From: a virus
Reading direction: 5' to 3' (one strand)
Length of the DNA stretch: 64,000 bases
Virus record (IMG/VR): IMGVR_UViG_3300021425_000008
Location: 77,062-141,061 of that record
Positions 1 to 64,000 of this stretch are shown here, in pieces. How positions within the stretch are numbered: the stretch's first letter is position 1; every line of letters begins with the position of its first letter. The notes beneath the pieces are model-generated. The model did not search any database, had not been told where the DNA came from, and worked only from the letters and a program-made list of their open reading frames with translations. A program made the translations under genes and the position numbers.

Positions 1-3000
1 CAACCAATATTCAGAGGTTCTATTCAAACCATCGATACGGTAAACGGTGGTGTTGGATACGGTGCATCAACAATTATTGACTTTAACAGACAACCAGAAG
101 TCACTTTCCAATCAGGCGAAGGAGCACTATTGACTCCTATCATCAACAACGGTCAGATATCAGAAGTTGTTGTTCTCTCTCCTGGTAATGGATATAATTC
201 TCCACCAGATTTAGTTGTCAGAAGTTTAGATGGTAAGGGTGATTTTGCAATTCTTGTTCCAGTAATCTCAAATGGCCAAATTGATAGTGTAATCGTTCAA
301 AAAGGTGGAGCTGGATATACAGCAGGTAAAACATCTGTTGATGTAATTGCAGCAGGTCAGGGTGCAAGAGTTCAAACCATGATCAGGGGTTGGAACATTA
401 ACCTGTTTGAGAAGAACTTTAACAATATCTTGGACGATGATTGTGTATTGACGGAGAATATCGCTAATACATCTTTACAATTTGCATCCTTCTTTGCCCA
501 GAGACCCCTTAGAGCAGCTTCTAATTCAATTAATGGATTTGAAGAGGATAATATCAAGTATGGTCTTTTTGATCTTCAATTGACCACAGGTGGTGAGGAA
601 ACATCCAGTGGATTCCACTCTCCTATTTTTGGATGGGCATATGATGGAAATCCAATTTATGGTCCATATGCATACGATAAGATTAATGGATCTGGTAGCA
701 TTCGTCGAATGCAGAGTGGATATAAGTTGAAGAATACACCAGTCAACAGACCATCATACACAGCATTCCGTAATGGATTCTTCGTTGATGACTACGAATT
801 TGTTGGAGATGGTGATCTTGATGAATACAACGGTAGATTCTGTGTCACACCTGATTATCCAAATGGTGTGTATGCTTACTTCTGTACTATCAGTAATGAT
901 ATTGAATCTTCTGGTCCTTTCAATAAATATAGACTTCCACAGTTCCCATATGTTATTGGTGACAAGTTCAAGTCTTTACCGAATGCATTCAACTTCAGAT
1001 CATCGTCCAATCAAACTGAATATGACATCACCAAAAATAACTGGTTGAGAAATACCAGATACTATTTTACTAATGGTGGAAATAATGGATACGATTATAT
1101 CTTTAATTCGGATCTGATAAGAAATTCATCTGTAGATATCACTGCAACCACTAGTGGTGGTATTGATATTGTTGATATCAAAGATCCAGGTGAAAATTAT
1201 AAAGTAAATGATAAAGTCATCTTTGATTCATCTCAAACTGATGGAAGAGGTGTAAATTGGAGAGTTGCTGAAATTAAGGGTAAAGATGTCACTCAGGTAA
1301 GTCTTGCAAAAACAGTATTTGAAGATTCTGAATTTGTAGGTGATGCATCTAGAAATGCTTTCACTGGAATCACTTCAGTACCTCATGATTTCTTGACGAA
1401 TGATATTGTCTTTGTTGATGGTCTGTCAGAATTCTATAGGGGATTTACTGGACCATTCAGAGCGGGTGTTTCAAGTGAAAGATGGTATACATCAGTTGGT
1501 ATTAAGACTGGAACAGTCACTGGTATCGTAACGTTTGTTTATCTCAGCGGTATTATTGATGAAGCTATTATTAGACCGAATGACATTCTAAGAATTGATC
1601 GTGAACAATTCAAAGTATTAAATCTTGATGTTGCATCAGGAAGAGTGAGAGTTGAGAGAGGTTATAACAGCTCACCACAAACTACTCACACAGCTGGTAC
1701 TCTTGTGAGAGATGATCCCAGAAAGATTAGATTTAGTGCTCCAGGTATCTCTACATTCAAACCTTTAAATTTAAACAAGACTCATTACTTCATGCCTAAT
1801 GAGTCTGTTGGTCTTGGAACTGCTACTGCAGGTACTGCAACGACAATTACATTCTCAAATCCTGGTGTTGGTATCACACAGTTGAGACTTCAACAACAAC
1901 AATTCTATTATCCAGATCACGGACTTGAATTAAATACTCCACTCAAATATTATAAGGGTGGTGGTACTTCCTTAGCAGTTTGGAGTGGTATTCAATCTTC
2001 CTCGATATTCAATCTTGATGAGACAAGAGATTTGTTTGCTGTACCTATTACTCAAGATATTATTGGTCTGGCATCGGATAGAGTTGCCTTGAGTACGGTA
2101 ACCAATCAATATGTTGGTGTCGATAGTACTAAAGGTGGATTATTATACTATACCAATTCTACCAATCTTGGACAGACACATAGTCTTGTTACTGTTCTTC
2201 CAACAGTTCTCACGGGTAGAATCTCTCAAAATGTAGTGACAGTTTCTACTGGTGAAACTCATGGTATGAAGAGGGGTGATAGGATTTTGGTTGATGTAAA
2301 TCCAACGACAACCACAACAGTTAAGGTTCTTTATGATGATTACAATAGAAGAATAGTATTTGATAGAGATACCATTGAACCATCTGGTATCAACACAAGT
2401 AATAATTCGTTTACTGTTCCAATTAACAAGTATAGAACTGGTGATAAAGTCATTTACACTTCTGGAGATCCATCAGAGGGTCTGAATGCAAATGAAATGT
2501 ATTATGTTTATGTCTACAAGGATGACGTAATCAAACTTACAGATGAAGTTTATCAATTGTTCTCAGAAAACCCAACTTTTGTCAATGTTGGTTCTGCAAC
2601 AACTGGAAGTATTGCAAGAATTAATCCAAGAATCGAAGTTCAGAAGAATCAGGATTTGAAGTTTGATTTATCCGATCCCTCATTGTCATTTGTTGATAAG
2701 ACAATCACATATTCTGCATTTGAGATGCATCTTTATAGTGACTCTCAGAAGATTAATGAATTCTTCACAACAAAAACAAATTCAAAATTTGAAGTTACAA
2801 CTTCAGGACAAATTGGTATCGATAGTACGGCAAACCTCACTTTAAGTATAAGTAACGAACTTCCTGAGAGTCTGTATTATGGTTTTGAACCAGATAACCT
2901 AGACATCATACCACCAGTCAAGTTGAGAATATTTGAAGATGACCAAGTATTCAAACATAACACTATTGGTGTCGTACCAAATAAGTTTGATGGTGTTTAT

Positions 3001-6000
3001 AGTGTTGTGGGGGTAACTTCAGATACCTTTGATTATAATATCCCTTATGATAGTGATACTGTTACTTCTTATGGTTCAACCAATTCAACGGTTAAGTATA
3101 ACACCACTTCACCAACTGCATTTGGACCTATTAATAGAGTAACTGCAGTCAATGAAGGAATTGGTTACAAAACTCTGCCTGGATTTACATCTGTAAGAAG
3201 TGCAAAAGGAACTGGTGCATTATTAGAGCCAAGAAGTACAACAATTGGTTCGGTTCTCAAACAGAAGATAAACTATATTGGATTTGGTTTCCCATCCGAC
3301 AATACTCTGAACATTGTTGCAAATCTTCCACAGGTTCTCAGAGTAGAACCACTTGGTAAATTCGAACAGATCGGTATTTCTTCGGGTGGTGTTAATTATA
3401 GTCAACCTCCACAATTGGTTGTTCTTGACGGTTTAACAGGATTACAAATTACTGACCTTGATCTGAGATTTGACTTTGATCAGACCTTTGTAGATATTGT
3501 TCAGAATACACAATCTCTGAATGATGTTATACCAGAGATTATTCCCGTTCAAAACACTAATGGTTTCAGTATTAGTTCAATCACTTACAACAATACCTCA
3601 AAAGTTGTACGTTTGACTTTCTCTCATCAATTCAGTGATCCTGAAGATTGGCCATTTAAGGTTGGTGAAGAATTCCTCGTAGAAAACGTTGCAATTGGTT
3701 TTGGAACTGTAGGTAAAGGTTACAACTCTGAAGATTATGGATATAAACTCTTCAAGGTGACTTCATTAGATAGTCAACTCGGAGGAAGTGGTGCATTTAT
3801 TGAATATAGTCTTTCAGACGTTCTTGGTACAGGCGAAGTTCCTGGAGCAGTTGTAAGTACTGTATCTGGTACTGTAACTCCTAGAGTATACTTCCCGATC
3901 TTTGATCCTGTCATTAAAACTTCACCTCTGTTGACTGGAGAAAGGGTCACAAATGAAGGAAGAACTGGTATTGTTGAAAGATTTGATGAGGTAAGTAGAT
4001 ATCTCTTCGTTTCTGCTGAAGATGACTTTGTGGTTGGAACAGATGTGGTCTCTGAAACATCTGGTGTAAGAGCAACAATTTTAGACACAACTGTGTTTGA
4101 TTCAACGATCAAACTTGGTGTTGGTGCAACATTTATTGATGGTTGGCAAACAAACTCTGGTTTCTTGAACGATAATCTTCAGGTGATTCCTAATAATGAA
4201 TATTATCAAAACTTCTCATACTCTCTTAAATCGAGAGTTGCTTTAGACACATGGGATGATGCTGTAAGTTCTCTGAACCACACTGCAGGTTTTGAAAAAT
4301 TTGCTGACTTGGTTATTGATAATAATGCACCTGGTATCGTAACAGCAGCAGACATTGAGATTTCAACTGTTGTCGATCTCATTGGTGAGGGAATGCTCAA
4401 CTGTTTCCCTGACTTTGATGGTGCAACTGAAAGAACTTTGGATATTTCGAATGGAAGAACTATCTCCAATGAGATTGTATTTGAAACAAAAGTTCTTGTT
4501 GACTACTTCGAGTCAAGAGGAAATAGAGTTCTTAAAATCGATGACTTTAGTGATGAGTTTGATAGTGATCCAAGAGATACACCTTTCTCAATCATCAGTT
4601 TCTTTGATAACAAGTATGCATGGAATAAGTTCTTTACTCTTATTCAAGATACTGAAATTAGAAATAGAAAACAGTTTGGTATTGTCACCCTCCTTCAAAA
4701 TGGTTCAGATGGTTTCTTGAATCAATACGGTACAGTTGATACAGGTAAAGCACTTGGTTCATTTGAACATATCAGTATTGGTACAAGTCAGTTTGGTCTC
4801 GCATGGTACCCAAATCTCTTCGAATACAACAACTATGAAGTATCTTACTTCAACTTTGCTGGTGTAGAAAGTCTGACAGGAATTGGATCAACTGCAATCG
4901 GTAGTATGGTTTCAATAGCTTCATCTTCTGTCGCTGTTGGTGTTGGTACTACAACCACATTATTAGAACTTCCAACTGCAACTAGATCTGCAAAAGTTCA
5001 CATTCAAATGGAAGATGGTAATGACAACTACTTCTATAATGAACTGAACGTCCTTCATGATGGTACAAATGTACAACTCCTTCAATATGGCGATATTGAT
5101 ACTACCACCGATCCATCTTCAGGGTTTGGAACTTACACTGCAAACATAAGTGGTAGTAATATCGAGATTGACATTCATCCTACCGTAGGAACTGCTGTAA
5201 CGGCAAACATCTTGTCAGTCGAGGTACATGGTACAAACACTGGTGTTGACACCACTGGAATGATCGTGACTAACCTTTCATCATACCATACAAGTATCTC
5301 TTCATCTGGTACACCTACTGCCAATGAGATTGCATCTTTCAATAATCCATTTGCTGCAGAGTACTTCATGGTAACTGTCCATGATACTACGAATGATGAG
5401 TATGAAATGTTTGAGTGTCATGTCTTGGACTCCACTAGTAATCAAAATATTACTAAGTACGGTAGAATTGACACTATCTCTGGTGTAGGACTTGGTACCG
5501 TTGGTATGACCAAGACTGGAAGTTCGATTAGTTTGAACTTCACTCCAAATGCAAACATCGCTGTTGATGTGAAGACATTTGGTATTGGTCTAAAGAACTA
5601 TAACAATATTACGGGTATCACTTCAATCAGTGACCTTCAAAATAATATTCTCTTCTCTAACCATGGTACTTACACAGGTACCCAGTTCGATACAAGAAGA
5701 GCATTTAACCTGAAGCACAATGATCTTCCAATCTTCCAGAGAGCATTCCTTGGAAATAATTCAAGTATTGTAGATCTTACAAATAATTTGATCACCGTTC
5801 CTGATCACTTCTTTGTCACTGGCGAAAAACTCATTTACAGCTATGAGAATTCATTATATGAGTCCACTAATGCAATAGGAATTGTCACACAATCAATCGC
5901 AGGTGTTTCCACTGACAAACTTCCAACAGAAGTCTATGCAGTTAAAGTAAGTGAAACTCAGGTCGGTCTTGCTACTAATGCAGCTGCAGCACTTAAAGGC

Positions 6001-8856
6001 ACTCCTGACACCATTGATCTTTTGACTCTTGGTATTGGAACATTCCACAAGTTGACATCAACCAATCAAAATGCAAGAGCATTGTTGGCTATCGATAATA
6101 TGATTCAGGCTCCAGTCACTGAGGTTGTAGTCTCAACAACTCTGAATGAGGAAATTATATTCGATGTTGACTTTGAAGTCACTGGAATCACATCATTCAA
6201 AGCAAATGATCTGATTAAGATTGACGATGAGATCATGTTGATTCAGAACGTTGGTGTGACTGCAGCAAATAGTTTCAAGGTTCTGAGAGCACAGATGGGT
6301 ACTGGTGTTGGTACTCATGCAAACGGTACCACGGTTCAGAAACTTGGCGGTAACTACAATATTATTGATAACACTGTTCACTTTGCTTCTGCACCTTACG
6401 GAAATATTCCAATCGGAACAGATACTGCAGGTCCTGATAATGTAGATTGGTCAGGTATCACCACTCATTCTACATTCCAAGGTAGAACATTCATGAGAAG
6501 TGGTATTGAAGATGAAACTACAAGTACTTATAGTACCAACTTCACTTTTGATAACATTCAAAAGGATTTCAATGGTCAGAAGAAGGTATTCTCACTTCGT
6601 CAGAATGGAAGTAATATTACTGGATTTGCAACTAACCAAGCAATCATTCTGAACTCTAACATTCTTCAAGAACCACAGGGTGCTCAGGCAACTACTGGTG
6701 ACTTTACTCTAAGTGAAACTGCTGGTGTTACGAGTATTACTTATCTTGGTGAAAGTAGTTCTTCTGAGGATGATCCTAACAGAGCAACTCTTCCAAGAGG
6801 TGGCACTATTATCTCGGTTGCATCAACACCAGGTTTTGGTTTCCAACCTCTGATCTCTGCTGGTGCTTCATGTTTCGTCTCTGGTGGTGGTACAATCACT
6901 TCAATCGAAATTGGTAATCCTGGATCTGGATACAGAGTTGGTGTTCAGACAGTTCAGGTTGGTATCATTACAACTAACGTTGGTTTTGCAACTGTTGTCA
7001 ACATTGGTACTGCAACCGTTCAAAACGGTGAGGTCGTAGCAATTACGACATCTTTCTTCGGATCAAATCTTGATCAGAATAATCCACCACAAGTTGTAAT
7101 TGATGCACCTCTTCCGTATCAAGGTATTCCACTTGTATATGCAGATGGAACGACTGGTATAGGTACTGGTGCTAGGGTTGATGTCAAGGTTGGTCAAGGT
7201 TCAAGTGTAATTAATTTTGAACTTGTAAGTGGTGGTCTTGGTTATGGTGAGAGTGAAGTACTCAGACTTGCCATTGGTGGTACTACAGGTATTCAAACAA
7301 CCTCAAGTGCATCATTTGAACACTTTGAACTTACCGTATCTGATGTTTATCGTGATACCTTCAACGGATTCACAATTGGCGAACTCGACGTATTTGATAG
7401 ACTTGATCCTCTGTTTGATGGGGTCAGAAAGACATTCCCACTTGAAATTGCAGGAAACTTATATGCAATTGAAACTGCTAAAGGTTCAAACATTGACATT
7501 GCACAGTGTCTGATTATCACCATCAATGACATTCTTCAGGTTCCTAATGTAGCATATAAGTTCAATGGTGGTAGTATTATTGAATTTACAGAACCACCTA
7601 AGAAAGGTGATGTATCTAAGATTATCTTCTACAAAGGCACTCCAGATATTGACGTTGTTCTGGTTGATATTCTCGAAACCATCAAGATTGGTGATACCTT
7701 ACAACTGAAGAATGATTCTGGAAAGGGTCAGACATTGGCATTGTTCCAGGAGGAAAGAATTGTCACAGGTATCACAACCCTGGATACTGTCACAACTTTT
7801 GCTTATGATGGTCCTGGTATTACGACAAATCAGTCTCTGGTAAGACCAGTAACATGGTGTAAGCAGATTGACGACATTGTTATTAATGGTTCCTTTGTTA
7901 CAAAGGATAGGGTTGAGTTTGAGCCATCGATCTATCCTTACGGATACATCACTCAATATATTGGTGTGAATACTACTGACGCATATGTCGATAGTGTAAG
8001 ACCATTCTTCAATTCAACAAATGAAACGGCACTTCTTGATTATAACGATAGAGTAACGATCATCGACCAGACACCTATCGTTGGTGCATTAGCAACAGTT
8101 TCTGTCAGTACCGCTGGAACTGTCACTGGTTTTACAATCAGCAATGTTGGTTCTGGTTATTCTGGTTCAGCTGCTGTTTCTATCTCACAACCATTTGACA
8201 TTGTGGGTGGTACAAGAGCAACTGCAACAGCCAACATCTCTGGTGGTGGTGTGACATCATTCACAATCACTAATGCTGGTGCTGGTTATTCAGCTGCTTA
8301 TCCTCCACAAGTTCTAGTTGAAGTCCCTGAAGCAAGAAAAGAAACTGTTGGTGTCAATTCTTACTTCGGAGATCAAGGTATCATTGTTGGTTATGCTCAA
8401 TCTGCTGGTGCTTTGGGAATCCTTGAACTGTATCTTCCATATGATTCGTTCATGAGAGATACCACCATTGTAGGAACAGCTCTTACAGTCAGTACACTCA
8501 GAACTGGTGATCTGTTTGTTGTCAATCTTTCCAACTTCGGATTATCGACGAATACTAGTGATGGTATCTATCGTGCACATTATGTTTATGACCATACGGT
8601 TGATTTGACATCTGTTGGTATCGGAACAACCGTAGTCAAGAGAGTTGAAATTGAAAATGTTGGATTTGGTGTTACTGCAGTTGGAACATTTACAAGAGGT
8701 AAGGATCTGGGTGAATACACCTGGGGTAGAGTTCAATTTAAGAATAGAGTTGCTGCTAAAGCTCTCACATTTACACCAAATGGATATGCTGGATTGACCA
8801 CATCTCCAATCATACAGAGGACCAGACCTCTGAAGTTCAACAACTATCTAGTTTAA
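1..8856 (+). CDS. gp7: Giant baseplate wedge initiator (gp7-like) with YHYH-type domain; 5' end lies outside the window
   Basis: The frame is open from base 1 (CAA CCA ATA...), upstream of the ORF-track start at 130. It has Gly-rich GxGY beta repeats and the segment HSPIFGWAYDGNPIYGPY...DLDEYNGRFCVTPDYPNGVYAYF, and lies upstream of gp8. Confidence 0.8.
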   Translation, partial: QPIFRGSIQTIDTVNGGVGYGASTIIDFNRQPEVTFQSGEGALLTPIINNGQISEVVVLSPGNGYNSPPDLVVRSLDGKGDFAILVPVISNGQIDSVIVQKGGAGYTAGKTSVDVIAAGQGARVQTMIRGWNINLFEKNFNNILDDDCVLTENIANTSLQFASFFAQRPLRAASNSINGFEEDNIKYGLFDLQLTTGGEETSSGFHSPIFGWAYDGNPIYGPYAYDKINGSGSIRRMQSGYKLKNTPVNRPSYTAFRNGFFVDDYEFVGDGDLDEYNGRFCVTPDYPNGVYAYFCTISNDIESSGPFNKYRLPQFPYVIGDKFKSLPNAFNFRSSSNQTEYDITKNNWLRNTRYYFTNGGNNGYDYIFNSDLIRNSSVDITATTSGGIDIVDIKDPGENYKVNDKVIFDSSQTDGRGVNWRVAEIKGKDVTQVSLAKTVFEDSEFVGDASRNAFTGITSVPHDFLTNDIVFVDGLSEFYRGFTGPFRAGVSSERWYTSVGIKTGTVTGIVTFVYLSGIIDEAIIRPNDILRIDREQFKVLNLDVASGRVRVERGYNSSPQTTHTAGTLVRDDPRKIRFSAPGISTFKPLNLNKTHYFMPNESVGLGTATAGTATTITFSNPGVGITQLRLQQQQFYYPDHGLELNTPLKYYKGGGTSLAVWSGIQSSSIFNLDETRDLFAVPITQDIIGLASDRVALSTVTNQYVGVDSTKGGLLYYTNSTNLGQTHSLVTVLPTVLTGRISQNVVTVSTGETHGMKRGDRILVDVNPTTTTTVKVLYDDYNRRIVFDRDTIEPSGINTSNNSFTVPINKYRTGDKVIYTSGDPSEGLNANEMYYVYVYKDDVIKLTDEVYQLFSENPTFVNVGSATTGSIARINPRIEVQKNQDLKFDLSDPSLSFVDKTITYSAFEMHLYSDSQKINEFFTTKTNSKFEVTTSGQIGIDSTANLTLSISNELPESLYYGFEPDNLDIIPPVKLRIFEDDQVFKHNTIGVVPNKFDGVYSVVGVTSDTFDYNIPYDSDTVTSYGSTNSTVKYNTTSPTAFGPINRVTAVNEGIGYKTLPGFTSVRSAKGTGALLEPRSTTIGSVLKQKINYIGFGFPSDNTLNIVANLPQVLRVEPLGKFEQIGISSGGVNYSQPPQLVVLDGLTGLQITDLDLRFDFDQTFVDIVQNTQSLNDVIPEIIPVQNTNGFSISSITYNNTSKVVRLTFSHQFSDPEDWPFKVGEEFLVENVAIGFGTVGKGYNSEDYGYKLFKVTSLDSQLGGSGAFIEYSLSDVLGTGEVPGAVVSTVSGTVTPRVYFPIFDPVIKTSPLLTGERVTNEGRTGIVERFDEVSRYLFVSAEDDFVVGTDVVSETSGVRATILDTTVFDSTIKLGVGATFIDGWQTNSGFLNDNLQVIPNNEYYQNFSYSLKSRVALDTWDDAVSSLNHTAGFEKFADLVIDNNAPGIVTAADIEISTVVDLIGEGMLNCFPDFDGATERTLDISNGRTISNEIVFETKVLVDYFESRGNRVLKIDDFSDEFDSDPRDTPFSIISFFDNKYAWNKFFTLIQDTEIRNRKQFGIVTLLQNGSDGFLNQYGTVDTGKALGSFEHISIGTSQFGLAWYPNLFEYNNYEVSYFNFAGVESLTGIGSTAIGSMVSIASSSVAVGVGTTTTLLELPTATRSAKVHIQMEDGNDNYFYNELNVLHDGTNVQLLQYGDIDTTTDPSSGFGTYTANISGSNIEIDIHPTVGTAVTANILSVEVHGTNTGVDTTGMIVTNLSSYHTSISSSGTPTANEIASFNNPFAAEYFMVTVHDTTNDEYEMFECHVLDSTSNQNITKYGRIDTISGVGLGTVGMTKTGSSISLNFTPNANIAVDVKTFGIGLKNYNNITGITSISDLQNNILFSNHGTYTGTQFDTRRAFNLKHNDLPIFQRAFLGNNSSIVDLTNNLITVPDHFFVTGEKLIYSYENSLYESTNAIGIVTQSIAGVSTDKLPTEVYAVKVSETQVGLATNAAAALKGTPDTIDLLTLGIGTFHKLTSTNQNARALLAIDNMIQAPVTEVVVSTTLNEEIIFDVDFEVTGITSFKANDLIKIDDEIMLIQNVGVTAANSFKVLRAQMGTGVGTHANGTTVQKLGGNYNIIDNTVHFASAPYGNIPIGTDTAGPDNVDWSGITTHSTFQGRTFMRSGIEDETTSTYSTNFTFDNIQKDFNGQKKVFSLRQNGSNITGFATNQAIILNSNILQEPQGAQATTGDFTLSETAGVTSITYLGESSSSEDDPNRATLPRGGTIISVASTPGFGFQPLISAGASCFVSGGGTITSIEIGNPGSGYRVGVQTVQVGIITTNVGFATVVNIGTATVQNGEVVAITTSFFGSNLDQNNPPQVVIDAPLPYQGIPLVYADGTTGIGTGARVDVKVGQGSSVINFELVSGGLGYGESEVLRLAIGGTTGIQTTSSASFEHFELTVSDVYRDTFNGFTIGELDVFDRLDPLFDGVRKTFPLEIAGNLYAIETAKGSNIDIAQCLIITINDILQVPNVAYKFNGGSIIEFTEPPKKGDVSKIIFYKGTPDIDVVLVDILETIKIGDTLQLKNDSGKGQTLALFQEERIVTGITTLDTVTTFAYDGPGITTNQSLVRPVTWCKQIDDIVINGSFVTKDRVEFEPSIYPYGYITQYIGVNTTDAYVDSVRPFFNSTNETALLDYNDRVTIIDQTPIVGALATVSVSTAGTVTGFTISNVGSGYSGSAAVSISQPFDIVGGTRATATANISGGGVTSFTITNAGAGYSAAYPPQVLVEVPEARKETVGVNSYFGDQGIIVGYAQSAGALGILELYLPYDSFMRDTTIVGTALTVSTLRTGDLFVVNLSNFGLSTNTSDGIYRAHYVYDHTVDLTSVGIGTTVVKRVEIENVGFGVTAVGTFTRGKDLGEYTWGRVQFKNRVAAKALTFTPNGYAGLTTSPIIQRTRPLKFNNYLV

Positions 8857-8857
8857 A

Positions 8858-8864
8858 ATAAATA
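8858..8864 (+). promoter_or_regulatory. T4-type late promoter (ATAAATA)
   Basis: TAAATA core in the intergenic gap about 27 nt before the ATG at 8891. Confidence 0.6.
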
Positions 8865-8890
8865 AAACATAGAAAAGGATCCTACAGTAG

Positions 8891-9556
8891 ATGGCATACC
8901 AAGGTATTAATACTGGCACAACGCCAAATGATGGTACTGGTGACACTCTAGTTGCTGGTGGTGTAAAAATCAACAGCAACTTCACTGAGATTTATAATCT
9001 CCTTGGTAATGGAACCACTTTATCTGTTGGAGTTGTATCTGCAATAACCGCAGGAACAAATGTTTCGTTAAACACAACAACTGGTAATGTAACGGTATCT
9101 GTACCAACTCCAGTTTCTATTGCAACCACAGACGTTGACATTTCGAGAAACCTCAAGGTTGCTGGGATTACGACCTTAGGAGTTGTCACTGGAGCTACAT
9201 ATTATGGTAATGCATCTTATATCACACATTCTAAGTGGGATCTTGGTGCAGATGGATCCACACACTATCTCTTTACGGGTCCGGCTGGATTAAGTTCTAC
9301 AGCAGATCCAGTCATCTACTTGGCAAGAGGTCAGAATTACGAATTTGTCAATAATATGGGTGCCCATCCATTTGAAATTCGTTCATCAAATGGTGGATCC
9401 GCATTCTCAACAGGTGTTACAAATAATGCAGTGTCTAACGGAACTCTGAGATTTGAAGTTCCATTCAGTGCACCAAACTCGCTGTACTATCAATGTACAA
9501 CTCACGCTGGTATGGGTGGAACGATTGTTATCTATCCGAACTTGTTCACGGTCTAA
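8891..9556 (+). CDS. Baseplate/fibre-connector protein: gp9/gp10-like N-terminus plus cupredoxin-like C-terminal domain
   Basis: N-terminus INTGTTPNDGTGDTL..GGVKINSNFTEIY is the gp9/gp10 N-terminal motif; C-terminus has HPF...LYYQCTTHAGMGG. Confidence 0.7.
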   Translation: MAYQGINTGTTPNDGTGDTLVAGGVKINSNFTEIYNLLGNGTTLSVGVVSAITAGTNVSLNTTTGNVTVSVPTPVSIATTDVDISRNLKVAGITTLGVVTGATYYGNASYITHSKWDLGADGSTHYLFTGPAGLSSTADPVIYLARGQNYEFVNNMGAHPFEIRSSNGGSAFSTGVTNNAVSNGTLRFEVPFSAPNSLYYQCTTHAGMGGTIVIYPNLFTV

Positions 9557-9564
9557 ATTAACGT

Positions 9565-9571
9565 CTAAATA
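9565..9571 (+). promoter_or_regulatory. Late promoter (CTAAATA)
   Basis: TAAATA core upstream of gp8. Confidence 0.6.
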
Positions 9572-9591
9572 AGAAAAAAGTCCTCTAACAA

Positions 9592-11151
9592 ATGGCTGCG
9601 ATAATTACTGATCAACTGCGTATCTTGAATGCGAAAAATTTTGTAGATTCTGTACAAGATTCTTCTAATTCGTATTATGCATGGATTGGTCTTCCAGATG
9701 CTCCTGAGTTTCAGAGTGATTGGAATACTGCTCCTCCTGCACCAAAGGATAGTTTAGATGATTCCAATTATTATTGGGATACTATGTTGGCCCTTAAAAA
9801 GATCAACAGTGGTGATGTAAGTCAGGTTGTAAGAAAGATTTCTTGGCAGTCAGGTACCACATACGACATGTGGAGAAATGATATTGACAGAGATAATCCT
9901 TCTCAACCATCTGGAGCATTTGATATCTATGACTCCAACTTCTATGTAATGAATAGTGAGTATAAAGTTTATATTTGTCTCTTCAATAACGCAAATCCAG
10001 AGAATAGTTTTAGAGGTGGTCCTTCTCTCGATGAACCTAATTTCACTGACTTAGAACCAAGACAAGCTGGAAGTAGTGGTGATGGTTATATTTGGAAATA
10101 TCTTTATACTATCAAACCAAATCAAATTATTAAGTTTGATTCTACGAATTATATTGCCGTTCCAACTGACTGGGACACTAATGCATCTTACCAATCAGTT
10201 AGAGAAAATGCAGGTACAAGTGGTCAGTTAAAAATCGTCACGATCAGAAATCGTGGTGTTGGTATTGGAACAGCTAATGTAACTTACACAAGAGTTCCTA
10301 TTCTTGGTGATGGTAGAGGTGCTGAAGCAACTGTTGTTATCAACAATGACTCCAAAGTACAGTCTGTCACTGTATCAAGAGGTGGTGAAGGATATTCATT
10401 CGGTACACTAGATCTTGAAAGGGGTGGTGTTCCTACAGGAACAATTACTCCAGTATTTGATGTAATCATTCCTCCTAGTGGTGGTCATGGTGCTGACATT
10501 TATCGTGAGTTGGGTGCATATAATGTTCTCTCTTATGCAAGATTTGAAAATGATACTCAGAACCCAGATTTCATCACTGGTAACCAGTTTGCACAAGTTG
10601 GTATTGTTAAGAATCCAAAGGCTTACAATTCAACCACTAATTTGACACTTGACAAAGCCAGTGCAGTATATGCACTGAAATTGGTTGGTACTGGATATAG
10701 TCAAGCAAAATTCACAGCAGATACTTTTGTTACTCAGACTGTTGGTCTTGGTTCAACTGCTGTTGGTAGAGTTGTTTCATACGATCAACAAACTGGCATC
10801 TTAAAGTATTGGCAGGACAGAAGAACTGCTGGTTTCAATACTGATGGTACAAAACTTACCACACCTCAGTATGGATTCGGACAATTAAAGTTCACCGCCG
10901 ATCCTGTAAGTGGTGGTAGCGTAGACATTATTCCTACATCTGGAAATACTCTTCAAATTGACGGTGCTTTTACGGGTGTCTCAACGGTAATAAATAATCG
11001 TACCTACTACTTGGGTCAGGACTTCACTAAAGGAGTCTCTAATCCAGAGTCTGATAAGTACTCTGGTGACATCATTTATGTTGACAACAGACCTTCAGTT
11101 ACTAGATCAGCTTCACAGAAAGAAGACGTTAAAGTTATCTTGCAATTTTAA
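9592..11151 (+). CDS. gp8: Baseplate wedge subunit gp8
   Basis: MAAIITDQLRILNAKNF start, DGYIWKYLYTI, and C-terminal GDIIYVDNRPSVTRSASQKEDVKVILQF. Confidence 0.9.
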   Translation: MAAIITDQLRILNAKNFVDSVQDSSNSYYAWIGLPDAPEFQSDWNTAPPAPKDSLDDSNYYWDTMLALKKINSGDVSQVVRKISWQSGTTYDMWRNDIDRDNPSQPSGAFDIYDSNFYVMNSEYKVYICLFNNANPENSFRGGPSLDEPNFTDLEPRQAGSSGDGYIWKYLYTIKPNQIIKFDSTNYIAVPTDWDTNASYQSVRENAGTSGQLKIVTIRNRGVGIGTANVTYTRVPILGDGRGAEATVVINNDSKVQSVTVSRGGEGYSFGTLDLERGGVPTGTITPVFDVIIPPSGGHGADIYRELGAYNVLSYARFENDTQNPDFITGNQFAQVGIVKNPKAYNSTTNLTLDKASAVYALKLVGTGYSQAKFTADTFVTQTVGLGSTAVGRVVSYDQQTGILKYWQDRRTAGFNTDGTKLTTPQYGFGQLKFTADPVSGGSVDIIPTSGNTLQIDGAFTGVSTVINNRTYYLGQDFTKGVSNPESDKYSGDIIYVDNRPSVTRSASQKEDVKVILQF

Positions 11152-11156
11152 GAGAT

Positions 11157-14100
11157 ATGCCACAGGAAACTAATCTCAATGTCGCTCCGTATTTTGACGA
11201 CTTTGATCCGCAGTCGAATTATTACAAGGTTTTATTTAAGCCTGGTTTCCCAGTTCAAGCAAGAGAACTGACTGGTCTGCAGTCTATTCTGCAAAATCAA
11301 GTTGAACAAATGGGCAACCATTTCTTCAAAGAAGGTGCGAAGGTAATTCCTGGTGATCTGACTTACATTAAAGATTATTATGGTATTCAAATTGAACCAG
11401 AATTCTTAGGTATTCCTGTTGGTATCTACCTGGATCAAATTCTTAATACAACAATTACTGGTGCTACTTCTGGTGTCACCGCAAAAGTCGTAAAATATAT
11501 TACAAACGAAGAATCGGAAAGAGGTGTATATACTCTTTATTTGAACTATGAAAACTCCGCAACTTCTGACGAAGAGGTTAGCACTTTCTTAAGTGGAGAA
11601 ATTTTATTAACAAGTAAGATTATTACATATGCATCAACCTTTATCTCAGCAGGTGAAGGTTTTGCAACTTCTATCCCATCAAATGCACCTATCATTGGTT
11701 CGTCATTCAACATTTCTGATGGTGTATATTTCTTAAGAGGGCATTTTGTCAATGTAAGTGCTGAGACTCTTATTCTTGATCAGTATAGTAATACTCCTTC
11801 CTACAGGGTTGGTTTGGATGTTATTGAAGAAATCGTATCTTCAGATATTGATCCAAATCTTGCAGATAATGCTCAAGGTTTCAATAATTTCACTGCTCCT
11901 GGTGCAGATAGATTAAAAATTGGTACATATCTCGCCAAGAAAGCACTAGACAATTTTGAAGATGCGAATTTTGTCCAATTGTCCGAAGTTAAGGACGGTA
12001 TACTTAGACTTGTAAATACAAATACTGACTACAATTTTATTGGTGATGAGTTTGCAAGAAGAACTTTCGATGAGTCAGGACATTATTATGTAAGGGCATT
12101 CAGAACAACTGTTAGAAATAGTCTAAACGATAACGAAGGAAACAGAGGTATATTTGAAGAGGGCCAAACCACTGATTATGGTCAAACACCAAATGACAAC
12201 CTAGGTATCTATAAGGTAAGTCCTGGTAAAGCATATGTTAAAGGATATGAGGTAGAGACAATTGCCCCTACACTGATTGACTTCTTCAAACCAAGAACAA
12301 AGAAGACTAATAAAAATCAGGCTGTAAACTTTGGTTTTGGACCAACTCTGACATTGAATAGAGTTTATGGTTCTGCGACTATTGGTATTAATACAGACGG
12401 ATCATTAAGTTTAAGAAGCGAAAGAGTAGGTTCTGATCAACTGGTAGCAGCAGGAAAAGAAATTGGTGTTGCTAGAGTATATGACTTTGCTCTTGAGTCT
12501 GGTTCTTATGACTCAAGTATTCCCAACATCAATCAATGGGACCTCTCATTGTTTGACATTCAAACATATTCTGATATTTCAGTAAATGAACCTGTCACAC
12601 TTACAACATCGACTCACATCAAAGGTGAGTCGAGTGGTGCTACAGGATTCCTGAAGTACAATGTATCTGCAGGAACGGCACTAACTGCTTATGGTGTCAA
12701 TGGAAACTTCCACAGAGGTGAGAGACTTCTGTTCAATGGAGTTTTGGATGATGCAAGATTCGTAACAGATGATACTAATTATTCATTATCGGATGTAAAA
12801 TCGGTCCATGGTATTGTAGGTACTGCAAATACATTTACTGGAGACCTTGTTCAAGATTCTGTTCGTAATTTTGGTTCTGCAAATGTTGCTGCAGCAAGTG
12901 GTTCTCAGTCAAAAGTCTCTATCCCTGCCGATGCTGGATTTACTTTTGTTGGAATTGTTACCGTAGGCAATCTTGTCAGTTATTCAAGAGATTCACTCGA
13001 CATCCAAAGTTTTGGTAGAGTTGTTAGTGTTGCAACAACTAATTTTGACATTGAGGCTGTTCAAACCGTAAATGGCGTATGTAATGGTGCTCTTCCAACA
13101 TCATCCGAAACTGTTCAGAACTTGAAATTAATTTCAACTAAAGTTTCTGGTGGACCTGGGTCTGGTAATATTGCTAGTAATGAAGCATTATACAGTACAT
13201 TACCTAAACTCAATATCAGTGATGTAAGTCTTGTAGGTTCTGATATTACAATCAGAAGACAATATACTACTAATATTTCAAATAATTCTACTGCCGCAAT
13301 CAATGCAGGAGATAATGAAGTATTCTTACCATTTGACGAAGAAAGATATACTCTTATCAGATCGGACGGTACGACTGAAATTTTAACAGAGGATAAGATC
13401 TCTCTGACAAATGGATCAACAACTTTGACTATCAATGGTCTAGGTACAAATGATAGTGGTTCACGATTGATTACTACTCTCAGAAAGACTAACCTTAAAT
13501 CAAAAGTTAAAACAAGAAGTATCGCTAAAGATCTTGTTATTAGTAAGTCTAAAGATTCTGCATCTGGTATTGGCTCTACAACCTTAAATGATGGTCTTGT
13601 ATATGGAGACTATCCATATGGAACTAGAGTTCAGGATGAAGTAATTTCACTAAACATACCAGATGTATATAAGATCTATGGTATTTTTGAATCTGAAGAT
13701 AACAGTGATCCAGTTGCTCCTAATATGACTTTAGGACAACTTGATGGTGAAACTTCGACCACTAATGATCTGATTATAGGCGAAACTTTAATCGGTCAGA
13801 CAAGTGGTGCAAAAGGTATATTATTATCGAAAATTGATGATACACAGGTTGTTTTTACATACTTAAACAGCACAAGCTTTTCTAACAATGAAGTTATTAA
13901 ATTCAAAACTTCAAATGTAAATGGTGTTTCGTCTGGTGTTAAGGCTGGTTCTAAGGAAATAACTGCCGACTTTAAATTTGATAATGGTCAAAGACAATCA
14001 ATCTATGATTACTCTCGTATATTGAGAAAGTCTGAGGTACCAGTACCTGCAAGAAAAATCAGAGTTTATTTTGCATCTGCAGGATATCAAGACTCTGATG

Positions 14101-17100
14101 ATGGTGACATCACCACAATCAATTCTTACGAAGGATTCGATTATACTAAGGATATTGGTGTGATCGGAAATTCTAGAGTCTCTGATATTATTGATGCAAG
14201 ACCAAGAGTCACCGAATATTCAATCTCCGAAGGGGCAAACTCTCCATTCGAATTCAGTGGTAGAACTTTTGAAGATGGTCAAAATGGTAGAACACACAGT
14301 TCATCCCACATCTTGGCATCTGATGAATCTATGACTCTTGATTATTCCTATTTCTTAGGAAGAATCGATAGATTATACGTAGATACCACTGGTCGAATTG
14401 GTGTAGCTCAAGGTGCACCTGACGATAATCCAAAGGCACCTGATCCAATTAGCAATTGTATGAATATTGCTACGGTGTATCTCCCAGCATATCTTTATAA
14501 TACTTCTGACGCTCAAGTATCATTTATTGATCATAAGAGATATCAGATGAGTGATATCGCTAAACTTGAGCAAAGAATTGCAAGTCTTGAATATTATACA
14601 TCACTGAGTTTAATGGAGACTCAGACTCTCAACCTGTTTGTCAGTGATGCTAATGGACTTAATAGATTTAAGTCTGGAATATTTGTAGATAACTTCTCTA
14701 CCCTTGCACCTCAAGATACAACAATTGGTATCAGAAATGCCATTGATAGAAAAAATGGTATCTTGAGACCAGCTCACTATACCACTGCACTAAATCTTCA
14801 ACTTGCTACTAATGCAATCAGTGGTGTTGGAACAACCTCCAATACAAGTCAAGATGCTGAATTTGCAGATCCTGTAGGTGTTAACGTAAGAAGAACTGGT
14901 CAAATGGTAACACTTGACTATTCTGATGTTGAGTGGTTGAATCAACCATTTGCAACAAGAGTTGAGAACGTCACACCATACCTGGTTCAATTCTGGCAAG
15001 GAAACATTGAATTGATCCCAGATGTTGATGTCTGGATTGACACCACTCTGTTGGAAGTCAATAGTGTCATGATGGAAGGTTCTTTCCAAGGTATTGTAGA
15101 AGCACTTGGTGCAGAAATCACTACAAATGCAGATGGTCAGAGTGTAGGTGTTACTCCAATTATTTGGAACTCCTGGGAAACGACTGGTGTCAACTTGGAT
15201 ATATCCTTGGATAACCAAGTCAATCAGAGTACATCAACATCCCAGAACACAGTTTCTTCAAACGCTTCTACCAACTTTGGTGATGGTGGTAGTGCCAGTG
15301 TTGGTATTGATATTGCCCAAACAACCACAACGACAACTACAACAAATAATATTACTGCAACATCATCAATCTCCCTTAATCAACAACAAACTGGTGTTCA
15401 ACATACAATTACTGAGAATATTGATACTGAATCACTTGGTACTAACGTGATTAATACTGAGATCATCAACTTTATGAGATCTCGTAATATTAATTTTGAT
15501 GGAAGATCATTCAAACCATTTACTAGACTATATTCATTCTTTGATTCTGTCGATGTTACAAAATTCTGTACTCCAAAACTAATTGAAATTGAAATGCAGC
15601 ATGGTACGTTTACCATCGGAGAGACTGTAGTTGGTACAATGAACAATGGTGGTTCAGTGGCAAATAATACTGATTCCATTCCAGAAATTACATTTAGAGT
15701 TGCCAATTCAAATCATAAGTTTGGTCCCTTCTCTGCACCTGAAGACATTTACATCACTAACCCATACAATCGTGACCTTACTATTCCTGCAAATTATTCG
15801 GAATCATCAACAATCCTCAATGTAGACCTCTTTAGTCTACAGTCTCAGGATACACCAGAATTCTATGGCTGGATTGAAACTGACATGATCTTAACGGGTC
15901 AAACCAGTGGTGCTCAGGCAAGGGTTACAAATAGAAGAATTACATCTGATAGAGTTGGTACTATTCAGGGTTCGTTCTGTGTTCCACCTACTGGCAATTC
16001 TGCAAATCCAACATTTGAAGCTGGAACATCTTCATTCAGACTTACAAACAGTAGCACGAATAGCTCAATCGAAGGTGTAACAACCACCGCTGGTGACGCA
16101 CTTTTCTATTCACAAGGTACTCTTCAAACTACTCAAGAGACCACGTTGTCTCTTAAGAATGCATCAGTCGTCACACAAGACTTTGTTCAGTTCCAGACTA
16201 TTAGAGACACTGCAACATCTAATACTATTCAAGTTATCTCTACAGATACGAATACTCAAATTACAGATGTTGACCTTGATATTGACGTTGAGGCTCCTGA
16301 TCCCCCAGAACCAATCGTTATTGTTGAACCAGCACCAGCTCCACCTGCTGGTGGTGGAAATGGTGGTGGTGACCCACTGGCTCAAACATTCACAGTTGAT
16401 GATAAGACAGGTATCTTTGTCACGAAGGTTGACTTCTACTTTAGAACAAAGGGCGAAAGTGCTCCTGTAATATTCCACATCAGAGAAACAACACTTGGTA
16501 CACCAAATGCTAGAGTTCTTCCTTTCTCTGAAGTATCACTTGATCCAGACAAGATCAACCTCAGTGAAGACGGTACAGTAGCAACGACTTTCCAATTCCC
16601 ATCACCAGTCTATCTTGAGGGAGAGACTGAATATGCGATGGTCTTGATGTCTCACTCAACAGACTATACCGTCTATATTAGTAGACTTGGTGAAGCAGAC
16701 ATCACTACATTAGGTGGTGGTGAGTCTGATCAGGTTATTGTATCAGAACAGCCTCTCCTTGGTTCGTTGTTCAAGTCACAAAACGCTTCTGTTTGGACAC
16801 CAAGTCAATATGAAGACCTTAAGTTCAAACTCTATAGAGCTAATTTCAAACAATCTGGTAGTGTTTCTTTCTTCAACCCAAGATTGCCAGATTCTCTTGG
16901 TGTAGTCGATACAAATGGACTTTCACTTGAGCCAAGACAAATTAGAGTCGGACTTGGTACAACTGTCAATGATGCCAGTGTACCTGAAAGACTAACACTT
17001 GGTAATACCGTCAAACAGTTAAGTATTGGAGCACAAGGTACTCTTGTTGCTTTAGCTGGTTCTGCAACAGGTGATCTTTCACTTACAAACGTTGGTGCTG

Positions 17101-18860
17101 GATATACACCTTCATCTGGTGGATTTACTTACACTGGTGTTGCACTTACGGCAATTACGGGTAAGGGTATAAACGGTACTGCAGATATCACCATCCAAAA
17201 TGGTGTTGCAATTGGTGCAACAATTAGAGCAGGAGGTAGTGGTTATGTTGTTGGTGATGTATTGACTCCAGTTAGTGTTGGTTCTCTTGATCTTGGATCT
17301 AATATTCAACTTTCAGTACAAGAAATTCTTGGAAACAACACTCTTGTTCTCGAAAATGTTCAGGGTAACTTCTCTACCAGTTCTGCATATCCATTGTATT
17401 ATGAAAACAATGTTGGTTTCACTACAGAACTCAACGGTGTTGGTGGAAATGTCGTTCCTACATCACCAATTGCTATTACTCATCAGGGTGATTACATTAG
17501 AGTATTCAAGAGAAATCATGGTTTGTACTCTAATGTCAACAGGGTCACTATTTCAGACACAAGAAGTGATGTAACTCCAAGTACTCTTGCACAGCAATAT
17601 ACGTTCGATACAACATCCTTCATTACTCTCGAAGGTGTAGCAACTAATTATGAAACATTTGAAAATCTTGGAGTTGGTGGCACCAATCCTGGATACGTGA
17701 AGATTGGTAATGAAATCATTAGTTACACAGGTACTTCTGGAAGAACACTCACTGGTATCACCAGAGGTGTTGATAATACTACGATCGCAACCCATGCAGC
17801 TGATGAATTGGTATACAAGTATGAGTTGAATGGTGTATCACTTAGAAGAATTAATAGAGAACATCAACTGATTCAGGTAAATGCATCTGACCTTGAAGAA
17901 GCACCAATTGGACTTGATTACTACTATGTGAAAATTCAAATGAATGCCAATGGTACCAACAGAGCACCATCAAACTCTGAAGGATTCCCCCCACTTTACT
18001 TCAACGAGAGAAAGGTTGCTGGTGGTCCTGATGTGAAGTCTACTTATAACTTACCGTTCCATTTGATTACCCCAAGAGTCACAAACATCACACCTCTTGG
18101 AACAACTTTGATCTCTCAGGCTAGAACAGTCAGTGCATCAAGTGTTTCTGGCAATCAAGAGAATATGATTGATCAGGGATATCAGAGAGTTAATCTGTTT
18201 AACGAGAATTATTTTGATTCTCTTAGAATGGTTTCATCTGCAAGAAATGAGGAACTCTTATTAGATTCTGATCTCTTCCCTGGAGACAGATCATTCTCTA
18301 TGTTATTCAATCTTGTAACAACAGATACAAGATTAAGTCCAGCAATTGACCTTGATAATGCATCTGTCGTATTCACATCTAACAGAGTTAATCAACCTAT
18401 CACCAACTACGCTGATGACTTTAGGGTGGCTACAACAACAGATGATCCAAATAGATTCTTCTATGTTTCTAAGAACATTGTTTTAGAAAATCCTGCAACA
18501 TCTCTTGAAGTCTTGTTGGATGGATACTGTACAACTAGAAATGACATTAGAGTCTTCTATTCTGTTGATCAAGATGCACCTGTTGATGAAACAGTCTTTA
18601 TTCCTTTCCCTGGATATGCAAATCTTGGTTCGAATGGTCAAGTTCTTGATCGTGGTAATAGTAATGGAACTCCTGATGAGTTTGTTCCTAAGAGAGACTC
18701 TTACGAGACCAATCCGTCACCAAACCTCTTCAGAGAATACCAGTACACTGTTGACGATTTAGTATCCTTTAGATCTTTCAGAATCAAGGTTATTGGTACT
18801 TCTACCGATCAGGCAGTTGCACCAATGATTAGAAACCTCAGAGCAATAGCATTAGCATAA
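11157..18860 (+). CDS. Large virion structural protein, DUF4815/VrlC-like
   Basis: MPQETNLNVAPYFDDFD...VLFKPGFPVQARELT start, APGADRLKI, RFKSGIFVDNF and DPLAQTF motifs. Confidence 0.85.
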   Translation: MPQETNLNVAPYFDDFDPQSNYYKVLFKPGFPVQARELTGLQSILQNQVEQMGNHFFKEGAKVIPGDLTYIKDYYGIQIEPEFLGIPVGIYLDQILNTTITGATSGVTAKVVKYITNEESERGVYTLYLNYENSATSDEEVSTFLSGEILLTSKIITYASTFISAGEGFATSIPSNAPIIGSSFNISDGVYFLRGHFVNVSAETLILDQYSNTPSYRVGLDVIEEIVSSDIDPNLADNAQGFNNFTAPGADRLKIGTYLAKKALDNFEDANFVQLSEVKDGILRLVNTNTDYNFIGDEFARRTFDESGHYYVRAFRTTVRNSLNDNEGNRGIFEEGQTTDYGQTPNDNLGIYKVSPGKAYVKGYEVETIAPTLIDFFKPRTKKTNKNQAVNFGFGPTLTLNRVYGSATIGINTDGSLSLRSERVGSDQLVAAGKEIGVARVYDFALESGSYDSSIPNINQWDLSLFDIQTYSDISVNEPVTLTTSTHIKGESSGATGFLKYNVSAGTALTAYGVNGNFHRGERLLFNGVLDDARFVTDDTNYSLSDVKSVHGIVGTANTFTGDLVQDSVRNFGSANVAAASGSQSKVSIPADAGFTFVGIVTVGNLVSYSRDSLDIQSFGRVVSVATTNFDIEAVQTVNGVCNGALPTSSETVQNLKLISTKVSGGPGSGNIASNEALYSTLPKLNISDVSLVGSDITIRRQYTTNISNNSTAAINAGDNEVFLPFDEERYTLIRSDGTTEILTEDKISLTNGSTTLTINGLGTNDSGSRLITTLRKTNLKSKVKTRSIAKDLVISKSKDSASGIGSTTLNDGLVYGDYPYGTRVQDEVISLNIPDVYKIYGIFESEDNSDPVAPNMTLGQLDGETSTTNDLIIGETLIGQTSGAKGILLSKIDDTQVVFTYLNSTSFSNNEVIKFKTSNVNGVSSGVKAGSKEITADFKFDNGQRQSIYDYSRILRKSEVPVPARKIRVYFASAGYQDSDDGDITTINSYEGFDYTKDIGVIGNSRVSDIIDARPRVTEYSISEGANSPFEFSGRTFEDGQNGRTHSSSHILASDESMTLDYSYFLGRIDRLYVDTTGRIGVAQGAPDDNPKAPDPISNCMNIATVYLPAYLYNTSDAQVSFIDHKRYQMSDIAKLEQRIASLEYYTSLSLMETQTLNLFVSDANGLNRFKSGIFVDNFSTLAPQDTTIGIRNAIDRKNGILRPAHYTTALNLQLATNAISGVGTTSNTSQDAEFADPVGVNVRRTGQMVTLDYSDVEWLNQPFATRVENVTPYLVQFWQGNIELIPDVDVWIDTTLLEVNSVMMEGSFQGIVEALGAEITTNADGQSVGVTPIIWNSWETTGVNLDISLDNQVNQSTSTSQNTVSSNASTNFGDGGSASVGIDIAQTTTTTTTTNNITATSSISLNQQQTGVQHTITENIDTESLGTNVINTEIINFMRSRNINFDGRSFKPFTRLYSFFDSVDVTKFCTPKLIEIEMQHGTFTIGETVVGTMNNGGSVANNTDSIPEITFRVANSNHKFGPFSAPEDIYITNPYNRDLTIPANYSESSTILNVDLFSLQSQDTPEFYGWIETDMILTGQTSGAQARVTNRRITSDRVGTIQGSFCVPPTGNSANPTFEAGTSSFRLTNSSTNSSIEGVTTTAGDALFYSQGTLQTTQETTLSLKNASVVTQDFVQFQTIRDTATSNTIQVISTDTNTQITDVDLDIDVEAPDPPEPIVIVEPAPAPPAGGGNGGGDPLAQTFTVDDKTGIFVTKVDFYFRTKGESAPVIFHIRETTLGTPNARVLPFSEVSLDPDKINLSEDGTVATTFQFPSPVYLEGETEYAMVLMSHSTDYTVYISRLGEADITTLGGGESDQVIVSEQPLLGSLFKSQNASVWTPSQYEDLKFKLYRANFKQSGSVSFFNPRLPDSLGVVDTNGLSLEPRQIRVGLGTTVNDASVPERLTLGNTVKQLSIGAQGTLVALAGSATGDLSLTNVGAGYTPSSGGFTYTGVALTAITGKGINGTADITIQNGVAIGATIRAGGSGYVVGDVLTPVSVGSLDLGSNIQLSVQEILGNNTLVLENVQGNFSTSSAYPLYYENNVGFTTELNGVGGNVVPTSPIAITHQGDYIRVFKRNHGLYSNVNRVTISDTRSDVTPSTLAQQYTFDTTSFITLEGVATNYETFENLGVGGTNPGYVKIGNEIISYTGTSGRTLTGITRGVDNTTIATHAADELVYKYELNGVSLRRINREHQLIQVNASDLEEAPIGLDYYYVKIQMNANGTNRAPSNSEGFPPLYFNERKVAGGPDVKSTYNLPFHLITPRVTNITPLGTTLISQARTVSASSVSGNQENMIDQGYQRVNLFNENYFDSLRMVSSARNEELLLDSDLFPGDRSFSMLFNLVTTDTRLSPAIDLDNASVVFTSNRVNQPITNYADDFRVATTTDDPNRFFYVSKNIVLENPATSLEVLLDGYCTTRNDIRVFYSVDQDAPVDETVFIPFPGYANLGSNGQVLDRGNSNGTPDEFVPKRDSYETNPSPNLFREYQYTVDDLVSFRSFRIKVIGTSTDQAVAPMIRNLRAIALA

Positions 18861-19093
18861 TGACAAATTTGATTCCAGTTGAAGGTATGGACGGGTATTA
18901 TAGGGATGCCCGTTCTGGTGCCGTTGTCAATAAAAATAAAAATGACTTTGAGTCGTATGTGAAACGTCGTGAAGCATTAACCAATCAACAACAAAGTTTC
19001 TTTGATTTACAAGACGAAGTTGAAAACTTGAAAACTGATGTGAATGATATCAAGAATATGCTTCATACTATCACGGATTTATTAAATAAATAG
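18860..19093 (+). CDS. Small conserved hypothetical protein with coiled-coil C-terminus
   Basis: TAATG overlap with the previous gene; YRDARSGAVVN motif; usual position before gp13. Confidence 0.75.
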   Translation: MTNLIPVEGMDGYYRDARSGAVVNKNKNDFESYVKRREALTNQQQSFFDLQDEVENLKTDVNDIKNMLHTITDLLNK

Positions 19094-19117
19094 ACATATA
19101 GATAGGTCTAATTATAG

Positions 19118-19981
19118 ATGGCACAGCCAAGTACTAGACAAGAACTTATTGATTATTGTTTGAGACAGTTGGGTGCTCCTGTATTGGAGATCAACGTTGC
19201 AGATGAACAAATCGAAGATCTTGTAGATGATGCCATCCAGTATTTCCAAGAGAGACACTTTGATGGTGTAGGACAAACATATCTCAAGTATCAAATCACT
19301 CAGGCTGATGTTGATAGAGGAAAGGCAAGACCTCCAGGTGCACCTTCTGCAGGTTCATCGGTTGGTATTGCTTCGACATCAGCAAGTACTAATATCGTAG
19401 GAACTGCAACAACATACACATACTACGAAAATAGTAACTTTCTTCAGATCCCACCTAACGTTATCGGGATCAACAAAGTATTTCAATACGATGATGCTCA
19501 ATCAATTAGCTCATCGAACATGTTCAGTTTCAAGTATCAACTGTTCCTGAACGATATCTACTACTGGGGTAACACAGATTTGTTAAGTTACTCAATGGCT
19601 ATGTCGTATTTGGAAACGATGAACTTCCTTCTGAATACACATAAACAGATCAGATTCAATCAAAGAAAAGATAGGATGTATCTTGATGTTGATTGGAGTA
19701 ACCTGAGAGTCGGTGAGTTTATTATTATCGATTGTTGGAGAACTGCTGATCCTAATGACTATCCAAGAGTTTACAATGATTCTTTCTTGAAACCATATCT
19801 AACATCACTTATCAAGAGACAGTGGGGTCAGAACCTGATTAAATTCCAAGGAGTCAAATTGCCTGGTGGTATTGAGTTCAATGGAAGACAATTATATGAC
19901 GATGCACAAGCAGAACTCGATCGTATTCAGGAGAGAATGTTGAGCACATATGAGTTACCACCTCTTGACATGATAGGGTGA
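19118..19981 (+). CDS. gp13: Neck protein gp13
   Basis: RQELIDYCLRQLGAPVLEINV, KRQWGQNLIKF and LPGGIEFNG motifs. Confidence 0.95.
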   Translation: MAQPSTRQELIDYCLRQLGAPVLEINVADEQIEDLVDDAIQYFQERHFDGVGQTYLKYQITQADVDRGKARPPGAPSAGSSVGIASTSASTNIVGTATTYTYYENSNFLQIPPNVIGINKVFQYDDAQSISSSNMFSFKYQLFLNDIYYWGNTDLLSYSMAMSYLETMNFLLNTHKQIRFNQRKDRMYLDVDWSNLRVGEFIIIDCWRTADPNDYPRVYNDSFLKPYLTSLIKRQWGQNLIKFQGVKLPGGIEFNGRQLYDDAQAELDRIQERMLSTYELPPLDMIG

Positions 19982-19987
19982 TGACAT

Positions 19988-21460
19988 ATGTTAAATCCCT
20001 TTTTTCTAAACGGTACTAGATCCGAACAAAACCTAATCCAGAGTCTTGTCAACGAACAGTTGCAGATGTATGGTGTGGAAGTATATTATCTTCCAAGAAC
20101 TTATGCTACAACCAATTCAATTATAAAGGAAGTAATTGAATCTGAGTTTAAGAATGCATATCCATTAGAAGCATATATCGATAATTACGAAGGATATACT
20201 GGACAAGGAACAATCTTATCAAAATTTGGTATTGAAAATAGAGATGATCTTCAGTTGATCATTTCGAAAGAAAGATTTGAAAACTATATTGCACCACTGA
20301 CTGAAGGTCTTTCCAACATGGAACTGACTGACAGACCTAAAGAGGGTGACCTTATTTACTTCCCACTAGGAGATAGACTTTTTGAGATTAAGTTTGTTGA
20401 ACACGAACAACCATTCTATCAACTTAAGAAGACATATATCTATGAGTTGAGATGTGAACTCTTTAGATATGAAGACGAAGTTATCGATACTGGTGTTGAT
20501 ACAATCGACGACGAGATTGCACAAATTGGTTATATTCAAACTTTGAATTTGATTGGTGTTGGATCTACTGCAATAGCAGAAGTGGACTGGTGTGCTACAG
20601 GTGCAGTCAATGAAATCACAATTCAAAACATGGGTAAGGGATTTACTGCCCAACCCGTAGTCGGTTTCTCTTCAGCACCTCCAGGTGGAGTTACTGCAAC
20701 AGGTATTGCCTCCGTCTCTTATGCATATCCTGCGTGTGATGGTAAGTCTGGAAGAGTATCTGCAATTCACATCACAAATGCTGGTTGTGGATATACTGTC
20801 CCACCAGCAATCACGGTGAATGGTGGTGGTGGATCTGGATTTGCTGCAACCACTGGTATCTCTACTGCTGGTTCTATTCAGGCTATCAGAGTTACAAATG
20901 GTGGTTCTGGTTACTACAAAGCTCCAACTGTTTCTATTGGTAATAGTTCTGGTACGTATCCTATCTTCGATTCTTCGATAGTCTATAGCTTTGATGCTAA
21001 CACGTTTACGTTCGACTCAGCATTCCCACGTCCAACAAGAGATGCAGTCGGTCTTGCAACTATTTCTGCTTCTGGTATTGTTACTGCGGTATATGTTATC
21101 GAAGGTGGTGAAGGATATGACCATCCACCACAAGTCACACTTTCTGGTCCTGCAGTCAATAATGTTGTTTCTGTTGGTGGGACGTTTATATTCAATGAGG
21201 TTGTCACTGGATCTATTTCAAGCACCACTGCAAGAGTCAAGGAATGGGATGGTGTCAACGATATCATGGAGGTAAGTATTGTAGATGGTTACTTCCAGGT
21301 TGGTGAGGTATTGACTGGTCAAGATTCTGGTGCTAAGTACGTCATTGGTGGAACAAATGATGATGATCTTGTCGATCCATATGCAGACAATGACAATATT
21401 GAAATCGAGGCTGACACTATCATTGACTTCTCACAAAGTAATCCATTTGGAATGCCTTGA
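19988..21460 (+). CDS. gp14: Neck/head-closure protein gp14 with internal beta-repeat insertion
   Basis: GVEVYYLPR, SKFG, RPKEGDLIYFP, FYQL and C-terminal NPFG. Confidence 0.92.
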   Translation: MLNPFFLNGTRSEQNLIQSLVNEQLQMYGVEVYYLPRTYATTNSIIKEVIESEFKNAYPLEAYIDNYEGYTGQGTILSKFGIENRDDLQLIISKERFENYIAPLTEGLSNMELTDRPKEGDLIYFPLGDRLFEIKFVEHEQPFYQLKKTYIYELRCELFRYEDEVIDTGVDTIDDEIAQIGYIQTLNLIGVGSTAIAEVDWCATGAVNEITIQNMGKGFTAQPVVGFSSAPPGGVTATGIASVSYAYPACDGKSGRVSAIHITNAGCGYTVPPAITVNGGGGSGFAATTGISTAGSIQAIRVTNGGSGYYKAPTVSIGNSSGTYPIFDSSIVYSFDANTFTFDSAFPRPTRDAVGLATISASGIVTAVYVIEGGEGYDHPPQVTLSGPAVNNVVSVGGTFIFNEVVTGSISSTTARVKEWDGVNDIMEVSIVDGYFQVGEVLTGQDSGAKYVIGGTNDDDLVDPYADNDNIEIEADTIIDFSQSNPFGMP

Positions 21461-21498
21461 TACAAATCTGTTAAATAGAGGTATATACCTGTAAAATA

Positions 21499-22500
21499 AT
21501 GTTTGAGTATTTTTACAACGAGATCTTTAGATCTGTTATCATTGGTTTTGGATCAATGTTTAACGGTATACAGATCAAACACAAAGATGACTCTGATGAT
21601 ACCACAAGTATTATAAAGGTTCCTCTTGCATATGGTCCTACTCAGAAGTTTCTTGCAAGGTTGAATCAGAACCCTGATCTGAATCATCCGACACAGATGA
21701 CACTTCCAAGAATGTCATTTGAGTTTACCAATCTTGCTTACGATCCTTCACGTAAGACTACTCAAACACAACAGATGGTTGTCAAATCCTTGGATGGAAC
21801 TGAGGAAAGAAAGACCTATCTACCTGTTCCATATAATATGACGATTGTCCTTTCAGTTTACACAAAACTGAATGATGACATGTTGCAGATCGTAGAACAA
21901 ATCGTTCCATATTTTCAACCAGGTTACACTCTCCCGATTAAATTCCTTGGTAATTTTAATGAGGTAAGAAATGTCCCTGTTGTCTTAGACAACATTGATA
22001 TGTCAGATGAATATGAGGGGAACTTCGATACAAGAAGAGCTCTTCTGTATACATTCACATTCACCGTCAAGACCATGGTCTTCGGTCCTCTCAGAGACGT
22101 TTCCAGCGATATCATCAAAAAGGTTTCTATCGGATACGTTACTGGCAATAAGGGTGGTAATCAGTACGAGAGAGATATTACATATCAGGTCACACCAAGA
22201 GCGCTCAAAGAATATGATGGTGTAGTTGCAACACTTCTCGCAGAAAACGTTGATATGAGTGAGACTGTGATTGATGTTGAGAATGGTTCAGCAATCTCTG
22301 AAGGATCTTACATCTATGTGGATCAGGAGGAGATGTATGTAGAGACGGTTTCAGACAATAAGATTCTCGTCAGGAGAGCTCAAGATAGGACACCTCTTCA
22401 GAATCATGTCAGTGGAACAAAGGTCTTTAATATTAACGCTGCCGATAATGCCATGATTGAACTCGGAGATGACTTCGGGTTTGATGGTACTATTTTGTGA
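21499..22500 (+). CDS. gp15: Tail sheath stabiliser/terminator gp15
   Basis: KVPLAYGPTQKFLAR, LPRMSFE, PVPYN and QIVEQIVPYFQP. Confidence 0.95.
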   Translation: MFEYFYNEIFRSVIIGFGSMFNGIQIKHKDDSDDTTSIIKVPLAYGPTQKFLARLNQNPDLNHPTQMTLPRMSFEFTNLAYDPSRKTTQTQQMVVKSLDGTEERKTYLPVPYNMTIVLSVYTKLNDDMLQIVEQIVPYFQPGYTLPIKFLGNFNEVRNVPVVLDNIDMSDEYEGNFDTRRALLYTFTFTVKTMVFGPLRDVSSDIIKKVSIGYVTGNKGGNQYERDITYQVTPRALKEYDGVVATLLAENVDMSETVIDVENGSAISEGSYIYVDQEEMYVETVSDNKILVRRAQDRTPLQNHVSGTKVFNINAADNAMIELGDDFGFDGTIL

Positions 22501-22507
22501 GGTGAGT

Positions 22508-22933
22508 ATGGATAAGTATGAAAAGCTTAATGAAACTTTTGATGTTGAACCCATCGAAGTAAAGAAGGAAGTTAAAAGTGTCGAAAAACAAATCCAAAAA
22601 TTTGAAAACTCCAACGAAGATATCCGTAAAGACTACGAATATACCAGGGGTAATTTATATTCGATCATTGAAAAAGGTCAAGAAGCAATCAATGGCATCT
22701 TAGAACTTGCTCAAGAGAGTGAGATGCCTCGTGCATATGAAGTTGCTGGACAGTTAATTAAAAACGTATCAGACGCAACTGATAAATTGATGGATTTGCA
22801 GAAAAAACTTAAAGATGTAAATGAGGAAAAGGATAAAGGACCTACCTCGGTAACTAATAATGCACTTTTTGTAGGCAGTACCGCAGATTTGCAAAAAATG
22901 TTGAAAAACGTCAACAAAGATCTAAATAGTTAA
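22508..22933 (+). CDS. gp16: Terminase small subunit gp16
   Basis: DYEYTRGNLY, PRAYEV and NNALFVGST. Start placed at ATG 22508 after a GAGGTG SD. Confidence 0.93.
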   Translation: MDKYEKLNETFDVEPIEVKKEVKSVEKQIQKFENSNEDIRKDYEYTRGNLYSIIEKGQEAINGILELAQESEMPRAYEVAGQLIKNVSDATDKLMDLQKKLKDVNEEKDKGPTSVTNNALFVGSTADLQKMLKNVNKDLNS

Positions 22934-22944
22934 AAAGATAGGAG

Positions 22945-23142
22945 ATGGCCGCTACTCCTGTTGTCAACATAGTTATTGCTCAAGGTACAGACTTCAGTGA
23001 AAGTTTTACTTCTACTGAATCTGATGGAAGTGCTTCTAAATTGATCTTTAACACAACCGAGAACAAAGTACAGATGTATCTTGGTTCTGAGTGGAAATCA
23101 TTGGCATTCGAACTGGATACATACACAGCAGTCGGTCTCTGA
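22945..23142 (+). CDS. 65-aa ORF, probably a chimeric remnant (deletion fusion) of two structural genes
   Basis: Has an AGGAG SD and a CTAAATA late promoter at 22922. The N- and C-halves resemble ends of two different cyanophage virion protein families. Confidence 0.55.
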   Translation: MAATPVVNIVIAQGTDFSESFTSTESDGSASKLIFNTTENKVQMYLGSEWKSLAFELDTYTAVGL

Positions 23143-23170
23143 TAAATAATATTAAATACTCCTCAGTTGA

Positions 23171-24466
23171 ATGGCTAAGAACGGCAAGTGTGATGCTGGA
23201 CAGTATTACTGTTACACCGATAAAAAATGTAAGGATATTCCAAAGGGTTTCGATGTAGATCCTAAGGGAATGCTCCGTAAGGAGAATGGTCATACCGTTT
23301 CTGAGGAGGGTCTTCGTGATTGGTTTGGTAAGTCCAAATCTAAAGATGGTAAGAAAGGTTGGGTCAATGTTGTAACAGGTGATTCTTGTGCGAGTGACAA
23401 ACCTGGTGAAGGTATCCCTAAGTGTGTATCTTCATCCAAAAGGGCAAGTATGTCCAAGAAAGAAAGAGTTGCAGCACAGGCTGCTAAGAGAAGAGAAGAT
23501 CCAGGACAACAGAAAAAGTCTGGAGCTTCAAAACCAACAAATGTTAAAACTGACCGTAAGGTAAAAGAGGACATGGACATCAACGAAGCAAAAGACAAGA
23601 AGGGTAAGGGTTCTGGTTCTAAGGATGCTTGTTACCATAAGGTCAAGTCACGTTATTCCGTATGGCCTTCTGCATATGCCTCTGGTGCATTGGTGAAGTG
23701 TCGTAAAGTTGGTGCTGCTAATTGGGGTAACTCAACTAAGAAAGAAGAGTACATGGCTCTTCCTGAGTTTACCGATCTGCAGATCAAAGCAATGAGAGCT
23801 GCTGGTATTGAGGTTGAGGTAATAGACGAGAAGTGCTGGAAGGGATATGAGAAGAAAGGTATGAAGACCATGTTTGGTAAGAGATATCCAAACTGCGTCA
23901 AGAAAGAAGAAGCTACATGTATGGGGAGCAAGAAAGGTGAAGAGTGTCCTATTCACGGGAAGAAAGAGTGTCCTACACTCGAAGAGGCAACAAGAATTCC
24001 TCCTAAAACTGGAAACATCTTTCTGATTTCTTTCTCTTGGAGAGGGAAATATATGAATATGAAACTCTTTTTCCCTGAGGTAAGAAATCCTACAAGATCT
24101 GAAATTCAAGATGCACTTGATAAGTTCTATCCTGGTTGTAATCTTTTGAGATTTGACAAGACAACATTCCAACCCTCGGACTCTGTTCTGAATGTTGGTG
24201 TTAGTGAAGAGGTTGAGGAACTTGAAGAGAAGTCTGCAGCATGGCAGAGAAAGGAAGGAAAAAATCCTGAGGGTGGTCTGAACGAAAAGGGTCGTAAGTC
24301 ATACGAAAGAGAAAATCCTGGTTCTGATCTCAAGGCACCTCAACCAGAAGGTGGTCCAAGAAAGAGATCATTCTGTGCTCGTATGGGTGGAATGAAGGGG
24401 CCTATGAAGGATGAGAAGGGTAGACCAACCCGTAAGGCTTTGGCGTTAAGAAAGTGGAAGTGCTGA
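23171..24466 (+). CDS. Modular Lys/Cys-rich protein, probable internal head polyprotein
   Basis: Basic modules are separated by acidic [ILV]xE linkers; late promoter ATAAATA at 23142. Confidence 0.7.
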   Translation: MAKNGKCDAGQYYCYTDKKCKDIPKGFDVDPKGMLRKENGHTVSEEGLRDWFGKSKSKDGKKGWVNVVTGDSCASDKPGEGIPKCVSSSKRASMSKKERVAAQAAKRREDPGQQKKSGASKPTNVKTDRKVKEDMDINEAKDKKGKGSGSKDACYHKVKSRYSVWPSAYASGALVKCRKVGAANWGNSTKKEEYMALPEFTDLQIKAMRAAGIEVEVIDEKCWKGYEKKGMKTMFGKRYPNCVKKEEATCMGSKKGEECPIHGKKECPTLEEATRIPPKTGNIFLISFSWRGKYMNMKLFFPEVRNPTRSEIQDALDKFYPGCNLLRFDKTTFQPSDSVLNVGVSEEVEELEEKSAAWQRKEGKNPEGGLNEKGRKSYERENPGSDLKAPQPEGGPRKRSFCARMGGMKGPMKDEKGRPTRKALALRKWKC

Positions 24467-24467
24467 T

Positions 24468-24785
24468 ATGAAAAGTTTTAAAGATTTTCTTCAAGAAAGT
24501 GTCAATATTCAACATGTTGATACACTCATTGTAAATGGCTCTGATTCAAACACTCAAAGTGTAGGTGAAGAGTTTTCAGCAGATGTAATGTACCAAGGTA
24601 GTATTCATAGAATTTCTATGGTTACTGAAAATGGTATTCCATCAAAGAATCAACTTGCAGAGTATCTACAAGATGATTACCCTGGTGCTATTGTTCAACA
24701 GATTTATGTAAAAGAGACATCTGATAAATCTATAAAAATCAAAGATGATAAAAGATATCATCCAGCAAAATTAGATTGGGTATAA
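24468..24785 (+). CDS. Putative internal head protein with capsid-targeting-like N-terminus
   Basis: MKSFKDFLQE resembles the T4 internal-protein capsid targeting sequence MKTYQEFIAE. Confidence 0.65.
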   Translation: MKSFKDFLQESVNIQHVDTLIVNGSDSNTQSVGEEFSADVMYQGSIHRISMVTENGIPSKNQLAEYLQDDYPGAIVQQIYVKETSDKSIKIKDDKRYHPAKLDWV

Positions 24786-24788
24786 ATT

Positions 24789-26351
24789 ATGGCACAGTGG
24801 AATAAGACTACACAAGATTATCTAAACCAAGAAAGAAGTTTATTTGAAGTTTATATTTGTGCAGATAGGTACGGTAATATTGATGGATGTAATGGAACTG
24901 CAAGTGGTAGTGGTGCGTTTGGAGAACAAATAGTATCTCAAATCACACCAGTATTTCAACTTGATGCTCTCTACGGATTAGACTCTAATAAGTTTGAAAG
25001 ATATTCTTTTGGAACTGGCATAACAACTTCCAATACTTTGATGACTGCATCAACAGGAACTGGTGCATATGGTTATGGTGTTGTTCGTTCAAAACGAGCA
25101 GTAAGATATAGACCAGGACAAGGTGCTCTTGGAAGATTCACAGCACAGTTTTCTGGTGGTGTAGAAGGATATACACAAAGAGCAGGATTTTTTGCACAAG
25201 AACAAGCACTTCAAGTTGGTTATAGTACTGAAGGAAAATTTGGTATTCTGCGAGAGAATGGTGGTAAAGCACACATTCATAGATTTGAAGTTACAACACC
25301 TACTAGTGGATCAGAAGACATAACAGTCACTCTTGCTGGAACTGCAACTACTGTAACTATTCCATCAGGAACTGCTACTCAAAATGCAACAGGTATTGGA
25401 ACAAATACTTTTTCTGGTTGGATTACTGATTATCAAAATGGATATATTGAATTCTTATCTACAAGTGTAGGACCAAAAACAGGAACATTCTCTATAGTAA
25501 GTTCTGGAACACTTGTAGCAACATCGACAACAGCACAAGCGGGTGTTGCAAATTCAACCAACTGGATATATCAAGATGATTGGAATTTTGATACTCTAAC
25601 AGGTGTTGGTGGAACTACAAACCCATCAGGAGTTACATTAGATCCAACAAAATTGAATGTATATCAAATCAACTTCCGTTGGTTGGGTGCAGGTGAAATG
25701 AGGTTTGCTATTGAAAACCCAACTACTGGTGATATGATGCCCATTCATCACATTCATTATACCAATAGACATAATGATGTTCACCTTGACAACCCATCAC
25801 TTAAACTTGGTTATGTCGCAGCTGAACTAAACGGAAATACTGGTGTTGGTGTAACAGTATCTGGTGCATCTATGTTGGGTGCTATCGAAGGTGTTATTAA
25901 CACAACAACATATCCAATTGGTGCTAGAAGGGCAAAGACGGGTGGTATGAATACTACCGATACAAAATATCATCTACTCACCATTAAAAGTAATTTAATT
26001 GAAAACAATAAAATCAATACCAGAGAACTTTTAATAAAAAGGTTGACTGCTGGAACCACAGCATCTGCATCAGTCCCTTGTACTCTTTATCTTTATATTG
26101 ATCCAACATATTCTACAAATAATTTAGACTTTACCCCTATTGGAAACGCAGCATCATATTCCACAACTGACGCAACAATTACTGGTGGAACTCCAATTGC
26201 TATTTTCAATATTACATCTGGAGCACCTGACCATTTTGACCTAGATAACTTAAGAATTGCACTCCCACCACAAACAAAACTTGCTGTTGCAATCGAAGCA
26301 ACAGGTGTTATGCAATCTGCAAGTTGTGGAGTAACATTTATTGAGGATTAA
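24789..26351 (+). CDS. Hypothetical beta-rich protein, likely virion-associated
   Basis: 520-aa Thr/Gly-rich ORF in the gp16-gp17 variable region, with YRPGQG and FRWLGAG motifs. Confidence 0.7.
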   Translation: MAQWNKTTQDYLNQERSLFEVYICADRYGNIDGCNGTASGSGAFGEQIVSQITPVFQLDALYGLDSNKFERYSFGTGITTSNTLMTASTGTGAYGYGVVRSKRAVRYRPGQGALGRFTAQFSGGVEGYTQRAGFFAQEQALQVGYSTEGKFGILRENGGKAHIHRFEVTTPTSGSEDITVTLAGTATTVTIPSGTATQNATGIGTNTFSGWITDYQNGYIEFLSTSVGPKTGTFSIVSSGTLVATSTTAQAGVANSTNWIYQDDWNFDTLTGVGGTTNPSGVTLDPTKLNVYQINFRWLGAGEMRFAIENPTTGDMMPIHHIHYTNRHNDVHLDNPSLKLGYVAAELNGNTGVGVTVSGASMLGAIEGVINTTTYPIGARRAKTGGMNTTDTKYHLLTIKSNLIENNKINTRELLIKRLTAGTTASASVPCTLYLYIDPTYSTNNLDFTPIGNAASYSTTDATITGGTPIAIFNITSGAPDHFDLDNLRIALPPQTKLAVAIEATGVMQSASCGVTFIED

Positions 26352-26357
26352 TTTTTC

Positions 26358-28022
26358 ATGGCAAGTGACGTATATCTTGGTAATCCCCTTCTTAAGAAGG
26401 CGAATACACCGATTGAATTTACTAAAGAACAAATTGAAGAGTATATTAAGTGTAAGGACGACCCAGTTTACTTTGCACAAAATTACGTCCAGATTGTAAC
26501 CCTGGACCATGGTCTTCAACCATTCAAGACCTATGACTTTCAGGAAAAGTTAATTAAAAACTTCCACGAGAACAGATTTAATATCTGTAAGATGCCTCGA
26601 CAGACTGGTAAGTCTACAACGTGTGTGTCTTATCTTTTACACTACGCAATTTTCAATGATAGTGTTAATATAGGTATCCTGGCAAACAAGGCAACGACTG
26701 CTAGAGAACTTCTTTCAAGACTTGCCACAGCATATGAAAACCTCCCGACATGGATGCAACAAGGAATCTTGGTCTGGAATAAAGGAAACATCGAATTAGA
26801 AAATGGCAGTAAGATATTGGCAGCTTCTACGTCTGCAAGTGCTGTCCGAGGCATGTCGTTTAACATTCTCTTCCTCGACGAATTTGCCTTCGTTCCAAAT
26901 CATATTGCAGATGCGTTCTTTGCCTCTGTTTATCCTACTATTACTTCTGGTAAATCAACGAAGGTAATCATCGTCTCTACCCCACACGGTATGAATCACT
27001 TCTACCGTATGTGGCATGATGCGGAGAAGGGTGCAAACGAATATGTACCGACAGACGTTCATTGGTCAGAAGTTCCTGGTAGGGATGAAGTCTGGAAAGA
27101 ACAGACTATCAAGAACACATCTGAACAACAGTTCAAGATTGAGTTTGAGTGTGAGTTCCTAGGATCTGTTGATACTCTGATTGCACCTAGTAAATTAAAA
27201 GCACTTGTTTACGATAATCCTCTGACACAAAATGCTGGACTTGATGTCCACGAACAACCTAAGAAGGAAAATGACTATGTAATTACCGTTGACGTTGCAA
27301 GGGGTGTTGGAGAGGATTACTCTGCATTCATCGTTGCCGACATTACAACATTCCCACATAAAGTAGTTGCCAAGTATCGTAATAATACGATCAAACCAAT
27401 GTTGTTCCCCAATATCATCTGGGAAGTTGCCAAGTCATATAACAATGCATTCATTCTCTGTGAGGTCAATGACATCGGAGATCAGATTGCTTCAATTCTT
27501 CAATACGATCTTGAGTATCAAAACCTTCTCATGTGTGCCATGAGAGGTAGAGCAGGTCAAGTTGTTGGACAAGGGTTTTCTGGAACTAAAACACAACTTG
27601 GCGTCAAGATGTCTAAGACTGTCAAGAAGGTGGGATCACTCAACCTGAAGACTATGATTGAAGAGAATAAGTTGTTGTTGAATGATTACGAGATTATATC
27701 AGAATTAACTACATTTATTTCGAAAGGAAACTCTTTTGAAGCGGAAGAAGGATGTAATGATGACCTTGCTATGTGTTTGGTCATCTATGCATGGTTGGTA
27801 GCTCAAGATTACTTTAAAGAACTGACTGATCAGGATGTCAGAAAGAGATTATATGAAGAACAAAAGAATCAAATCGAACAGGACATGGCTCCATTTGGTT
27901 TCTTGAATGACGGTCTTGATGATGGGGTATTTGTTGACAATGAGGGAGATAGATGGACCTCTGCTCCAACATATGATGAATATGGAAACACTGCTGGTGG
28001 TTGGACTCTTTGGGATTACTAA
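26358..28022 (+). CDS. gp17: Terminase large subunit gp17
   Basis: PRQTGKST Walker A, LFLDEFAF Walker B, VDVARG and DDLAM nuclease motifs. Confidence 0.98.
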   Translation: MASDVYLGNPLLKKANTPIEFTKEQIEEYIKCKDDPVYFAQNYVQIVTLDHGLQPFKTYDFQEKLIKNFHENRFNICKMPRQTGKSTTCVSYLLHYAIFNDSVNIGILANKATTARELLSRLATAYENLPTWMQQGILVWNKGNIELENGSKILAASTSASAVRGMSFNILFLDEFAFVPNHIADAFFASVYPTITSGKSTKVIIVSTPHGMNHFYRMWHDAEKGANEYVPTDVHWSEVPGRDEVWKEQTIKNTSEQQFKIEFECEFLGSVDTLIAPSKLKALVYDNPLTQNAGLDVHEQPKKENDYVITVDVARGVGEDYSAFIVADITTFPHKVVAKYRNNTIKPMLFPNIIWEVAKSYNNAFILCEVNDIGDQIASILQYDLEYQNLLMCAMRGRAGQVVGQGFSGTKTQLGVKMSKTVKKVGSLNLKTMIEENKLLLNDYEIISELTTFISKGNSFEAEEGCNDDLAMCLVIYAWLVAQDYFKELTDQDVRKRLYEEQKNQIEQDMAPFGFLNDGLDDGVFVDNEGDRWTSAPTYDEYGNTAGGWTLWDY

Positions 28023-28252
28023 TGGATTTAGATGAACAACTAGAAATCAATCACCTATTTCTAACAGACAGAAAGTGTAAGAGTTGTAGAGAGGTCAAGA
28101 ATTTAGTCGATGGGTTTTATAGAACAAGAAAGGATAGAGGGGCGGTTCCTTCCTCATATTCTTATGTGTGTAAGGAGTGTTTTATAGAAGGTGTCAAGGA
28201 ACGAAAGAAGGATAAGTGCCCAAAATCTCGGTGGGAATACCCAGATTGGTGA
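28022..28252 (+). CDS. Small CxxC...CxxC zinc-finger protein
   Basis: TAATG overlap with gp17; KCKSC...YVCKEC. Confidence 0.7.
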   Translation: MDLDEQLEINHLFLTDRKCKSCREVKNLVDGFYRTRKDRGAVPSSYSYVCKECFIEGVKERKKDKCPKSRWEYPDW

Positions 28253-28289
28253 TTTACGTCGTGTTTACCCTCTCAAAACAGTCAAATTT

Positions 28290-28296
28290 CTAAATA
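28290..28296 (+). promoter_or_regulatory. Late promoter (CTAAATA) for gp18
   Basis: TAAATA core upstream of an AGGAG SD and the gp18 start. Confidence 0.7.
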
Positions 28297-28333
28297 TTAG
28301 TAGTTAAACTGAGACCCACAGGAGAGATAGAAA

Positions 28334-30781
28334 ATGCCTACTCCTCAATTATCTCCAGGAGTATTAGTCAGGGAAGTTGACTTAACTGTTGGAAGAGCTG
28401 AGAACGTTCTTGACAACATTGGTGCTATTGCTGGTCCTTTCTCGATCGGACCTGTAAACGAGCCAATTACCATTGAGACTCAACAACAATTCCTCGATAC
28501 TTTTGGACAACCAATCGGCACTGACAGACAGTATGAGTACTGGATGACAGGTAGTTCATTCCTCTCTTACGGTGGAATCCTCAAAGTTGTTAGAGTCGGT
28601 GGTGGTAGCCTGAACAACGCTAATGCTGGTGTTGGAACTGCAGGTGCAACAGTTCTGATTGAGAACCAAGACGATTACGAACTTAATCATCAAGACGACG
28701 CTACTTACTACTACGCAACCAAAAACCCTGGTCAATGGGGTAATGGTCTCAAGGTTTGTACGATTGACAACAAAGCTGACCAAATTATCAGTATTGCATC
28801 CACCAACCCTGGTGCAGAAAATCTGGTAGTTGGATACGGTGTTTCTGTTGCAAGAAACAGTATCAACATCCCTGGTAACGGTGCTGTCAATACATTCACT
28901 GGTCACCTTAAGGGTATCATCACTGGTGTTAACACCGATGCTCAGAACTCAAACAGTTCAATTGAAGTCAGAGTTCTTGAAAGAGTATTCCCAAGAGTTG
29001 ATGATTATCAGACAACTGGTGTCACAACTATTACTACACAGATTAATAGAAACGACACTACCATCTTCATCAACAGTTCTGCAGGACTTACGACAGCAGC
29101 TGTTAATGCAGGTACTCAGTTCCTGACAATTCCAGGTGCAAATAGTAATTTTAATGTTACTGGTTTCGGTGCAACTTTTGTTAGTGTTGGTTCATCAATC
29201 GGTGTTTCAACTGTCACAGTTGGTCAAGGAGTTACATTCCAGAATCGGGTTTCAACTGCAGGTACAGTCACTCCTGTTACCTATCAACAGTCCTTTGACG
29301 GTGCATCATTCAAAGCTAATGATGATTTAACAATCACACCTTCGACTGGAGTCGCATATACAACTACAATTTCTGGTGGTTCTGTAACCGACTGGTATGA
29401 TGCACAGACACTTGGTCTGACAAACTCAACACTGTACTGGAAGAACATTGCTCCTAGACCTGTTGATACTCAGTACGTTACCCAGAGAAAGGGTAGTAAC
29501 GACGCACTTCACATCGTTGTCGTAGATGATACGGGTGACGTAACAGGTGTCCAGGGTAACATCCTTGAGAGATTCCTCTCACTGTCTAAAGCTTCTGATG
29601 CTGAGGCAGATGCAGATGCACCTACCAAGACATTCTATAAGGATTACCTGTCACTTAATTCTAAGTATATCTTCGCTGGTTACAACCCATCAATCAAAGA
29701 AGATACAATCCGCAACGTAATTCCAAGAGCTTCAGGTTTCTCAACCAGCTTCACACCCTACACAACCACTGAGGGTCTCTGGGGACAAACCGCAGCAAAT
29801 AGTAACTTTGCTGCACTTGGTGCTGTTTCTTACTCACTCGTTAATGGTAGTGATTATCAGTCTGGTGGTGGTATGGAAGCCACACTTGGTGACCTGATCA
29901 CTGGTTACAACTACTTCTCTAACAGAGATGAGATCGCAGTTGATTATCTGATCATGGGTCCTGGTCTGGCTCTTGAGAGTCAGTCACAAGCTAAGGCTAA
30001 CTATCTGGTCTCCATCGCAAGTCAAAGAAAAGACTGTGTTGCAACAATTTCTCCACATAGAGATAACGTTGTAAACGTCACTAACTCCAACACTGCAACG
30101 AATAATCTCCTTCAGTACTACGCTCCAATCTCTTCATCGTCTTACGCTGTTCTCGATTCGGGTTACAAGTACACCTTCGATAGATTCAACAACCAGTTCC
30201 GTTACATCCCAACTAACGGTGACATTGCTGGTCTGATGGTCAGAACTTCAATCCAATCATATCCTTGGTTCTCACCTGCTGGTCTCCAGAGAGGTATTCT
30301 GAACAACGCAGTCAAACTGGCATACAACCCAACGAAGAACCAGAGAGATCAACTCTATGGTTCTCGAATCAACTCGATTATCACACAAAGAGGAGCTGGT
30401 ACTGTTCTGTTCGGTGATAAGACAGCTCTGGGTTACGCTTCTGCGTTTGATAGAATCAACGTTAGAAGACTGTTCCTGACTGTTGAACAAGCACTTGAAG
30501 GAGCTGCACACACTCAACTCTTCGAACTTAACGATTCAAACACGAGAGCTAATTTCGTGAACATCGTTGAACCTTACCTCCGTGACGTTCAAGCGAAGAG
30601 AGGTCTCTATGACTTCCTGGTAGTTTGTGACGAGACAAACAACACACCTGATGTCATTGATAACAATGAGTTCAGAGCAGACATCTTCCTGAAACCAACC
30701 AAGTCTATCAACTACGTCACCCTGACGTTCGTTGCAACCAGAACTGGTGTTGACTTCCAGGAAGTCGTTGGTACTGTTTGA
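28334..30781 (+). CDS. gp18: Tail sheath protein gp18
   Basis: LSPGVLVREVDLT, PWFSPAG, FDRINVRRLF and CDETNNTPDVID. Confidence 0.98.
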   Translation: MPTPQLSPGVLVREVDLTVGRAENVLDNIGAIAGPFSIGPVNEPITIETQQQFLDTFGQPIGTDRQYEYWMTGSSFLSYGGILKVVRVGGGSLNNANAGVGTAGATVLIENQDDYELNHQDDATYYYATKNPGQWGNGLKVCTIDNKADQIISIASTNPGAENLVVGYGVSVARNSINIPGNGAVNTFTGHLKGIITGVNTDAQNSNSSIEVRVLERVFPRVDDYQTTGVTTITTQINRNDTTIFINSSAGLTTAAVNAGTQFLTIPGANSNFNVTGFGATFVSVGSSIGVSTVTVGQGVTFQNRVSTAGTVTPVTYQQSFDGASFKANDDLTITPSTGVAYTTTISGGSVTDWYDAQTLGLTNSTLYWKNIAPRPVDTQYVTQRKGSNDALHIVVVDDTGDVTGVQGNILERFLSLSKASDAEADADAPTKTFYKDYLSLNSKYIFAGYNPSIKEDTIRNVIPRASGFSTSFTPYTTTEGLWGQTAANSNFAALGAVSYSLVNGSDYQSGGGMEATLGDLITGYNYFSNRDEIAVDYLIMGPGLALESQSQAKANYLVSIASQRKDCVATISPHRDNVVNVTNSNTATNNLLQYYAPISSSSYAVLDSGYKYTFDRFNNQFRYIPTNGDIAGLMVRTSIQSYPWFSPAGLQRGILNNAVKLAYNPTKNQRDQLYGSRINSIITQRGAGTVLFGDKTALGYASAFDRINVRRLFLTVEQALEGAAHTQLFELNDSNTRANFVNIVEPYLRDVQAKRGLYDFLVVCDETNNTPDVIDNNEFRADIFLKPTKSINYVTLTFVATRTGVDFQEVVGTV

Positions 30782-30813
30782 TTTTTTATTAAATAACTAC
30801 GGAGGATTAACCA

Positions 30814-31446
30814 ATGGCTGAAACAAAAACACTTTCACAATTTAAGACCAGACTTCAAGGCGGGGGTGCCCGCCCTAACCTATTTGAAGTCTCTATCCCA
30901 TCCTTCCCCTCGGCAATCACTGAGGCCTGGGGAAGTGGCGATACTGCAGAGAACGGCACTTTCAAGTTCCTTTGTAAAGCTGCTCAGCTCCCTGCTTCTA
31001 ACACCAATTCATTTGAAGTTCCTTTCAGAGGAAGACAACTGAAAATTGCTGGTGATAGAACGTTCGATGCATGGACAGTTAGAGTCATCAATGATGAGGA
31101 CTTCCAACTCAGAACAGCATTCGAAAGATGGGCAAACGTCATCAGTAAACTTGATGATGCAACTGGTGTTACCAACCCATCGTCTTACATGACCGATGCA
31201 TTCGTAACTCAACTCGGTAGAAGTGCTGAGAGATTCTCTACTACCAATGCTGGTGGTGAATCTTCAGTATTGAGAACTTACAAGTTCTTCGATATCTTCC
31301 CAACACAGATCGGTGCAATCGAACTGAGTTATGATAATGGTGATCAGCTCGAAGAGTTTGATATCACCTTTGACGTTCAGTACTTCACCATCGGTAACTC
31401 ACAAGAGTCTACCGCAGGTAATGCTGGAGAGGTTCTGATTGAATGA
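30814..31446 (+). CDS. gp19: Tail tube protein gp19
   Basis: GGARPNLFEV and PFRGRQLKIAGDRTFDAW. Confidence 0.97.
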   Translation: MAETKTLSQFKTRLQGGGARPNLFEVSIPSFPSAITEAWGSGDTAENGTFKFLCKAAQLPASNTNSFEVPFRGRQLKIAGDRTFDAWTVRVINDEDFQLRTAFERWANVISKLDDATGVTNPSSYMTDAFVTQLGRSAERFSTTNAGGESSVLRTYKFFDIFPTQIGAIELSYDNGDQLEEFDITFDVQYFTIGNSQESTAGNAGEVLIE

Positions 31447-31482
31447 TAAATAACTAGACAAGAAGTCTAGTATTTAAATATA

Positions 31483-33162
31483 ATGGCCAGATTATTTGGT
31501 TTTTCAATTGAAGATAACGACAAGAATCCACCTGGCGTAGTTTCTCCAATCCCTCCTTCTAATCAGGATGGGTCTGAGGCCTTCGCCAGTAGTGGATTTT
31601 TTGGTAGCTATAATTTAGACATCGAAGGTCTCTACAGAAATGAGACTGATTTAATTCGTAGATATAGGACAATGGCACTCTATCCAGAGTGTGATAGTGC
31701 AATTGAAGATATTGTAAACGAAGCAATCGTATCTGATACAAACGATTCACCTGTACAGATTGAATTGTCGAATCTGAATGCAAGTGATAAGATTAAAAAA
31801 ATTGTAAGAGAAGAGTTTAGATATATTTGTGAACTTCTTGATTTTGATAAGAAGGCACATGAGATTTTCCGTAACTGGTATATTGACGGGAGACTCTATT
31901 ATAACAAAGTCATTGATCAAAAGAATCCTCAGGATGGTATTCAGGAACTGAGATATATTGACGCTTCGAAGATTAGATACGTCCGTAAACTTAAAAAACA
32001 AGATAAAACTGTTGGTAATGTAAAAGACGACTTCGGTCAGTCTGCAAATCCAACTGCATATAATTTCCCTGAAATCGAAGAGTATTTCCTTTATACTCCA
32101 GATATGGGAACCTCTAGAGGTGGTTACGGTGGTAATCCACAGAAAGGAATCAAGTTGACTCGTGATTCTGTCGTGTATTGTACCTCGGGTTTGGTAGATA
32201 GAAACAAGGGTTTGACTCTTTCATGGATGCATAAAGCAATCAAACCTCTCAATCAGTTGATGATGATTGAGGATTCACTCGTTATCTACAGACTTTCAAG
32301 AGCACCAGAACGTAGAATTTTCTACATTGACGTTGGCAATCTTCCTAAGGTAAAGGCAGAACAATACCTTCGTGATGTCATGATGCGTTATAGAAATAAG
32401 ATGGTCTATGACGCAAACACTGGTGAGATGCGTGATGACAAGAAGTTCATGTCCATGATGGAAGACTTCTGGTTACCACGTAGAGAAGGTGGTCGTGGTA
32501 CTGAAATTACTACACTTCCTGGTGGTCAAAACCTTGGTGAAATTACTGATATCAATTATTTCCAGAGAAAACTCTACAGAGCTCTGAATGTACCTGAGAC
32601 CAGAATCGAAGGTGAAGGTGGTTTCTCACTGGGTCGTTCCTCTGAAATCTTGAGAGATGAAATCAAGTTCTCCAAGTTTGTTGGAAGAATGAGAAAGAGA
32701 TTCTCAGCGATGTTTAACGACATGTTGAAGACTCAACTTATTCTCAAGAATGTTGTCACTCCCGAAGACTGGGAGTACATGGCAGATCATATTCAATATG
32801 ACTTCCTGTATGACAACCACTTTGCTGAACTAAAGGAAGCAGAACTTACTACTGAGAGACTGAATCTTGCACAAATTGCAGAACCATATATTGGTAAGTA
32901 TTACTCTCAGGATTATGTAAGAAGAAATATCCTCAGACAGACTGACGAAGAGATTCTGGAACAGGATGAATTGATTGAAAAAGAGATTGAGAATGGTATA
33001 ATTCCTGATCCTAATTCAATGGTTGATCCTATGACTGGTGCACCAGCAGATCCAGGAATGACACCAGCACCTGTTGCCACACCAGACTCAATGCAGGCAC
33101 CTACATCACCTAAAGATCCTGAAGCACCAGGAACTCAGAATCCTCCAGGTGGTGTCATCTAA
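31483..33162 (+). CDS. gp20: Portal protein gp20
   Basis: IYRLSRAPERRIFYIDVGNLP and EDFWLPRREGGRGTEITTLPGG. Confidence 0.99.
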   Translation: MARLFGFSIEDNDKNPPGVVSPIPPSNQDGSEAFASSGFFGSYNLDIEGLYRNETDLIRRYRTMALYPECDSAIEDIVNEAIVSDTNDSPVQIELSNLNASDKIKKIVREEFRYICELLDFDKKAHEIFRNWYIDGRLYYNKVIDQKNPQDGIQELRYIDASKIRYVRKLKKQDKTVGNVKDDFGQSANPTAYNFPEIEEYFLYTPDMGTSRGGYGGNPQKGIKLTRDSVVYCTSGLVDRNKGLTLSWMHKAIKPLNQLMMIEDSLVIYRLSRAPERRIFYIDVGNLPKVKAEQYLRDVMMRYRNKMVYDANTGEMRDDKKFMSMMEDFWLPRREGGRGTEITTLPGGQNLGEITDINYFQRKLYRALNVPETRIEGEGGFSLGRSSEILRDEIKFSKFVGRMRKRFSAMFNDMLKTQLILKNVVTPEDWEYMADHIQYDFLYDNHFAELKEAELTTERLNLAQIAEPYIGKYYSQDYVRRNILRQTDEEILEQDELIEKEIENGIIPDPNSMVDPMTGAPADPGMTPAPVATPDSMQAPTSPKDPEAPGTQNPPGGVI

Positions 33163-33189
33163 ATATTTCTTGTAGTAACATTTTTTGAA

Positions 33190-33390
33190 ATGGACGAACT
33201 TATGGATATGCTCGTCAGTCCCGACGAGTCTTCATCACAAATTAGTGATAAAATTAAGGATATTCTTTTTGCCAAGAGTGCAGAAAAAATTGAAGCAAGT
33301 AGACCTAATGTCGCCGCTTCAATCTTCGATGGTCCTCAGTCTGAGGTAGAAGGTTCTATTGAAGAACCTGAAGAAGAGACCGAAGAATAA
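33190..33390 (+). CDS. Small acidic prohead core protein (gp67-like position)
   Basis: Acidic 66-aa ORF directly after gp20, with CTAAATA at 33159. Confidence 0.65.
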   Translation: MDELMDMLVSPDESSSQISDKIKDILFAKSAEKIEASRPNVAASIFDGPQSEVEGSIEEPEEETEE

Positions 33391-33421
33391 TAAATAGATA
33401 TTATAAAACTATAATAAGAAG

Positions 33422-33970
33422 ATGAGTGCGTTAAAACCAGTAGGTGTTAATACAACATTTGCGACTAGTACCACCTCTGCGAGATCAGTAGCAATCTCAC
33501 AACAATCAGATTCAATTCGAGTTGTTGCTGAGAGTGCAGGAGTTTATGTTGCTATTGGAACTCTTCCTACGGCAACACATGATAATTTTTACGTGACCTC
33601 CACTGACCCCGAAGAGATCTCTCTTGGCCCAGTTATGGCTCAAAGAGTTGTGGGTATCACCACTGGTACGACGACAACTATTGATTTTCCTGAAGGAACT
33701 GGTAGTCCTTTTGTTGTTGGAGATGCTGTTTCTCTGACTGTAAGTGGTCAATCTAACTTCGACTTTAGTCACAAGATTGTATCTAGTGTCAACAATTCTT
33801 CAGGAGTAGGTGGTTATTTCAGTACCAGGATCGTTGTTGATCACGATTCAAGTTCAGTCACCGATGTCTTTGGTTCACCTGATGCTACTTTGAGAAAGTC
33901 AATCATGGTTGCAGCTAAGACACAATCTGGAACTGGAAGAGTCTATATCCAACAAGTACAAGTATCCTGA
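33422..33970 (+). CDS. Conserved hypothetical beta-rich protein
   Basis: Fills the gp20-gp21 gap; late promoter ATAAATA at 33390. Confidence 0.75.
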   Translation: MSALKPVGVNTTFATSTTSARSVAISQQSDSIRVVAESAGVYVAIGTLPTATHDNFYVTSTDPEEISLGPVMAQRVVGITTGTTTTIDFPEGTGSPFVVGDAVSLTVSGQSNFDFSHKIVSSVNNSSGVGGYFSTRIVVDHDSSSVTDVFGSPDATLRKSIMVAAKTQSGTGRVYIQQVQVS

Positions 33971-33978
33971 GGAAACCA

Positions 33979-34629
33979 ATGAAACTTATCAGAGAAGAAA
34001 TCGAATCAGTAGATTTTATCGTTGAAGAAAGAAACGGTAAAAAACAGATGTACATTGAAGGTATCTTCCTCCAAGGAAATATCTGTAATCGTAATGGTAG
34101 AATGTATCAAATGGAGGGACTGAGAAAGGAAGTCCAGAGATACACAGAAAACCACATCAATTCTGGTAGAGCTCTTGGAGAACTCGGACACCCCGATGGT
34201 CCAACTGTTAATCTGGACCGCGTTAGTCACAAGATTATTAGTCTCAAAGAAGACGGAAACAACTTCATTGGTAAAGCGAAAATCTTATCGACTCCGATGG
34301 GTAATATTGCGAAGTCGCTTATCGGGGAGGGAGTTAAACTTGGCGTTTCTAGTAGAGGCATCGGCTCACTTAAACAGACCAGAGAAGGAGTAAACATTGT
34401 AGGTGACGACTTCATGTTAGCAACTGCTGCTGACATCGTTGCCGACCCATCAGCACCAGATGCTTTCGTTGAAGGTATCATGGAAGGTAAAGATTGGGTT
34501 TGGGACGGTGGTATCCTGAGAGAACAGACCGCAAAGAAAACTTACAAGACAATCAACACTCTTGTAACTCAAGGTCAGCTTGATGAGAAGAAGCTTGATT
34601 TATTCAACAACTTCTTAAATAATCTTTGA
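33979..34629 (+). CDS. gp21: Prohead protease gp21
   Basis: ALGELGHP, GVSSRGIGS and DIVADPSAPDAFV. Confidence 0.98.
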   Translation: MKLIREEIESVDFIVEERNGKKQMYIEGIFLQGNICNRNGRMYQMEGLRKEVQRYTENHINSGRALGELGHPDGPTVNLDRVSHKIISLKEDGNNFIGKAKILSTPMGNIAKSLIGEGVKLGVSSRGIGSLKQTREGVNIVGDDFMLATAADIVADPSAPDAFVEGIMEGKDWVWDGGILREQTAKKTYKTINTLVTQGQLDEKKLDLFNNFLNNL

Positions 34630-34649
34630 TTATATTGAATTATACAATT

Positions 34650-34657
34650 TATAAATA
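34650..34657 (+). promoter_or_regulatory. Late promoter (TATAAATA) for gp22/gp23
   Basis: Exact T4 gp55 consensus in an intergenic gap. Confidence 0.85.
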
Positions 34658-34694
34658 AATATAGATTAAAAAAGGTTAATCGGAGTAACTTCAA

Positions 34695-35741
34695 ATGTCT
34701 CGTGGAGATTTACAAGAAATGGAGCAATCAAAAACTGCTGTGAACGCGAACGCTAAACCTGCTGAAGGTATGGGTAAGCTTTCCAGCCCAGGCGAAGGCC
34801 TGTCAACTTCTTACGAAGATCTCGGTGGTCCAACACCTGAGAACTATAAGCCTGACAACGATTCTGCAAAGCTCAAAGAGCCTAAGATCGCAACTGTCAG
34901 TGATGTAGTCAACAAAGGTGCAAAGGCTGCTGATCCTATGAAGAAAATGGCTAAGGAAGAGATCGAAACCGAAGAGGAAGAGATTGTATCCGAATCTGAC
35001 GAAGTTACCGAAGAGTCTGTTGACATCGAAGAAGACGTGAATGCACTTCTCGGTGGCGAAGAGCTCTCCGAAGAATTCAAAGAAAAGGCACGTGTCATCT
35101 TTGAAGCTGCATTAACCTCTAAAATCAAAGAAATCCAGGAAACCCTGGAGGTTCAGTACGCTGAGCGTCTGGACGAGGAGAGACAATCCCTGAAGGGAGA
35201 ACTCACCGAGAGAGTTGACGCATATCTTGAGTATGTCTGCGAAGAGTGGATGACCGAGAATGAGTTAGCTATCGAACATGGTCTCAAGACCGAAATGACT
35301 GAATCCTTCCTGTCTGGCATGAAGGGTCTTTTTGAAGAACATTATGTAACTATCCCTGAAGATAAATATGATGTACTTGAGAACATGGTAGAAAAACTTG
35401 ATGATATGGAGACTAAACTCAATGAGCAGATTGAGAAGAACATTGGTCTGAACAAGAGACTCGCTGAGTCCACTGCAGACACCATCTTCTCGACCGTCTC
35501 TGAAGGTCTTGCTGAGACCCAAAAAGAGAAGCTCGCTTCACTTGCTGAAAGTGTAGAGTTTGAAAGTGAAGACGAATATCGTGAAAAGCTGGAGACCCTG
35601 AAGGAGTCATACTTCTCCAAGGCACCTACGGCGAAATCAGAAGCACCTCAGACAATCTCTGAAAGTGTTGATTCAACCCCTGCTCCTACCTCTACAGGTA
35701 TGGAACAGTACATGAGAGCACTTGGTGCATTCAAAAAGTGA
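34695..35741 (+). CDS. gp22: Prohead scaffold gp22
   Basis: Acidic coiled coil with LSEEFKEKARVIFEAA and VDAYLEYV, between gp21 and gp23. Confidence 0.95.
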   Translation: MSRGDLQEMEQSKTAVNANAKPAEGMGKLSSPGEGLSTSYEDLGGPTPENYKPDNDSAKLKEPKIATVSDVVNKGAKAADPMKKMAKEEIETEEEEIVSESDEVTEESVDIEEDVNALLGGEELSEEFKEKARVIFEAALTSKIKEIQETLEVQYAERLDEERQSLKGELTERVDAYLEYVCEEWMTENELAIEHGLKTEMTESFLSGMKGLFEEHYVTIPEDKYDVLENMVEKLDDMETKLNEQIEKNIGLNKRLAESTADTIFSTVSEGLAETQKEKLASLAESVEFESEDEYREKLETLKESYFSKAPTAKSEAPQTISESVDSTPAPTSTGMEQYMRALGAFKK

Positions 35742-35782
35742 ATTTAACATTCATTCAAACAACAACTATTAAGTAAAGGCAA

Positions 35783-37207
35783 ATGTTTCAATCCGAACAT
35801 CTGCAGGAAAAGTGGAGCCCACTTCTCGACTATGAAGGTCTTGATCCAATCAAAGATTCTCATCGTCGTTCAGTAACCGCAGTCCTGCTCGAGAACCAAG
35901 AAAAATTCCTCAAGGAAGAGCATGCATTCCAGTCAGGTATCAACCTGATGGAAACCCCAACCAACTCAGGTAATGCCGCTGGTGCATCTGGTGCGTTTGG
36001 TGCTGACTCTCCTGCTGCTGGTCCTACCGCTGGTTTCGACCCTGTTCTGATCTCCTTGATCAGACGCGCAATGCCTAACCTGGTCGCATATGACCTGGCT
36101 GGCGTTCAGCCAATGAACGGTCCTACTGGACTGATCTTTGCAATGCGCTCCCGCTACGAGAACCAGTCTGGTAACGAGACCTTCTTCAACGAAGTCGATA
36201 CCGCATTCTCTGGTCAGGATGATGGCTTCAACCTGACTGCTGGTTTCGCAGACGGTAACGCTGGTCTGGGTACAACTGCTCAGTCTGGTGACAACCCTTC
36301 AGTACTCAACCCTGTTGGTTCTGCATCCTCCACTGGCTACAATGTCGGTGAAGGTATGGTAACTGGTGACTCTGAGAACCTGGGTTCAGGTACTGGTGAT
36401 CACTTCAACCAGATGGCATTCTCGATCGAGAAAGTCACTGTAACCGCTAAGTCCAGAGCACTCAAAGCTGAGTACTCCTTAGAACTCGCACAGGATCTGA
36501 AGGCAATCCACGGTCTCAATGCTGAGGCAGAACTCGCAAACATTCTCTCCACTGAGATTCTTGCTGAGATCAACCGTGAAGTCATCAGAACCATCTACAA
36601 GGTTGCTGAACAGGGTGCTGTTTCTAACACCGCAACTGCTGGTGTATTTGACCTTGACATCGACTCCAACGGTCGTTGGTCTGTTGAGAAGTTCAAAGGT
36701 CTTCTTTTCCAAATCGAGAGAGATGCGAACGCAATCGCACAAAGAACTCGTAGAGGGAAGGGCAACATGATCATGTGCTCTGCAGACGTTGCATCCGCAC
36801 TGACCATGGCAGGTATCCTCGACTATACCCCAGCCCTGAACGCAAACCTGAACGTTGACGACACTGGCAATACCTTCGCTGGTACCATCAACGGTAAGTT
36901 CCGTGTCTACATCGACCCATATTCTGCAAACCTGACTTCTGCAAACGCAGCTAACGGTAACCAGTACTATGTCGTCGGTTATAAGGGTACTTCACCTTAT
37001 GACGCTGGTCTGTTCTATTGTCCTTATGTTCCTCTCCAGATGGTTCGTGCCGTCGGTGAGAACACCTTCCAGCCAAAAATTGGCTTCAAGACTCGTTACG
37101 GTCTCGTTGCTAACCCATTCGCTGAAGGCACCACACAAGGCCTCGGTAGACTCCGTGTTAACTCCAACCGCTACTACAGAAGAGTTGCAGTTAAGAACCT
37201 CATGTGA
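35783..37207 (+). CDS. gp23: Major capsid protein gp23
   Basis: GVQPMNGPTGLIFAMR, SRALKAEYSLELAQDLKAIHGL and FQPKIGFKTRYG. Confidence 0.99.
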   Translation: MFQSEHLQEKWSPLLDYEGLDPIKDSHRRSVTAVLLENQEKFLKEEHAFQSGINLMETPTNSGNAAGASGAFGADSPAAGPTAGFDPVLISLIRRAMPNLVAYDLAGVQPMNGPTGLIFAMRSRYENQSGNETFFNEVDTAFSGQDDGFNLTAGFADGNAGLGTTAQSGDNPSVLNPVGSASSTGYNVGEGMVTGDSENLGSGTGDHFNQMAFSIEKVTVTAKSRALKAEYSLELAQDLKAIHGLNAEAELANILSTEILAEINREVIRTIYKVAEQGAVSNTATAGVFDLDIDSNGRWSVEKFKGLLFQIERDANAIAQRTRRGKGNMIMCSADVASALTMAGILDYTPALNANLNVDDTGNTFAGTINGKFRVYIDPYSANLTSANAANGNQYYVVGYKGTSPYDAGLFYCPYVPLQMVRAVGENTFQPKIGFKTRYGLVANPFAEGTTQGLGRLRVNSNRYYRRVAVKNLM

Positions 37208-37230
37208 TTCGTCACTAGAGATCGTAATCA

Positions 37231-37256
37231 AGACCTCCTTCGGGGGGTCTTTTTTT
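37231..37256 (+). terminator. Rho-independent terminator after gp23
   Basis: AGACCTCC-TTCG-GGGGGTCT hairpin followed by a T tract. Confidence 0.9.
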
Positions 37257-37280
37257 ATGCCCTTATATTAGAAAAGTCTC

Positions 37281-37288
37281 TATAAATA
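37281..37288 (+). promoter_or_regulatory. Late promoter (TATAAATA)
   Basis: Exact consensus just after the terminator. Confidence 0.85.
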
Positions 37289-37310
37289 ATACATAAAACG
37301 CCACGGGGTC

Positions 37311-37469
37311 ATGGCATCATATATTCGAAAAATTATTTGTAATAAGGAAGTTTATTTTAAAGGAAATGGTCAGTGGACGGAAAATTTTTCCGAAAGGAAA
37401 AAGTATAATACTGAAGCAGACGCCAAAGAAGTCCATTACGAATACTCAGGTGTTGTAGTCAACGAATAG
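37311..37469 (+). CDS. 52-aa hypothetical protein, not in the ORF track
   Basis: MASYIRKIICNKEVYFKGNGQWTENFSERKKYNTEADAKEVHYEYSGVVVNE*. Follows the late promoter and ends 1 nt before the gp3 ATG. Confidence 0.7.
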   Translation: MASYIRKIICNKEVYFKGNGQWTENFSERKKYNTEADAKEVHYEYSGVVVNE

Positions 37470-37470
37470 T

Positions 37471-38019
37471 ATGTCTGAATCAATTGCATTCCAGAATCAA
37501 ATAACTGATAGGAATTTTCTTCAGGCAACTGGATTTAGTTTCACTGTCAGTAGAGCTCGTCACTTAGGATTTTATGGGAACTCCATTAATGTTCCTGGAT
37601 TAGTTCTAGGTACATTGGAACAACCTTCTTATACAAGGATGATTCCTAGACCAGGCGAATTACTGGAGTTCAATGACCTGAGGATTAGATTTCTAATTGA
37701 CCAAGGTCTTGAAAACTATACTGAAATCCAGAATTGGATGAGAGGTATTGGTTTCCCTGAAAGTCTTCAGGAAATCTATGACTTCCAGAAAGATGGACCA
37801 CTAGATGATGGTCGAACTGAGAACCTTTATTCTGATGGTACACTGACTATTCTGAATGGTATCAACAGACCAATGTTCAGTGTAAAATTTAAGGACATGT
37901 TCCCATACTCATTGTCTGATATCACATTCGACTCTACTGGGACAGATGTTGAATTCTTGACAGCAGAGGTCCTCTTCAAGTATTCTGTGTATAATATCAC
38001 TGACGTACTCTGCTGCTAA
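37471..38019 (+). CDS. gp3: Tail completion protein gp3
   Basis: RNFLQATGFSF, ENYTEIQNW, SDGTLTIL and FKDMFPYSLS. Confidence 0.9.
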   Translation: MSESIAFQNQITDRNFLQATGFSFTVSRARHLGFYGNSINVPGLVLGTLEQPSYTRMIPRPGELLEFNDLRIRFLIDQGLENYTEIQNWMRGIGFPESLQEIYDFQKDGPLDDGRTENLYSDGTLTILNGINRPMFSVKFKDMFPYSLSDITFDSTGTDVEFLTAEVLFKYSVYNITDVLCC

Positions 38020-38453
38020 TGATCGACTTACCTACACTTCAACAGATGTGGGAAAAGGATTCTAAGATTGACATTGACAATCTTCATACCGAATCGTTGA
38101 ACATTCCAGTTCTGCATTCAAAATATTATGACATTTATAATAACCTCATGTTGTTGAGGACAAAAGCAGAACAACAAAAAAAGAATGTAAGACACGAAAG
38201 GTATGAATACTATTCGGGTAAAGCTGACCCCGATGTGTATATCCAAAATCCTTTCCCGAAAAAGATTAGAGATAAAGATACGATGACAAAGTATCTCGAC
38301 GCTGACGAGAGATTGTCGAATGTTTCAATGAAAATTGAATACTATAATGTAATGCTTAGATACATAGAAGAGATTCTAAAACAAATTACGAATCGAACTT
38401 ATCAAATCAAAAACAGTATTGAATTCATGCGTTTCAGTTCAGGACTAGGCTAA
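38019..38453 (+). CDS. uvsY: Recombination mediator UvsY
   Basis: WEKDSKID, IPVLHSKY, YYSGKA and RTYQIKNSIEF. Confidence 0.93.
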   Translation: MIDLPTLQQMWEKDSKIDIDNLHTESLNIPVLHSKYYDIYNNLMLLRTKAEQQKKNVRHERYEYYSGKADPDVYIQNPFPKKIRDKDTMTKYLDADERLSNVSMKIEYYNVMLRYIEEILKQITNRTYQIKNSIEFMRFSSGLG

Positions 38454-38638
38454 TGGAACAAGAAGATCAGTATTACCATTTAGAGTTGCCGATTGAAGCG
38501 GTTCGTATCATCCATAAAGGACTGTCACAGGCCTGTGAGAAATGGTCTGGTGGAGATCCAGTCGAACAAGAAGATCTTCAGACAATGAGAGATCATTTTT
38601 ACAGAATTGTTTTAGAACATAGGTTTGACACTATGTAA
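38453..38638 (+). CDS. Small hypothetical protein
   Basis: TAATG-coupled to uvsY; W-x-GG-x-P-x-EQ motif. Confidence 0.7.
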   Translation: MEQEDQYYHLELPIEAVRIIHKGLSQACEKWSGGDPVEQEDLQTMRDHFYRIVLEHRFDTM

Positions 38639-38667
38639 TAAATACTTGTAGGTGAGAACCTACATGA

Positions 38668-40134
38668 ATGGCTGATTTGACTATAGAAAAGGTAAACGAA
38701 GTTTACTTGAAGATTACAACGGAACCTCATATTGAGTACGAACTGAGAGATAAGTTCACCTTTGAAGTTCCTAATAAAAAATTCATGCCTCAGTATCGTA
38801 GTAAGTACTGGGATGGATTTGTTCATCTCTTCAACATGAAGACCAAGAGAATCTATGTGGGTCTTCTTGATAAGATTATTGCGTTCTGTGAGAGTGCAGG
38901 ATACACATATAAGTTTTTAAATAATAAATTCTACGGTCCACCGTTTGAGGTGAATGACTTAGTAAGTCATGGTGGAACAAAAGATTATATGGAAAGTATA
39001 TCACCTAGTATTAGTCCTCGTGACTATCAGGTAGATGGTGTATATGAAGCGTTAAGGTATAACAGAAAACTACTCATCTCTCCTACGGGTTCTGGTAAGT
39101 CTTTTATGATTTACTCCGTGGTGAGATATCACGTTGCACGTGGTAATAAAATTCTATTGGTTGTTCCGACCACATCTCTTGTAGAACAGATGTTCAAAGA
39201 CTTCCAACAATATGGATGGGATGCAGAGAATCATTGTCACAGAATCTATGCTGGACGTGAGAGAGTCAATACGAATGAGGTAACGATTACAACTTGGCAG
39301 TCTGTCTATCAATTGGATCGTAAGTTCTTTGAAGACTATGACGTTGTGATTGGTGACGAGGCCCACCTTTTTAAGAGTAAGTCTCTTATTGGTATCATGG
39401 ATAAGTTACATCATGCTAAGTATAGATACGGGTTTACGGGGACACTAGACGGCTCTCAGACCCATAAGTGGGTGTTAGAAGGACTCTTTGGTCCATCATA
39501 TAAAGTAACTCAAACAAAGAAACTTCAGGATGAAGGACACTTAGCTTCACTTGATATTCAGTGTCTTGTCTTGAAGTACAAACCAAAGAAGTTTGAAACC
39601 TACGAAGATGAGATACAGTTTCTCATTGGTCATGAGAAAAGAAATAACTTTATTACAAATCTAGTCAGAGATCTGGATGGTAATAGTCTTGTATTATATT
39701 CCAGAGTGGAGGCTCATGGTGCCATCCTTTTTGACTTAATAAATAAAAAGGTAAGTGAAGACCGTAAAGTATTCTTTATTCATGGTGGTGTGGATGCCGA
39801 AGATAGAGAACAAGTAAGGGAGATTACTGAAAAAGAAAAAGACGCTATCATCGTTGCATCTTACGGAACATTTAGTACTGGTATCAATATTAAAAATCTA
39901 CACAATGTAATATTTGCCTCTCCATCCAAATCTAGAGTAAGAAACTTACAAAGTATTGGTAGAGTCCTACGTAAAGGCAAAGATAAAGTCAGTGCAAAAC
40001 TTTATGATATTGCAGATGACTTAACAATTGGATCAAGAAAGAATTACACACTGAATCATTTTATTGAACGGGTCAAAATTTATGTTTCAGAACAGTTCAA
40101 CTATGATATTTTTACTATCGACATAAAAGAATAA
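38668..40134 (+). CDS. uvsW: SF2 helicase UvsW
   Basis: SPTGSGKS, DEAH, GFTGT and QSIGRVLR. Confidence 0.97.
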   Translation: MADLTIEKVNEVYLKITTEPHIEYELRDKFTFEVPNKKFMPQYRSKYWDGFVHLFNMKTKRIYVGLLDKIIAFCESAGYTYKFLNNKFYGPPFEVNDLVSHGGTKDYMESISPSISPRDYQVDGVYEALRYNRKLLISPTGSGKSFMIYSVVRYHVARGNKILLVVPTTSLVEQMFKDFQQYGWDAENHCHRIYAGRERVNTNEVTITTWQSVYQLDRKFFEDYDVVIGDEAHLFKSKSLIGIMDKLHHAKYRYGFTGTLDGSQTHKWVLEGLFGPSYKVTQTKKLQDEGHLASLDIQCLVLKYKPKKFETYEDEIQFLIGHEKRNNFITNLVRDLDGNSLVLYSRVEAHGAILFDLINKKVSEDRKVFFIHGGVDAEDREQVREITEKEKDAIIVASYGTFSTGINIKNLHNVIFASPSKSRVRNLQSIGRVLRKGKDKVSAKLYDIADDLTIGSRKNYTLNHFIERVKIYVSEQFNYDIFTIDIKE

Positions 40135-40143
40135 GGAGAACGT

Positions 40144-40530
40144 ATGATTGAAGACGATTTTTACGCAACAATCAAACTTAAATGTGGAGATGAGATATTT
40201 TGTAAGGTGGCAGCATCTGAAGAAGATGATCGAACAATGTTACTTGTGTCTTATCCTATCTGTGTTCAACCTATTAAGACAAGAGGATCAGTTACTGGAT
40301 ACAAGTTTGAACCATGGTTAAAGACTTCTAATGAAGATCTTTTCCTGATCAACTTAGATGAAGTTCTCACGATGTCTGAATCAGAGAACATTGAAATGAT
40401 TATGAACTATCAGGACTACATCAGAAAGAGTAACCAAGGTAACTTTGCAAAGTTAGATCGAAGAATGGGTTACTTAGGAAATGTAAGAGATACGAAAGAG
40501 GTCTTGGAGAAGTTATACAAGTCTTCTTAA
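40144..40530 (+). CDS. Hypothetical protein, Sm-like family
   Basis: IKLKCGDEI...P...FEPW pattern; AAGGAG SD. Confidence 0.7.
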   Translation: MIEDDFYATIKLKCGDEIFCKVAASEEDDRTMLLVSYPICVQPIKTRGSVTGYKFEPWLKTSNEDLFLINLDEVLTMSESENIEMIMNYQDYIRKSNQGNFAKLDRRMGYLGNVRDTKEVLEKLYKSS

Positions 40531-40588
40531 AGAACCTATAGCTATCCTATCATCCTGGACAAGCCTAGTCTATACGACTTTCGTTACC

Positions 40589-40617
40589 TTGTCAACACCT
40601 GATATCTCTGGTATAAT
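40589..40617 (+). promoter_or_regulatory. Sigma70-type promoter for gp55
   Basis: TTGTCA-N17-TATAAT with an extended -10 TG. Confidence 0.75.
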
Positions 40618-40639
40618 TAAAACAACAAAAAGAACTTTT

Positions 40640-41119
40640 ATGCCTAAACCCAGAAATGCAGAACACTATGTAAATAACAAAGAGTTTCTGAACGCCCTTG
40701 AGAACTACTTCGCCAGAGTTGAGAAAGCAAAACTCAATGATGAACCGAAACCAGAAATTCCTCGTTACATTGGTGAGTGCTTTCTGAAGATTGCAAATCA
40801 TTTGTCATACAAACCAAACTTTGTGAACTACATGTTCAAAGATGACATGATCTGTGATGGTATCGAGAACTGTGTAAGATATATCCATAACTTTAATCCT
40901 GAGAAGTCCAAGAACCCCTTCGCTTATTTTACTCAGATCATTTATTACGCATTCCTGAGAAGGATCTCTCAAGAGAAGAAACAGTTAGAGATCAAGAACA
41001 AGATTCTTGAGAAGACTGACTTCGATGAAGTCTTTGATGCCAATGATCTTGACATGGGTAACTATTCTGATTATAATAGTATTAAGGATACAGTTCATCA
41101 AAAACTGAGAAATTCATGA
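40640..41119 (+). CDS. gp55: Late-transcription sigma factor gp55
   Basis: HYVNNKEF, YIGECFLKIANHLS and NPFAYFTQIIYYAFLRRI. Start placed at ATG 40640. Confidence 0.97.
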   Translation: MPKPRNAEHYVNNKEFLNALENYFARVEKAKLNDEPKPEIPRYIGECFLKIANHLSYKPNFVNYMFKDDMICDGIENCVRYIHNFNPEKSKNPFAYFTQIIYYAFLRRISQEKKQLEIKNKILEKTDFDEVFDANDLDMGNYSDYNSIKDTVHQKLRNS

Positions 41120-41424
41120 TTGGAAAACTTGACCCCGAGGAACATGTTATGGACGAGTCCGTGATTTATCCTGGGAAGATGCTTGGACAACTTGCCATCG
41201 CATTGGAAAAACTGGGATGGGAGTATGGTGATGAGGTTGATGTAGAGATTGGTGGCACTCAAGTCTCTGGTATTGATGTCGGTGAGGAGTACAATAAGAA
41301 GTGGCAGTCACCTCTTGGTACTCGTAAGTACAATAAAGATGCCTTTATCATTATCAAAAATCAGTCACGTAGAGACTTGACTAAATCACAACCTATGGAA
41401 GAATTTAAGCCAGAACACGGTTAG
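41116..41424 (+). CDS. Hypothetical protein
   Basis: ATGA overlap with gp55; fills the gap to gp47. Confidence 0.7.
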   Translation: MIGKLDPEEHVMDESVIYPGKMLGQLAIALEKLGWEYGDEVDVEIGGTQVSGIDVGEEYNKKWQSPLGTRKYNKDAFIIIKNQSRRDLTKSQPMEEFKPEHG

Positions 41425-41426
41425 AG

Positions 41427-42467
41427 ATGAAAGTTGCAATAATTTCAGACACGCACTACGGCGCCCGTAAAGGATCTAAACTCTTTCACGATTACTTTGA
41501 AAAATTCTACAACGATGTGTTCTTTCCTACGATAGATAAAGAAGGTATCACCACTGTCATTCACATGGGTGATGCCTTTGATAGTCGAAAGGGTATTGAA
41601 TTCAAGTCATTGAAGTGGTCGAAGAGAGTTGTGTTCAATCCTCTCAAAGAACGTGGTATCAAGATGCATCTCATGGTTGGTAATCATGATGCATATTACA
41701 AGAATACGAATGAAATCAATGCTGTTGATCTTCTCCTAAAAGAATATGATAATGTTGAGGTTTATTCTTCTCCTACAGAAGTATCTGTGGGTGATCTCCC
41801 CGTTCTATTCATTCCTTGGATCAATGAGCAGAACGAAAAAGAAACCAACAGTATTATCAAAAAGACAAAGTGTTCAGTCGCAATGGGACACCTCGAACTC
41901 AACGGATTCGTCGCGACCCCTGGTCACATCATGGAGCACGGTCATGACGCAAGAGCCTTTAATAAGTTCGAGAAAGTCTTTTCGGGACATTATCACGCTC
42001 GATCCGACAATGGGACCGTGTTCTATCTTGGTAATCCCTATGAAATGTTCTGGAATGATGTCGAAAGTCCCAGAGGTTTCACTATTTTTGATACTGAGTC
42101 CCTGGAACATCGACCCGTAAACAATCCATACAGATTGTTCTACAAGATCTTCTACGAAGACACTGACCATCAGACATTCAACACCTCTGAGTATGAGAAC
42201 AAGATCGTCAAGGTCATTGTAAGAAAGAAGACAGACACAAAGAAGTTTGAAAAGTTCATCGACAAACTCTATACGTCTGGTGTTGCTGATCTGAAGATTG
42301 TAGAGAACTTCCAACTCGATGAGTCCGAAGAGTTTGAAGCAGATGAGTCAGAAGACACGATGTCTATCCTCAGTCGTTATATTGACGAATCTGAAACTGA
42401 GTTAAATAAAACAGTAATTCAGTCTCTGATTAAAGAAATATACCAAGAGGCATGTGAGGTCGTATAA
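41427..42467 (+). CDS. gp47: Recombination endonuclease gp47 (Mre11/SbcD-like)
   Basis: Metallophosphoesterase motifs DTHYG, GDAFD, GNHD and SGHYH. Confidence 0.97.
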   Translation: MKVAIISDTHYGARKGSKLFHDYFEKFYNDVFFPTIDKEGITTVIHMGDAFDSRKGIEFKSLKWSKRVVFNPLKERGIKMHLMVGNHDAYYKNTNEINAVDLLLKEYDNVEVYSSPTEVSVGDLPVLFIPWINEQNEKETNSIIKKTKCSVAMGHLELNGFVATPGHIMEHGHDARAFNKFEKVFSGHYHARSDNGTVFYLGNPYEMFWNDVESPRGFTIFDTESLEHRPVNNPYRLFYKIFYEDTDHQTFNTSEYENKIVKVIVRKKTDTKKFEKFIDKLYTSGVADLKIVENFQLDESEEFEADESEDTMSILSRYIDESETELNKTVIQSLIKEIYQEACEVV

Positions 42468-42748
42468 TGTTTATCATTACAGTTGCTGGTAAAGAAAAGG
42501 ACGGTGCATACTCTGTGGTTGATGAGTCTGGGGAACAAGTCCTTTATATCTTCTGTGACGAAGACGACGCAGAAAGATATGCCTTACAACTGGAAGAACT
42601 TGACTACCCCGAGATGAATGTGTTAGAAGTAGAAGATGAGATAATGATCAAGACCTGTGAGATGCATGATCACAGGTACACTATTATAACCACTGACGAT
42701 ATTGTGATCCCTCCTGATTCTGAATATGATAGTTTTCAAAAAAATTAA
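42467..42748 (+). CDS. Hypothetical protein
   Basis: Coupled between gp47 and gp46; EDDAERYA motif. Confidence 0.7.
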   Translation: MFIITVAGKEKDGAYSVVDESGEQVLYIFCDEDDAERYALQLEELDYPEMNVLEVEDEIMIKTCEMHDHRYTIITTDDIVIPPDSEYDSFQKN

Positions 42749-44435
42749 GTGGCAGAATTTTTTATCAACCGGCAATCATCCCACAGAAGTTAATTTAAAC
42801 GAGGGGAACACCACTCTGATCATCGGTTCGAATGGTGCTGGTAAGTCCACCATTCTTGATGCACTGACTTTTGTTTTGTATGGTAAGTCTTTTCGTAAGA
42901 TCAACAAGGGACAGTTGATCAACTCTACGAATGAGAAGGCTTGTCTCGTCGAGATTGAGTTTGATGTGAACTCTGTAAACTGGAAGATTCAACGTGGGAT
43001 CAAACCAAACATCTTCAAGATCTATCGTAACGATGAGGAGTTGGATCAGTCCGCATCAGCAATTGATCAACAGAAGTGGTTGGAACAGAATGTTCTGAAG
43101 ATGAACTACAAGTCATTCACACAGATTGTGATTCTTGGTTCTTCGACCTTTGTTCCGTTTATGCAACTTCCTGTCTCCTCACGTAGAGAAGTTGTAGAAG
43201 ATCTATTGGACATTAAGATCTTCTCCTCGATGAATGATGTGATCAAGGGAAAGATTCGTAATATTCGTGAACAGGTCAAGACTCTGGAACTGAAGAAAGA
43301 GAACTTGAAAGATAAGGTTGATATGCAAAAAGACTTTATCGATAAGATCGAGAGTCAGAGTAAGGATGACATCAAGACACGGATGGATAAGATCGAAACT
43401 CTGAATCAAGAAATTGAAAGATGTTTCAAACAGAGTTTTGAACAAGAAGAAGTATTGGAATACTTACAGAAAGAATTAAAATCTGTTGACAATGCTCAAG
43501 AGAGACTGAGAGAGTTTGGTAGTATCAAAGGTAAACTGTCTCAACGTATACAAAGTATTGTCAAGGAACATAAATTCTTCACAGAAAATACGGTATGTCC
43601 TACCTGTGACCAAGATATTGAGGAGTCGTTTCGAGTAAATAGAATTAGTGACTCCCAATCTAAAGCAGAAGAGCTCCGAGAGGGTTATGAAAAACTTCAA
43701 TCGGCTATTAAAGACGAAGAATTGAGGGAGTCACATTTCAAAACTCTATCCTCTAAAATTTCAGAAACACTTAATGACATTTCTTCTTTCAATGTACAGA
43801 TCTCTGGTTTTCAACGACAGATCAGCGGACTGGAATCAGAAATTCAAACTGTTACCAGTCAGCTCGAGAACAGAAATACTGAGCATGAGAAGTTAGAATC
43901 CTTACACAGTAGTCTTGATAAGACATACGATGAACTGGTAGAGCACAAAGACAATATTTCCTACCACGATTTCATCTATAGTCTTCTTAAAGACGGTGGT
44001 GTAAAAGCAAAGATCATCAAAAAGTATCTACCCCTTATTAACCAACAAGTTAATAAGTATCTACAGATGATGGACTTTTACATCAACTTCAAACTTGACG
44101 AAGAATTCAACGAAACCGTAGAGTCTCCCATTCACGAAGATTTTTCTTACGCATCTTTTAGTGAAGGGGAGAAGATGAGAATTGACCTGTCACTTCTATT
44201 CACCTGGAGGGAAATTGCAAGGGTCAAGAACTCAGTCAATACAAATCTCCTGATTATGGATGAAGTCTTTGATAGTTCACTAGATGGTTTTGGAACCGAT
44301 GAGTTCCTTAAAATTATTCGATACATCATCAAGGACGCAAACATATTCGTTATCAGTCACAAGACTGGTATGGATGATAAGTTTGATTCAGTCGTCAAGT
44401 TCGAAAAACATAAAGGTTTCTCAAGAAAAATTTAA
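42726..44435 (+). CDS. gp46: Recombination ATPase gp46 (Rad50/SbcC-like)
   Basis: GSNGAGKST, CPTC zinc hook, FSEGE signature and LIMDEVFD. Confidence 0.98.
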   Translation: MIVFKKIKWQNFLSTGNHPTEVNLNEGNTTLIIGSNGAGKSTILDALTFVLYGKSFRKINKGQLINSTNEKACLVEIEFDVNSVNWKIQRGIKPNIFKIYRNDEELDQSASAIDQQKWLEQNVLKMNYKSFTQIVILGSSTFVPFMQLPVSSRREVVEDLLDIKIFSSMNDVIKGKIRNIREQVKTLELKKENLKDKVDMQKDFIDKIESQSKDDIKTRMDKIETLNQEIERCFKQSFEQEEVLEYLQKELKSVDNAQERLREFGSIKGKLSQRIQSIVKEHKFFTENTVCPTCDQDIEESFRVNRISDSQSKAEELREGYEKLQSAIKDEELRESHFKTLSSKISETLNDISSFNVQISGFQRQISGLESEIQTVTSQLENRNTEHEKLESLHSSLDKTYDELVEHKDNISYHDFIYSLLKDGGVKAKIIKKYLPLINQQVNKYLQMMDFYINFKLDEEFNETVESPIHEDFSYASFSEGEKMRIDLSLLFTWREIARVKNSVNTNLLIMDEVFDSSLDGFGTDEFLKIIRYIIKDANIFVISHKTGMDDKFDSVVKFEKHKGFSRKI

Positions 44436-44509
44436 TATTGTTACGTTTTCACAAATGTTAGTGAAGTAACACAAACACAACTATATAATGTGTGAATTGG
44501 AGATTGGTA

Positions 44510-44680
44510 ATGCACAATCTGATTTCGCACAATGAACTTGCATCTTGGAAGTGGGATGAAAAGTCTAACTCTGATGAGAAATACGACCAAGTATCCGAAT
44601 ACTTCCAATGCATTTCAGAATGTGGTATCATAGATAGCGACGCAAGGAGGTTCTGCAGACACGTCCTGACCGAAGACTAA
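44510..44680 (+). CDS. 56-aa small Cys-containing hypothetical protein
   Basis: GGAG SD; MHNLISHN...YFQCISEC...C; TATAAT at 44484 upstream. Confidence 0.65.
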   Translation: MHNLISHNELASWKWDEKSNSDEKYDQVSEYFQCISECGIIDSDARRFCRHVLTED

Positions 44681-44703
44681 TCTTGTAAAAGGAGCAATCA
44701 TCA

Positions 44704-44741
44704 CCAAAGACCCCTCTTGGAGAAATTCAAGAGGGGTTTGG
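44704..44741 (+). terminator. Stem-loop, probable terminator
   Basis: CCCCTCTTG/CAAGAGGGG inverted repeat, extended by CCAAA/TTTGG; the U tract is weak. Confidence 0.6.
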
Positions 44742-44746
44742 TCTAT

Positions 44747-44829
44747 GTGCCAATATATAAACTGTCCGACCCAGTACAGACCATGATGGGTTTCGATGTA
44801 TTATAGCTATATCGAGACAGACAACCATG
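44747..44829 (+). promoter_or_regulatory. Early-promoter-like repeated element, copy 1
   Basis: GTGCCA-N7-AACTGTCC...TATTATAGCT...GAGACA...ATG; same 83-nt layout as 46958-47040. Confidence 0.65.
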
Positions 44830-46959
44830 ATCAACTACGAAATCAAGTCACAACTCGCTAAACTCCTTGCCACTGAGAACATGGTGGTGGAGAACGCCAA
44901 TGTGGAGACTGCACAGTTTGATGTGGAACGTCGAGTTCTGACTCTCCCGATGTGGAAGAGGGCATCCAACACTGTATACGATATGCTCGTGGGTCACGAG
45001 GTTGGTCATGCATTGTATACACCTAATGACTGGTCATGGGAAGATCGTATTCCTAAACAGTTTGTCAACGTGACTGAAGATGCACGTATTGAGAAACTGA
45101 TGAAACGTCGATATCCAGGACTGTCTAAGAGTTTCTATCAAGGATACAAAGAACTTGCTGAAGATGATTTCTTTGATCTTGAGAACAATGATCTTGATTC
45201 TTTCAATTTGGCTGACCGTGCCAACCTTTACTACAAGATTGGTAACTTCGTAGATATTCCCTTCACTGAAGAAGAGAAGAAGTATGTTGAGATGATGGGT
45301 GAGACAGAAACCTTTGCTGATGCAGTGATGGTTGCTGAAGAGATCTATAAGTTCTGTAAGGTTCAGAGTCAAAAGGAAGAGAGTGTTGATGTTCCTCTGT
45401 CGGGTAATGGATCTGGTGAAGGAATGACTCACGAAGAGATGCTTGATGAAGCACAACGTCGTGAAGTTGAAAACGGAGAGGGTGAAGAAGACTTTGGTGA
45501 ACTGGAAGATCTTTCTGAAGGTCGCTCAAAACCACAATCAACGACTGCTCCAGAACCCGAAGTTCAAACTGACGACATCTTTGAATCTGGTAAAGAAGAA
45601 TTCAACGGTGGTGTACAACGTGGTGGTCGTGACTTCAACTATCTTGAGGTACCAAAGGTCGATGTTGATAAGATTGTAATCTCTAACAAGCAGATTCATC
45701 AGGAATTGAATGATCATTGGATCGATCAATTGACACCTAAAGAGTATTACTGTGCATATACAGAGACAACAAAGATGACACATCCACGAGACTTTGGTCC
45801 TGTTGATGCTGAGTACGATCAATACAAGAAGTCTTCTCAGAAAGAAGTCAACTATCTCGTGAAAGAGTTTGAGTGTAAGAAGTCTGCAGATGCATACTCT
45901 CGGTCATTCTCTTCTAAGACTGGTACTCTGGATTGTTCTAAACTTCATACCTACAAGTATAACGAAGATCTTTTCAGAAAAGTGAATGTCATTCCTGATG
46001 GTAAGAATCATGGTCTGATCTTTATTCTTGATTGGTCAGGATCTATGGGTGACTGTCTGATGGAAACTATGAAGCAACTGTTCAATTTGATTCAGTTCTG
46101 CAGTAAGGTCAACATTCCTTTTGATGTGTATGCATTCACAAACAACTATCAGAAGAGTGAGGATTATTTTTCTTATACTGAAAGTCCTATTCAGGAAGTC
46201 AAAGAGTATGACATGATCATCAGCCCAGACTTCAGTCTTCTTCACTTCTTCACCAGTGATGTGAACAAGAAACAGCTTGATCAACAAATGAGGAATCTGT
46301 ATCGTATTGCATATTCCATTGTACGTTGGTCTAACTACTCTATTCCTGTCGGTTACAATCTCTCAGGTACTCCTCTGAATGAGGCTATCGTATGTCTTTA
46401 TCAACTTATCCCTCAGTTCAAGACGAAACATAAAGTCCAGAAGATCAATACCGTGATTCTGACTGATGGTGAAGCAAATGTTCTCCCCTTCTATAAAGTC
46501 AACAATTACTACGATGATGGACGTATGGGTTCAGGACGTGTGTACATGGGCGACTTCATTCGCAATCGTAAGACTGGACACACTTACAAGGTTGAGGGTT
46601 CTTTTCACAAGTTCACTGAAGTTCTTCTCGAAGACCTTAAGACGATGAATCCTGGTGTGAATATTATTGGTTTCCGTCTCGCCAGTAATAGTGACTTCAA
46701 AGGATTTGTTCGACGGTATGATGACACCATGACCGAAGAGTCCTACAGGAAGATCAAAAAGAACAAGTCTGTTGCAATCAAGACCAGTGGATATACTTCT
46801 TACTTTGGTATTCTTTCATCTTCTCTTGACAACGACATTGAGTTTGATGTTGAGGATGGTGCAAGTAAAGCAAAAATCCGATCTGCTTTTGTTAAAAATC
46901 TTAATGCAAAGTCTCTAAATAGAAAGGTATTAAGTCAGTTTGTAGATATCATCAGTTGA
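44827..46959 (+). CDS. HEXXH metallopeptidase-like plus VWA (CobT-like) protein
   Basis: HEVGH and NVTEDARIE in the N-terminus; MIDAS DWSGS, GTPL and LTDG in the C-terminus. Confidence 0.85.
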   Translation: MINYEIKSQLAKLLATENMVVENANVETAQFDVERRVLTLPMWKRASNTVYDMLVGHEVGHALYTPNDWSWEDRIPKQFVNVTEDARIEKLMKRRYPGLSKSFYQGYKELAEDDFFDLENNDLDSFNLADRANLYYKIGNFVDIPFTEEEKKYVEMMGETETFADAVMVAEEIYKFCKVQSQKEESVDVPLSGNGSGEGMTHEEMLDEAQRREVENGEGEEDFGELEDLSEGRSKPQSTTAPEPEVQTDDIFESGKEEFNGGVQRGGRDFNYLEVPKVDVDKIVISNKQIHQELNDHWIDQLTPKEYYCAYTETTKMTHPRDFGPVDAEYDQYKKSSQKEVNYLVKEFECKKSADAYSRSFSSKTGTLDCSKLHTYKYNEDLFRKVNVIPDGKNHGLIFILDWSGSMGDCLMETMKQLFNLIQFCSKVNIPFDVYAFTNNYQKSEDYFSYTESPIQEVKEYDMIISPDFSLLHFFTSDVNKKQLDQQMRNLYRIAYSIVRWSNYSIPVGYNLSGTPLNEAIVCLYQLIPQFKTKHKVQKINTVILTDGEANVLPFYKVNNYYDDGRMGSGRVYMGDFIRNRKTGHTYKVEGSFHKFTEVLLEDLKTMNPGVNIIGFRLASNSDFKGFVRRYDDTMTEESYRKIKKNKSVAIKTSGYTSYFGILSSSLDNDIEFDVEDGASKAKIRSAFVKNLNAKSLNRKVLSQFVDIIS

Positions 46960-47040
46960 GCCAGTCGGACAACTGTCCCATCCGCCACCCCACAAGGGTG
47001 GTTTTCGTATATTATAGCTTTGTTGAGACAAATCATCATG
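46958..47040 (+). promoter_or_regulatory. Early-promoter-like repeated element, copy 2
   Basis: GAGCCA-N7-AACTGTCC, CCACCC/GGGTGG hairpin, TATTATAGCT, GAGACA, ATG. Confidence 0.65.
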
Positions 47041-48099
47041 GCACTATCCACTTCTTCTATCGTCGCTTCCCTTCAAGATACTTTCGGACCTGAGGTTACT
47101 ACTGGTGACATTCGTGGATGGTGTGCCATGAATGACATGAGCTATCAGACCGTCACCAAGAAACTCAATGAGTACAAGGTTGGTCGTGGTAAATGGAACC
47201 TCACCGTTCAAGAAAAACTCGAACAGAACTATCAAGCTCCTGCAGCTCTTCCCACAATCGAACAAGACCTTATCCCTCAAAAAGATGATTCCTTCGTCAA
47301 GTTTGGTAACTTCTCTGATATTAAAAAAATTATTCAGTCCCGTCTTTTCTACCCTACGTTTATCACGGGTCTCTCGGGCAATGGTAAAACGTTCCTTGTC
47401 GAACAGGCGTGTGCCCAACTCAAAAGGGAACTGATTCGTGTCAACATTACTATCGAGACTGACGAAGATGACCTTATTGGTGGCTTCCGTCTGGTTAATG
47501 GTGAAACTGTTTGGCATAACGGTCCAGTCATCGAGGCTCTGGAACGTGGAGCAGTACTTCTTCTAGACGAGGTTGACCTGGCTTCTAACAAGATCCTGTG
47601 TCTTCAGTCTATTCTCGAAGGTAAGGGTGTCTTTCTGAAGAAGATCGGTCGATTCGTCAAACCTGCTAACGGTTTCCAAGTCATCGCCACTGCCAACACC
47701 AAGGGTAAGGGTTCTGACGATGGTCGGTTCATCGGTACTAACGTTCTGAACGAAGCATTCCTTGAACGTTTCTGTGTGACCTTCGAACAGTCCTATCCGA
47801 CTCCTTCTACAGAACAGAAGATTCTTGAGTCTGATTGTGATGACAAGGAATTCTGTAAGCACTTGGTTGACTGGGCAGACATCATCCGCAAGACCTTCTA
47901 TGATGGTGGTATTGATGAGATCATCTCCACCCGTCGTCTGGTTCACATCGTCCGTGCATACTCTATCTTTGGTGACAAAGCCAAAGCACTTCAGGTTTGT
48001 ATCAATCGTTTCGATGATGAAACTAAAGCTGCATTCTTGGAACTCTATGACAAAGTTGATGTAGATTTCCAAATGATTGACACTACGGAGGAATCTTGA
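47038..48099 (+). CDS. cobS: CobS-like (MoxR-type) AAA+ ATPase
   Basis: GLSGNGKT, LLLDEVD, ATANTKGKG and NEAFLERF. Confidence 0.9.
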   Translation: MALSTSSIVASLQDTFGPEVTTGDIRGWCAMNDMSYQTVTKKLNEYKVGRGKWNLTVQEKLEQNYQAPAALPTIEQDLIPQKDDSFVKFGNFSDIKKIIQSRLFYPTFITGLSGNGKTFLVEQACAQLKRELIRVNITIETDEDDLIGGFRLVNGETVWHNGPVIEALERGAVLLLDEVDLASNKILCLQSILEGKGVFLKKIGRFVKPANGFQVIATANTKGKGSDDGRFIGTNVLNEAFLERFCVTFEQSYPTPSTEQKILESDCDDKEFCKHLVDWADIIRKTFYDGGIDEIISTRRLVHIVRAYSIFGDKAKALQVCINRFDDETKAAFLELYDKVDVDFQMIDTTEES

Positions 48100-48103
48100 T
48101 AGA

Positions 48104-48556
48104 ATGAACTCATGGTCCCTATTGTATGATGAACTCATGAGTGATGATGAATGGGTGAAAGAAAACGGGGGGTATGAATATACTCCTCTCACCGAATCTT
48201 CTACGGGTAACGTAGATATCCACACAAATTATGAAATGACATTGAACATTGATAACGCTAATGGTTTCTGGAAATATCAGGAAGATGTAATCCTCAAGGA
48301 GATCCGTGACTATCTTGGTGGTACGTATAAAGCACATTATGCTAACGACAACAAGACTCAGACACTGGATCTGATTGATAGTATTGGTGACTCAGAAGCA
48401 TTCTGTCGATCCAACGCAATCAAATATCTCTCACGGTTTGGTAAGAAGGACGGCAAGTCTAAACTTGACATCCTCAAAGCAATCCACTACTGTATTCTCC
48501 TCTATCATTTCTCTGGCATCAATAAGCAACCAAAAGGTAATTATGAAACTTTCTGA
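48104..48556 (+). CDS. DUF3310/SaV-like protein
   Basis: HY...FCRSNAIKYLSRFGKKDG...DILKAIHY. Confidence 0.75.
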   Translation: MNSWSLLYDELMSDDEWVKENGGYEYTPLTESSTGNVDIHTNYEMTLNIDNANGFWKYQEDVILKEIRDYLGGTYKAHYANDNKTQTLDLIDSIGDSEAFCRSNAIKYLSRFGKKDGKSKLDILKAIHYCILLYHFSGINKQPKGNYETF

Positions 48557-49208
48557 ATCTACTGTATCTCTCCTGAAGAACTTCTCTTCGATCAATCAGT
48601 CTATCCTGTTCAAGGAAGGACAGAAGTTGCGTTCAATTTCAGTGATGAAGAACATCCTGGTTGAAGCCAATGTGTCTGAAGAGTTCCCTAAAGACTTCGG
48701 TATCTACGATCTGAACCAGTTCCTCAATGGACTGTCTCTTCACTCCTCTCCTGATCTTGACTTTGACAATGATCAGTATGTTGTAATCAAGGAAGGTCGT
48801 TCTCGTTCTAAGTATTTCTTTGCAGATCCTTCTGTGATTGTTGCACCTCCTGAGAAAGAGATCACTCTTCCGACTGAGGATGTTTGTTTCCAACTGACCA
48901 GTCAACAACTGGAGAAACTGAAGAAAGCTGCATCTGTCTATCAACTTCCCGATATCTCTGTGATTGGTGAAGCTGGTGTCATCAAGTTGGTTACTCGTGA
49001 TAAGAAGAATGATACTTCTAATGACTTCTCTATCATCGTTGGTGAGACAGAGACTGAGTTTGTCTTTAACTTCAAAGAAGAGAACCTGAAGATCGTCCCT
49101 GGTAACTATGATGTGGTTGTGTCAGAAAAACTTCTGTCCCGTTTCCAGAATCAGAACATCGATGTGACCTATTATATCGCTCTGGAACCTGATTCTACCT
49201 TTGGCTGA
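48543..49208 (+). CDS. gp45: Sliding clamp gp45
   Basis: MKLSESTVSLLKNFSSINQS, FGIYDLNQFL and YYIALE. Start placed at ATG 48543. Confidence 0.96.
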   Translation: MKLSESTVSLLKNFSSINQSILFKEGQKLRSISVMKNILVEANVSEEFPKDFGIYDLNQFLNGLSLHSSPDLDFDNDQYVVIKEGRSRSKYFFADPSVIVAPPEKEITLPTEDVCFQLTSQQLEKLKKAASVYQLPDISVIGEAGVIKLVTRDKKNDTSNDFSIIVGETETEFVFNFKEENLKIVPGNYDVVVSEKLLSRFQNQNIDVTYYIALEPDSTFG

Positions 49209-49543
49209 TGAGACACATTCTCTTCACTTTGAAGGGTTGTCCTTTTGGATTGTTGGATGATGAGGCACACATTCGTAACGTTCTTGCGAATGCTGCCACG
49301 CTGTCTGAGAGTACACTACTTGGCATTCAATCTCATAAGTTTCAACCCCAAGGAGTCACTGCTGTTGCTCTTCTTGCAGAGTCCCATATCTCTATCCACA
49401 CATGGCCTGAGAATGGAATGGCAGTATGTGATGTGTTCACATGTGGTGAACAAACAAATCCAAGGTCTGGTGCAACATATATGTACGAGGCAATGGGTGC
49501 AACTGATCTTGTTTCTGAAATCTTCAACAGACCTTTGCAATGA
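49208..49543 (+). CDS. speD: S-adenosylmethionine decarboxylase proenzyme
   Basis: HKFQPQGVT, LAE|SHISIHTWPE pyruvoyl cleavage site, and DVFTCG. Confidence 0.93.
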   Translation: MRHILFTLKGCPFGLLDDEAHIRNVLANAATLSESTLLGIQSHKFQPQGVTAVALLAESHISIHTWPENGMAVCDVFTCGEQTNPRSGATYMYEAMGATDLVSEIFNRPLQ

Positions 49544-50067
49544 ATATCTTTGTTACTGATCCTGATCCCGTCAAGTCTGCTCGTGTCCTACCAGACAAGC
49601 ACATCGTCAAGATGCCCCTAGAGACATGTCAGATGCTCTCTATCGTCTGTTCCGAGAAGTGGGGACATGGGTTCGGAACCATCCCTAAGGCAGATGGTCA
49701 ACCGTACAAGACCACCACAGGTGCCTTCCGTAATCATCCCTGTACCATCTGGGCAAACTCCTTTGTAAACAACTGGAGATGGTTACTTGCTCACGGATTT
49801 GCAATGTGTGATGAGTATGCACTGAGATATGGTAAACCCCATACCTGTTTCAATACTCTTCAGGCAGCAAATGAAATCCTTCCATGTGCAGATCCTCAGG
49901 GTAGGTCAGGTAAAGGTCCAACACCTTTTGTATTTGCTGGACCTGATGAATTCAAATACGATGAAAGTATTGACATCTATACTAAGTACAAAAGATACAT
50001 TGCATCAAAACCATGGGTGAAGGACAACTACCTGAGAATGCCCGAGAGAAAGCCGGACTGGGTTTGA
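49540..50067 (+). CDS. Pyrimidine-dimer DNA glycosylase/endonuclease V-like family protein
   Basis: MNIF...DKHIVKMPLETCQMLS, HPCTIW and EYALRYGKPH. Confidence 0.7.
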   Translation: MNIFVTDPDPVKSARVLPDKHIVKMPLETCQMLSIVCSEKWGHGFGTIPKADGQPYKTTTGAFRNHPCTIWANSFVNNWRWLLAHGFAMCDEYALRYGKPHTCFNTLQAANEILPCADPQGRSGKGPTPFVFAGPDEFKYDESIDIYTKYKRYIASKPWVKDNYLRMPERKPDWV

Positions 50068-50179
50068 TACCTTTCAGTCTCTGTTTACTTGGTACACTTT
50101 GTGTTATAGTAGCAGGGTATTTCCACGGTCACATGAATATTGGTACCGTGTACCACAACTTGCATAACTTTAATTGATT

Positions 50180-51127
50180 ATGAGTCGTAATGATTTCGTC
50201 TGGTGTGAGTCTTATCGACCCCAGACTATTGATGATTGTATTCTTCCTGACGGAATCAAGAATACTTTCAAACAGTTTATAGAGAAGGGGGAAGTGCCTA
50301 ATCTTCTTCTCTCTGGACCTCCTGGATGTGGAAAGACCACTGTCGCCAAGGCACTTTGTCATGAACTTGGAGTAGACTATTATGTCATCAACGGATCCGA
50401 TGAGGGACGATTCCTCGATACTGTCAGAAACAATGCGAAGAATTTCGCTTCGACCGTCTCGCTTTCGTCAACTGCAAAACACAAAGTCATCATCATTGAT
50501 GAGGCAGATAACACAACCCCAGATGTACAACTCTGTCTACGGGCGTTTACTGAGGAGTTTATTGGGAACTGTAGATTCATCTTCACCTGTAACTACAAAA
50601 ACAAAATCATCCAACCCCTCCACTCTCGATGTGCAGTCGTTGACTTCTCCATCAAAGGAAAAGAACGACAAGCCCTCGCAGGAAAGTTCTTCCAACGCCT
50701 CCAACAAATCCTCGATACAGAAAGTGTTGAATATGATAACAAGGTCCTGGTAGAACTCATTCAAAAACACTTCCCTGACTGGAGACGTGTACTCAACGAA
50801 CTACAACGATACTCCGTCAGTGGAAAGATTGATACTGGTATCCTTGCCGCATTCACTAATGTAAAGACAGATGATCTCTTTAAACACCTTAAAGACAAAG
50901 ATTTCCCCAAGGTCCGTAAATGGGTCGTGGATAATCTTGATAATGACCCTCACGTTCTTCTTCGTAGTGTTTACGAGGCAGTATATTCAAAGTTGGATGG
51001 TAGTGGGATCGCTGCTGCTGTACTCATTATTGCTAAGTATCAGTATCAAAGTGGATTCGTTGCTGACCAAGAAATAAATATGCTCGCATGTCTAACTGAA
51101 ATAATGGTTGAATGCAACTTCAAATGA
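50180..51127 (+). CDS. gp44: Clamp loader large subunit gp44
   Basis: YRPQTIDDCILP, GPPGCGKTT, IIDEAD and SRC. Confidence 0.97.
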   Translation: MSRNDFVWCESYRPQTIDDCILPDGIKNTFKQFIEKGEVPNLLLSGPPGCGKTTVAKALCHELGVDYYVINGSDEGRFLDTVRNNAKNFASTVSLSSTAKHKVIIIDEADNTTPDVQLCLRAFTEEFIGNCRFIFTCNYKNKIIQPLHSRCAVVDFSIKGKERQALAGKFFQRLQQILDTESVEYDNKVLVELIQKHFPDWRRVLNELQRYSVSGKIDTGILAAFTNVKTDDLFKHLKDKDFPKVRKWVVDNLDNDPHVLLRSVYEAVYSKLDGSGIAAAVLIIAKYQYQSGFVADQEINMLACLTEIMVECNFK

Positions 51128-51279
51128 TTGTGAAACAAATTAAATCCAATTGGTATTATGTTTTCTGGGGTATGGCAACAGTCGCAGTTGTTGCTGGTCA
51201 GATCTATGTTGGATCTGGATACCGTCAGATGTCAGAAACAGTAAAAACTCTCATTCAACAAAATTATTATGAACGTTAA
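51124..51279 (+). CDS. 51-aa single-pass membrane protein, not in the ORF track
   Basis: ATGA overlap with gp44; MIVKQIKSNWYYVFWGMATVAVVAGQIYVGSGYRQMSETVKTLIQQNYYER*. Confidence 0.7.
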   Translation: MIVKQIKSNWYYVFWGMATVAVVAGQIYVGSGYRQMSETVKTLIQQNYYER

Positions 51280-51556
51280 AGTATTTCGTATGTCCTCTGG
51301 TGAGGATGTGGTCGCTGATGTCCTTGAAGATAAAGAGGACAGTCTTGTTATCATGAATCCTATTGTTGCATTTAATCAAGGTGATGGTCGTCTTGGTTTT
51401 GCACCTTATGCTCCTCTTCTGAAACGTGAAGAGAAGGAACTGGAGATCAATAAGAAGTGGATTGTATATACTGCCAACGTTAATGACGAATTGGTAGATC
51501 AGTATGAGGAGATGTTCTCTCCATTGAAAACCCCTAGTAAGAAGTTGATCCTTTGA
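51269..51556 (+). CDS. Hypothetical protein, Sm-like family
   Basis: VFRMSSGEDVVA...NP...FAPYAP pattern. Confidence 0.75.
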   Translation: MNVKVFRMSSGEDVVADVLEDKEDSLVIMNPIVAFNQGDGRLGFAPYAPLLKREEKELEINKKWIVYTANVNDELVDQYEEMFSPLKTPSKKLIL

Positions 51557-51557
51557 T

Positions 51558-51938
51558 ATGGAATTGAAAGATTGGTTGAACTCAATCAACTTTAACAAGG
51601 AGAATATTCTCGATGAGGACCCCACTCTAGCACGAGAATATCCTCCCTATATTATTAATAAGTGTCTGTCAGGTCACTTGGATTGTGTGATGTTCGCCAA
51701 TGAAATGAACAAGTATCATTTCTTGGATAAGGACATGCAATATAATTTTTATATAAATATTCTGAGAAAGAAGAAAAGATTTTCTCCTTGGCTTAGAAAA
51801 GAGAAAGTATCAGATTTAGAGTTTGTTAAACAATACTATGGTTATAGTAATGAGAAAGCATCTCAAGTTCTGAAAATCCTATCTAATGAACAAATTGAAT
51901 TTATTAAACAACGACTTGACACTGGTGGTACAAAATGA
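51558..51938 (+). CDS. gp62: Clamp loader small subunit gp62
   Basis: LKDWLNSIN, YPPYIINKCLS and KQYYGYSNEKA. Confidence 0.95.
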   Translation: MELKDWLNSINFNKENILDEDPTLAREYPPYIINKCLSGHLDCVMFANEMNKYHFLDKDMQYNFYINILRKKKRFSPWLRKEKVSDLEFVKQYYGYSNEKASQVLKILSNEQIEFIKQRLDTGGTK

Positions 51939-52372
51939 CACAAACTGCTGAACCTCAGGTAACTTGGTCTCAAAACAAAATGGTCGAGATCAGGTTGAAT
52001 GAACCTGATGACTTTCTTAAAGTAAGAGAAACTCTGACTCGTATTGGTGTAGCTTCTAGAAAAGAAAAGAAGTTGTATCAGTCATGTCATATCCTGCACA
52101 AACAGGGTAAGTATTACATCGTTCACTTTAAGGAACTGTTTGCCCTGGATGGGAAATACGCTAACCTTACTATTAATGATGTTCAGCGTAGGAATCGTAT
52201 TACTAAGCTTCTTGCTGATTGGGGACTCATTACGATCCTGAACAAAGATTCGATTATTGATATCGCACCTCTGAATCAGATCAAGGTTCTGTCCTACAAA
52301 GACAAACAAGACTGGACTCTGGAACAGAAATACAACATTGGTAAGAGAGGAAAGACCGAAGAGGCTGAATAA
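51935..52372 (+). CDS. regA: Translational repressor RegA
   Basis: DDFLKVRETLTRIG and LYQSCHILHKQGKYYIVHFKELF. Confidence 0.98.
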   Translation: MTQTAEPQVTWSQNKMVEIRLNEPDDFLKVRETLTRIGVASRKEKKLYQSCHILHKQGKYYIVHFKELFALDGKYANLTINDVQRRNRITKLLADWGLITILNKDSIIDIAPLNQIKVLSYKDKQDWTLEQKYNIGKRGKTEEAE

Positions 52373-52421
52373 ATATCTCTGAGTCTTTCGTGCAGACTCT
52401 ACGAATGTCGGAAACCCCTAT

Positions 52422-52455
52422 AAGACGGTGTAGTTATCACTACATCGTCTTTTTT
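52422..52455 (+). terminator. Rho-independent terminator after regA
   Basis: AAGACGGTGTAGT/ACTACATCGTCTT stem plus T tract. Confidence 0.8.
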
Positions 52456-52461
52456 CGTATG

Positions 52462-52470
52462 TGTTATAAT
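52462..52470 (+). promoter_or_regulatory. Extended -10 promoter for hsp20
   Basis: TGTTATAAT. Confidence 0.65.
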
Positions 52471-52487
52471 TAGTATGTAAGAGGTTC

Positions 52488-52572
52488 GGGTTCTACGGAA
52501 CCCCCTTTTACGCCAACGGTTGCCTTCGGGGACCACACAACACACTCTCGCTTTAAAAGGAGAAGTCTCATG
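52488..52572 (+). promoter_or_regulatory. Structured hsp20 5' UTR, ROSE-like RNA thermometer candidate
   Basis: Two UNCG-tetraloop hairpins, then UCGCU paired with the AGGAG SD with a bulged G. Confidence 0.6.
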
Positions 52573-52995
52573 ACACTAGCAAAGTATAATGCTGCCAATT
52601 TGGATCAGCTGATGGATCGTATTACAAAGAACTCGATCGGTATGGATGAATACTTCGACAGAGTTTTTAGTACGTCTGTAAACAATTATCCTCCCTATAA
52701 TGTTATCCAGGTAAACGATACTGAAACTCAACTGGAAATTGCATTAGCAGGATTTAAGAAAGAAGATGTCCATGCTTACACTGAGTATGGAAAACTCTTT
52801 GTCAAAGGGGAGAAGAAAACACTTGATGATGAAAGAGTATTTGTCCACAAGGGATTGGCAACAAGAGACTTCGAGAGAGCCTGGACTCTTGCTGAAGATA
52901 CTGAAGTCTCTAACGTTGTGTTTGAGGACGGACTCCTTACAATCACTTTGACGAAGGTAATCCCCGAACATCATCAACGTAAAGACTACCTCTAA
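52570..52995 (+). CDS. hsp20: Small heat shock protein Hsp20 (IbpA-like)
   Basis: NYPPYN, LEIALAGF, HKGLATRDF and DGLLTI. Confidence 0.96.
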   Translation: MTLAKYNAANLDQLMDRITKNSIGMDEYFDRVFSTSVNNYPPYNVIQVNDTETQLEIALAGFKKEDVHAYTEYGKLFVKGEKKTLDDERVFVHKGLATRDFERAWTLAEDTEVSNVVFEDGLLTITLTKVIPEHHQRKDYL

Positions 52996-53016
52996 ATAAA
53001 ACATCGTCGCCGCTAC

Positions 53017-53055
53017 GGGGGTTTATGGCAAAAACCATAGACACCCCCCTTTTTT
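53017..53055 (+). terminator. Terminator hairpin after hsp20, overlapping a sigma70-type promoter
   Basis: GGGGGTTTATGG/CCATAGACACCCCC stem plus T tract; TAGACA (53038) and TGTTATAAT (53057-53065). Confidence 0.7.
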
Positions 53056-53117
53056 ATGTTATAATATACAGATACATATATCTGTATTAAAATTACTGTA
53101 GGAAAAACTGTAGAAAA

Positions 53118-53471
53118 ATGAGTGTAAGACTTTTAACACTGAAATCCACTGAGGATGTGATCGCAGACGTTCAGGAAATGGTCGTTGATGAGAAAGTGGT
53201 TGGTTACTACCTGAAGTATCCTTGTAAGGTAAATCTCATTGCTGATGTTGCTGAGCAAAAAGGATCTTCCCGTCTTCCATCAAAGATTCAACTCCTTCCT
53301 TACATGCCAATGAGTAAGGAGAAAACAATTCCTGTGGTCGCTGACTGGGTAGTCACAATCACGGAACCAGTTGATCAACTTTTGAATATGTACACCGAAG
53401 GAGTAAAGAAGTATGAAGCCCCTGAAAATTTTAATTCTGATGAACAATCAGAAACTTCTGACGCAAATTGA
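53118..53471 (+). CDS. Hypothetical protein, Sm-like family
   Basis: LLTLKSTEDVIADV...YP...LLPYMP...DWVV pattern. Confidence 0.75.
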   Translation: MSVRLLTLKSTEDVIADVQEMVVDEKVVGYYLKYPCKVNLIADVAEQKGSSRLPSKIQLLPYMPMSKEKTIPVVADWVVTITEPVDQLLNMYTEGVKKYEAPENFNSDEQSETSDAN

Positions 53472-53667
53472 AGAAGTTGCTGGTGATATTGGAGATCCAG
53501 ATTGTAAGTTGATTGAACCATTTGTCCTTGAAGACGATGGGACACTATCTCCGTGGTTGGTTGACATTACAAAACAAAACACCTTCATGATTCACTCTGA
53601 CAAGATCTTGACTCTTGTAGACCCGAATAGTAAACTATCTGAGAAGTACGAAGACCTGGTTAAGTAA
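53413..53667 (+). CDS. Hypothetical protein, Sm-like family
   Basis: GDPDCKLIEPF...LSPW...SDKILTLVDP; TAATG-coupled to gp43. Confidence 0.75.
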   Translation: MKPLKILILMNNQKLLTQIEEVAGDIGDPDCKLIEPFVLEDDGTLSPWLVDITKQNTFMIHSDKILTLVDPNSKLSEKYEDLVK

Positions 53668-56162
53668 TGCGCTTTTATACTAATGTCCAGGTCGTTGGTA
53701 ACAACTTTCTGGTTCGTGGATATGAAAATGGGAGAAGTGTTATATTCAAAGAAGAATACTCTCCCACTTTGTTTGTCAAATCAAATAGAGAGACAAAGTA
53801 TAAAACTCTAGAGGGTGAAACTGTAGAACCCATTCAACCAGGTACGGTAAGAGATTGTAGAGAATTTTACAAGAAGTATGATGATGTAGATGGATTCAAG
53901 ATCTACGGTAATGACCGTTATGTGTTCCAGTACATCTCTGACAAATATCCTGAAGATGAGATCAAGTTTGATATCAAGAAGATCAATCTTGTAACGATCG
54001 ACATTGAGGTAAAATCTGAGGAGGGATTCCCTGATCCCGATTCTTGTTCTGAGGAGTTGTTGACTATCTCTATTCAGGACTACGCAACCAAGCAGATTAA
54101 GACTTGGGGTAGAAAGCCATATACACCCACACAGGACAATGTGACTTACTATCACTTTGAGGATGAAGTTGCAATGCTCAACGCATTCTTGTATTGGTGG
54201 AATACAAATCCTCCAGAAGTTGTGACTGGTTGGAACTGTCGTTTGTATGATATTCCGTATCTCTGTGGTCGTATTGATCGAATCATGGGATTGAAGAAAC
54301 TCAAACTCATGTCTCCATGGGGTATTGTGAGTCATGAGACTGTGTTCATCAATGGTCGAGAATTCAATATCTTTGACATTGCTGGTGTCACCACACTGGA
54401 CTATCTTGAACTTTATAAGAAGTTTACTTATACAAACCAAGAGAGTTATCGACTGGATTATATCGCCCAAGTAGAACTTGGACAGAAGAAACTTGACCAC
54501 TCTGAGTTTGATACCTTCAAAGATTTCTACAATGGTAATTGGAAGAAGTTTGTAGACTACAACATCATTGACGTGGAACTTGTTGACCGTATGGAAGACA
54601 AGATGAAACTGATTGAGTTGGCATTGACCATGGCTTATGATGCCAAGGTGAACTTTGTCGATGTGATGTATCAGGTTCGTATGTGGGATACGATCATCTA
54701 CAACTATCTGAAGAAACGAGATATTGTGATTCCTCCTCGTGACAGAAGTGAGAAGGACAAGAGGTATGAAGGTGCGTACGTGAAACAACCTGTCCCTGGT
54801 GTCTATGACTGGGTTGTGTCGTTTGACTTGAATTCTCTGTATCCTCACCTGATGATGCAGTACAACATCTCACCCGAGACTCTGGTGGAGGAGAAACATC
54901 CTTCTGCAACCATCGATCGGATCCTGAATAAGGAGATCACCTTCGAGATGTACAAGGACTATGCAGTCTGTGCTAACGGTGCTATGTTCCGTAAGGACAT
55001 CAAAGGTTTCATGCCTGAGTTGATGGAGAAGATGTACGCAGAACGTAAGATCTTCAAGAAGAAAATGCTCCAGGCAAAACAGGAGTATGAGAAGACTCCT
55101 ACCAAACAACTTGAGAAAGATATTGCTAAGTACAATAACTTCCAGATGGCTCGTAAGATCGCACTGAACTCTTGCTATGGTGCGATTGGTAATCAATACT
55201 TCCGTTTCTTCAAACTTGCGAATGCTGAAGCCATCACACTTTCTGGTCAAACATCTATTCGTTGGATTGAGAATAAGGTAAATGGTTATCTAAATAACCT
55301 GTTACAAACAGAAAATACAGATTATGTCATTGCATCTGACACTGACTCAATCTATATTAATTTCGGACCTGTTGTTACTAAATTTCTTAGTTCTAAATCT
55401 GGCGAAAAAGCAACAGTTGTATCGTTACTTAACAAGGTCTGTGAAGAGAAACTGGAACCTTTTATTGAACGTTCGTATCAGGAATTGGCGTCGTATGTAA
55501 ACGCATATTCTCAGAAGATGCAGATGAAACGGGAGAACATTGCGGACCGTGGAATCTGGACAGCAAAGAAGAGATACATTCTCAACGTGTGGGATAGTGA
55601 GGGAGTTCGATATTCAGAACCCAAACTAAAGATCATGGGTATCGAGGCTGTGAAGTCATCGACTCCTGCTCCTTGTCGGACAATGATTAAGGATGCCCTG
55701 AAGTTGATGATGAATGGTACGGAAGATGATGTCATCAAGTTTATTGATGACGCAAGACAGAGGTTCAATAAGATGGACCCCGAGGATATTGCATTCCCTC
55801 GTTCAGTATCTGACGTGAAGAAACACAAGAGTCACTCTACGATCTACGCAAAGGGTTCTCCTATTCACGTTCGTGGTGCTCTTCTATATAATCACTACAT
55901 TAAAGAATATGGTCTCCAGAACAAATACTCCGAGATCAACAACGGTGAGAAGATCAAGTTCATCTATCTCAAGAAAGCGAACCCGATTCGTGAAAACGTA
56001 ATCTCCTTCATCTCGGAGTTCCCACGGGAGATTGGTGTTGACAAATACATCGACTACGAACTACAATTCAACAAAGCTTTCCTTGAACCACTCAAGACAA
56101 TCCTTGATGCAATCGGATGGAATGTTGAAAAGACTGTAAACCTTGAACTATTTTTTGGCTGA
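53667..56162 (+). CDS. gp43: Family B DNA polymerase gp43
   Basis: DIEV exonuclease motif, SFDLNSLYP, KIALNSCYG and DTDS. Confidence 0.99.
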   Translation: MRFYTNVQVVGNNFLVRGYENGRSVIFKEEYSPTLFVKSNRETKYKTLEGETVEPIQPGTVRDCREFYKKYDDVDGFKIYGNDRYVFQYISDKYPEDEIKFDIKKINLVTIDIEVKSEEGFPDPDSCSEELLTISIQDYATKQIKTWGRKPYTPTQDNVTYYHFEDEVAMLNAFLYWWNTNPPEVVTGWNCRLYDIPYLCGRIDRIMGLKKLKLMSPWGIVSHETVFINGREFNIFDIAGVTTLDYLELYKKFTYTNQESYRLDYIAQVELGQKKLDHSEFDTFKDFYNGNWKKFVDYNIIDVELVDRMEDKMKLIELALTMAYDAKVNFVDVMYQVRMWDTIIYNYLKKRDIVIPPRDRSEKDKRYEGAYVKQPVPGVYDWVVSFDLNSLYPHLMMQYNISPETLVEEKHPSATIDRILNKEITFEMYKDYAVCANGAMFRKDIKGFMPELMEKMYAERKIFKKKMLQAKQEYEKTPTKQLEKDIAKYNNFQMARKIALNSCYGAIGNQYFRFFKLANAEAITLSGQTSIRWIENKVNGYLNNLLQTENTDYVIASDTDSIYINFGPVVTKFLSSKSGEKATVVSLLNKVCEEKLEPFIERSYQELASYVNAYSQKMQMKRENIADRGIWTAKKRYILNVWDSEGVRYSEPKLKIMGIEAVKSSTPAPCRTMIKDALKLMMNGTEDDVIKFIDDARQRFNKMDPEDIAFPRSVSDVKKHKSHSTIYAKGSPIHVRGALLYNHYIKEYGLQNKYSEINNGEKIKFIYLKKANPIRENVISFISEFPREIGVDKYIDYELQFNKAFLEPLKTILDAIGWNVEKTVNLELFFG

Positions 56163-57169
56163 TGGATTTCCTTAAAGACATTGTAAAAGAGATTGGAGAT
56201 GACTACACAAAACTCGCCGCAGACATCGACGACACAGAGTCATATGTGGACACAGGTTCGTACATTTTTAACGGACTTGTTTCAGGGTCTATATTTGGTG
56301 GTGTATCTGGGAATAAGATTACTGCCATTGCTGGGGAGTCTTCTACTGGAAAAACTTTCTTCAGTCTTGCTGTCGTCAAGAACTTCCTTGATTCTAACCC
56401 TGATGGTTATTGTCTATATTTTGACACTGAAGCCGCTGTTAACAAATCTCTTCTCGCAAGTCGTGGGGTAGACCTGAGTCGGGTCGTTGTTGTAAACGTT
56501 GTTACAATTGAGGAGTTTAGATCCAAAGCTCTCAAAGCTGTAGATATATACTTGAAAAAACCTGAAGACGAACGCAAACCCTGTATGTTTGTGTTAGACT
56601 CTCTGGGTATGCTGTCTACTGAAAAAGAAATCAGTGACGCCTTGGCAGACAAACAAGTTCGAGACATGACCAAATCTCAACTTGTTAAGGGTGCATTCAG
56701 AATGTTAACCCTTAAACTTGGTCAAGCAAACATTCCTATGATTGTTACCAATCACACCTATGATGTTATCGGATCTTATGTACCGACTAAAGAGATGGGA
56801 GGAGGCAGTGGCCTCAAGTATGCCGCAAGTACGATCATTTATCTCAGCAAGAAAAAAGAAAAGGATGGAACGACTATTGTCGGAAACCTTATCAAGGCTA
56901 AGACTGCTAAGTCGCGTTTGAGTAAGGAGAACAAAGATGTTACGGTGCGCCTTTATTACGATGAGCGTGGTCTTGATCGATATTATGGTCTTCTTGAACT
57001 CGGTGAACTCGGTGGTCTCTGGAAGAACGTTGCAGGTCGTTATGAGATAGATGGGAAGAAGGTCTACGCCAAGGCCATCTTGAAAGACCCAGAACAATAC
57101 TTCACCCCTGAGGTGATGGAACAACTTGATGTAATTGCACGAAAAGAATTTAGTTATGGAGAGAGTTGA
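56162..57169 (+). CDS. uvsX: RecA-like recombinase UvsX
   Basis: GESSTGKT, DSLG and MGGGSG. Confidence 0.96.
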   Translation: MDFLKDIVKEIGDDYTKLAADIDDTESYVDTGSYIFNGLVSGSIFGGVSGNKITAIAGESSTGKTFFSLAVVKNFLDSNPDGYCLYFDTEAAVNKSLLASRGVDLSRVVVVNVVTIEEFRSKALKAVDIYLKKPEDERKPCMFVLDSLGMLSTEKEISDALADKQVRDMTKSQLVKGAFRMLTLKLGQANIPMIVTNHTYDVIGSYVPTKEMGGGSGLKYAASTIIYLSKKKEKDGTTIVGNLIKAKTAKSRLSKENKDVTVRLYYDERGLDRYYGLLELGELGGLWKNVAGRYEIDGKKVYAKAILKDPEQYFTPEVMEQLDVIARKEFSYGES

Positions 57170-58529
57170 ATTTCTTGTTCTCAAGAGTCTTCTACACAAT
57201 GAAGAGTTTCTAAGAAAAACAATTCCCTTTATCAGAGCAGAATACTTTCAAGATCATAATCAGAAGATTGTGTTCGAGGAGATTGTTGACTTTGTTAATC
57301 AATACAATGAGACACCCACACAAGAAGTCTTGAGTATTGAGATTGAAAAGAGGAATGATATAAACGAGACATCATTCAAAGAGTTGGTTCACCTGGTCAG
57401 TAACCTGACTGAGGAACCACAGGAGTTTGAGTGGTTGTGTAACACCACAGAGAAGTGGTGTAAAGAACGTGCAATCTATCTTGCACTTATGGAGTCGATT
57501 CAGATTGCAGATGGTCAGGATGACAAGAAGTCTCCTGATGCAATCCCTTCTATCCTGTCTGATGCACTTAGTGTCAGTTTCGATAATCATGTGGGTCATG
57601 ACTACCTACAAGACTATGAAGAACGATATGAGTCGTATCACAAGAAAGAAAGTAAGATCGAGTTTGATCTTGAGTACTTCAATAAGATCACCAAGGGTGG
57701 TCTACCAAACAAGACCCTGAACATTGCTCTCGCAGGTACAGGTGTTGGTAAGTCTCTGTTCATGTGTCACATGGCATCGTCTTGTCTCCTTCAGAACAAG
57801 AATGTTTTGTACATCACTATGGAGATGGCAGAAGAGAAGATCGCAGAACGTATTGACGCAAATCTTCTCAATGTAAATATTCAAGATATTACTGAACTTC
57901 CCAAACAGACTTTTGAAACAAAGGTAAATAATCTTTCTCAGAAGACACAGGGAACTCTTATCATCAAAGAATATCCTACTGCCAGTGCTCACAGTGGACA
58001 CTTTAAGTCACTTCTTAATGAACTTGCACTTAAAAAGTCATTCAGACCTGACATTATTTTCATTGATTACCTTAATATTTGTGCTTCCTCTAGGTATCGG
58101 GGAGGCAGCAATGTTAATTCATATACGATTATTAAGTCTATTGCAGAAGAACTTAGAGGACTGGCTTGCGAAGCAAACGTCCCTATCGTATCTGCCACGC
58201 AGACCACTCGTTCTGGTTATGGTAGCTCTGATGTCGAGCTTACTGATACAAGTGAGTCCTTTGGACTCCCTGCTACTGCTGATCTTATGTTTGCCCTTAT
58301 TTCTACCGAGGAACTTGAATCCCTGGGACAGATACTTGTGAAACAGTTGAAGAATAGATACAATGATCTCAGCATCTACAAGAGATTTGTTGTTGGTATT
58401 GATCGTGCCAAGATGAGACTGTTCGATTGTGAACAGGTTGCACAAAACGATCTCCTTGACAATAAACAAGAAGAGGAGTATAGTTATGATGAAAAACCCA
58501 AGAAGTCCTTTGACGGATTTAAATTCTGA
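57156..58529 (+). CDS. gp41: Replicative helicase gp41 (DnaB-like)
   Basis: AGTGVGKS, IFIDYL, SATQTTR and QLKNRY. Start placed at ATG 57156. Confidence 0.97.
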   Translation: MERVEFLVLKSLLHNEEFLRKTIPFIRAEYFQDHNQKIVFEEIVDFVNQYNETPTQEVLSIEIEKRNDINETSFKELVHLVSNLTEEPQEFEWLCNTTEKWCKERAIYLALMESIQIADGQDDKKSPDAIPSILSDALSVSFDNHVGHDYLQDYEERYESYHKKESKIEFDLEYFNKITKGGLPNKTLNIALAGTGVGKSLFMCHMASSCLLQNKNVLYITMEMAEEKIAERIDANLLNVNIQDITELPKQTFETKVNNLSQKTQGTLIIKEYPTASAHSGHFKSLLNELALKKSFRPDIIFIDYLNICASSRYRGGSNVNSYTIIKSIAEELRGLACEANVPIVSATQTTRSGYGSSDVELTDTSESFGLPATADLMFALISTEELESLGQILVKQLKNRYNDLSIYKRFVVGIDRAKMRLFDCEQVAQNDLLDNKQEEEYSYDEKPKKSFDGFKF

Positions 58530-58843
58530 TGAAACTACGAAAGAGTGAACCTGCAATAGTGAAGTCGGAAATGCCACACTATTATGAACTTAAATTCAAG
58601 GATCATCCTAATGGAATTGAGAAAGTTCATTGTGGTACAATGAAAGATGTAGAACGTATGTTAGAGATCTATCCAGATGCAATATACTCCAAGATTCTTC
58701 TACCAAATTCACCACAAACCGTAGAAGTACAAGCAACATCTGTTGAAGAACCTCTTGCACTTCCTACAATCAAAATTGAGGGTCAGGAGATCCCTATTCA
58801 ACAAAATCTTCCCCAATCTGAACTAAAAGAACTTGAACTATGA
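58529..58843 (+). CDS. Hypothetical protein
   Basis: Coupled to both gp41 and mazG by stop/start overlaps. Confidence 0.7.
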   Translation: MKLRKSEPAIVKSEMPHYYELKFKDHPNGIEKVHCGTMKDVERMLEIYPDAIYSKILLPNSPQTVEVQATSVEEPLALPTIKIEGQEIPIQQNLPQSELKELEL

Positions 58844-59247
58844 CCATTGATCCGCAAAAATATATTGACTTTGTTCGTCAAACTACAAGTCAAGAAAGTC
58901 TTGATTGGCCAACCCTGTCTGCTCGACTGACTCATCTTGAGATGCATGATGAGGCAAATGTCACTCAACTTCTCACTGCTGCTCTTGGTATCAGTGCAGA
59001 GGCTGGTGAGTTTACTGAGGTTGTGAAGAAGATCTTCCTTCAAGGTAAACCATATACTGAAGAGAATGTCTTCCACATGAAACGTGAACTCGGTGACATC
59101 ATGTGGTATGTTGCTCAAGCATGTATGGCTCTGGACATTTCATTCGATGAGATTCTTGAGATGAATGTTGAGAAACTGTCGGCACGATATCCTGAGGGTA
59201 CCTTTGATGTTCACTATTCTGAAAACCGTAAGGAGGGAGACCTGTGA
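58840..59247 (+). CDS. mazG: MazG nucleotide pyrophosphohydrolase
   Basis: EAGEFTEVVKK, ELGDIMWY and NVEKLSARYP. Confidence 0.95.
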   Translation: MTIDPQKYIDFVRQTTSQESLDWPTLSARLTHLEMHDEANVTQLLTAALGISAEAGEFTEVVKKIFLQGKPYTEENVFHMKRELGDIMWYVAQACMALDISFDEILEMNVEKLSARYPEGTFDVHYSENRKEGDL

Positions 59248-59474
59248 TTAAACTAGAATTAGATGTAAGACAAGCAGCATCCATTCGTCAGGTGCTATAT
59301 AAAGAACAGAGTATTTACACATACGATCCTAAATGTGTTCCTCCACGTATCGTTGACATTCGTGAAGTCATCGGTTCATTGGATACTCAGATCGAGGCTG
59401 AACTCGAAGAAGCTGCAAAAAAAATTCAAAAGCTTGAGGAGGAAGCAGCACCAGACTACGGAGTTGGGAAGTGA
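59244..59474 (+). CDS. Hypothetical protein
   Basis: GTGA overlaps at both ends; AGGAGG SD. Confidence 0.7.
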   Translation: MIKLELDVRQAASIRQVLYKEQSIYTYDPKCVPPRIVDIREVIGSLDTQIEAELEEAAKKIQKLEEEAAPDYGVGK

Positions 59475-59911
59475 AACAGGTACACATCTGTCAATTATTT
59501 GATGATGGTATCTGGGAGGATAGAGCTGAAGACTGGCGTATAAAACCAGATTGTGATTCTGTTCTTTTTCTTAAGTACATTGAGGAATATCTAGTTCCCG
59601 AAATATTACAAACTATTTGTTTTGACAAAGTAATTCATACGTCTGAAATTTTGTATCCTGATTTGTCATTGGATAACTGTATTTGTTGTAATGGAGTTAA
59701 ACATAAGTTGTGTAACATCAATAAACCAGTCATTGTTGTTCACAACATGCCTAACCCATACAACAAAGAATACAAACTTATTGACGGAAAACACAGATTC
59801 AATAAAATGCGTAGTATGGGGATGACAGAATCCAAGATGTACGTCCTTGAGTTTGAAGAGATTAAACATCTATTCAAAGACATTAATCACAATAAGTATA
59901 TTAAAAAATGA
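59471..59911 (+). CDS. ParB/sulfiredoxin-like domain protein
   Basis: PVIVV...YKLIDGKHR signature. Confidence 0.7.
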   Translation: MKQVHICQLFDDGIWEDRAEDWRIKPDCDSVLFLKYIEEYLVPEILQTICFDKVIHTSEILYPDLSLDNCICCNGVKHKLCNINKPVIVVHNMPNPYNKEYKLIDGKHRFNKMRSMGMTESKMYVLEFEEIKHLFKDINHNKYIKK

Positions 59912-60603
59912 CATACGACTTTTCTTTCGCACATTCACCAGAAGGATTCGATAATCACATCGACAAATCTATTCGGGGGTACTCAAACCTTCTCGATGAC
60001 ACTGTATCGTTCTCTCGATACTTCGTAGAAGATCATACCAAAGTCGTTGATGTGGGTTGTTCTACTGGTAAACTGACCAAGATGATCCTTGCCAATAATC
60101 AGTCTCGTAAACAAACTCAATATGTAGGTGTTGAACTTGCTGGTGGGTTCTATGATGACTTGGATGAGAGATACAAAGAGATCCGTAAAGACTACCCTTG
60201 GGCGATTCTGGATTTTGTTCGTGGTAATGTCACCAACTATGAGTTCAAAAACTGTTCTCTGGTGACATCATTGTTCACTCTTCAGTTCATGCCAAAGACT
60301 ACTCGTCAAGATACAATCAATAAAATTTATGAGGGTCTGAATGAAGGTGGGGCATTCATCTTTGCAGAGAAGTTGATGTGTGAGAATGCGTTCTTTCAAG
60401 AACTACTGACATTCAACCACTATGACTATAAAAGAAAATCATTCACTGCAGATGAGATCATGGACAAGGAGAAAGAACTACGTGATATGTTGAAACCAAA
60501 TACTTGGGAAGAACTCAAGTCTATGATATGGTGTGCTGGGTTCAGAGACTGTCAGATCTTCTGGAGAAACCATCAGTTCGTTGGAGTTATTGCTATCAAA
60601 TAA
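59908..60603 (+). CDS. cmoA: CmoA-like carboxy-S-adenosylmethionine synthase
   Basis: GYSN, DVGCSTG, FTLQF, KIYEGLNEGGAFIFAEK and HYDYKR match CmoA family motifs in order along the whole length. Confidence 0.85.
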   Translation: MTYDFSFAHSPEGFDNHIDKSIRGYSNLLDDTVSFSRYFVEDHTKVVDVGCSTGKLTKMILANNQSRKQTQYVGVELAGGFYDDLDERYKEIRKDYPWAILDFVRGNVTNYEFKNCSLVTSLFTLQFMPKTTRQDTINKIYEGLNEGGAFIFAEKLMCENAFFQELLTFNHYDYKRKSFTADEIMDKEKELRDMLKPNTWEELKSMIWCAGFRDCQIFWRNHQFVGVIAIK

Positions 60604-60648
60604 ACTGGCACAAGGGACCTAGACAGGTCCCTTTTTTTATTGTATACT
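60603..60648 (+). promoter_or_regulatory. Combined terminator and early-type promoter (copy 3 of the element)
   Basis: AACTGGCAC; AAGGGACCT/AGGTCCCTT hairpin plus T tract; TAGACA-N17-TATACT. Confidence 0.75.
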
Positions 60649-60707
60649 TTGATTGGACGAGAGCAATGGTGCCAGTGTCCATTAAAAGGTCATAGGAGGC
60701 CAAATAA

Positions 60708-62054
60708 ATGTTATACACTAAACAAACCCCAACCATTCGTGAATTTCGTGACACGATGTATCACAAAACAGAATGTCAACCAGTAGGACAACGACTTCCT
60801 GTTTATTCAAAAGACAATGCAAAAAGCATTGGAATTATTACAACCCTCTTAGATGGATATGATATCGGAACGATTACAGTAATGAAACTGAATCGTCAAC
60901 AAAAACGTGCTGCTGCAAAAGTAAAGTTTGAATTTGAAAGTATTGATGGTGGTCACCGTAAGCGCTCTTTGTATTCATATCTACAAGACGATTTCATGGT
61001 TCGTGGGAAATATTTCTCACAACTTTCAGAAAAAGAACAAGATGCATTTCTAGACACTGAACTTTCATTCACTGTTTACAACGCACTTGATTCTGCAACA
61101 AAAGGACACATCTTTCGCACACTGAATAAAACAACAGATGTGAATTTCATTGAGATGCTTAACTCATATGGAGACATTTCAGTTGCAAACTTTATTCGTG
61201 AAACAGTTCGTACTGTCAAACAGATTGACAATGAATGCAATACTCTTTTTGAATTCACCTTGAATGCAAAAAGTGAGCCAAACTACACATACCTTTCCTT
61301 TGACAACGACCGTCTGAAACAAGACCATGCGTTTGCTCGTATTGCACATCGTTATATTCAACATCCAAAACAGTTGCTTGGTGGTTCGTCTGATACTGAA
61401 CTTGAAGCAATGTATGAAGATTCAGAATTGACAATGAAAGATATTCCAGTTGCGAAAATCAAAGCACACCTAGATTTCTTACGCAAAGTTGCAATGTATC
61501 GAAAGCAACAGTTCAAAACTGGACTTACACAGCATGACTTCAAAGCACTTTCATACCTTTACTTCTATCTTTCAGATACCTATGGTACATTTACCATTCC
61601 TGATGCAGAAGAATTTTTCAAGGCATATGCTCGTGCAAACTCATCACTAATGAATAAGGATGGAGACTATGCCGAGGTTATTCACGAACCTTCTGGTTAT
61701 AGTGTACAGGTGATGTACAAGAAGTATATTGCTGCTCCTTGGGATGGTAAAAAGATTTCTACTGCAATATCTTATCTTGTTGGAGAAATGGGTGATATTG
61801 AAGATATCATTGAAACACGAGACAACAACCGTTCTTTCACTGTAAACGAGAAGGAGGCAAAACTTGCCGAACAGAATTTTGTTTGTGCAGTCGATGGAAA
61901 AAAACTTGAGTGGGATGATGCACATGCTGCTCACATCACTGCACACGCAAATGGTGGACGTACTAAGTATAGTAACCTTGCAATGGTTCGTGCCTGTTAT
62001 AATAAAGAAATGGGTACAATAGACTTGAACGAATACAAAAAATTGTGTGTATGA
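60708..62054 (+). CDS. DUF262 plus C-terminal HNH protein (GmrSD/SspE-like nuclease)
   Basis: DUF262 motifs QR, IDGGHR and FRTLN; C-terminal HITAHANGGRT..SNL.....YN HNH-like segment; AGGAGG SD. Confidence 0.75.
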   Translation: MLYTKQTPTIREFRDTMYHKTECQPVGQRLPVYSKDNAKSIGIITTLLDGYDIGTITVMKLNRQQKRAAAKVKFEFESIDGGHRKRSLYSYLQDDFMVRGKYFSQLSEKEQDAFLDTELSFTVYNALDSATKGHIFRTLNKTTDVNFIEMLNSYGDISVANFIRETVRTVKQIDNECNTLFEFTLNAKSEPNYTYLSFDNDRLKQDHAFARIAHRYIQHPKQLLGGSSDTELEAMYEDSELTMKDIPVAKIKAHLDFLRKVAMYRKQQFKTGLTQHDFKALSYLYFYLSDTYGTFTIPDAEEFFKAYARANSSLMNKDGDYAEVIHEPSGYSVQVMYKKYIAAPWDGKKISTAISYLVGEMGDIEDIIETRDNNRSFTVNEKEAKLAEQNFVCAVDGKKLEWDDAHAAHITAHANGGRTKYSNLAMVRACYNKEMGTIDLNEYKKLCV

Positions 62055-62866
62055 TTGACATTATCCTCAGTGATATCATCTCTCAAGAAGTCCCTACAGA
62101 TGATGTGGGGATTTTGTTGTCTGGTGGTGTAGATAGTTTAAGTCTAGGGTTTGCAGCAGACCGTGCAGGTAAAAGAGTTGATGCATATACTTTTCATCTT
62201 GAAGGTGATAAGTCATATGATGCTTTGAAAGCAGAAGAAGTATCCTCTAAGTTTGGGTGGAACTGTAAGACCATTGTTGTCCCTAAAGATAATCTTGCTC
62301 AAGACTTTCTCCGTCTTGTGAAAGACTACGATTGTAGAAAGAAGACACACTTTGAGTGTACGTTTCCTTTCCTCTATGTCTTCCCTGAAATCACAAACAA
62401 GTACTTACTGAGTGGGATTGGTGCAGACGGATATTATGGTGTAAGTAAGAAAGCAATCCTTCACTTCAAAACACCAAAAGAAAAGTTCGATCAATTTAGA
62501 CGTAACTACTTCATGCCACATAATGTGACAGGATTTCGACAGATTGAACAACTGTGTAATGAAAGGGATATCAAACTCATCCACCCATATATCTACCATG
62601 ACGATGTAAAAAGTTTCTTCTTTCAATATGATTGGTTCGAACTAAACAAGCCAAAACAAAAACAGATTGTAAGAGATGCATTTGCTGATGAGTTTGGTCG
62701 TATCAAAGCGGTAAAGGATCATATCAATCTGCAACTTGGTTCAAATATTGATCACTTGTTTGAAACACTCTTAGATGATAAGATGCTAAATAATCGTGGT
62801 AGGAAGAGGGTCATGGATCTCGCCTCTGACTACGCATCATCTGGACAAGGAACACTTCCATTATGA
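62051..62866 (+). CDS. Asparagine-synthetase-like ATP-dependent amide ligase (synthetase domain only)
   Basis: LLSGGVDS PP-loop, LSGIGADGYYG, PY and KQIVRDAF; no N-terminal Cys/Ntn glutaminase domain. Confidence 0.8.
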   Translation: MIDIILSDIISQEVPTDDVGILLSGGVDSLSLGFAADRAGKRVDAYTFHLEGDKSYDALKAEEVSSKFGWNCKTIVVPKDNLAQDFLRLVKDYDCRKKTHFECTFPFLYVFPEITNKYLLSGIGADGYYGVSKKAILHFKTPKEKFDQFRRNYFMPHNVTGFRQIEQLCNERDIKLIHPYIYHDDVKSFFFQYDWFELNKPKQKQIVRDAFADEFGRIKAVKDHINLQLGSNIDHLFETLLDDKMLNNRGRKRVMDLASDYASSGQGTLPL

Positions 62867-63981
62867 AACTGCCATATAAATTACAAGACGTTTATGACGG
62901 TGAGGCTCAATCAAAGTTCACCGTGATCTCTACCTTTGCTGGTGGTGGAGGATCCTCTACAGGATATCGACTCGCAGGTGCGAAGATTTTGTGTATCAAT
63001 GAGTTCGTGGAAGAAGCTAGAAAGACATATGCTGCAAACTATCCATCAACACCGATTGTCCCTGATGACATCAAACAACTAACGGGTGGTGACTTTCTTA
63101 AGATCACAGGATTGAAACCAGGAGAACTTGATATTCTTGATGGATCACCACCATGTTCTGCATTCTCTGTTGCAGGATCTATGTGTCGTGGTGAGGGATC
63201 TAAACACTCTGATGGATGGGGTAAGACAAAGAACTATTCTGATGGTAAGAAAGTAGAAAACATCGAAGATTTGTTCTTTGAATTTATTCGTGTTGCCGAA
63301 GGTATTCAACCAAAAGTTATTGTTGCTGAGAACGTCAAAGGATTGACAATTGGTGAGGCAAAGACTTATTATGCAAAGATTACCAATGCCTTTGAGGATC
63401 TTGGTTATCTCGTCACATCAAAAGTGATGAAGTCATCTCACTACGGTGTAGGTCAGGCAAGAGAACGACTCATCTTTATCGCGGTTCGTCAAGACATCGC
63501 AGATAAGATTGGTTTGAATGTACTTACAGTATCTTCACTCTTCCCTCCCACGTCATCTAAAGATACAACCATCGGTGATATTATTGATGGAGTTGAACAA
63601 GATCCTGAGTACATTCAGGGTCTTGTCGATCATATGACAAAGAGTGGTATCTACAAAAAAGTTGTGAGTAAGATGCCAAAGGATCCTAAAAAGATTCTAT
63701 CTGGCATGGACTACCACGAGAAAGGTCATTGTTTCAATACGAAGAGGGCATCATTCTATAAACCCTCTCCGACCTTGACAGCAAGTGGTGGTCTGATACA
63801 CTGGAAGGAAGACAGAGTTCTTTCTGTTCCAGAACTTAAGCGCATTCAATCTCTCCCTGACGACTTCATTCTTACTGGCTCTCACTCACAACAAACTGAA
63901 AGAGTTGGTAGAATGGTACCTCCCCTCATGATGAAGGCAATCGCCGAAAACATTTACAAAGAAGTTCTATCTAAATTATGA
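62863..63981 (+). CDS. C5-cytosine DNA methyltransferase-fold enzyme, predicted carboxymethyltransferase
   Basis: Motif I FAGGGG, motif IV GSPPC (C98), motif VI ENV, motif VIII QARER, motif IX RIQSLPD, and motif X variant VGRMVPP. Confidence 0.9.
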   Translation: MKLPYKLQDVYDGEAQSKFTVISTFAGGGGSSTGYRLAGAKILCINEFVEEARKTYAANYPSTPIVPDDIKQLTGGDFLKITGLKPGELDILDGSPPCSAFSVAGSMCRGEGSKHSDGWGKTKNYSDGKKVENIEDLFFEFIRVAEGIQPKVIVAENVKGLTIGEAKTYYAKITNAFEDLGYLVTSKVMKSSHYGVGQARERLIFIAVRQDIADKIGLNVLTVSSLFPPTSSKDTTIGDIIDGVEQDPEYIQGLVDHMTKSGIYKKVVSKMPKDPKKILSGMDYHEKGHCFNTKRASFYKPSPTLTASGGLIHWKEDRVLSVPELKRIQSLPDDFILTGSHSQQTERVGRMVPPLMMKAIAENIYKEVLSKL

Positions 63982-64000
63982 AACTACTTACTCTCGAAGA
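63978..64000 (+). CDS. Start of the next coupled ORF (MKLLTLE...), truncated by the window end
   Basis: ATGA overlap with the methyltransferase stop codon. Confidence 0.5.

What the first reader, a model, noticed from the sequence alone, without database searches (positions are those of the whole stretch)
59471..63981. Predicted phage DNA hypermodification pathway: carboxy-SAM to 5-carboxymethylcytosine to an amide derivative
Seen: a tight cluster right after the replication genes, with ATGA/GTGA overlaps except for one gap at 60604-60707. It encodes a ParB-like protein, a CmoA homologue, a DUF262-HNH protein, an AsnB-type synthetase domain and a C5-MTase with an altered motif X. Known: CmoA makes carboxy-SAM from SAM and prephenate, normally for CmoB and tRNA cmo5U. 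No CmoB-like gene is in this window. AsnB-type domains adenylate a carboxylate and form an amide. Inference: the C5-MTase transfers a carboxymethyl group to DNA cytosine and the ligase amidates it, giving a hypermodified base that blocks restriction. From memory, a similar pathway may have been reported recently in a Synechococcus phage, so novelty must be checked in the literature.
Basis: partly seen in the sequence, partly recalled or inferred. Interest (0 to 1): 0.95.

Follow-up and report, generated by a model that had tools for sequence, protein, structure and literature searches.

The report
Known phage carboxymethylcytosine pathway, plus mobile nuclease
This gene cluster in an uncultured marine cyanophage is a near-identical copy of the CmoA-CmoX-CmoY system, published in December 2025, that turns DNA cytosines into glycine-capped carboxymethylcytosine; the only unreported feature is a selfish-looking nuclease gene inserted in the middle of it.

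Summary
The predicted pathway is correct, but it is already published. Yang et al. (Nat Commun 2025, PMC12783734) showed it in Synechococcus phage S-B43: CmoA makes carboxy-SAM, CmoX writes 5-carboxymethylcytosine at GC sites, and CmoY ligates glycine to give 5gcxmC.

The window's proteins are 94% (CmoA), 94% (CmoY) and 97% (CmoX) identical to the S-B43 enzymes. CmoX keeps the SPPC motif and Arg350. The 141-kb contig holds no CmoB. This scan has met the same system in at least 59 other genomes.

S-B43 lacks two of the genes here:
- **146-aa protein.** It carries a DGxHR motif. Its ParB-like fold is not confirmed.
- **448-aa protein.** It combines a ParB/DUF262-like N-domain with an HNH domain.

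The 448-aa gene behaves like a mobile, homing-endonuclease-like cassette:
- It has its own hairpin and promoter-like site, and its homology boundaries are sharp.
- Only 1 of 59 CmoY loci carries it.
- Its tree conflicts with the CmoX tree (AU p = 9e-6).
- It sits at a recombination breakpoint.
- More distant relatives lie between core replication genes.
- One copy has decayed.
- In two clades of the family it always lies directly upstream of cmoY.

The finding as given is already known. Interest is low to moderate.

The parts
59471..59911 (+). 146-aa accessory protein with a DGxHR (ParB/sulfiredoxin-like) motif; a precise cassette that S-B43 lacks
   Evidence: ORF. It matches phrog_35149 (unknown function) and has no Pfam hit. 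The family of about 156 representatives has invariant D105, G106 and R109. The indel relative to S-B43 is exact. Among about 60 close CmoX loci it is present only in L016, L017 and L020.
59908..60603 (+). CmoA, carboxy-SAM synthase
   Evidence: TIGR00740 E 8.5e-34. E. coli CmoA structures 4GEK/4IWN match at E 2e-27. It is 94% identical to the biochemically assayed SpCmoA of S-B43 (PMC12783734).
60604..60707 (+). Intergenic regulatory region: terminator-like hairpin at 60612-60633 plus a T-run, overlapping a promoter-like TAGACA-N17-TATACT at 60620-60648, then a GGAGG ribosome-binding site
   Evidence: Sequence; consensus scans; fold of -34.3 kcal/mol, z -3.0. Homology to other copies of the nuclease cassette begins at about 60628-60650. 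It resembles the PeSL terminator/promoter cassettes of T4-type phages (PMC2839356, PMC4122927).
60708..62054 (+). 448-aa nuclease: ParB/DUF262-like N-domain, helical middle region and C-terminal HNH; a mobile cassette inserted exactly between the cmoA stop and the cmoY start
   Evidence: No Pfam or PHROG family. The family has invariant S-x-DGGHRKR (78-86) and H409/N423/N432. AlphaFold pLDDT is 86. Structural matches: SspE N-domain Z 8.1, BrxU Z 7.2 over residues 3-363, Cas9 HNH Z 8.6.
62051..62866 (+). CmoY, ATP-dependent amide ligase (5cxmC + glycine gives 5gcxmC)
   Evidence: PF00733 E 2.5e-13; PP-loop SGGVDS and no glutaminase domain. It is 94% identical to SpCmoY and 100% identical to L016. 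The start was set by alignment with S-B43.
62863..63981 (+). CmoX, DNA cytosine C5-carboxymethyltransferase
   Evidence: PF00145 E 1.3e-52. It matches the PDB 8YF3 sequence at E 1e-245 over 372 of 372 residues, about 97% identical. SPPC sits at 95-98 and ENV at 156.
63910..63912 (+). Codon AGA = Arg350, the motif-X Asn-to-Arg change that binds the carboxyl group of carboxy-SAM
   Evidence: It aligns to the motif-X Asn of M.HaeIII. Its role was shown by the 8YF3 structure and the R350N mutant (PMC12783734).

Best explanation
The cluster is the CmoA-CmoY-CmoX DNA hypermodification pathway of a T4-like marine cyanophage closely related to Synechococcus phage S-B43.

**Pathway.**
- CmoA converts SAM plus prephenate to carboxy-SAM.
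- CmoX uses Cys98 of the SPPC motif to attack cytosine C6, and Arg350 to hold the cofactor's carboxyl group. It transfers the carboxymethyl group to C5 of cytosines in GC sites of double-stranded DNA.
- CmoY adenylates that carboxyl group and ligates glycine, giving 5-glycylcarboxymethylcytosine. This base shields the DNA from restriction.

These steps were shown for the S-B43 orthologues and are inferred here from 94-97% identity and conserved key residues.

**Two extra genes.** Both are optional cassettes and not core pathway parts.
- A 146-aa DGxHR-motif protein. It may help the enzymes act on dsDNA; this is an inference from precedent only.
- A 448-aa ParB/DUF262-like + HNH nuclease. I read this as a free-standing, homing-endonuclease-like mobile gene whose insertion site is the 5' flank of cmoY. 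My sub-confidence in this reading is about 0.6.
For: **Pathway.**
- The window's CmoX matches the 8YF3 sequence at E 1e-245 and keeps SPPC and R350.
- Identities to S-B43 are CmoA 94%, CmoY 94% and CmoX 97%, with the same gene order downstream of MazG.
- No CmoB is present in the contig.
- 11.8% of cytosines lie in GpC, which fits the roughly 10% modified C reported for S-B43.

**Nuclease as a mobile cassette.**
- S-B43, L016 (CmoY 100% identical) and 58 of 59 informative CmoY loci lack it.
- The indel is exact: the cmoA stop is followed by about 1447 nt and then the cmoY ATG.
- Identity to the L104 copy is about 90% from 60650 to 62050 and falls to 50-60% at both edges.
- It is 85-90% identical to copies whose neighbouring CmoY, CmoX and CmoA are only 50%, 62-64% and 60-62% identical.
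- The three loci with the window's gene order form a 100/100 clade for CmoX. The nuclease data reject that clade with AU p = 8.7e-6.
- A second presence/absence pair exists in another background: L106 against L225.
- It sits at a mosaic breakpoint. The left arm is 99.6% identical to L020 and the right arm 97% identical to L016.
- Relatives without Cmo neighbours lie next to DNA polymerase, nrdB, DnaB, UvsX and gp45.
- L183 carries a copy broken into three frames.
- Catalytic motifs are invariant across the family.
Against: - No chemistry was done on this phage. It is an uncultured IMG/VR contig, about 68% complete, so the product is inferred by orthology.
- CmoA scores below NCBIfam's equivalog cut-off.
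- Two clades of the nuclease family lie directly upstream of cmoY in every locus examined (about 30), across three gene orders, usually with tight or overlapping stop/start codons. That pattern would also fit a functional partnership with CmoY.
- I saw no co-conversion tract and no nuclease-specific polymorphism in cmoY.
- The left flanks of donor and recipient are unrelated, which simple homology-driven homing does not explain.
- The overall fold resembles the type IV restriction enzymes BrxU and SspE, not known homing endonucleases.
Confidence: 0.9

Rival explanations
1. The 448-aa ParB/DUF262-HNH protein is a working fourth component: a GmrSD/BrxU-like nuclease that reads cytosine modification state. 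It would cut unmodified, merely carboxymethylated or differently amidated DNA and spare 5gcxmC DNA. The cluster would then act as a phage-borne 'modify self, cut non-self' module against host DNA or competing cyanophages.
For: - The N-domain and overall layout resemble SspE and BrxU (Z 8.1 and 7.2).
- A PADLOC restriction-enzyme model hits the N-domain at E 2.4e-6.
- Two clades of the family always sit directly upstream of cmoY despite three cluster rearrangements.
- Its stop codon overlaps the cmoY start.
- The ligase slot next to it is hypervariable among near-identical phages, so co-infecting phages probably carry different marks.
Against: - Only 1 of 59 CmoY loci and about 2 of 60 close CmoX loci carry it.
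- The window's CmoY is 100% identical to that of a phage without the nuclease, so there is no sign of co-adaptation.
- Its phylogeny is discordant with the Cmo genes.
- More distant relatives sit between replication genes with no modification genes nearby.
- A decayed copy exists.
- Its own hairpin and promoter-like site separate it from cmoA.
Confidence: 0.25
2. The pathway runs as described, but the final base is not the glycine amide. This CmoY would use another amine (another amino acid, ammonia or a polyamine).
For: The paper itself infers several ligase clusters with different pockets. Sister contigs swap in a 465-aa glutaminase-AsnB ligase, or have no ligase at all, at the same position. 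The glycine-pocket residues are given only in a figure that I could not read.
Against: This CmoY is 94% identical to SpCmoY, which was shown in vitro, in E. coli and in virion DNA to add glycine. It has the same 271-aa length and also lacks a glutaminase domain.
Confidence: 0.07
3. The genes are unrelated neighbours: an ordinary 5mC methyltransferase, a CmoA acting on tRNA through the host's CmoB, and an asparagine-synthetase-like metabolic gene.
For: Each protein alone hits only generic families: PF00145, Methyltransf_12/25 and PF00733.
Against: SpCmoX accepts only carboxy-SAM and not SAM, and the window keeps the responsible Arg350. The three genes co-occur in three different orders across hundreds of contigs. 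Start and stop codons overlap.
Confidence: 0.02

Closest known systems
CmoA-CmoX-CmoY system of Synechococcus phage S-B43 (Yang et al., Nat Commun 2025, PMC12783734; CmoX structure PDB 8YF3)
   Same: The three enzymes are orthologous at 94%, 97% and 94% identity. The SPPC motif, Arg350 and the PP-loop are the same, and the ligase likewise lacks a glutaminase domain. The cluster sits in the same position downstream of MazG in a T4-like cyanomyovirus, and the DNA is about 87-90% identical.
   Different: The window has two extra cassettes that S-B43 lacks: the 146-aa DGxHR protein before cmoA, and the 448-aa nuclease with its own regulatory region between cmoA and cmoY. The paper mentions neither HNH nor DUF262 genes.
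Free-standing homing endonuclease genes of T4-type phages (such as mobE and the seg genes) and 'nuclease genes at boundaries of genetic exchange' (Barth et al. 2023, PMC10448857)
   Same: It has an HNH nuclease domain and its own promoter. It is inserted between conserved genes, is present or absent among close relatives, has a phylogeny discordant with its flanks, sits at a recombination breakpoint, and has a decayed copy.
   Different: The N-terminal ParB/DUF262-like domain and 448-aa architecture are not those of the known T4 Mob or Seg enzymes. No cleavage site or homing event is known. No co-conversion tract was seen.
GmrSD-family type IV restriction enzymes (BrxU 7P9K, SspE 6JIV)
   Same: It has a ParB/DUF262-like N-domain with a DG..R motif, a helical middle region and a C-terminal His-Me-finger nuclease. 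BrxU is the best full-length structural match.
   Different: There is no Pfam DUF262 or DUF1524 hit. The nuclease domain is a Cas9/McrA-type HNH. The gene is encoded by a lytic phage inside a modification cluster, and the structural scores are only moderate (Z 7-8).
ParB-like activators of phage DNA-modifying enzymes (5mYOX-ParB pairs, O'Toole et al. PNAS 2026, PMC13229309)
   Same: It is a small protein with a ParB-type DGxHR motif, encoded next to post-replicative DNA-modifying enzymes. Two family members are fused to 2OG-Fe(II) oxygenase domains.
   Different: There is no PF02195 hit and no fold model. Homologues in other cyanophages are not next to Cmo genes. Only about 4 of 60 close Cmo loci carry it.

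Membership tests
CmoX (DNA cytosine C5-carboxymethyltransferase) | C5-MTase fold with the catalytic SPPC motif | tested here: met
   PF00145 E 1.3e-52; SPPC at residues 95-98 and ENV at 156.
CmoX (DNA cytosine C5-carboxymethyltransferase) | Arg in place of the motif-X Asn (R350 of SpCmoX), which binds the carboxy-SAM carboxyl group | tested here: met
   Motif X reads VGRMVPP and R350 is codon 63910-63912. It aligns to the G-N-A-V-P Asn of M.HaeIII.
CmoX (DNA cytosine C5-carboxymethyltransferase) | Carboxy-SAM-dependent carboxymethyl transfer to GC sites | not testable with these tools
   Inferred from about 97% identity over 372 of 372 residues to the assayed and crystallised SpCmoX.
CmoA (carboxy-SAM synthase) | Full-length match to the CmoA equivalog model | tested here: inconclusive
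   TIGR00740 scores 117 bits against a cut-off of 193, and NF011995 scores 101 against 285. The match covers the full length, and E. coli CmoA structures match at E 2e-27.
CmoA (carboxy-SAM synthase) | Orthology to a phage CmoA with demonstrated carboxy-SAM synthase activity | tested here: met
   It is 94% identical to SpCmoA, including the EIMDKEKELRDML segment. SpCmoA has kcat 2.33 per second.
CmoY (5cxmC:glycine amide ligase) | Asn_synthase/PP-loop ATP-binding domain without a glutaminase domain, encoded next to CmoX | tested here: met
   PF00733 E 2.5e-13; SGGVDS motif, 271 aa. It is 94% identical to SpCmoY. The supplement confirms that SpCmoY lacks the amidase domain.
CmoY (5cxmC:glycine amide ligase) | Glycine as the amine substrate | not testable with these tools
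   The pocket residues are shown only in a figure. The substrate is inferred from 94% identity.
GmrSD-family type IV restriction enzyme (DUF262 + DUF1524) | DUF262 N-domain and DUF1524 C-domain detectable by sequence | tested here: not met
   No PF03235 or PF07510 hit at E up to 10; only weak HNH_5 and HNH hits at E 0.056 and 0.24.
GmrSD-family type IV restriction enzyme (DUF262 + DUF1524) | Structural similarity over the whole protein | tested here: inconclusive
   SspE N-domain Z 8.1 (134 residues), BrxU Z 7.2 (262 residues, rmsd 11.4) and DndB-like Z 5.4. The C-terminal domain matches Cas9 HNH at Z 8.6.
GmrSD-family type IV restriction enzyme (DUF262 + DUF1524) | Modification-dependent DNA cleavage | not testable with these tools
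   This needs enzymology on C, 5cxmC and 5gcxmC DNA.
Free-standing homing endonuclease gene | Nuclease gene that is present or absent at one site among close relatives, with discordant phylogeny | tested here: met
   (AU p = 8.7e-6).
Free-standing homing endonuclease gene | Site-specific cleavage of the nuclease-less allele and gene conversion | not testable with these tools
   No co-conversion tract or protective polymorphism is visible in cmoY. This needs experiments.
ParB/sulfiredoxin N-domain (PF02195), for the 146-aa protein | Match to the ParB_N profile or fold | tested here: inconclusive
   No Pfam hit for the protein or for 42 relatives. D-G-x-H-R is invariant. Weak hits to ParB/Srx-fold serine kinase and to 1VK1 have E of about 0.5-0.8. 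Atlas neighbours are named ParB/sulfiredoxin.

The most novel reading that the evidence does not exclude
The 448-aa ParB/DUF262-HNH protein founds a new class of phage nuclease that reads cytosine hypermodification. One version is a homing-type enzyme adapted to cut heavily modified (5cxmC or 5gcxmC) DNA of rival Cmo phages next to cmoY. The other is a 'restriction' partner that spares glycyl-capped DNA and destroys host or competitor DNA carrying no mark or a different amide. It would then be a weapon in a contest between cyanophages that differ in the ligase they carry at this locus.
Probability: 0.2. Interest if true: 0.7.

Novelty: already known. Interest (0 to 1): 0.3.

Why it matters
The pathway was a real discovery when it was published. 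It gave the first natural 5-carboxymethylcytosine and a carboxyl 'handle' for building amide hypermodifications on DNA. This window adds only another, nearly identical carrier, which was probably already among the 5,615 IMG/VR and MGnify CmoX sequences in that paper.

- The slot between cmoA and cmoX is a recombination hot spot among near-identical cyanophages. It can hold a glycine-type ligase, a glutaminase-AsnB ligase, no ligase, a second methyltransferase, or unknown genes.
- An unannotated family of about 450-aa ParB/DUF262-like + HNH nucleases moves between Cmo clusters and always lands directly upstream of cmoY.

If that nuclease proves to sense the modification, it would link DNA hypermodification to competition between phages. 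If it is a plain homing endonuclease, it is a new architecture for that class and a likely driver of the mosaicism at this locus.

Tried and rejected
- **Pfam, NCBIfam and PHROG scans** of the 448-aa and 146-aa proteins gave no family. A member-by-member Pfam scan of the 146-aa family found no ParB hit.
- **A PDB sequence profile** of the nuclease family gave only a Cas9 HNH hit at E 0.84.
- **Profile-profile comparison** of the 146-aa family with the nuclease N-domain aligned only the 16-residue DG.HR motif, with probability 2%. No homology is claimed.
Its fold is untested.
- **tblastn of the nuclease** against 50,697 cultured phage records found only one weak partial hit. The family is essentially known from metagenomes alone.
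- **Protective polymorphisms or a co-conversion tract** in cmoY of nuclease-bearing genomes: none were seen.
- **The 146-aa family as a general Cmo companion:** rejected. Homologues in S-RIM32, S-SCSM1 and S-SKS1 lie elsewhere, and no other Cmo cluster type in my loci has one.
- **The nuclease as an obligatory pathway member:** rejected.
- **A complex prediction** for nuclease plus CmoY was not run. Adjacency alone did not justify it.


Full report
**Observation.** The region holds five same-strand ORFs at the reported coordinates:

| Coordinates | Length |
|---|---|
| 59471-59911 | 146 aa |
| 59908-60603 | 231 aa |
| 60708-62054 | 448 aa |
| 62045-62866 | 273 aa |
| 62863-63981 | 372 aa |

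Start and stop codons overlap as GTGA or ATGA at 59471, 59908, 62051 and 62863. The only gap is 60604-60707. UvsX, a DnaB-like helicase and MazG lie upstream. The 831-aa ORF before them corresponds to family-B DNA polymerase in syntenic relatives. The window is the last 64 kb of a 141,061-bp IMG/VR viral contig, about 68% complete. CmoX ends 19 nt before the contig end.

**What the three core genes are.**
- **The 231-aa protein is CmoA-like.** TIGR00740 scores E 8.5e-34, below the equivalog cut-off, and the E. coli CmoA structures 4GEK/4IWN match at E 2e-27.
- **The ligase has an Asn_synthase PP-loop domain** (PF00733, SGGVDS) and no glutaminase domain. Alignment with S-B43 puts its start at ATG 62051 (271 aa), not at GTG 62045.
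- **The 372-aa protein is a C5-MTase** (PF00145, E 1.3e-52). It has SPPC at 95-98, and motif X reads VGRMVPP with Arg350 in place of the usual Asn.
- **No CmoB** (PF08003) is present anywhere in the contig.

**Literature.** A full-text search found Yang et al., Nat Commun 2025 (PMC12783734). In Synechococcus phage S-B43 they showed the following:
- SpCmoA is a fast carboxy-SAM synthase.
- SpCmoX accepts only carboxy-SAM and writes 5-carboxymethylcytosine at GC sites.
- Arg350 contacts the cofactor's carboxyl group (PDB 8YF3), and the R350N mutant is dead.
- SpCmoY ligates glycine in an ATP-dependent reaction to give 5gcxmC.
- Virion DNA carries 5gcxmC on about 10% of C and about 75% of GC sites.

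The window's CmoX matches the 8YF3 sequence at E 1e-245 over all 372 residues. By tblastn, CmoA is 94%, CmoY 94% and CmoX 97% identical to the S-B43 proteins. The DNA is 89.5% identical over the shared genes. The surrounding 25 kb is 86-88% identical to Synechococcus phages RB11-B, RN05-S, S-B43 and S-B05.

By orthology, the 'amide derivative' is the glycine amide. In the window, 11.8% of cytosines lie in GpC, in line with the published modification level. This scan has already logged the same system in at least 59 genomes.

**What differs from S-B43.** S-B43 has MazG, a 76-aa ORF, CmoA, CmoY and CmoX, with nothing between them. The window has two exact insertions.
- **The 146-aa ORF.** It occupies the spot where the 76-aa ORF's stop overlaps the cmoA start in S-B43.
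- **A segment of about 1447 nt.** It lies between the cmoA stop and the cmoY ATG. It consists of the 104-nt intergenic region plus the 448-aa ORF.

**The 146-aa protein.**
- It belongs to a viral family of about 156 representatives with invariant D105, G106 and R109 and near-invariant H108, a DGxHR motif of the ParB/sulfiredoxin type.
- Neither it nor 42 relatives hit any Pfam ParB model.
- Support for the fold is limited to weak profile hits to ParB/Srx-fold proteins (E about 0.5-0.8) and to language-model neighbours named ParB/sulfiredoxin.
- Homologues in other cyanomyoviruses sit next to thyX or regA, not next to Cmo genes. Among close CmoX loci only L016, L017 and L020 carry it.
- Two family members are fused to 2OG-Fe(II) oxygenase domains.
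- A 2026 paper shows ParB-like proteins activating phage DNA dioxygenases on dsDNA (PMC13229309).
- A helper role is therefore plausible but untested, and the gene is clearly optional.

**The 448-aa protein: structure.**
- It has no Pfam or PHROG family.
- It has 293 or more metagenomic homologues of about 440-485 aa, none annotated.
- Across 48 of them, S-x-DGGHRKR (78-86) and H409, N423 and N432 are invariant.
- An AlphaFold model (pLDDT 86) matches as follows:

| Model region | Match | Score |
|---|---|---|
| Residues 1-144 | DUF262 domain of SspE | Z 8.1 |
| Residues 1-144 | ParB-like PadC | Z 7.5 |
| Residues 3-363 | BrxU | Z 7.2 |
| Residues 376-448 | Cas9-type HNH domains | Z 8.6 |

These Z values are only moderate.

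**The 448-aa protein: is it part of the pathway?** The distribution says no.
- From the CmoX side, 80 IMG/VR loci with CmoX 86-99% identical include only two with the nuclease.
- From the CmoY side, only 1 of 59 informative loci has it upstream.
- L016 has a CmoY 100% identical to the window's and no nuclease.

**The 448-aa protein: placement is not random.**
- Every family member at 49% identity or more, plus a second clade at 38-43%, lies directly upstream of cmoY.
- The cluster orders are nuclease-Y-X-A, X-A-nuclease-Y, or A-nuclease-Y-X.
- These members form two well-supported clades.
- About 50 more distant members have no Cmo genes nearby. They sit beside DNA polymerase, nrdB, DnaB, UvsX, gp45, carbamoyltransferase, DUF932 and others.

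**The 448-aa protein: evidence for mobility.**
- The window's nuclease is 85-90% identical to copies in L104-L107, whose CmoY, CmoX and CmoA are only about 50%, 62-64% and 60-62% identical. L006 has a 76% nuclease but a 92% CmoX.
- At the nucleotide level, identity to L104 is about 90% from 60650 to 62050 and falls to 50-60% exactly at the cmoY ATG and just after the promoter-like -10.
- The three loci with the window's gene order are a 100/100 clade for CmoX, but the nuclease alignment rejects that clade with AU p = 8.7e-6. One caveat applies: I had seen a quick tree before naming the group, although the group is defined by gene order.
- A second presence/absence pair exists in another background. 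L106 and L225 are collinear at about 80% identity except for the 1.5-kb nuclease segment.
- L183 has a copy broken into three frames.
- The window itself is a mosaic whose breakpoints flank the cassette. Region 58840-60603 is 99.6-100% identical to L020, which instead carries a 465-aa glutaminase-AsnB ligase. Region 62051-64000 is 97% identical to L016.
- The gap holds a hairpin plus T-run (60612-60633) overlapping a promoter-like TAGACA-N17-TATACT. This resembles the PeSL terminator/promoter cassettes that mediate gene shuffling in T4-type phages (PMC2839356, PMC4122927).
- Nuclease genes at boundaries of genetic exchange are a described phage pattern (PMC10448857).

**Reading of the nuclease.** The best fit, at about 0.6, is a free-standing homing-endonuclease-like mobile gene whose landing site is the 5' flank of cmoY. 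The main rival, at about 0.25, is a functional GmrSD-like nuclease tied to CmoY. That rival is favoured by the fold, by the strict adjacency and by the overlapping stop and start codons. It is disfavoured by the gene's rarity, by the identical CmoY in nuclease-free genomes and by the discordant tree. Three observations remain unexplained by simple homing: I found no co-conversion tract, no protective polymorphism in cmoY, and the donor and recipient left flanks are unrelated.

**Verdict.**
- The finding as given is already known: a near-identical copy of the published type system, not a discovery.
- Residual interest lies in the unannotated ParB/DUF262-HNH cassette and in the hypervariable ligase slot.

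Noticed in passing
L016-L095 (IMG/VR loci with CmoX 86-99% identical to the window), slot between cmoA and cmoX: The slot is hypervariable among near-identical phages. It can hold a 271-aa CmoY directly after cmoA, a 465-aa glutaminase+AsnB ligase (L020, L037, L052), no ligase at all (L058, L065-L067, L082), or a ligase plus a second C5-MTase (L052). Sister phages therefore probably carry different final cytosine marks.
   Followed up: partly
L019:1102-2106 (also L033, L050, L060): A different, unannotated 334-aa ORF (weak phrog_27790 hit, no Pfam) occupies the same cmoA|cmoY junction where the window has the 448-aa nuclease. It is a second cassette at the same site.
   Followed up: partly
L183:4977-6373: A homologue of the 448-aa nuclease (70% identical) is split over three reading frames directly upstream of CmoY-CmoX-CmoA in a 137-kb contig. 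It looks like a decaying copy.
   Followed up: no
L209-L223, L226-L228 and others: Many CmoY-like ligases (about 50-55% identical) have no CmoX or CmoA within 4 kb on either side. They may act on another carboxylated substrate, or with partners encoded elsewhere.
   Followed up: no
window 1-64000: GpC and CpG dinucleotides are both at 0.60 of expectation (1499 and 1494 observed against 2511 expected). 11.8% of cytosines lie in GpC, the CmoX target.
   Followed up: no
window 60604-60675: Beyond the terminator hairpin, an outer inverted repeat CTGGCAC...GTGCCAG encloses the hairpin and the promoter-like site. The 115-nt RNA fold is -34.3 kcal/mol, z -3.0.
   Followed up: partly
P0213, P0255 (relatives of the 146-aa protein): Two members of the DGxHR family are fused to 2OG-Fe(II) oxygenase domains, one of them also with TPR repeats. 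This recalls the ParB-dependent phage thymine dioxygenases (PMC13229309).
   Followed up: partly
L003 (Synechococcus phage S-SCSM1, MK867354.2 147104-151764): The homologue of the 146-aa protein there is annotated 'chromosome segregation protein'. It is followed by thymidylate synthase and four carbamoyltransferase genes, possibly another pyrimidine hypermodification cluster. Two non-Cmo relatives of the 448-aa nuclease (L130, L135) also precede carbamoyltransferase genes.
   Followed up: no
window 60454-60492 (CmoA residues about 183-195): Relative to E. coli CmoA there is a 'charge swap' (EISQKRSMLENVM against EIMDKEKELRDML). It is shared with SpCmoA, which is ten times faster than the E. 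coli enzyme, so it does not impair carboxy-SAM synthesis.
   Followed up: partly
window 63978-64000: A further ORF starts at ATG 63978, overlapping the CmoX stop codon (ATGA), and is cut off by the end of the contig. S-B43 has a 69-aa hypothetical gene in the same position.
   Followed up: no

Follow-up and report, generated by a model that had tools for sequence, protein, structure and literature searches.

The window, by which we mean the whole 64,000-nucleotide stretch of viral DNA analysed here, carries a cmoA gene whose product has a glutamate in place of the arginine that holds the cofactor carboxylate in E. coli CmoA, and an arginine in place of a glutamate four residues later. Our comparison indicates that this charge swap is standard throughout an entire branch of the CmoA family and is not peculiar to the window phage. 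The best explanation as a whole, to which we assign a probability of roughly 0.9, is that the gene belongs to a published DNA-modification pathway and uses host prephenate, that its pocket has the swapped arrangement described below as layout c, and that Arg192 would contact the carboxylate. Both the gene and the pathway are already known. What is new, as read from the alignments, is that the missing Arg199 (E. coli numbering) marks a family-wide alternative pocket which includes the best-characterised phage enzyme.

The window lies at the 3' end of its IMG/VR viral contig, which is 141 kb long, about 68% complete by estimate and derived from a T4-like cyanomyovirus. The closest isolates are the Synechococcus phages S-B05, S-B43, RB11-B and RN05-S, with which the replication block shares about 89% nucleotide identity. 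The cmoA reading frame is intact and full length (231 residues), and the genes of the cluster, at 59471 to 63981, all lie on the plus strand (Table 1).

Table 1 Features of the cmoA region, with positions in the window and the evidence for each.
Feature	Position	Strand	Evidence
146-aa ParB-like protein, DGxHR motif	59471..59911	+	phrog_35149 E 1.8e-20; blastn gap 59475-59904 vs S-B05
cmoA, carboxy-SAM synthase, 231 aa	59908..60603	+	TIGR00740, PDB 4GEK, SpCmoA identity, AF2 model
His17, equivalent of E. coli Met31	59956..59958	+	co-varies with position 203
Swap-bearing helix segment, residues 183-195	60454..60492	+	HMMER and MAFFT alignments; predicted helix 181-192
Glu188, aligned to E. coli Arg199	60469-60471	+	alignments
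Arg192, aligned to E. coli Glu203	60481-60483	+	alignments
Inserted cassette between cmoA and cmoY	60602..62054	+	blastn gap 60602-62050 vs S-B05
Terminator-like hairpin in cassette	60612-60633		
Promoter-like site in cassette	60620-60648		
448-aa ORF, N-terminal DGGHR (ParB/DUF262-like) region, C-terminal HNH motif	60708-62054	+	weak HNH, PtuB, REase matches
cmoY, ATP-dependent glycine ligase for DNA 5-carboxymethylcytosine, Asn-synthase-like	62051..62866 (start 62045/62051)	+	PF00733 E 2.5e-13; SpCmoY 94%
cmoX, DNA cytosine C5-carboxymethyltransferase, 372 aa, SPPC + Arg350	62863..63981	+	8YF3 E 1e-245; PF00145 E 1.3e-52

The window protein matches the family model TIGR00740 (E 8.5e-34) with 117.3 bits against an equivalog cut-off of 193.3, and PRK15451 with 101 bits against a cut-off of 285, and is therefore below threshold in both. 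It also matches the crystal structures 4GEK, 4IWN and 1IM8 (E 2e-27 to 1e-23, with 2e-27 for 4GEK) and the generic class I methyltransferase models Methyltransf_11, Methyltransf_12 and Methyltransf_25. The AF2 model, computed from a 131-sequence alignment (pLDDT 96.6, pTM 0.93), presents the CmoA fold, in which the core of a class I methyltransferase is joined by the CmoA-specific N-terminal cap and the C-terminal helices. Its six best Foldseek matches in the PDB are CmoA/YecO chains only (TM 0.85-0.89); E. coli CmoA (4GEK, 4IWN) and H. influenzae YecO (1IM8) share the fold at TM 0.86-0.89 and an rmsd of about 2.1-2.6 A, with about 28% sequence identity. The full-length CmoA-like motifs reported in the original prediction are thus borne out by TIGR00740, PRK15451, the PDB matches and the AF2/Foldseek comparison.

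At the residue level, the SAM-binding or family-invariant positions Tyr25, Asp48, Gly50, Ser52, Phe127, Glu154, Lys155, Lys175 and Lys187 are kept from E. coli CmoA (Tyr39, Asp62, Gly64, Ser66, Phe137, Glu164, Lys165, Lys185 and Lys198), whereas Arg199 is changed to Glu, Glu203 to Arg, Met31 to His and Asn132 to Leu. Glu76 stands for Asp89 of the E. coli enzyme, and Asn107 for Asp117, the latter position being likewise Asn in the S-B05 and S-B43 enzymes.

The S-B43 enzyme, SpCmoA (UniProt A0A514ABH6), is 94% identical to the window protein over all 231 residues. The two differ by 14 substitutions, and the thirteen-residue segment that bears the swap is identical. In vitro assays showed that SpCmoA converts SAM and prephenate to carboxy-SAM, with a kcat of 2.33 per s vs 0.23 for E. 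coli CmoA (PMC12783734). This measurement, made on the S-B43 protein, supports by analogy the conclusion that the ORF at 59908-60603 encodes an enzyme of the same activity. The Arg199 of the carboxylate salt bridge is missing from the window protein and from active SpCmoA alike; since an experimentally active enzyme carries the same Glu/Arg arrangement, the salt-bridge Arg is no defining mark of the CmoA family as a whole.

The absence of Arg199, the score below the equivalog cut-off and the matches to Methyltransf_11/12/25 would also suit an ordinary SAM-dependent methyltransferase that has lost the carboxy-SAM chemistry. We regard this as very improbable, because carboxy-SAM is made by the S-B43 counterpart, which is 94% identical and has the same segment (PMC12783734), the neighbouring CmoX uses carboxy-SAM only, and the invariant residues of the CmoA family are all present. 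The original prediction had named a failure to form carboxy-SAM as the outcome that would count against it, and the published assay contradicts such an outcome for the S-B43 orthologue.

The reading as a carboxy-SAM synthase is placed in a pathway by the genes that follow. The CmoA-CmoX-CmoY pathway of Synechococcus phage S-B43 was described by Yang et al. (Nat Commun 17:281, December 2025; PMC12783734). In that phage, CmoX, which is homologous to C5-methyltransferases, has Arg350 where motif X would carry Asn (crystal structure 8YF3); it carboxymethylates cytosine C5 at GC sites, with carboxy-SAM as sole donor and SAM not accepted. CmoY is an Asn-synthase-like ligase that adds glycine, and 5-glycylcarboxymethylcytosine was found in S-B43 virion DNA by LC-MS and nanopore sequencing (PMC12783734).

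S-B43 and the window have the same order of cmoA, cmoY and cmoX behind replication genes and MazG. The window CmoX is about 97% identical to 8YF3, with residues 1-372 covered, and the window CmoY has 94% identity to SpCmoY across 271 aa; it lacks a GATase domain and is distinct from the 465-aa GATase-bearing variant that is common in sister loci. Among 80 related IMG/VR loci, cmoX lies downstream of cmoA in every one whose contig extends far enough, either directly or with one or two genes between. The CmoAs of Staphylococcus phages, of phage PaBG and of metagenomic siphovirus-like contigs also adjoin C5-methyltransferase homologues.

By analogy with S-B43, we conclude that the window cmoA is the cofactor-supplying step of DNA hypermodification, with 5-glycylcarboxymethylcytosine (5gcxmC) as the expected product. 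CmoA would convert SAM and host prephenate to carboxy-SAM, and CmoX would transfer the carboxymethyl group to cytosine C5 at GC sites of the phage DNA. CmoY would then ligate glycine to give 5gcxmC, shielding the phage DNA from restriction.

A role in tRNA modification was considered and rejected: no match to CmoB (TIGR00452) was found in the 141-kb contig, which is only about 68% complete, no tRNA genes were found in the 64-kb window, and a DNA transferase that uses only carboxy-SAM lies two genes downstream. The partner is thus CmoX acting on DNA, as opposed to CmoB acting on tRNA in E. coli. The original prediction had stated that the window holds no tRNA-modification partner, which agrees with our searches, but it had overlooked CmoX as the actual partner.

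On either side of cmoA, the window has an inserted gene that S-B43 and S-B05 do not have. Upstream, the 146-aa ParB-like ORF is inserted relative to both isolates and its stop overlaps the cmoA start; its homologues in other cyanophages are annotated as 'chromosome segregation protein' and are located elsewhere. Downstream lies the cassette with the 448-aa ORF, which is found in one of the 80 related IMG/VR loci (75% identity); a search of this ORF against 50,697 phage records returned a weak partial match to a Vibrio phage as the sole match. What lies between cmoA and cmoX varies among relatives in modular fashion: cmoY, a 465-aa GATase plus Asn-synthase ligase, extra ParB-like ORFs, or nothing.

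We also assessed the host side of the pathway in partial samples of the picocyanobacterial family, reached via a Prochlorococcus genome and including many incomplete genomes; the counts refer to the family level. CmoA-like genes (E <=1e-15) occur in 4 of the 101 sampled genomes, none of them above the curated cut-off. An AroH-type chorismate mutase, the source of prephenate, is present in 37/41, and a chorismate mutase of either type was not found in the phage contig. These results fit a phage that brings its own synthase and draws on host prephenate, because most of the sampled hosts are without CmoA yet make prephenate. This was the proposal of the original prediction, which had also called for the search of host genomes for cmoA; together with the activity of the S-B43 orthologue, the host counts support it.

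The swap itself was read from an ungapped HMMER alignment to 4GEK and from MAFFT alignments. Arg213 of 4GEK corresponds to E. coli Arg199 owing to a 14-residue tag offset, and the numbering was checked on the K-12 gene. Because the flanking residues Ile195, Lys198 and Leu202 (E. coli numbering) are conserved, the register is secure. An alignment artefact was ruled out as the source of the swap, given the ungapped alignment, the conserved anchors and the concordance of three aligners. Nor is the swap a product of chance: of 121 close homologues (at least 59% identity), 120 have Glu at position 199 and the remaining one Asp, and all have Arg at position 203.

In E. coli CmoA, Arg199 forms a 2.7-A salt bridge to the cofactor carboxylate (Byrne et al. 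2013, PMC3663124), and, according to Kim et al. (2015, PMC4482062), no other residue touches the carboxylate of carboxy-SAM, the contact being bidentate. Both the E. coli segment with its carboxy-SAM-binding Arg and the replacement of R by E, followed by that of E by R four residues on, had therefore been described correctly, and at the right position, without database searches. The further claim of a rearranged active site holds at the sequence level; the arrangement is a family-wide alternative and no novelty of this phage, and the proposed holder of the carboxylate in it is discussed below.

Comparison across the family resolves three ancient layouts at positions 31, 199, 200 and 203, the third of which (b) came from a scan of bacterial genomes. 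Layout a (Met31/Arg199/Glu203) is found in E. coli, Campylobacterota, Nitrospinota and the PaBG and Erwinia phages. Layout b (His31/Ser-Thr-Ala199/Arg200/Lys203, with position 203 Lys and sometimes Ala) occurs in cyanobacteria, Bacteroidota, Pelagibacterales and others. Layout c (His31/Glu-or-Gln199/Arg203) is that of the window, S-B43, most phage contigs and some bacterial MAG contigs with cmoX. Each layout is found beside carboxy-SAM users.

The bacterial layout b proteins are about 30-36% identical to the window CmoA and resemble it in having His31, no Arg199 and a basic residue at 203, but they combine Ser/Thr/Ala199 with Arg200 and Lys203 where the window has Glu199/Arg203. At least two layout b copies adjoin a CmoB gene, one partner scoring 460 bits, above the curated cut-off; chromosomal layout b CmoAs probably serve tRNA modification where CmoB adjoins. 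Recent capture of a host cmoA by the phage was rejected, as the picocyanobacterial CmoA-like genes are 31-36% identical to the window gene product and have layout b.

The PaBG and Erwinia Alexandravirus-type CmoAs are phage-encoded like that of the window, but they have layout a, belong to the other deep clade described below and are about 28-31% identical to it. In PaBG and related metagenomic contigs, the neighbours of cmoA encode a C5-methyltransferase homologue, a ParB-like protein and an Asn-synthase-like protein. Since PaBG-type CmoAs keep Arg199/Glu203 beside DNA methyltransferase homologues, the swap is not required for the DNA-modification role.

The layouts are sharply separated in larger samples. 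Among 133 representatives of 50%-identity clusters, reaching down to 31% identity, Arg199 is absent throughout, and position 203 is Arg or Lys in about 90%. In the window-like set, about 94% of the 140 proteins scored combine Glu/Gln199 with Arg/Lys203, and Arg199 never occurs; Arg203 reaches 95% overall in this branch. The E. coli-like set, gathered with the PaBG phage CmoA, has Glu203 in 119/119, and its position 199 is Arg in 93, Ala in 13, Lys in 11 and Ser in 2.

A maximum-likelihood tree of both sets, built with columns 199 and 203 masked, still splits them: one clade has Glu203 throughout (121/121, support 0.91), and the other contains all 131 proteins with Arg/Lys203 together with nine that have no basic residue there (support 0.94). 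Position 31 co-varies with position 203, being His in all layout b and c members scored and Met in all of layout a (98% His vs 99% Met in larger sets), and Lys198 is invariant in all layouts.

The conservation of Arg199 stated by Byrne et al. holds for layout a only. The curated NCBIfam model mirrors this layout, which would explain the sub-cut-off score of the window CmoA; if SpCmoA scores alike, as its 94% identity leads us to expect, that score would reflect a bias of TIGR00740 to the E. coli-like arrangement and not a loss of function. The PDB copy searched contains no structure of layout b or c. PMC12783734 and the supplements examined make no mention of the absence of Arg199 in the phage enzyme, and a literature search for another paper on the missing Arg199 found nothing.

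Positions i and i+4 of a helix share one face. Within helix 181-192 as predicted by AF2 for the window CmoA, Glu188 and Arg192 would accordingly lie on the same side, one turn apart. An arginine at i+4 over an acid at i could bring its guanidinium near the site of the E. coli Arg199 guanidinium. We infer that Arg192 folds back along the helix and takes over the carboxylate contact made by Arg199 in the E. coli enzyme, with Glu188 partly neutralising it. The residues preferred at 199, Glu and Gln, can both form hydrogen bonds with Arg, as would suit a position that orients it.

Such an arrangement would also loosen the grip on the product and ease its release, which could contribute to the roughly tenfold higher kcat of the S-B43 enzyme. 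Kim et al. (2015, PMC4482062) attribute the low activity of E. coli CmoA to the great tightness with which it binds its product; a displaced and partly neutralised Arg could therefore raise turnover. The kcat difference may, on the other hand, have other causes. The extended proposal, in which CmoA has two incompatible pockets and the second, with its Arg one turn later and tempered by Glu/Gln199, relieves product inhibition and so explains the tenfold turnover, is one that we put forward tentatively and consider rather unlikely to be right in full.

The tree and the co-variation bear on a different account of the same residues, in which the swap is a neutral salt-bridge reversal that became frozen, with the guanidinium in the same place, no kinetic effect and the higher phage kcat arising from elsewhere. 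An ancient split that maps to one deep branch is what a frozen accident would be expected to leave, both layouts are present in phage DNA-modification clusters, and the branches differ at several other positions (31, 67, 133 and 190) besides. Drift, however, would not readily account for the strict conservation of both partners and their perfect co-variation with position 31, which point to a constrained network, and a change at the one contact through which E. coli CmoA is reported to bind its product so tightly, and to be limited by it, is a plausible lever on turnover. We take this account as a real possibility, though one that falls short of being probable.

The conservation of the neighbouring positions must also be weighed against the placement of Arg192 at the carboxylate. 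It is conceivable, if on balance doubtful, that another residue such as Lys189, Lys187 or His17 holds the carboxylate, and that Arg192 and Glu188 form a helix-stabilising ion pair or bind prephenate. This would agree with layout b, which has Arg200 and only Lys, sometimes Ala, at 203, with the invariance of His31 in the scored layout b and c members and of Lys198 throughout, and with the Lys or Arg found at position 200 in 84 of the 121 close homologues. Position 200 can, however, also be Ile or Val in these homologues, so that Arg203 is far better kept than a basic residue at 200, and the shared helix face makes 203 the natural substitute for 199. In the window protein, the candidate alternative holders are Lys187 (E. 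coli 198), Lys189 (E. coli 200), Lys175, Arg133 and His17.

The main value of these findings lies in the correct annotation of the gene, namely as the cofactor step for a restriction-blocking 5gcxmC modification and not as a tRNA enzyme. For the family, they show that a validated branch falls outside the curated CmoA model, and that the best-performing known carboxy-SAM synthase, together with a large share of the family, is without Arg199 and has an Arg displaced by one helical turn.

DNA methylation sequencing and bio-orthogonal labelling now use carboxy-SAM as a reagent, and a pocket layout that gives fast product release would therefore be of practical use. If the proposal of a displaced, tempered Arg is true, it would offer a straightforward principle for designing carboxy-SAM synthases of high output, and many CmoA-like genes that score below the cut-off would be true synthases. 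Pairs of a chromosomal cmoA-like gene and a small methyltransferase gene may, in that case, feed carboxymethylation pathways that are as yet unknown.

We compared the segment between cmoA and cmoX, the genes for the carboxy-SAM synthase and the DNA cytosine C5-carboxymethyltransferase, across 80 IMG/VR loci (L010-L089) carrying a cmoA related to that of the window. This slot is modular, its content varying among these close relatives. Most loci hold a 465-aa ligase combining GATase and Asn-synthase parts, predicted to yield an amide product, while others carry a cmoY of the glycine-ligase type, a cmoY preceded by a 334-aa ORF that has a DGTHR motif, or no intervening gene at all. The loci L029, L030 and L037 each have two cmoX paralogues in tandem, whose identities to the cmoX of the window are 69% and 92%. 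At L010 cmoA is 100% identical to that of the window and lies 1397 bases from cmoX, a spacing equal to that of the GATase-ligase loci; judged from this spacing, its slot gene is probably a ligase of the GATase type, which, if so, would indicate cassette exchange.

The window itself has a cassette inserted between cmoA and cmoY that appears to be a mobile nuclease gene of the free-standing kind. It is missing from the phages S-B05, S-B43 and S-CRM01, gave one weak partial match and nothing else among 50,697 phage records, and was found in 1 of the 80 related loci (L047, 75% identity). Immediately 5' of cmoA, and overlapping it by ATGA, lies a second insertion, a ParB-like ORF that is not present at the corresponding site in S-B05 or S-B43. 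Its homologues in other cyanophages are 31–38% identical and occupy different positions, some being annotated as 'chromosome segregation protein'; many CmoX contigs are reported to carry ParB-domain genes (PMC12783734).

Coordinates of the window features and of example loci
Feature	Location	Description
ParB-like ORF	window 59471-59911	146 aa, DGKHR motif, phrog_35149; insertion
Inserted cassette	window 60602-62054	between cmoA and cmoY
Terminator-like hairpin	window 60612-60633	in cassette; 9-bp stem
Promoter-like site	window 60620-60648	in cassette
Cassette ORF		448 aa; N-terminal DGGHR (ParB/DUF262-like) region, C-terminal HNH motif
Modular slot, examples	L012:5696-7093; L011:1102-2106; L029:7090-9326	
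CmoA with small methyltransferase, example	L104:5001-5669 and 5714-6208	
P0187	L092:2920-3657	CmoA homologue

Beyond the phages, CmoA-CmoB gene pairs in which CmoA lacks Arg199 (E. coli numbering) were found at L135 with L176, from a Thermosynechococcaceae MAG, and at L126. These CmoAs have Thr or Ala at 199 with Arg200, Lys203 and His31, and the CmoB of the former pair scores 460 bits, above the cut-off. Even among CmoAs of the tRNA pathway, then, Arg199 is not found throughout. A CmoA-like gene of the same layout occurs in 4 of 101 sampled picocyanobacterial genomes (Prochlorococcus-family loci L116, L117, L122 and L177-L180), and CmoB was not detected in either of the two such genomes that were searched whole.

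Within the clade of the window's own layout (His31, Glu or Gln at 199, Arg203), nine members, P0187 and eight more, no longer have a basic residue at 203 (Ala199/Gln203 is one such combination) and may have drifted to a different function. The neighbours of P0187, the one member of the nine whose context was obtained, are ordinary bacterial genes (FMN-binding protein, pantoate transferase).

Homologues of this layout 40–42% identical to the window's CmoA lie on large chromosomal contigs of proteobacterial MAGs (L100, L101, L102, L104, L105 and L167), with no CmoX, CmoY or CmoB nearby and, in some, an MFS transporter upstream. Directly 3' of each is a conserved class I methyltransferase of about 164 aa, 69–97% identical between loci, and these pairs may represent an undescribed carboxy-SAM-dependent pathway.

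Follow-up and report, generated by a model that had tools for sequence, protein, structure and literature searches.

The closest described system is that of the cyanophage S-B43, in which three enzymes, CmoA, CmoX and CmoY, form a DNA hypermodification pathway; all three activities were shown by experiment (Yang et al., Nat Commun 2025, PMC12783734). SpCmoA forms carboxy-SAM from SAM and prephenate, and with this donor SpCmoX carboxymethylates cytosine at C5 in the GC motifs of dsDNA, giving 5-carboxymethylcytosine (5cxmC). When SpCmoX and SpCmoY were co-expressed in E. coli, 5cxmdC (m/z 286.1) was converted to 5gcxmdC (m/z 343.1). In vitro, the reaction of purified SpCmoY on 5cxmC-DNA required ATP, glycine and the enzyme, each of them, and both purified 5cxmC-modified genomic DNA and a 110-bp dsDNA served as substrates. 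In native S-B43 DNA, 5gcxmdC is present and 5cxmdC is absent. The adenylate intermediate of SpCmoY is the authors' proposal, by analogy with related ligases. ParB-domain genes were noted as neighbours of such clusters, and their function was left unexplained (Yang et al., PMC12783734). The ligase and its pathway are already known, since they were published in December 2025.

In this study we analysed a stretch of 64,000 nucleotides of viral DNA (positions 77,062 to 141,061 of the IMG/VR record IMGVR_UViG_3300021425_000008), the whole of which is referred to as the window. The IMG/VR contig represents an uncultured phage, and its completeness is estimated at 68%. The gene at 62051-62866 is very probably the orthologue of cmoY, whose product carries out the third step of the published CmoA-CmoX-CmoY pathway of phages.

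A stand-alone synthetase domain encoded next to a predicted DNA carboxymethyltransferase

The cmoY ORF was translated over 271 codons without internal stops. Asn_synthase was the sole significant Pfam match of the protein (E 2.4e-13, 50.9 bits against a cut-off of 21 bits), and it aligned residues 18-179 with profile positions 19-186 of 354. The SGGVDS and SGxGAD motifs reported in the original prediction for a 271-aa protein are present at the positions listed in Table 1. The same prediction held that the protein lacks a glutaminase domain, and this was confirmed: no glutaminase family was matched in Pfam by the 271-aa protein, and GATase_7 (PF13537) had no match across the whole 141-kb contig. 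Moreover, the frame is open for only 15 codons 5' of the ATG, leaving no room for a missed N-terminal domain. The overlap of the cmoY stop with the methyltransferase start was also found as described, the TGA (62864-62866) and the ATG of cmoX (62863-62865) forming ATGA. The cmoY start likewise lies in an ATGA overlap, with the stop (62052-62054) of an upstream ORF of 448 aa.

The AlphaFold2 model of the protein (mean pLDDT 92.4) was superposed by Foldseek on the synthetase domains of beta-lactam synthetase, carbapenam synthetase and the human and E. coli asparagine synthetases (E down to 9.8e-12, TMq 0.72-0.75). Against the PDB sequences, the single-sequence search gave only a weak match to CarA (E 0.63), and the CmoY family profile had its best matches in the beta-lactam synthetase/CarA group (E 3.8e-4).

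The predicted substrate-forming genes flank cmoY, cmoX immediately on its 3' side and cmoA 1.4 kb on its 5' side. The window CmoX matched SpCmoX of S-B43 (PDB 8YF3) over residues 1-372 (phmmer E 1.1e-245, approximately 96% identical, scattered substitutions only), and it keeps SPPC (95-98) with the nucleophile C98, the carboxy-SAM-binding R350, E47 and D69. The window CmoA matched the NCBIfam model TIGR00740 (CmoA) at 8.5e-34, which is below the equivalog cut-off.

Table 1. Coordinates of the features considered in this work. Positions refer to the window unless a locus is named; functions are predicted.
Feature	Position	Strand	Description and basis
cmoA orthologue	59908..60603	+	Carboxy-SAM synthase, would supply the carboxymethyl donor; 94% identity (217/231) to S-B43 QDH50618.1 (SpCmoA)
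cmoY orthologue	62051..62866	+	271-aa stand-alone AsnB-type synthetase (PP-loop) domain; predicted ATP-dependent 5cxmC-glycine amide ligase
PP-loop SGGVDS	aa 24-29, 62120..62137	+	ATP pyrophosphate-binding motif; S24, G25, G26, D28 and S29 invariant among 43 family members
SGIGADG	aa 121-127, 62411..62431	+	Second conserved motif of AsnB-type synthetase domains; G122, A125 and D126 invariant, G127 nearly so
cmoX orthologue	62863..63981	+	DNA cytosine C5-carboxymethyltransferase (372 aa), would make the 5cxmC substrate of CmoY; phmmer to PDB 8YF3, Pfam DNA_methylase 1.3e-52
448-aa DUF262/ParB-like + HNH (GmrSD-like) gene	60708..62054	+	Between cmoA and cmoY, coupled to cmoY; absent from S-B43
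146-aa ORF	59471..59911	+	GTG start, IDGKHR motif (ParB-like by motif only); between a 76-aa gene and cmoA; no S-B43 counterpart
314-315-aa VDGTHR gene	L018:1162-2106, L026:1004-1948, L027:1813-2760, L035:3057-4004		

Similarity to SpCmoY and expected activity

The window protein and SpCmoY (QDH50619.1) are identical at 254 of 271 positions (94%), over the full length and without gaps. In S-B43, cmoY occupies 147774-148589, according to the source data of PMC12783734, and the gene order is cmoA, cmoY, cmoX. At the DNA level, megablast with positions 60000-64000 of the window returned S-B43 and three sister phages, at approximately 89% identity.

The substrate proposed in the original prediction, the carboxyl of carboxymethylcytosine in DNA joined to a free amine, is supported by the published activity of SpCmoY (PMC12783734). 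The amine had been left there as an amino acid, ammonia or polyamine; that of SpCmoY is glycine, an amino acid. In the window phage, CmoA would produce carboxy-SAM from SAM and prephenate, and CmoX, which is homologous to C5-methyltransferases and has Arg where their motif X has Asn, would carboxymethylate cytosine C5 at GC sites in dsDNA to give 5cxmC. CmoY would then adenylate the 5cxmC carboxylate with ATP, and attack of free glycine on the acyl-adenylate would yield 5-glycylcarboxymethylcytosine (5gcxmC), AMP and PPi. The modification would be made on DNA, post-replication, and would protect it against restriction enzymes.

An enzyme of the same kind, a 5cxmC-DNA amide ligase, might use ammonia, another amino acid or a polyamine in place of glycine. 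Other CmoY-like clusters do have different pocket residues and presumably use other amines (PMC12783734), and the window protein differs from SpCmoY by 17 substitutions. However, the identity of 94% places it inside the SpCmoY cluster, and in an alignment of 43 homologues all 17 substitutions fall in family-variable columns, several of them being conservative (I/V, K/R, F/Y, S/T). None of the 79 columns conserved at 90% or more differs between the two proteins. As no family-conserved position is substituted, glycine is the expected amine for the window protein too, and a different amine is improbable. From the sequence identity, together with the conserved gene context, we infer with good support that the window protein has the activity of SpCmoY, with glycine as the amine.

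It is less probable still, and indeed very unlikely, that the protein adenylates a carboxylate other than that of DNA 5cxmC, for instance on a free nucleotide or on an RNA base that bears a carboxymethyl group. The weak matches of the protein to QueC and to tRNA-modifying PP-loop enzymes, and the origin of CmoA in a tRNA modification pathway, are consistent with such a substrate, but SpCmoY was active in vitro on genomic DNA and on dsDNA, as described above, and no CmoB homologue was reported in the S-B43 system (PMC12783734).

The Asn_synthase match and the database labels of asparagine synthase would also suit an auxiliary metabolic gene, the product of which makes Asn from Asp with ammonia. 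Such a metabolic asparagine synthetase is excluded for practical purposes. The protein scores 43.2 bits against the equivalog model TIGR01536 (cut-off 267.1) and matches it in the PP-loop region only (aa 16-130 against model positions 252-369 of 517); it spans roughly half of the Pfam synthetase profile and lacks a glutaminase domain. Its near-identical orthologue SpCmoY works on 5cxmC in DNA (PMC12783734), and cmoY is translationally coupled to cmoX. The labels themselves are those that the original prediction had anticipated as a mis-annotation: the S-B43 orthologue is a 'putative asparagine synthase' in GenBank, and several metagenomic homologues are labelled 'asparagine synthetase B (glutamine-hydrolysing)' by JGI.

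Distribution of CmoY relatives

The CmoY family comprised 464 metagenomic cluster representatives at E <= 0.001, and relatives were encoded in 502 IMG/VR stretches. All 30 of the closest IMG/VR loci, with identities of 76% or more, have the cmoA/cmoY/cmoX neighbourhood, as far as the contigs reach.

Further out, approximately 26 of 50 CmoY-like IMG/VR loci at 49-56% identity had no CmoX or CmoA within 4 kb (including L052, L053, L054, L056, L067, L072 and L075). These genes lie beside RNase H, DNA polymerase B or UvsX/helicase genes. A search for C5-methyltransferases (PF00145) in five contigs with a CmoY-like gene and no adjacent CmoX found none, the contigs being only 9-21% complete. Either the partner genes of these lone loci are elsewhere, or the loci encode ligases with another substrate. 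CmoY-like proteins at 32-34% identity were also present in GenBank, in 48 Erwinia amylovora jumbo phage records and in Dickeya phage AD1, as well as in Pseudomonas, Yersinia and Staphylococcus/Mammaliicoccus phage records; most are labelled hypothetical.

Two further variants of the cluster were observed among near relatives. The cultured sister phage RN05-S of Synechococcus (L003, PV261924.1) has cmoA followed directly by cmoX at 2908-4747, with no cmoY. Modification of its DNA would be expected to end at 5-carboxymethylcytosine, which makes RN05-S a natural control for the role of the ligase. In the IMG/VR loci L014 and L015, CmoY is 99-100% and CmoX 99% identical to those of the window, CmoA is just 88% identical, and the DUF262-HNH insert is missing; this pattern indicates recombination or mosaicism inside the cluster.

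Extra genes around cmoA and cmoY

Two clean insertions, each adding one gene, set the window apart from S-B43. The first, of approximately 1.45 kb (60604-62054), extends from the cmoA stop to the cmoY start and contains the 448-aa gene. A terminator-like hairpin (60612-60633) and a promoter-like site (60620-60648) in this insertion are only suggestive, as the counts of such sites did not exceed those in shuffled sequence. The second, of approximately 437 bp in the alignment with S-B43, lies upstream of cmoA and encodes the 146-aa ORF. This ORF had no Pfam match, and a copy of it, 96% identical, is present 5' of cmoA in L014 and L015.

The 448-aa ORF had no significant match in Pfam, PHROGs or NCBIfam, only weak matches to REase_II and PtuB in PADLOC, and no tblastn match among 50,697 GenBank phage records. 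It had 293 metagenomic homologues, and the invariant motifs of this family are QR, DGGHR and a C-terminal H...N...N (HNH). The family profile gave only a marginal match to the HNH of Cas9 among the PDB sequences (E 0.68), and Foldseek returned no match to the model at E <= 0.001. In structural comparison, the C-terminus of the model aligned with Cas9 HNH domains (Z 8.1-8.6, rmsd approximately 2 A over some 70 residues) and its N-terminus with SspE (Z 7.1), while residues 3-363 aligned with BrxU, of the GmrSD family, as a loose global fit (Z 7.5, rmsd 12.8 A over 289 residues).

In each of the four contexts examined, homologues of the 448-aa protein (82%, 75%, 60% and 49% identity) were encoded directly 5' of Asn_synthase (CmoY) and DNA_methylase genes; in these diverged marine phages, cmoA was upstream in some cases and downstream in others. 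A randomly inserted, free-standing homing endonuclease was considered for the 448-aa ORF and dropped as the sole reading, because the homologues keep their position 5' of CmoY in diverged phages despite the different placement of cmoA. The near-identical CmoY loci without the gene (L014 and L015) leave room for mobility.

The interval between cmoA and cmoY is occupied by another gene in four close IMG/VR relatives (Table 1), the product of which (314-315 aa, VDGTHR motif) has no detectable similarity to the 448-aa protein. Taken together, the 448-aa gene, its absence in L014 and L015 and the VDGTHR gene in the four loci indicate that the junction between cmoA and cmoY varies in content and harbours ParB-like (DGxHR) genes time and again, which makes it a hot spot for accessory genes of this kind.

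The two extra genes absent from S-B43 (448 aa and 146 aa) might alter the pathway. It is possible, if rather doubtful, that the ligase works in a four-gene module with the 448-aa protein as a functional partner, here and in many uncultured marine relatives. One possibility is that the 448-aa protein is a nuclease that spares 5gcxmC DNA and cuts unmodified or half-finished (5cxmC) DNA of the host or of competitors. Another possibility is that it is an NTPase that would load the modifying enzymes on DNA, by analogy with DpdB and DndB-like proteins of other systems that modify DNA.

Discussion

The gene product should be annotated as CmoY, a predicted ligase of glycine to 5-carboxymethylcytosine in DNA, instead of asparagine synthase. 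In the DNA of the window phage, 5-glycylcarboxymethylcytosine is then expected at GC sites, with consequences for restriction sensitivity and for the behaviour of this DNA in sequencing. A recently discovered DNA hypermodification chemistry could be inferred from raw sequence alone, as the original prediction did. Close relatives vary in the accessory genes of the locus, namely the DUF262-HNH gene and the genes with ParB-like motifs, and in the loss of cmoY in RN05-S.

The system most similar to the window is that of S-B43. SpCmoY (UniProt A0A514ABJ0, GenBank QDH50619.1) and the window protein are both of 271 aa and have the PP-loop and SGxGAD motifs in common, and in both phages the gene is ATGA-coupled and directly 5' of cmoX. 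Both phages have a T4-like cyanophage background (Kyanoviridae), with the cluster located in the replication-gene region, after DNA polymerase, UvsX, helicase and MazG. They differ in the upstream partner of cmoY, which is coupled to cmoA in S-B43 and to the inserted 448-aa DUF262-HNH gene in the window.

A second CmoY-like cluster (A0A7T0Q3R0, PMC12783734) also encodes an AMP-forming ligase associated with phage CmoA and CmoX. That ligase has a domain for glutamine hydrolysis, which the window protein lacks, and ammonia is the amine that it is predicted to join to 5cxmC; no soluble protein was obtained for this cluster (PMC12783734).

Asparagine synthetase B (E. coli AsnB, PDB 1CT9; human ASNS, PDB 6GQ3 and 8SUE) resembles CmoY in its PP-loop ATP pyrophosphatase fold (TMq 0.72-0.75) and in its two-step chemistry, in which a carboxylate is first adenylated and an amine then attacks it. 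Sequence identity between them is only about 15-17%, and CmoY does not have the N-terminal Ntn glutaminase domain. The substrates differ as well: the acyl substrate is aspartate in AsnB and would be a modified base in duplex DNA in CmoY, while the amine is glutamine-derived ammonia in AsnB and free glycine in CmoY.

Beta-lactam synthetase (PDB 1JGT, 1MC1) and CarA (PDB 1Q15, 1Q19) are the best structural and profile matches of CmoY. Like CmoY, they are AsnB-derived enzymes in which the glutaminase function was lost and a carboxylate other than that of aspartate is adenylated. By contrast, they keep a vestigial N-terminal domain, of which CmoY has none, and their product is a small molecule closed by an intramolecular amide (a lactam), whereas the amide formed by CmoY is intermolecular and made on DNA.

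What the first reader, a model, noticed from the sequence alone, without database searches (positions are those of the whole stretch)
63889..63930. Motif X Asn-to-Arg substitution (R350) in the C5 'methyltransferase'
Seen: motif X reads QQTERVG-R-MVPP (codon AGA at 63910-63912) where C5-MTases normally have G-N-(A/S)-V, while the catalytic PC and ENV motifs are intact. Known: the engineered N374K change in the C-terminal motif X region of M.MpeI lets it use carboxy-SAM as a DNA carboxymethyltransferase. Inference: Arg350 is a natural version that pairs with the cofactor carboxylate. This residue-level evidence is independent of the gene neighbourhood.
Basis: partly seen in the sequence, partly recalled or inferred. 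Interest (0 to 1): 0.88.

Follow-up and report, generated by a model that had tools for sequence, protein, structure and literature searches.

The report
Known phage DNA carboxymethyltransferase (CmoX) orthologue

Summary
ORF 62863-63981 (+) is a 372-aa C5-MTase homologue. It has an intact SPPC (95-98) and ENV (156-158), and codon AGA at 63910-63912 gives Arg350 where motif X normally has Asn.

The protein is 96.8% identical to SpCmoX of Synechococcus phage S-B43 (PDB 8YF3). Yang et al., Nat Commun 2025 (PMC12783734), showed four things:
- CmoX uses carboxy-SAM made by the phage CmoA to form 5-carboxymethylcytosine at GC sites.
- R350 takes the place of M.HhaI N304 and contacts the cofactor carboxylate.
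- R350N is inactive.
- CmoY then ligates glycine to the carboxyl group.

All cofactor-contact residues are unchanged in the window. CmoA (94% identical) and CmoY (94%) lie next to the gene.

I tested the refutation condition independently in IMG/VR loci. Of 151 unique Arg-type enzymes, 131 have a CmoA gene in the same locus, and 19 of the 20 without one sit on truncated contigs. None of 12 Asn-type relatives has CmoA. A tree-corrected test points the same way but has too few pairs to reach significance.

The only differences from S-B43 are two extra genes inside the cluster: a 146-aa protein and a 448-aa ParB-like/HNH protein.

Verdict: already known, low interest.

The parts
62863..63981 (+). 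cmoX: DNA cytosine-C5 carboxymethyltransferase (C5-MTase fold), 372 aa
   Evidence: PF00145 E 1.3e-52. 96.8% identical over 372/372 residues to S-B43 CmoX / PDB 8YF3.
63910..63912 (+). AGA codon = Arg350, at the motif X position that is Asn in SAM-dependent C5-MTases
   Evidence: Aligned to the motif X Asn of M.HaeIII and DNMT1. Equals M.HhaI N304 in the published superposition.
63145..63156 (+). SPPC (residues 95-98), motif IV with the catalytic Cys98
   Evidence: Invariant in 120 homologues. Cys98 aligns with M.HhaI Cys81.
63328..63336 (+). ENV (residues 156-158), motif VI
59908..60603 (+). cmoA: carboxy-SAM synthase, 231 aa, supplies the cofactor
   Evidence: 93.9% identical to S-B43 CmoA, which is shown to be active. 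Best NCBIfam hit is TIGR00740 CmoA, E 8.5e-34, below its curated cut-off.
62045..62866 (+). cmoY: Asn-synthetase-like ATP-dependent amide ligase. The likely true start is the ATG at 62051 (271 aa).
   Evidence: PF00733 E 2.5e-13. 93.7% identical to S-B43 CmoY from residue 3 onward. SpCmoY ligates glycine to 5cxmC.
60708..62054 (+). 448-aa ParB-like N-terminal / HNH C-terminal protein inserted between cmoA and cmoY. Absent from S-B43; its role in the system is unproven.
   Evidence: No S-B43 counterpart. No Pfam, PHROG or NCBIfam family apart from weak HNH hits. AlphaFold model pLDDT 88.9. Weak Foldseek hits to BrxU/GmrSD, the ParB N-domain and HNH domains.
59471..59911 (+). 146-aa protein upstream of cmoA. 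Absent from S-B43, function unknown.
   Evidence: No S-B43 counterpart. phrog_35149, unknown function, E 1.8e-20. Present at the same place in L003, L004 and L007.

Best explanation
The gene encodes an orthologue of CmoX, a C5-methyltransferase-fold enzyme that transfers a carboxymethyl group rather than a methyl group. The neighbouring CmoA converts SAM plus prephenate to carboxy-SAM. CmoX flips out the cytosine of GC sites. Cys98 attacks C6, and the C5 carbanion takes the carboxymethyl group from Cx-SAM to give 5-carboxymethylcytosine. Arg350 replaces the motif X Asn and salt-bridges the cofactor carboxylate, which makes the enzyme specific for Cx-SAM. CmoY then uses ATP to ligate glycine to the new carboxyl group, giving 5-glycylcarboxymethylcytosine, which protects phage DNA from restriction. 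What is shown: the chemistry and the structure, for the 97%-identical S-B43 enzyme. What is inferred: that the window's copy behaves the same way.
For: 1) Identity. The protein is 96.8% identical to SpCmoX. The 12 differences are at positions 15, 17, 87, 146, 180, 216, 220, 233, 242, 253, 274 and 315. None is a published cofactor or catalytic residue; F25, E47, F48, D69, S95-C98 and R350 are all conserved.
2) Published biochemistry and the 8YF3 structure (PMC12783734). The enzyme uses Cx-SAM only, R350 contacts the carboxymethyl group, and R350N is dead. The target is GC. 5gcxmC was found in S-B43 virion DNA.
3) The same operon is present: CmoA 93.9% and CmoY 93.7% identical, in the same order.
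4) Conservation. R350 is invariant in the 120 nearest homologues.
5) Independent co-occurrence test.
- All 51 close loci with at least 2.6 kb upstream of cmoX carry cmoA.
- Over all unique viral loci, 131 Arg-type enzymes have CmoA in the locus and 20 do not; 19 of those 20 are truncated.
- None of 12 Asn-type enzymes has CmoA.
- Fisher p = 3.7e-7 on loci with at least 3.5 kb flanks, not corrected for relatedness.
- Asn-type and Arg-type enzymes retrieved by the same query split cleanly by CmoA presence.
6) Motif X Asn (M.HhaI N304 = DNMT1 N1580 = M.SssI N370) is the known cofactor-side-chain gatekeeper (PMC10666283).
Against: No experiment exists on this exact protein. The phylogenetically corrected test has only 3-5 independent Arg/non-Arg contrasts (CmoA goes the same way in 2-3, never the other way, p >= 0.25), so the co-occurrence statistic is inflated by relatedness. 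One Arg-type enzyme (L238, provirus) has no clear CmoA within 10 kb. It has only an ambiguous CmoA-like methyltransferase about 14.5 kb away: 24% identity, and TIGR00740 at 68.6 bits tied with another family. Seven of the 12 substitutions lie in the variable region between motifs VIII and IX, so identical sequence specificity is assumed and not shown.
Confidence: 0.95

Rival explanations
1. It is an ordinary SAM-dependent 5-methylcytosine methyltransferase, and Arg350 is a tolerated, functionally neutral variant of motif X.
For: All other C5-MTase motifs are canonical. Motif X is not strictly Asn in nature: a Leu-type relative (P0145) sits beside a Tet/JBP dioxygenase and a TET-associated glycosyltransferase, a context that implies ordinary 5mC formation.
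Against: The 97%-identical SpCmoX does not accept SAM at all. Arg tracks CmoA almost perfectly and Asn never does. R350 is invariant across the clade.
Confidence: 0.02
2. It is a Cx-SAM-dependent carboxymethyltransferase, but its DNA sequence specificity or end product differs from S-B43. The cause would be substitutions in the target-recognition region or the two extra genes in the cluster.
For: Seven of the 12 differences (216, 220, 233, 242, 253, 274, 315) lie between motifs VIII and IX. The cluster carries two genes that S-B43 lacks. Very close relatives pair the same CmoX with different or no ligases.
Against: The substitutions are few and mostly conservative (I/V, V/I, D/N, K/N). CmoY is 94% identical to the glycine ligase.
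Confidence: 0.03

Closest known systems
SpCmoX, Synechococcus phage S-B43 (PDB 8YF3; Yang et al., Nat Commun 2025, PMC12783734)
   Same: Both are 372 aa, 96.8% identical. They share SPPC, ENV, R350 and all the Cx-SAM contact residues. The cmoA and cmoY neighbours are the same and so is the T4-like cyanophage backbone.
   Different: There are 12 substitutions. The window's cluster has two extra genes (146 aa before cmoA, 448 aa between cmoA and cmoY). DNA identity in the shared genes is about 89%.
M.MpeI N374K and M.MedI N377K (engineered CpG carboxymethyltransferases)
   Same: A cationic side chain at the cofactor-facing Asn position lets a C5-MTase fold use carboxy-SAM (PMC12015181; PMC13288465; PMC12783734).
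   Different: The engineered enzymes carry Lys, not Arg. They target CG, not GC, and they still methylate with SAM. The natural enzyme uses Cx-SAM only. Sequence similarity is too low for HMMER to align motif X of M.MpeI to the window protein.
Canonical SAM-dependent C5-MTases (M.HhaI, M.HaeIII, DNMT1; Pfam PF00145)
   Same: Same fold, same motifs I, IV, VI and VIII, and the same covalent Cys mechanism.
   Different: Motif X has Arg instead of Asn (M.HhaI N304), and the group transferred is carboxymethyl.
CmoB (tRNA U34 carboxymethyltransferase)
   Same: It uses CmoA-made Cx-SAM, and recognition of the carboxylate by an Arg has been proposed (as cited in PMC12783734).
   Different: It is an unrelated class I methyltransferase acting on 5-hydroxyuridine in tRNA. 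No CmoB homologue is reported in S-B43.

Membership tests
CmoX (phage DNA cytosine-C5 carboxymethyltransferase, as defined in PMC12783734) | Homology to SpCmoX with the SPPC catalytic motif | tested here: met
   96.8% identity over the full length; SPPC at 95-98.
CmoX (phage DNA cytosine-C5 carboxymethyltransferase, as defined in PMC12783734) | Arg at the position equivalent to SpCmoX R350 / M.HhaI N304 | tested here: met
   AGA at 63910-63912 = R350. Aligned to the motif X Asn of M.HaeIII and DNMT1.
CmoX (phage DNA cytosine-C5 carboxymethyltransferase, as defined in PMC12783734) | Cx-SAM contact residues (F25, E47, F48, D69) conserved | tested here: met
   All are present and invariant in 120 homologues.
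CmoX (phage DNA cytosine-C5 carboxymethyltransferase, as defined in PMC12783734) | A phage-encoded CmoA (Cx-SAM synthase) in the neighbourhood | tested here: met
   cmoA lies at 59908-60603 and is 93.9% identical to the active SpCmoA.
CmoX (phage DNA cytosine-C5 carboxymethyltransferase, as defined in PMC12783734) | Cx-SAM-dependent formation of 5cxmC in DNA | not testable with these tools
   Shown only for the S-B43 orthologue.
C5 cytosine DNA methyltransferase superfamily (PF00145 / TIGR00675) | Full-length profile match above the curated cut-off, with motifs I, IV, VI and VIII | tested here: met
   PF00145 179.7 bits (cut-off 22). TIGR00675 157.7 bits (cut-off 100.65).
C5 cytosine DNA methyltransferase superfamily (PF00145 / TIGR00675) | Motif X G-N-(A/S)-V with the cofactor-facing Asn | tested here: not met
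   The motif reads G-R-M-V. This is the deviation that defines the CmoX subgroup.

The most novel reading that the evidence does not exclude
In this cyanophage lineage the cmoA-cmoY-cmoX cluster has acquired two genes that the published system does not explain: a GmrSD-like ParB/HNH protein (60708-62054) and a small 146-aa protein (59471-59911). They could work with the modification. For example, the HNH protein could be a nuclease that spares 5gcxmC-marked phage DNA while cutting unmodified host or competitor DNA, or a ParB-like factor that loads the modification enzymes. The Arg350 mechanism itself leaves no room for a novel reading.
Probability: 0.2. Interest if true: 0.5.

Novelty: already known. 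Interest (0 to 1): 0.15.

Why it matters
CmoX showed that 5-carboxymethylcytosine, once called an unnatural base, is made naturally. It also showed that one Asn-to-Arg change in motif X switches a C5-MTase from SAM to carboxy-SAM. That is useful for predicting modified phage genomes from sequence and for engineering sequencing enzymes. For this scan the value is mainly calibration: a reader without tools deduced the correct mechanism from one residue. Nothing here goes beyond the 2025 paper except two points. First, there is an independent confirmation that Arg-type enzymes travel with cmoA and Asn-type relatives do not. Second, near-identical CmoX genes sit next to interchangeable downstream cassettes.

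Tried and rejected
1) Direct alignment of motif X to M.MpeI. phmmer with the whole protein, phmmer with the C-terminal 73 residues, and a 43-sequence profile all stop at M.MpeI residue 357 or miss it. R350 = N374 is therefore not shown here by alignment.
2) A search for natural Lys-type enzymes in viral contigs, using the Lys-type representative P0137 as query. It returned only Arg- and Asn-type loci.
3) A scan with the 'GNMVPP' Asn-type representative P0258 found no viral locus.
4) Independent-pairs test on a FastTree of 119 enzymes. There were only 3-5 contrasts; the direction was consistent but not significant.
5) The one Arg-type locus with long flanks and no CmoA (L238). A whole-record search found only an ambiguous CmoA-like methyltransferase about 14.5 kb away, so this is inconclusive.
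6) The 448-aa protein. A profile search of PDB sequences found nothing, and Foldseek gave no hit at E <= 0.001.
7) I considered folding CmoX itself. I rejected this as redundant, because a crystal structure of a 97%-identical protein exists.

Full report
**Observation.** The window ends with a complete ORF at 62863-63981 (+), 372 aa. Residues 343-354 read QQTERVGRMVPP. The AGA codon at 63910-63912 is residue 350. The catalytic SPPC (95-98) and ENV (156-158) are intact, as are the motif VIII arginines R200 and R202. Pfam PF00145 matches end to end (E 1.3e-52), and NCBIfam TIGR00675 is above its cut-off.

In HMMER alignments R350 lies without gaps opposite the Asn of 'GNAVP' in M.HaeIII and 'VGNAVPP' in DNMT1. 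That Asn (M.HhaI N304 = mouse DNMT1 N1580 = M.SssI N370) belongs to motif X, which all C5-MTases share. It is the known gatekeeper for the transferable group of the cofactor (PMC10666283).

**What it is.** A search of solved structures gave PDB 8YF3 at E 1e-245. That entry is CmoX of Synechococcus phage S-B43, described by Yang et al., Nat Commun 2025 (PMC12783734). The paper shows the following:
- The phage CmoA makes carboxy-SAM (Cx-SAM).
- CmoX transfers the carboxymethyl group to C5 of cytosine at GC sites, giving 5-carboxymethylcytosine (5cxmC).
- The 1.9 A structure with Cx-SAM has R350 in place of M.HhaI N304, in direct contact with the carboxymethyl group.
- The wild-type enzyme accepts only Cx-SAM, and R350N accepts neither cofactor.
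- The Asn-synthetase-like CmoY ligates glycine to give 5-glycylcarboxymethylcytosine (5gcxmC), which is found in virion DNA (about 75% of GC sites).
- The authors state that the Arg 'mirrors' the engineered M.MpeI N374K.

**How the window compares with S-B43.** The window's protein differs from SpCmoX at 12 of 372 positions. None of these is among the published contact or catalytic residues F25, E47, F48, D69, S95-C98 and R350. The neighbours are CmoA (59908-60603, 93.9% identical) and CmoY (62045/62051-62866, 93.7% identical), in the same order as in S-B43. The window is the last 64 kb of a 141-kb IMG/VR contig from a T4-like cyanophage.

R350 is invariant in the 120 nearest 90%-cluster homologues, which are 60-98% identical. 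Among the 150 best 50%-cluster representatives, 96 have Arg, 22 Asn, 5 Leu, and single ones have Lys, Tyr, Met, Asp or Gln.

I fetched 230 or so viral loci with five different queries. I then scored each locus for the motif X residue and for a CmoA gene, using an HMM built from the phage CmoAs (minimum hit 168 bits). The results were:
- All 51 close loci with at least 2.6 kb upstream of cmoX carry cmoA.
- Over unique enzymes, 131 Arg-type have CmoA in the locus and 20 do not.
- 19 of those 20 have less than 3.5 kb of flank on one side.
- None of 12 Asn-type enzymes has CmoA.
- Fisher p = 3.7e-7 for loci with long flanks.
- Arg-type and Asn-type enzymes retrieved by the same Asn-type query split cleanly by CmoA presence.

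The caveat is relatedness. On a tree of 119 enzymes the residue changes state only about five times. This gives 3-5 independent contrasts in which CmoA goes the same way in 2-3 and never the other way, and that cannot reach significance.

There is a single exception with long flanks, L238, which is a provirus. It has only an ambiguous CmoA-like methyltransferase about 14.5 kb away. A host CmoA could also serve, as E. coli CmoA does for SpCmoX.

**What could not be shown.** HMMER alignments to M.MpeI end before its motif X. The specific equivalence R350 = N374 therefore rests on the literature and not on an alignment made here.

**Contrast case.** A Leu-type relative (P0145, 'GLMVAP') lies beside a Tet/JBP dioxygenase and a TET-associated glycosyltransferase. 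That is the known 5mC to 5hmC to glycosyl route. Departures from Asn are therefore not all carboxy-SAM adaptations. The Arg residue together with CmoA is what marks the CmoX subgroup.

**Differences from the published system.** Two genes in the window's cluster have no counterpart in S-B43.
- The first is a 146-aa protein (59471-59911; phrog_35149, unknown function).
- The second is a 448-aa protein (60708-62054). It has no Pfam, PHROG or NCBIfam family beyond weak HNH hits.
- The 448-aa protein has about 290 marine homologues, none with a Pfam domain.
- Its model is confident (pLDDT 88.9). The best, weak Foldseek matches are BrxU (GmrSD family), ParB N-domains and Cas9-type HNH domains.
- The paper notes ParBc-domain proteins of unknown role near many CmoX genes.

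Among relatives with CmoX at least 86% identical, the stretch between cmoA and cmoX is a swap site. It holds nothing, or CmoY, or a 465-aa glutaminase plus Asn-synthase protein (the commonest case), or CmoY preceded by a 315-349-aa protein of unknown function, or the 448-aa homologue plus CmoY, or the Asn synthase plus a second Arg-type methyltransferase.

**Verdict.** The paper's survey of 5,615 Arg-type sequences drew on IMG/VR, the collection this contig comes from. Novelty: already known. Interest is low. The residual interest lies in the inserted ParB/HNH gene and the cassette variability, which are separate findings.

Noticed in passing
window 60708-62054 (+): A 448-aa protein is inserted between cmoA and cmoY and is absent from S-B43. 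It has a ParB-like 'DGGHR' N-terminal part and an HNH-like C-terminus. About 290 marine homologues exist with no Pfam domain. The AlphaFold model is confident (pLDDT 88.9), and its best, weak Foldseek hit is BrxU, a GmrSD-family type IV restriction enzyme (E 1.2e-3). A 75%-identical copy sits at the same place in L033.
   Followed up: partly
window 59471-59911 (+): A 146-aa protein lies directly upstream of cmoA and is absent from S-B43. It matches phrog_35149 (unknown function). By eye it has a 'DGKHR' ParB/Srx-like motif. It is present at the same place in L003, L004 and L007.
   Followed up: partly
L005 2371-3768; L039 6143-7534; L006 1102-2106; 80 loci L003-L082: In cyanophage contigs with CmoX at least 86% identical, the slot between cmoA and cmoX is variable. 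It is empty in 6. It holds 271-aa CmoY (279 aa in one) in 15 and a 465-aa GATase plus Asn-synthase in 34. In 4 it holds a 315-349-aa unknown protein plus CmoY. In 1 it holds the 448-aa homologue plus CmoY. In 4 it holds the Asn synthase plus a second MTase. This implies different end products built on the same 5cxmC handle.
   Followed up: partly
L039 7531-8658 and 8655-9776; also L081, L120, L094: Two C5-MTase homologues lie in tandem. In L039, L081 and L120 both carry Arg in motif X; in L094 only one copy could be read at motif X. They may be paralogous carboxymethyltransferases with different sequence specificities.
   Followed up: no
L159 2914-4161 (protein P0145): A relative with Leu at the motif X position ('GLMVAP') lies next to a Tet_JBP dioxygenase and a TAGT glycosyltransferase, which is the known 5mC/5hmC/glycosyl pathway. 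Four other Leu-type representatives, and single Lys, Tyr, Met, Asp, Gln and Cys variants, also exist among the nearest cluster representatives and loci.
   Followed up: partly
L238 10001-11065 and L241 1474-2190 (same provirus record): This is the only Arg-type enzyme with about 10 kb on both sides and no clear CmoA. A 238-aa methyltransferase about 14.5 kb away is 24% identical to the window's CmoA and scores equally for CmoA and CpaM models.
   Followed up: partly
L006 1102-2106: A 334-aa protein lies between cmoA and cmoY in some relatives. It has only a weak LRAT/NlpC-P60-like Pfam hit (E 0.005) and phrog_27790 (unknown function).
   Followed up: no
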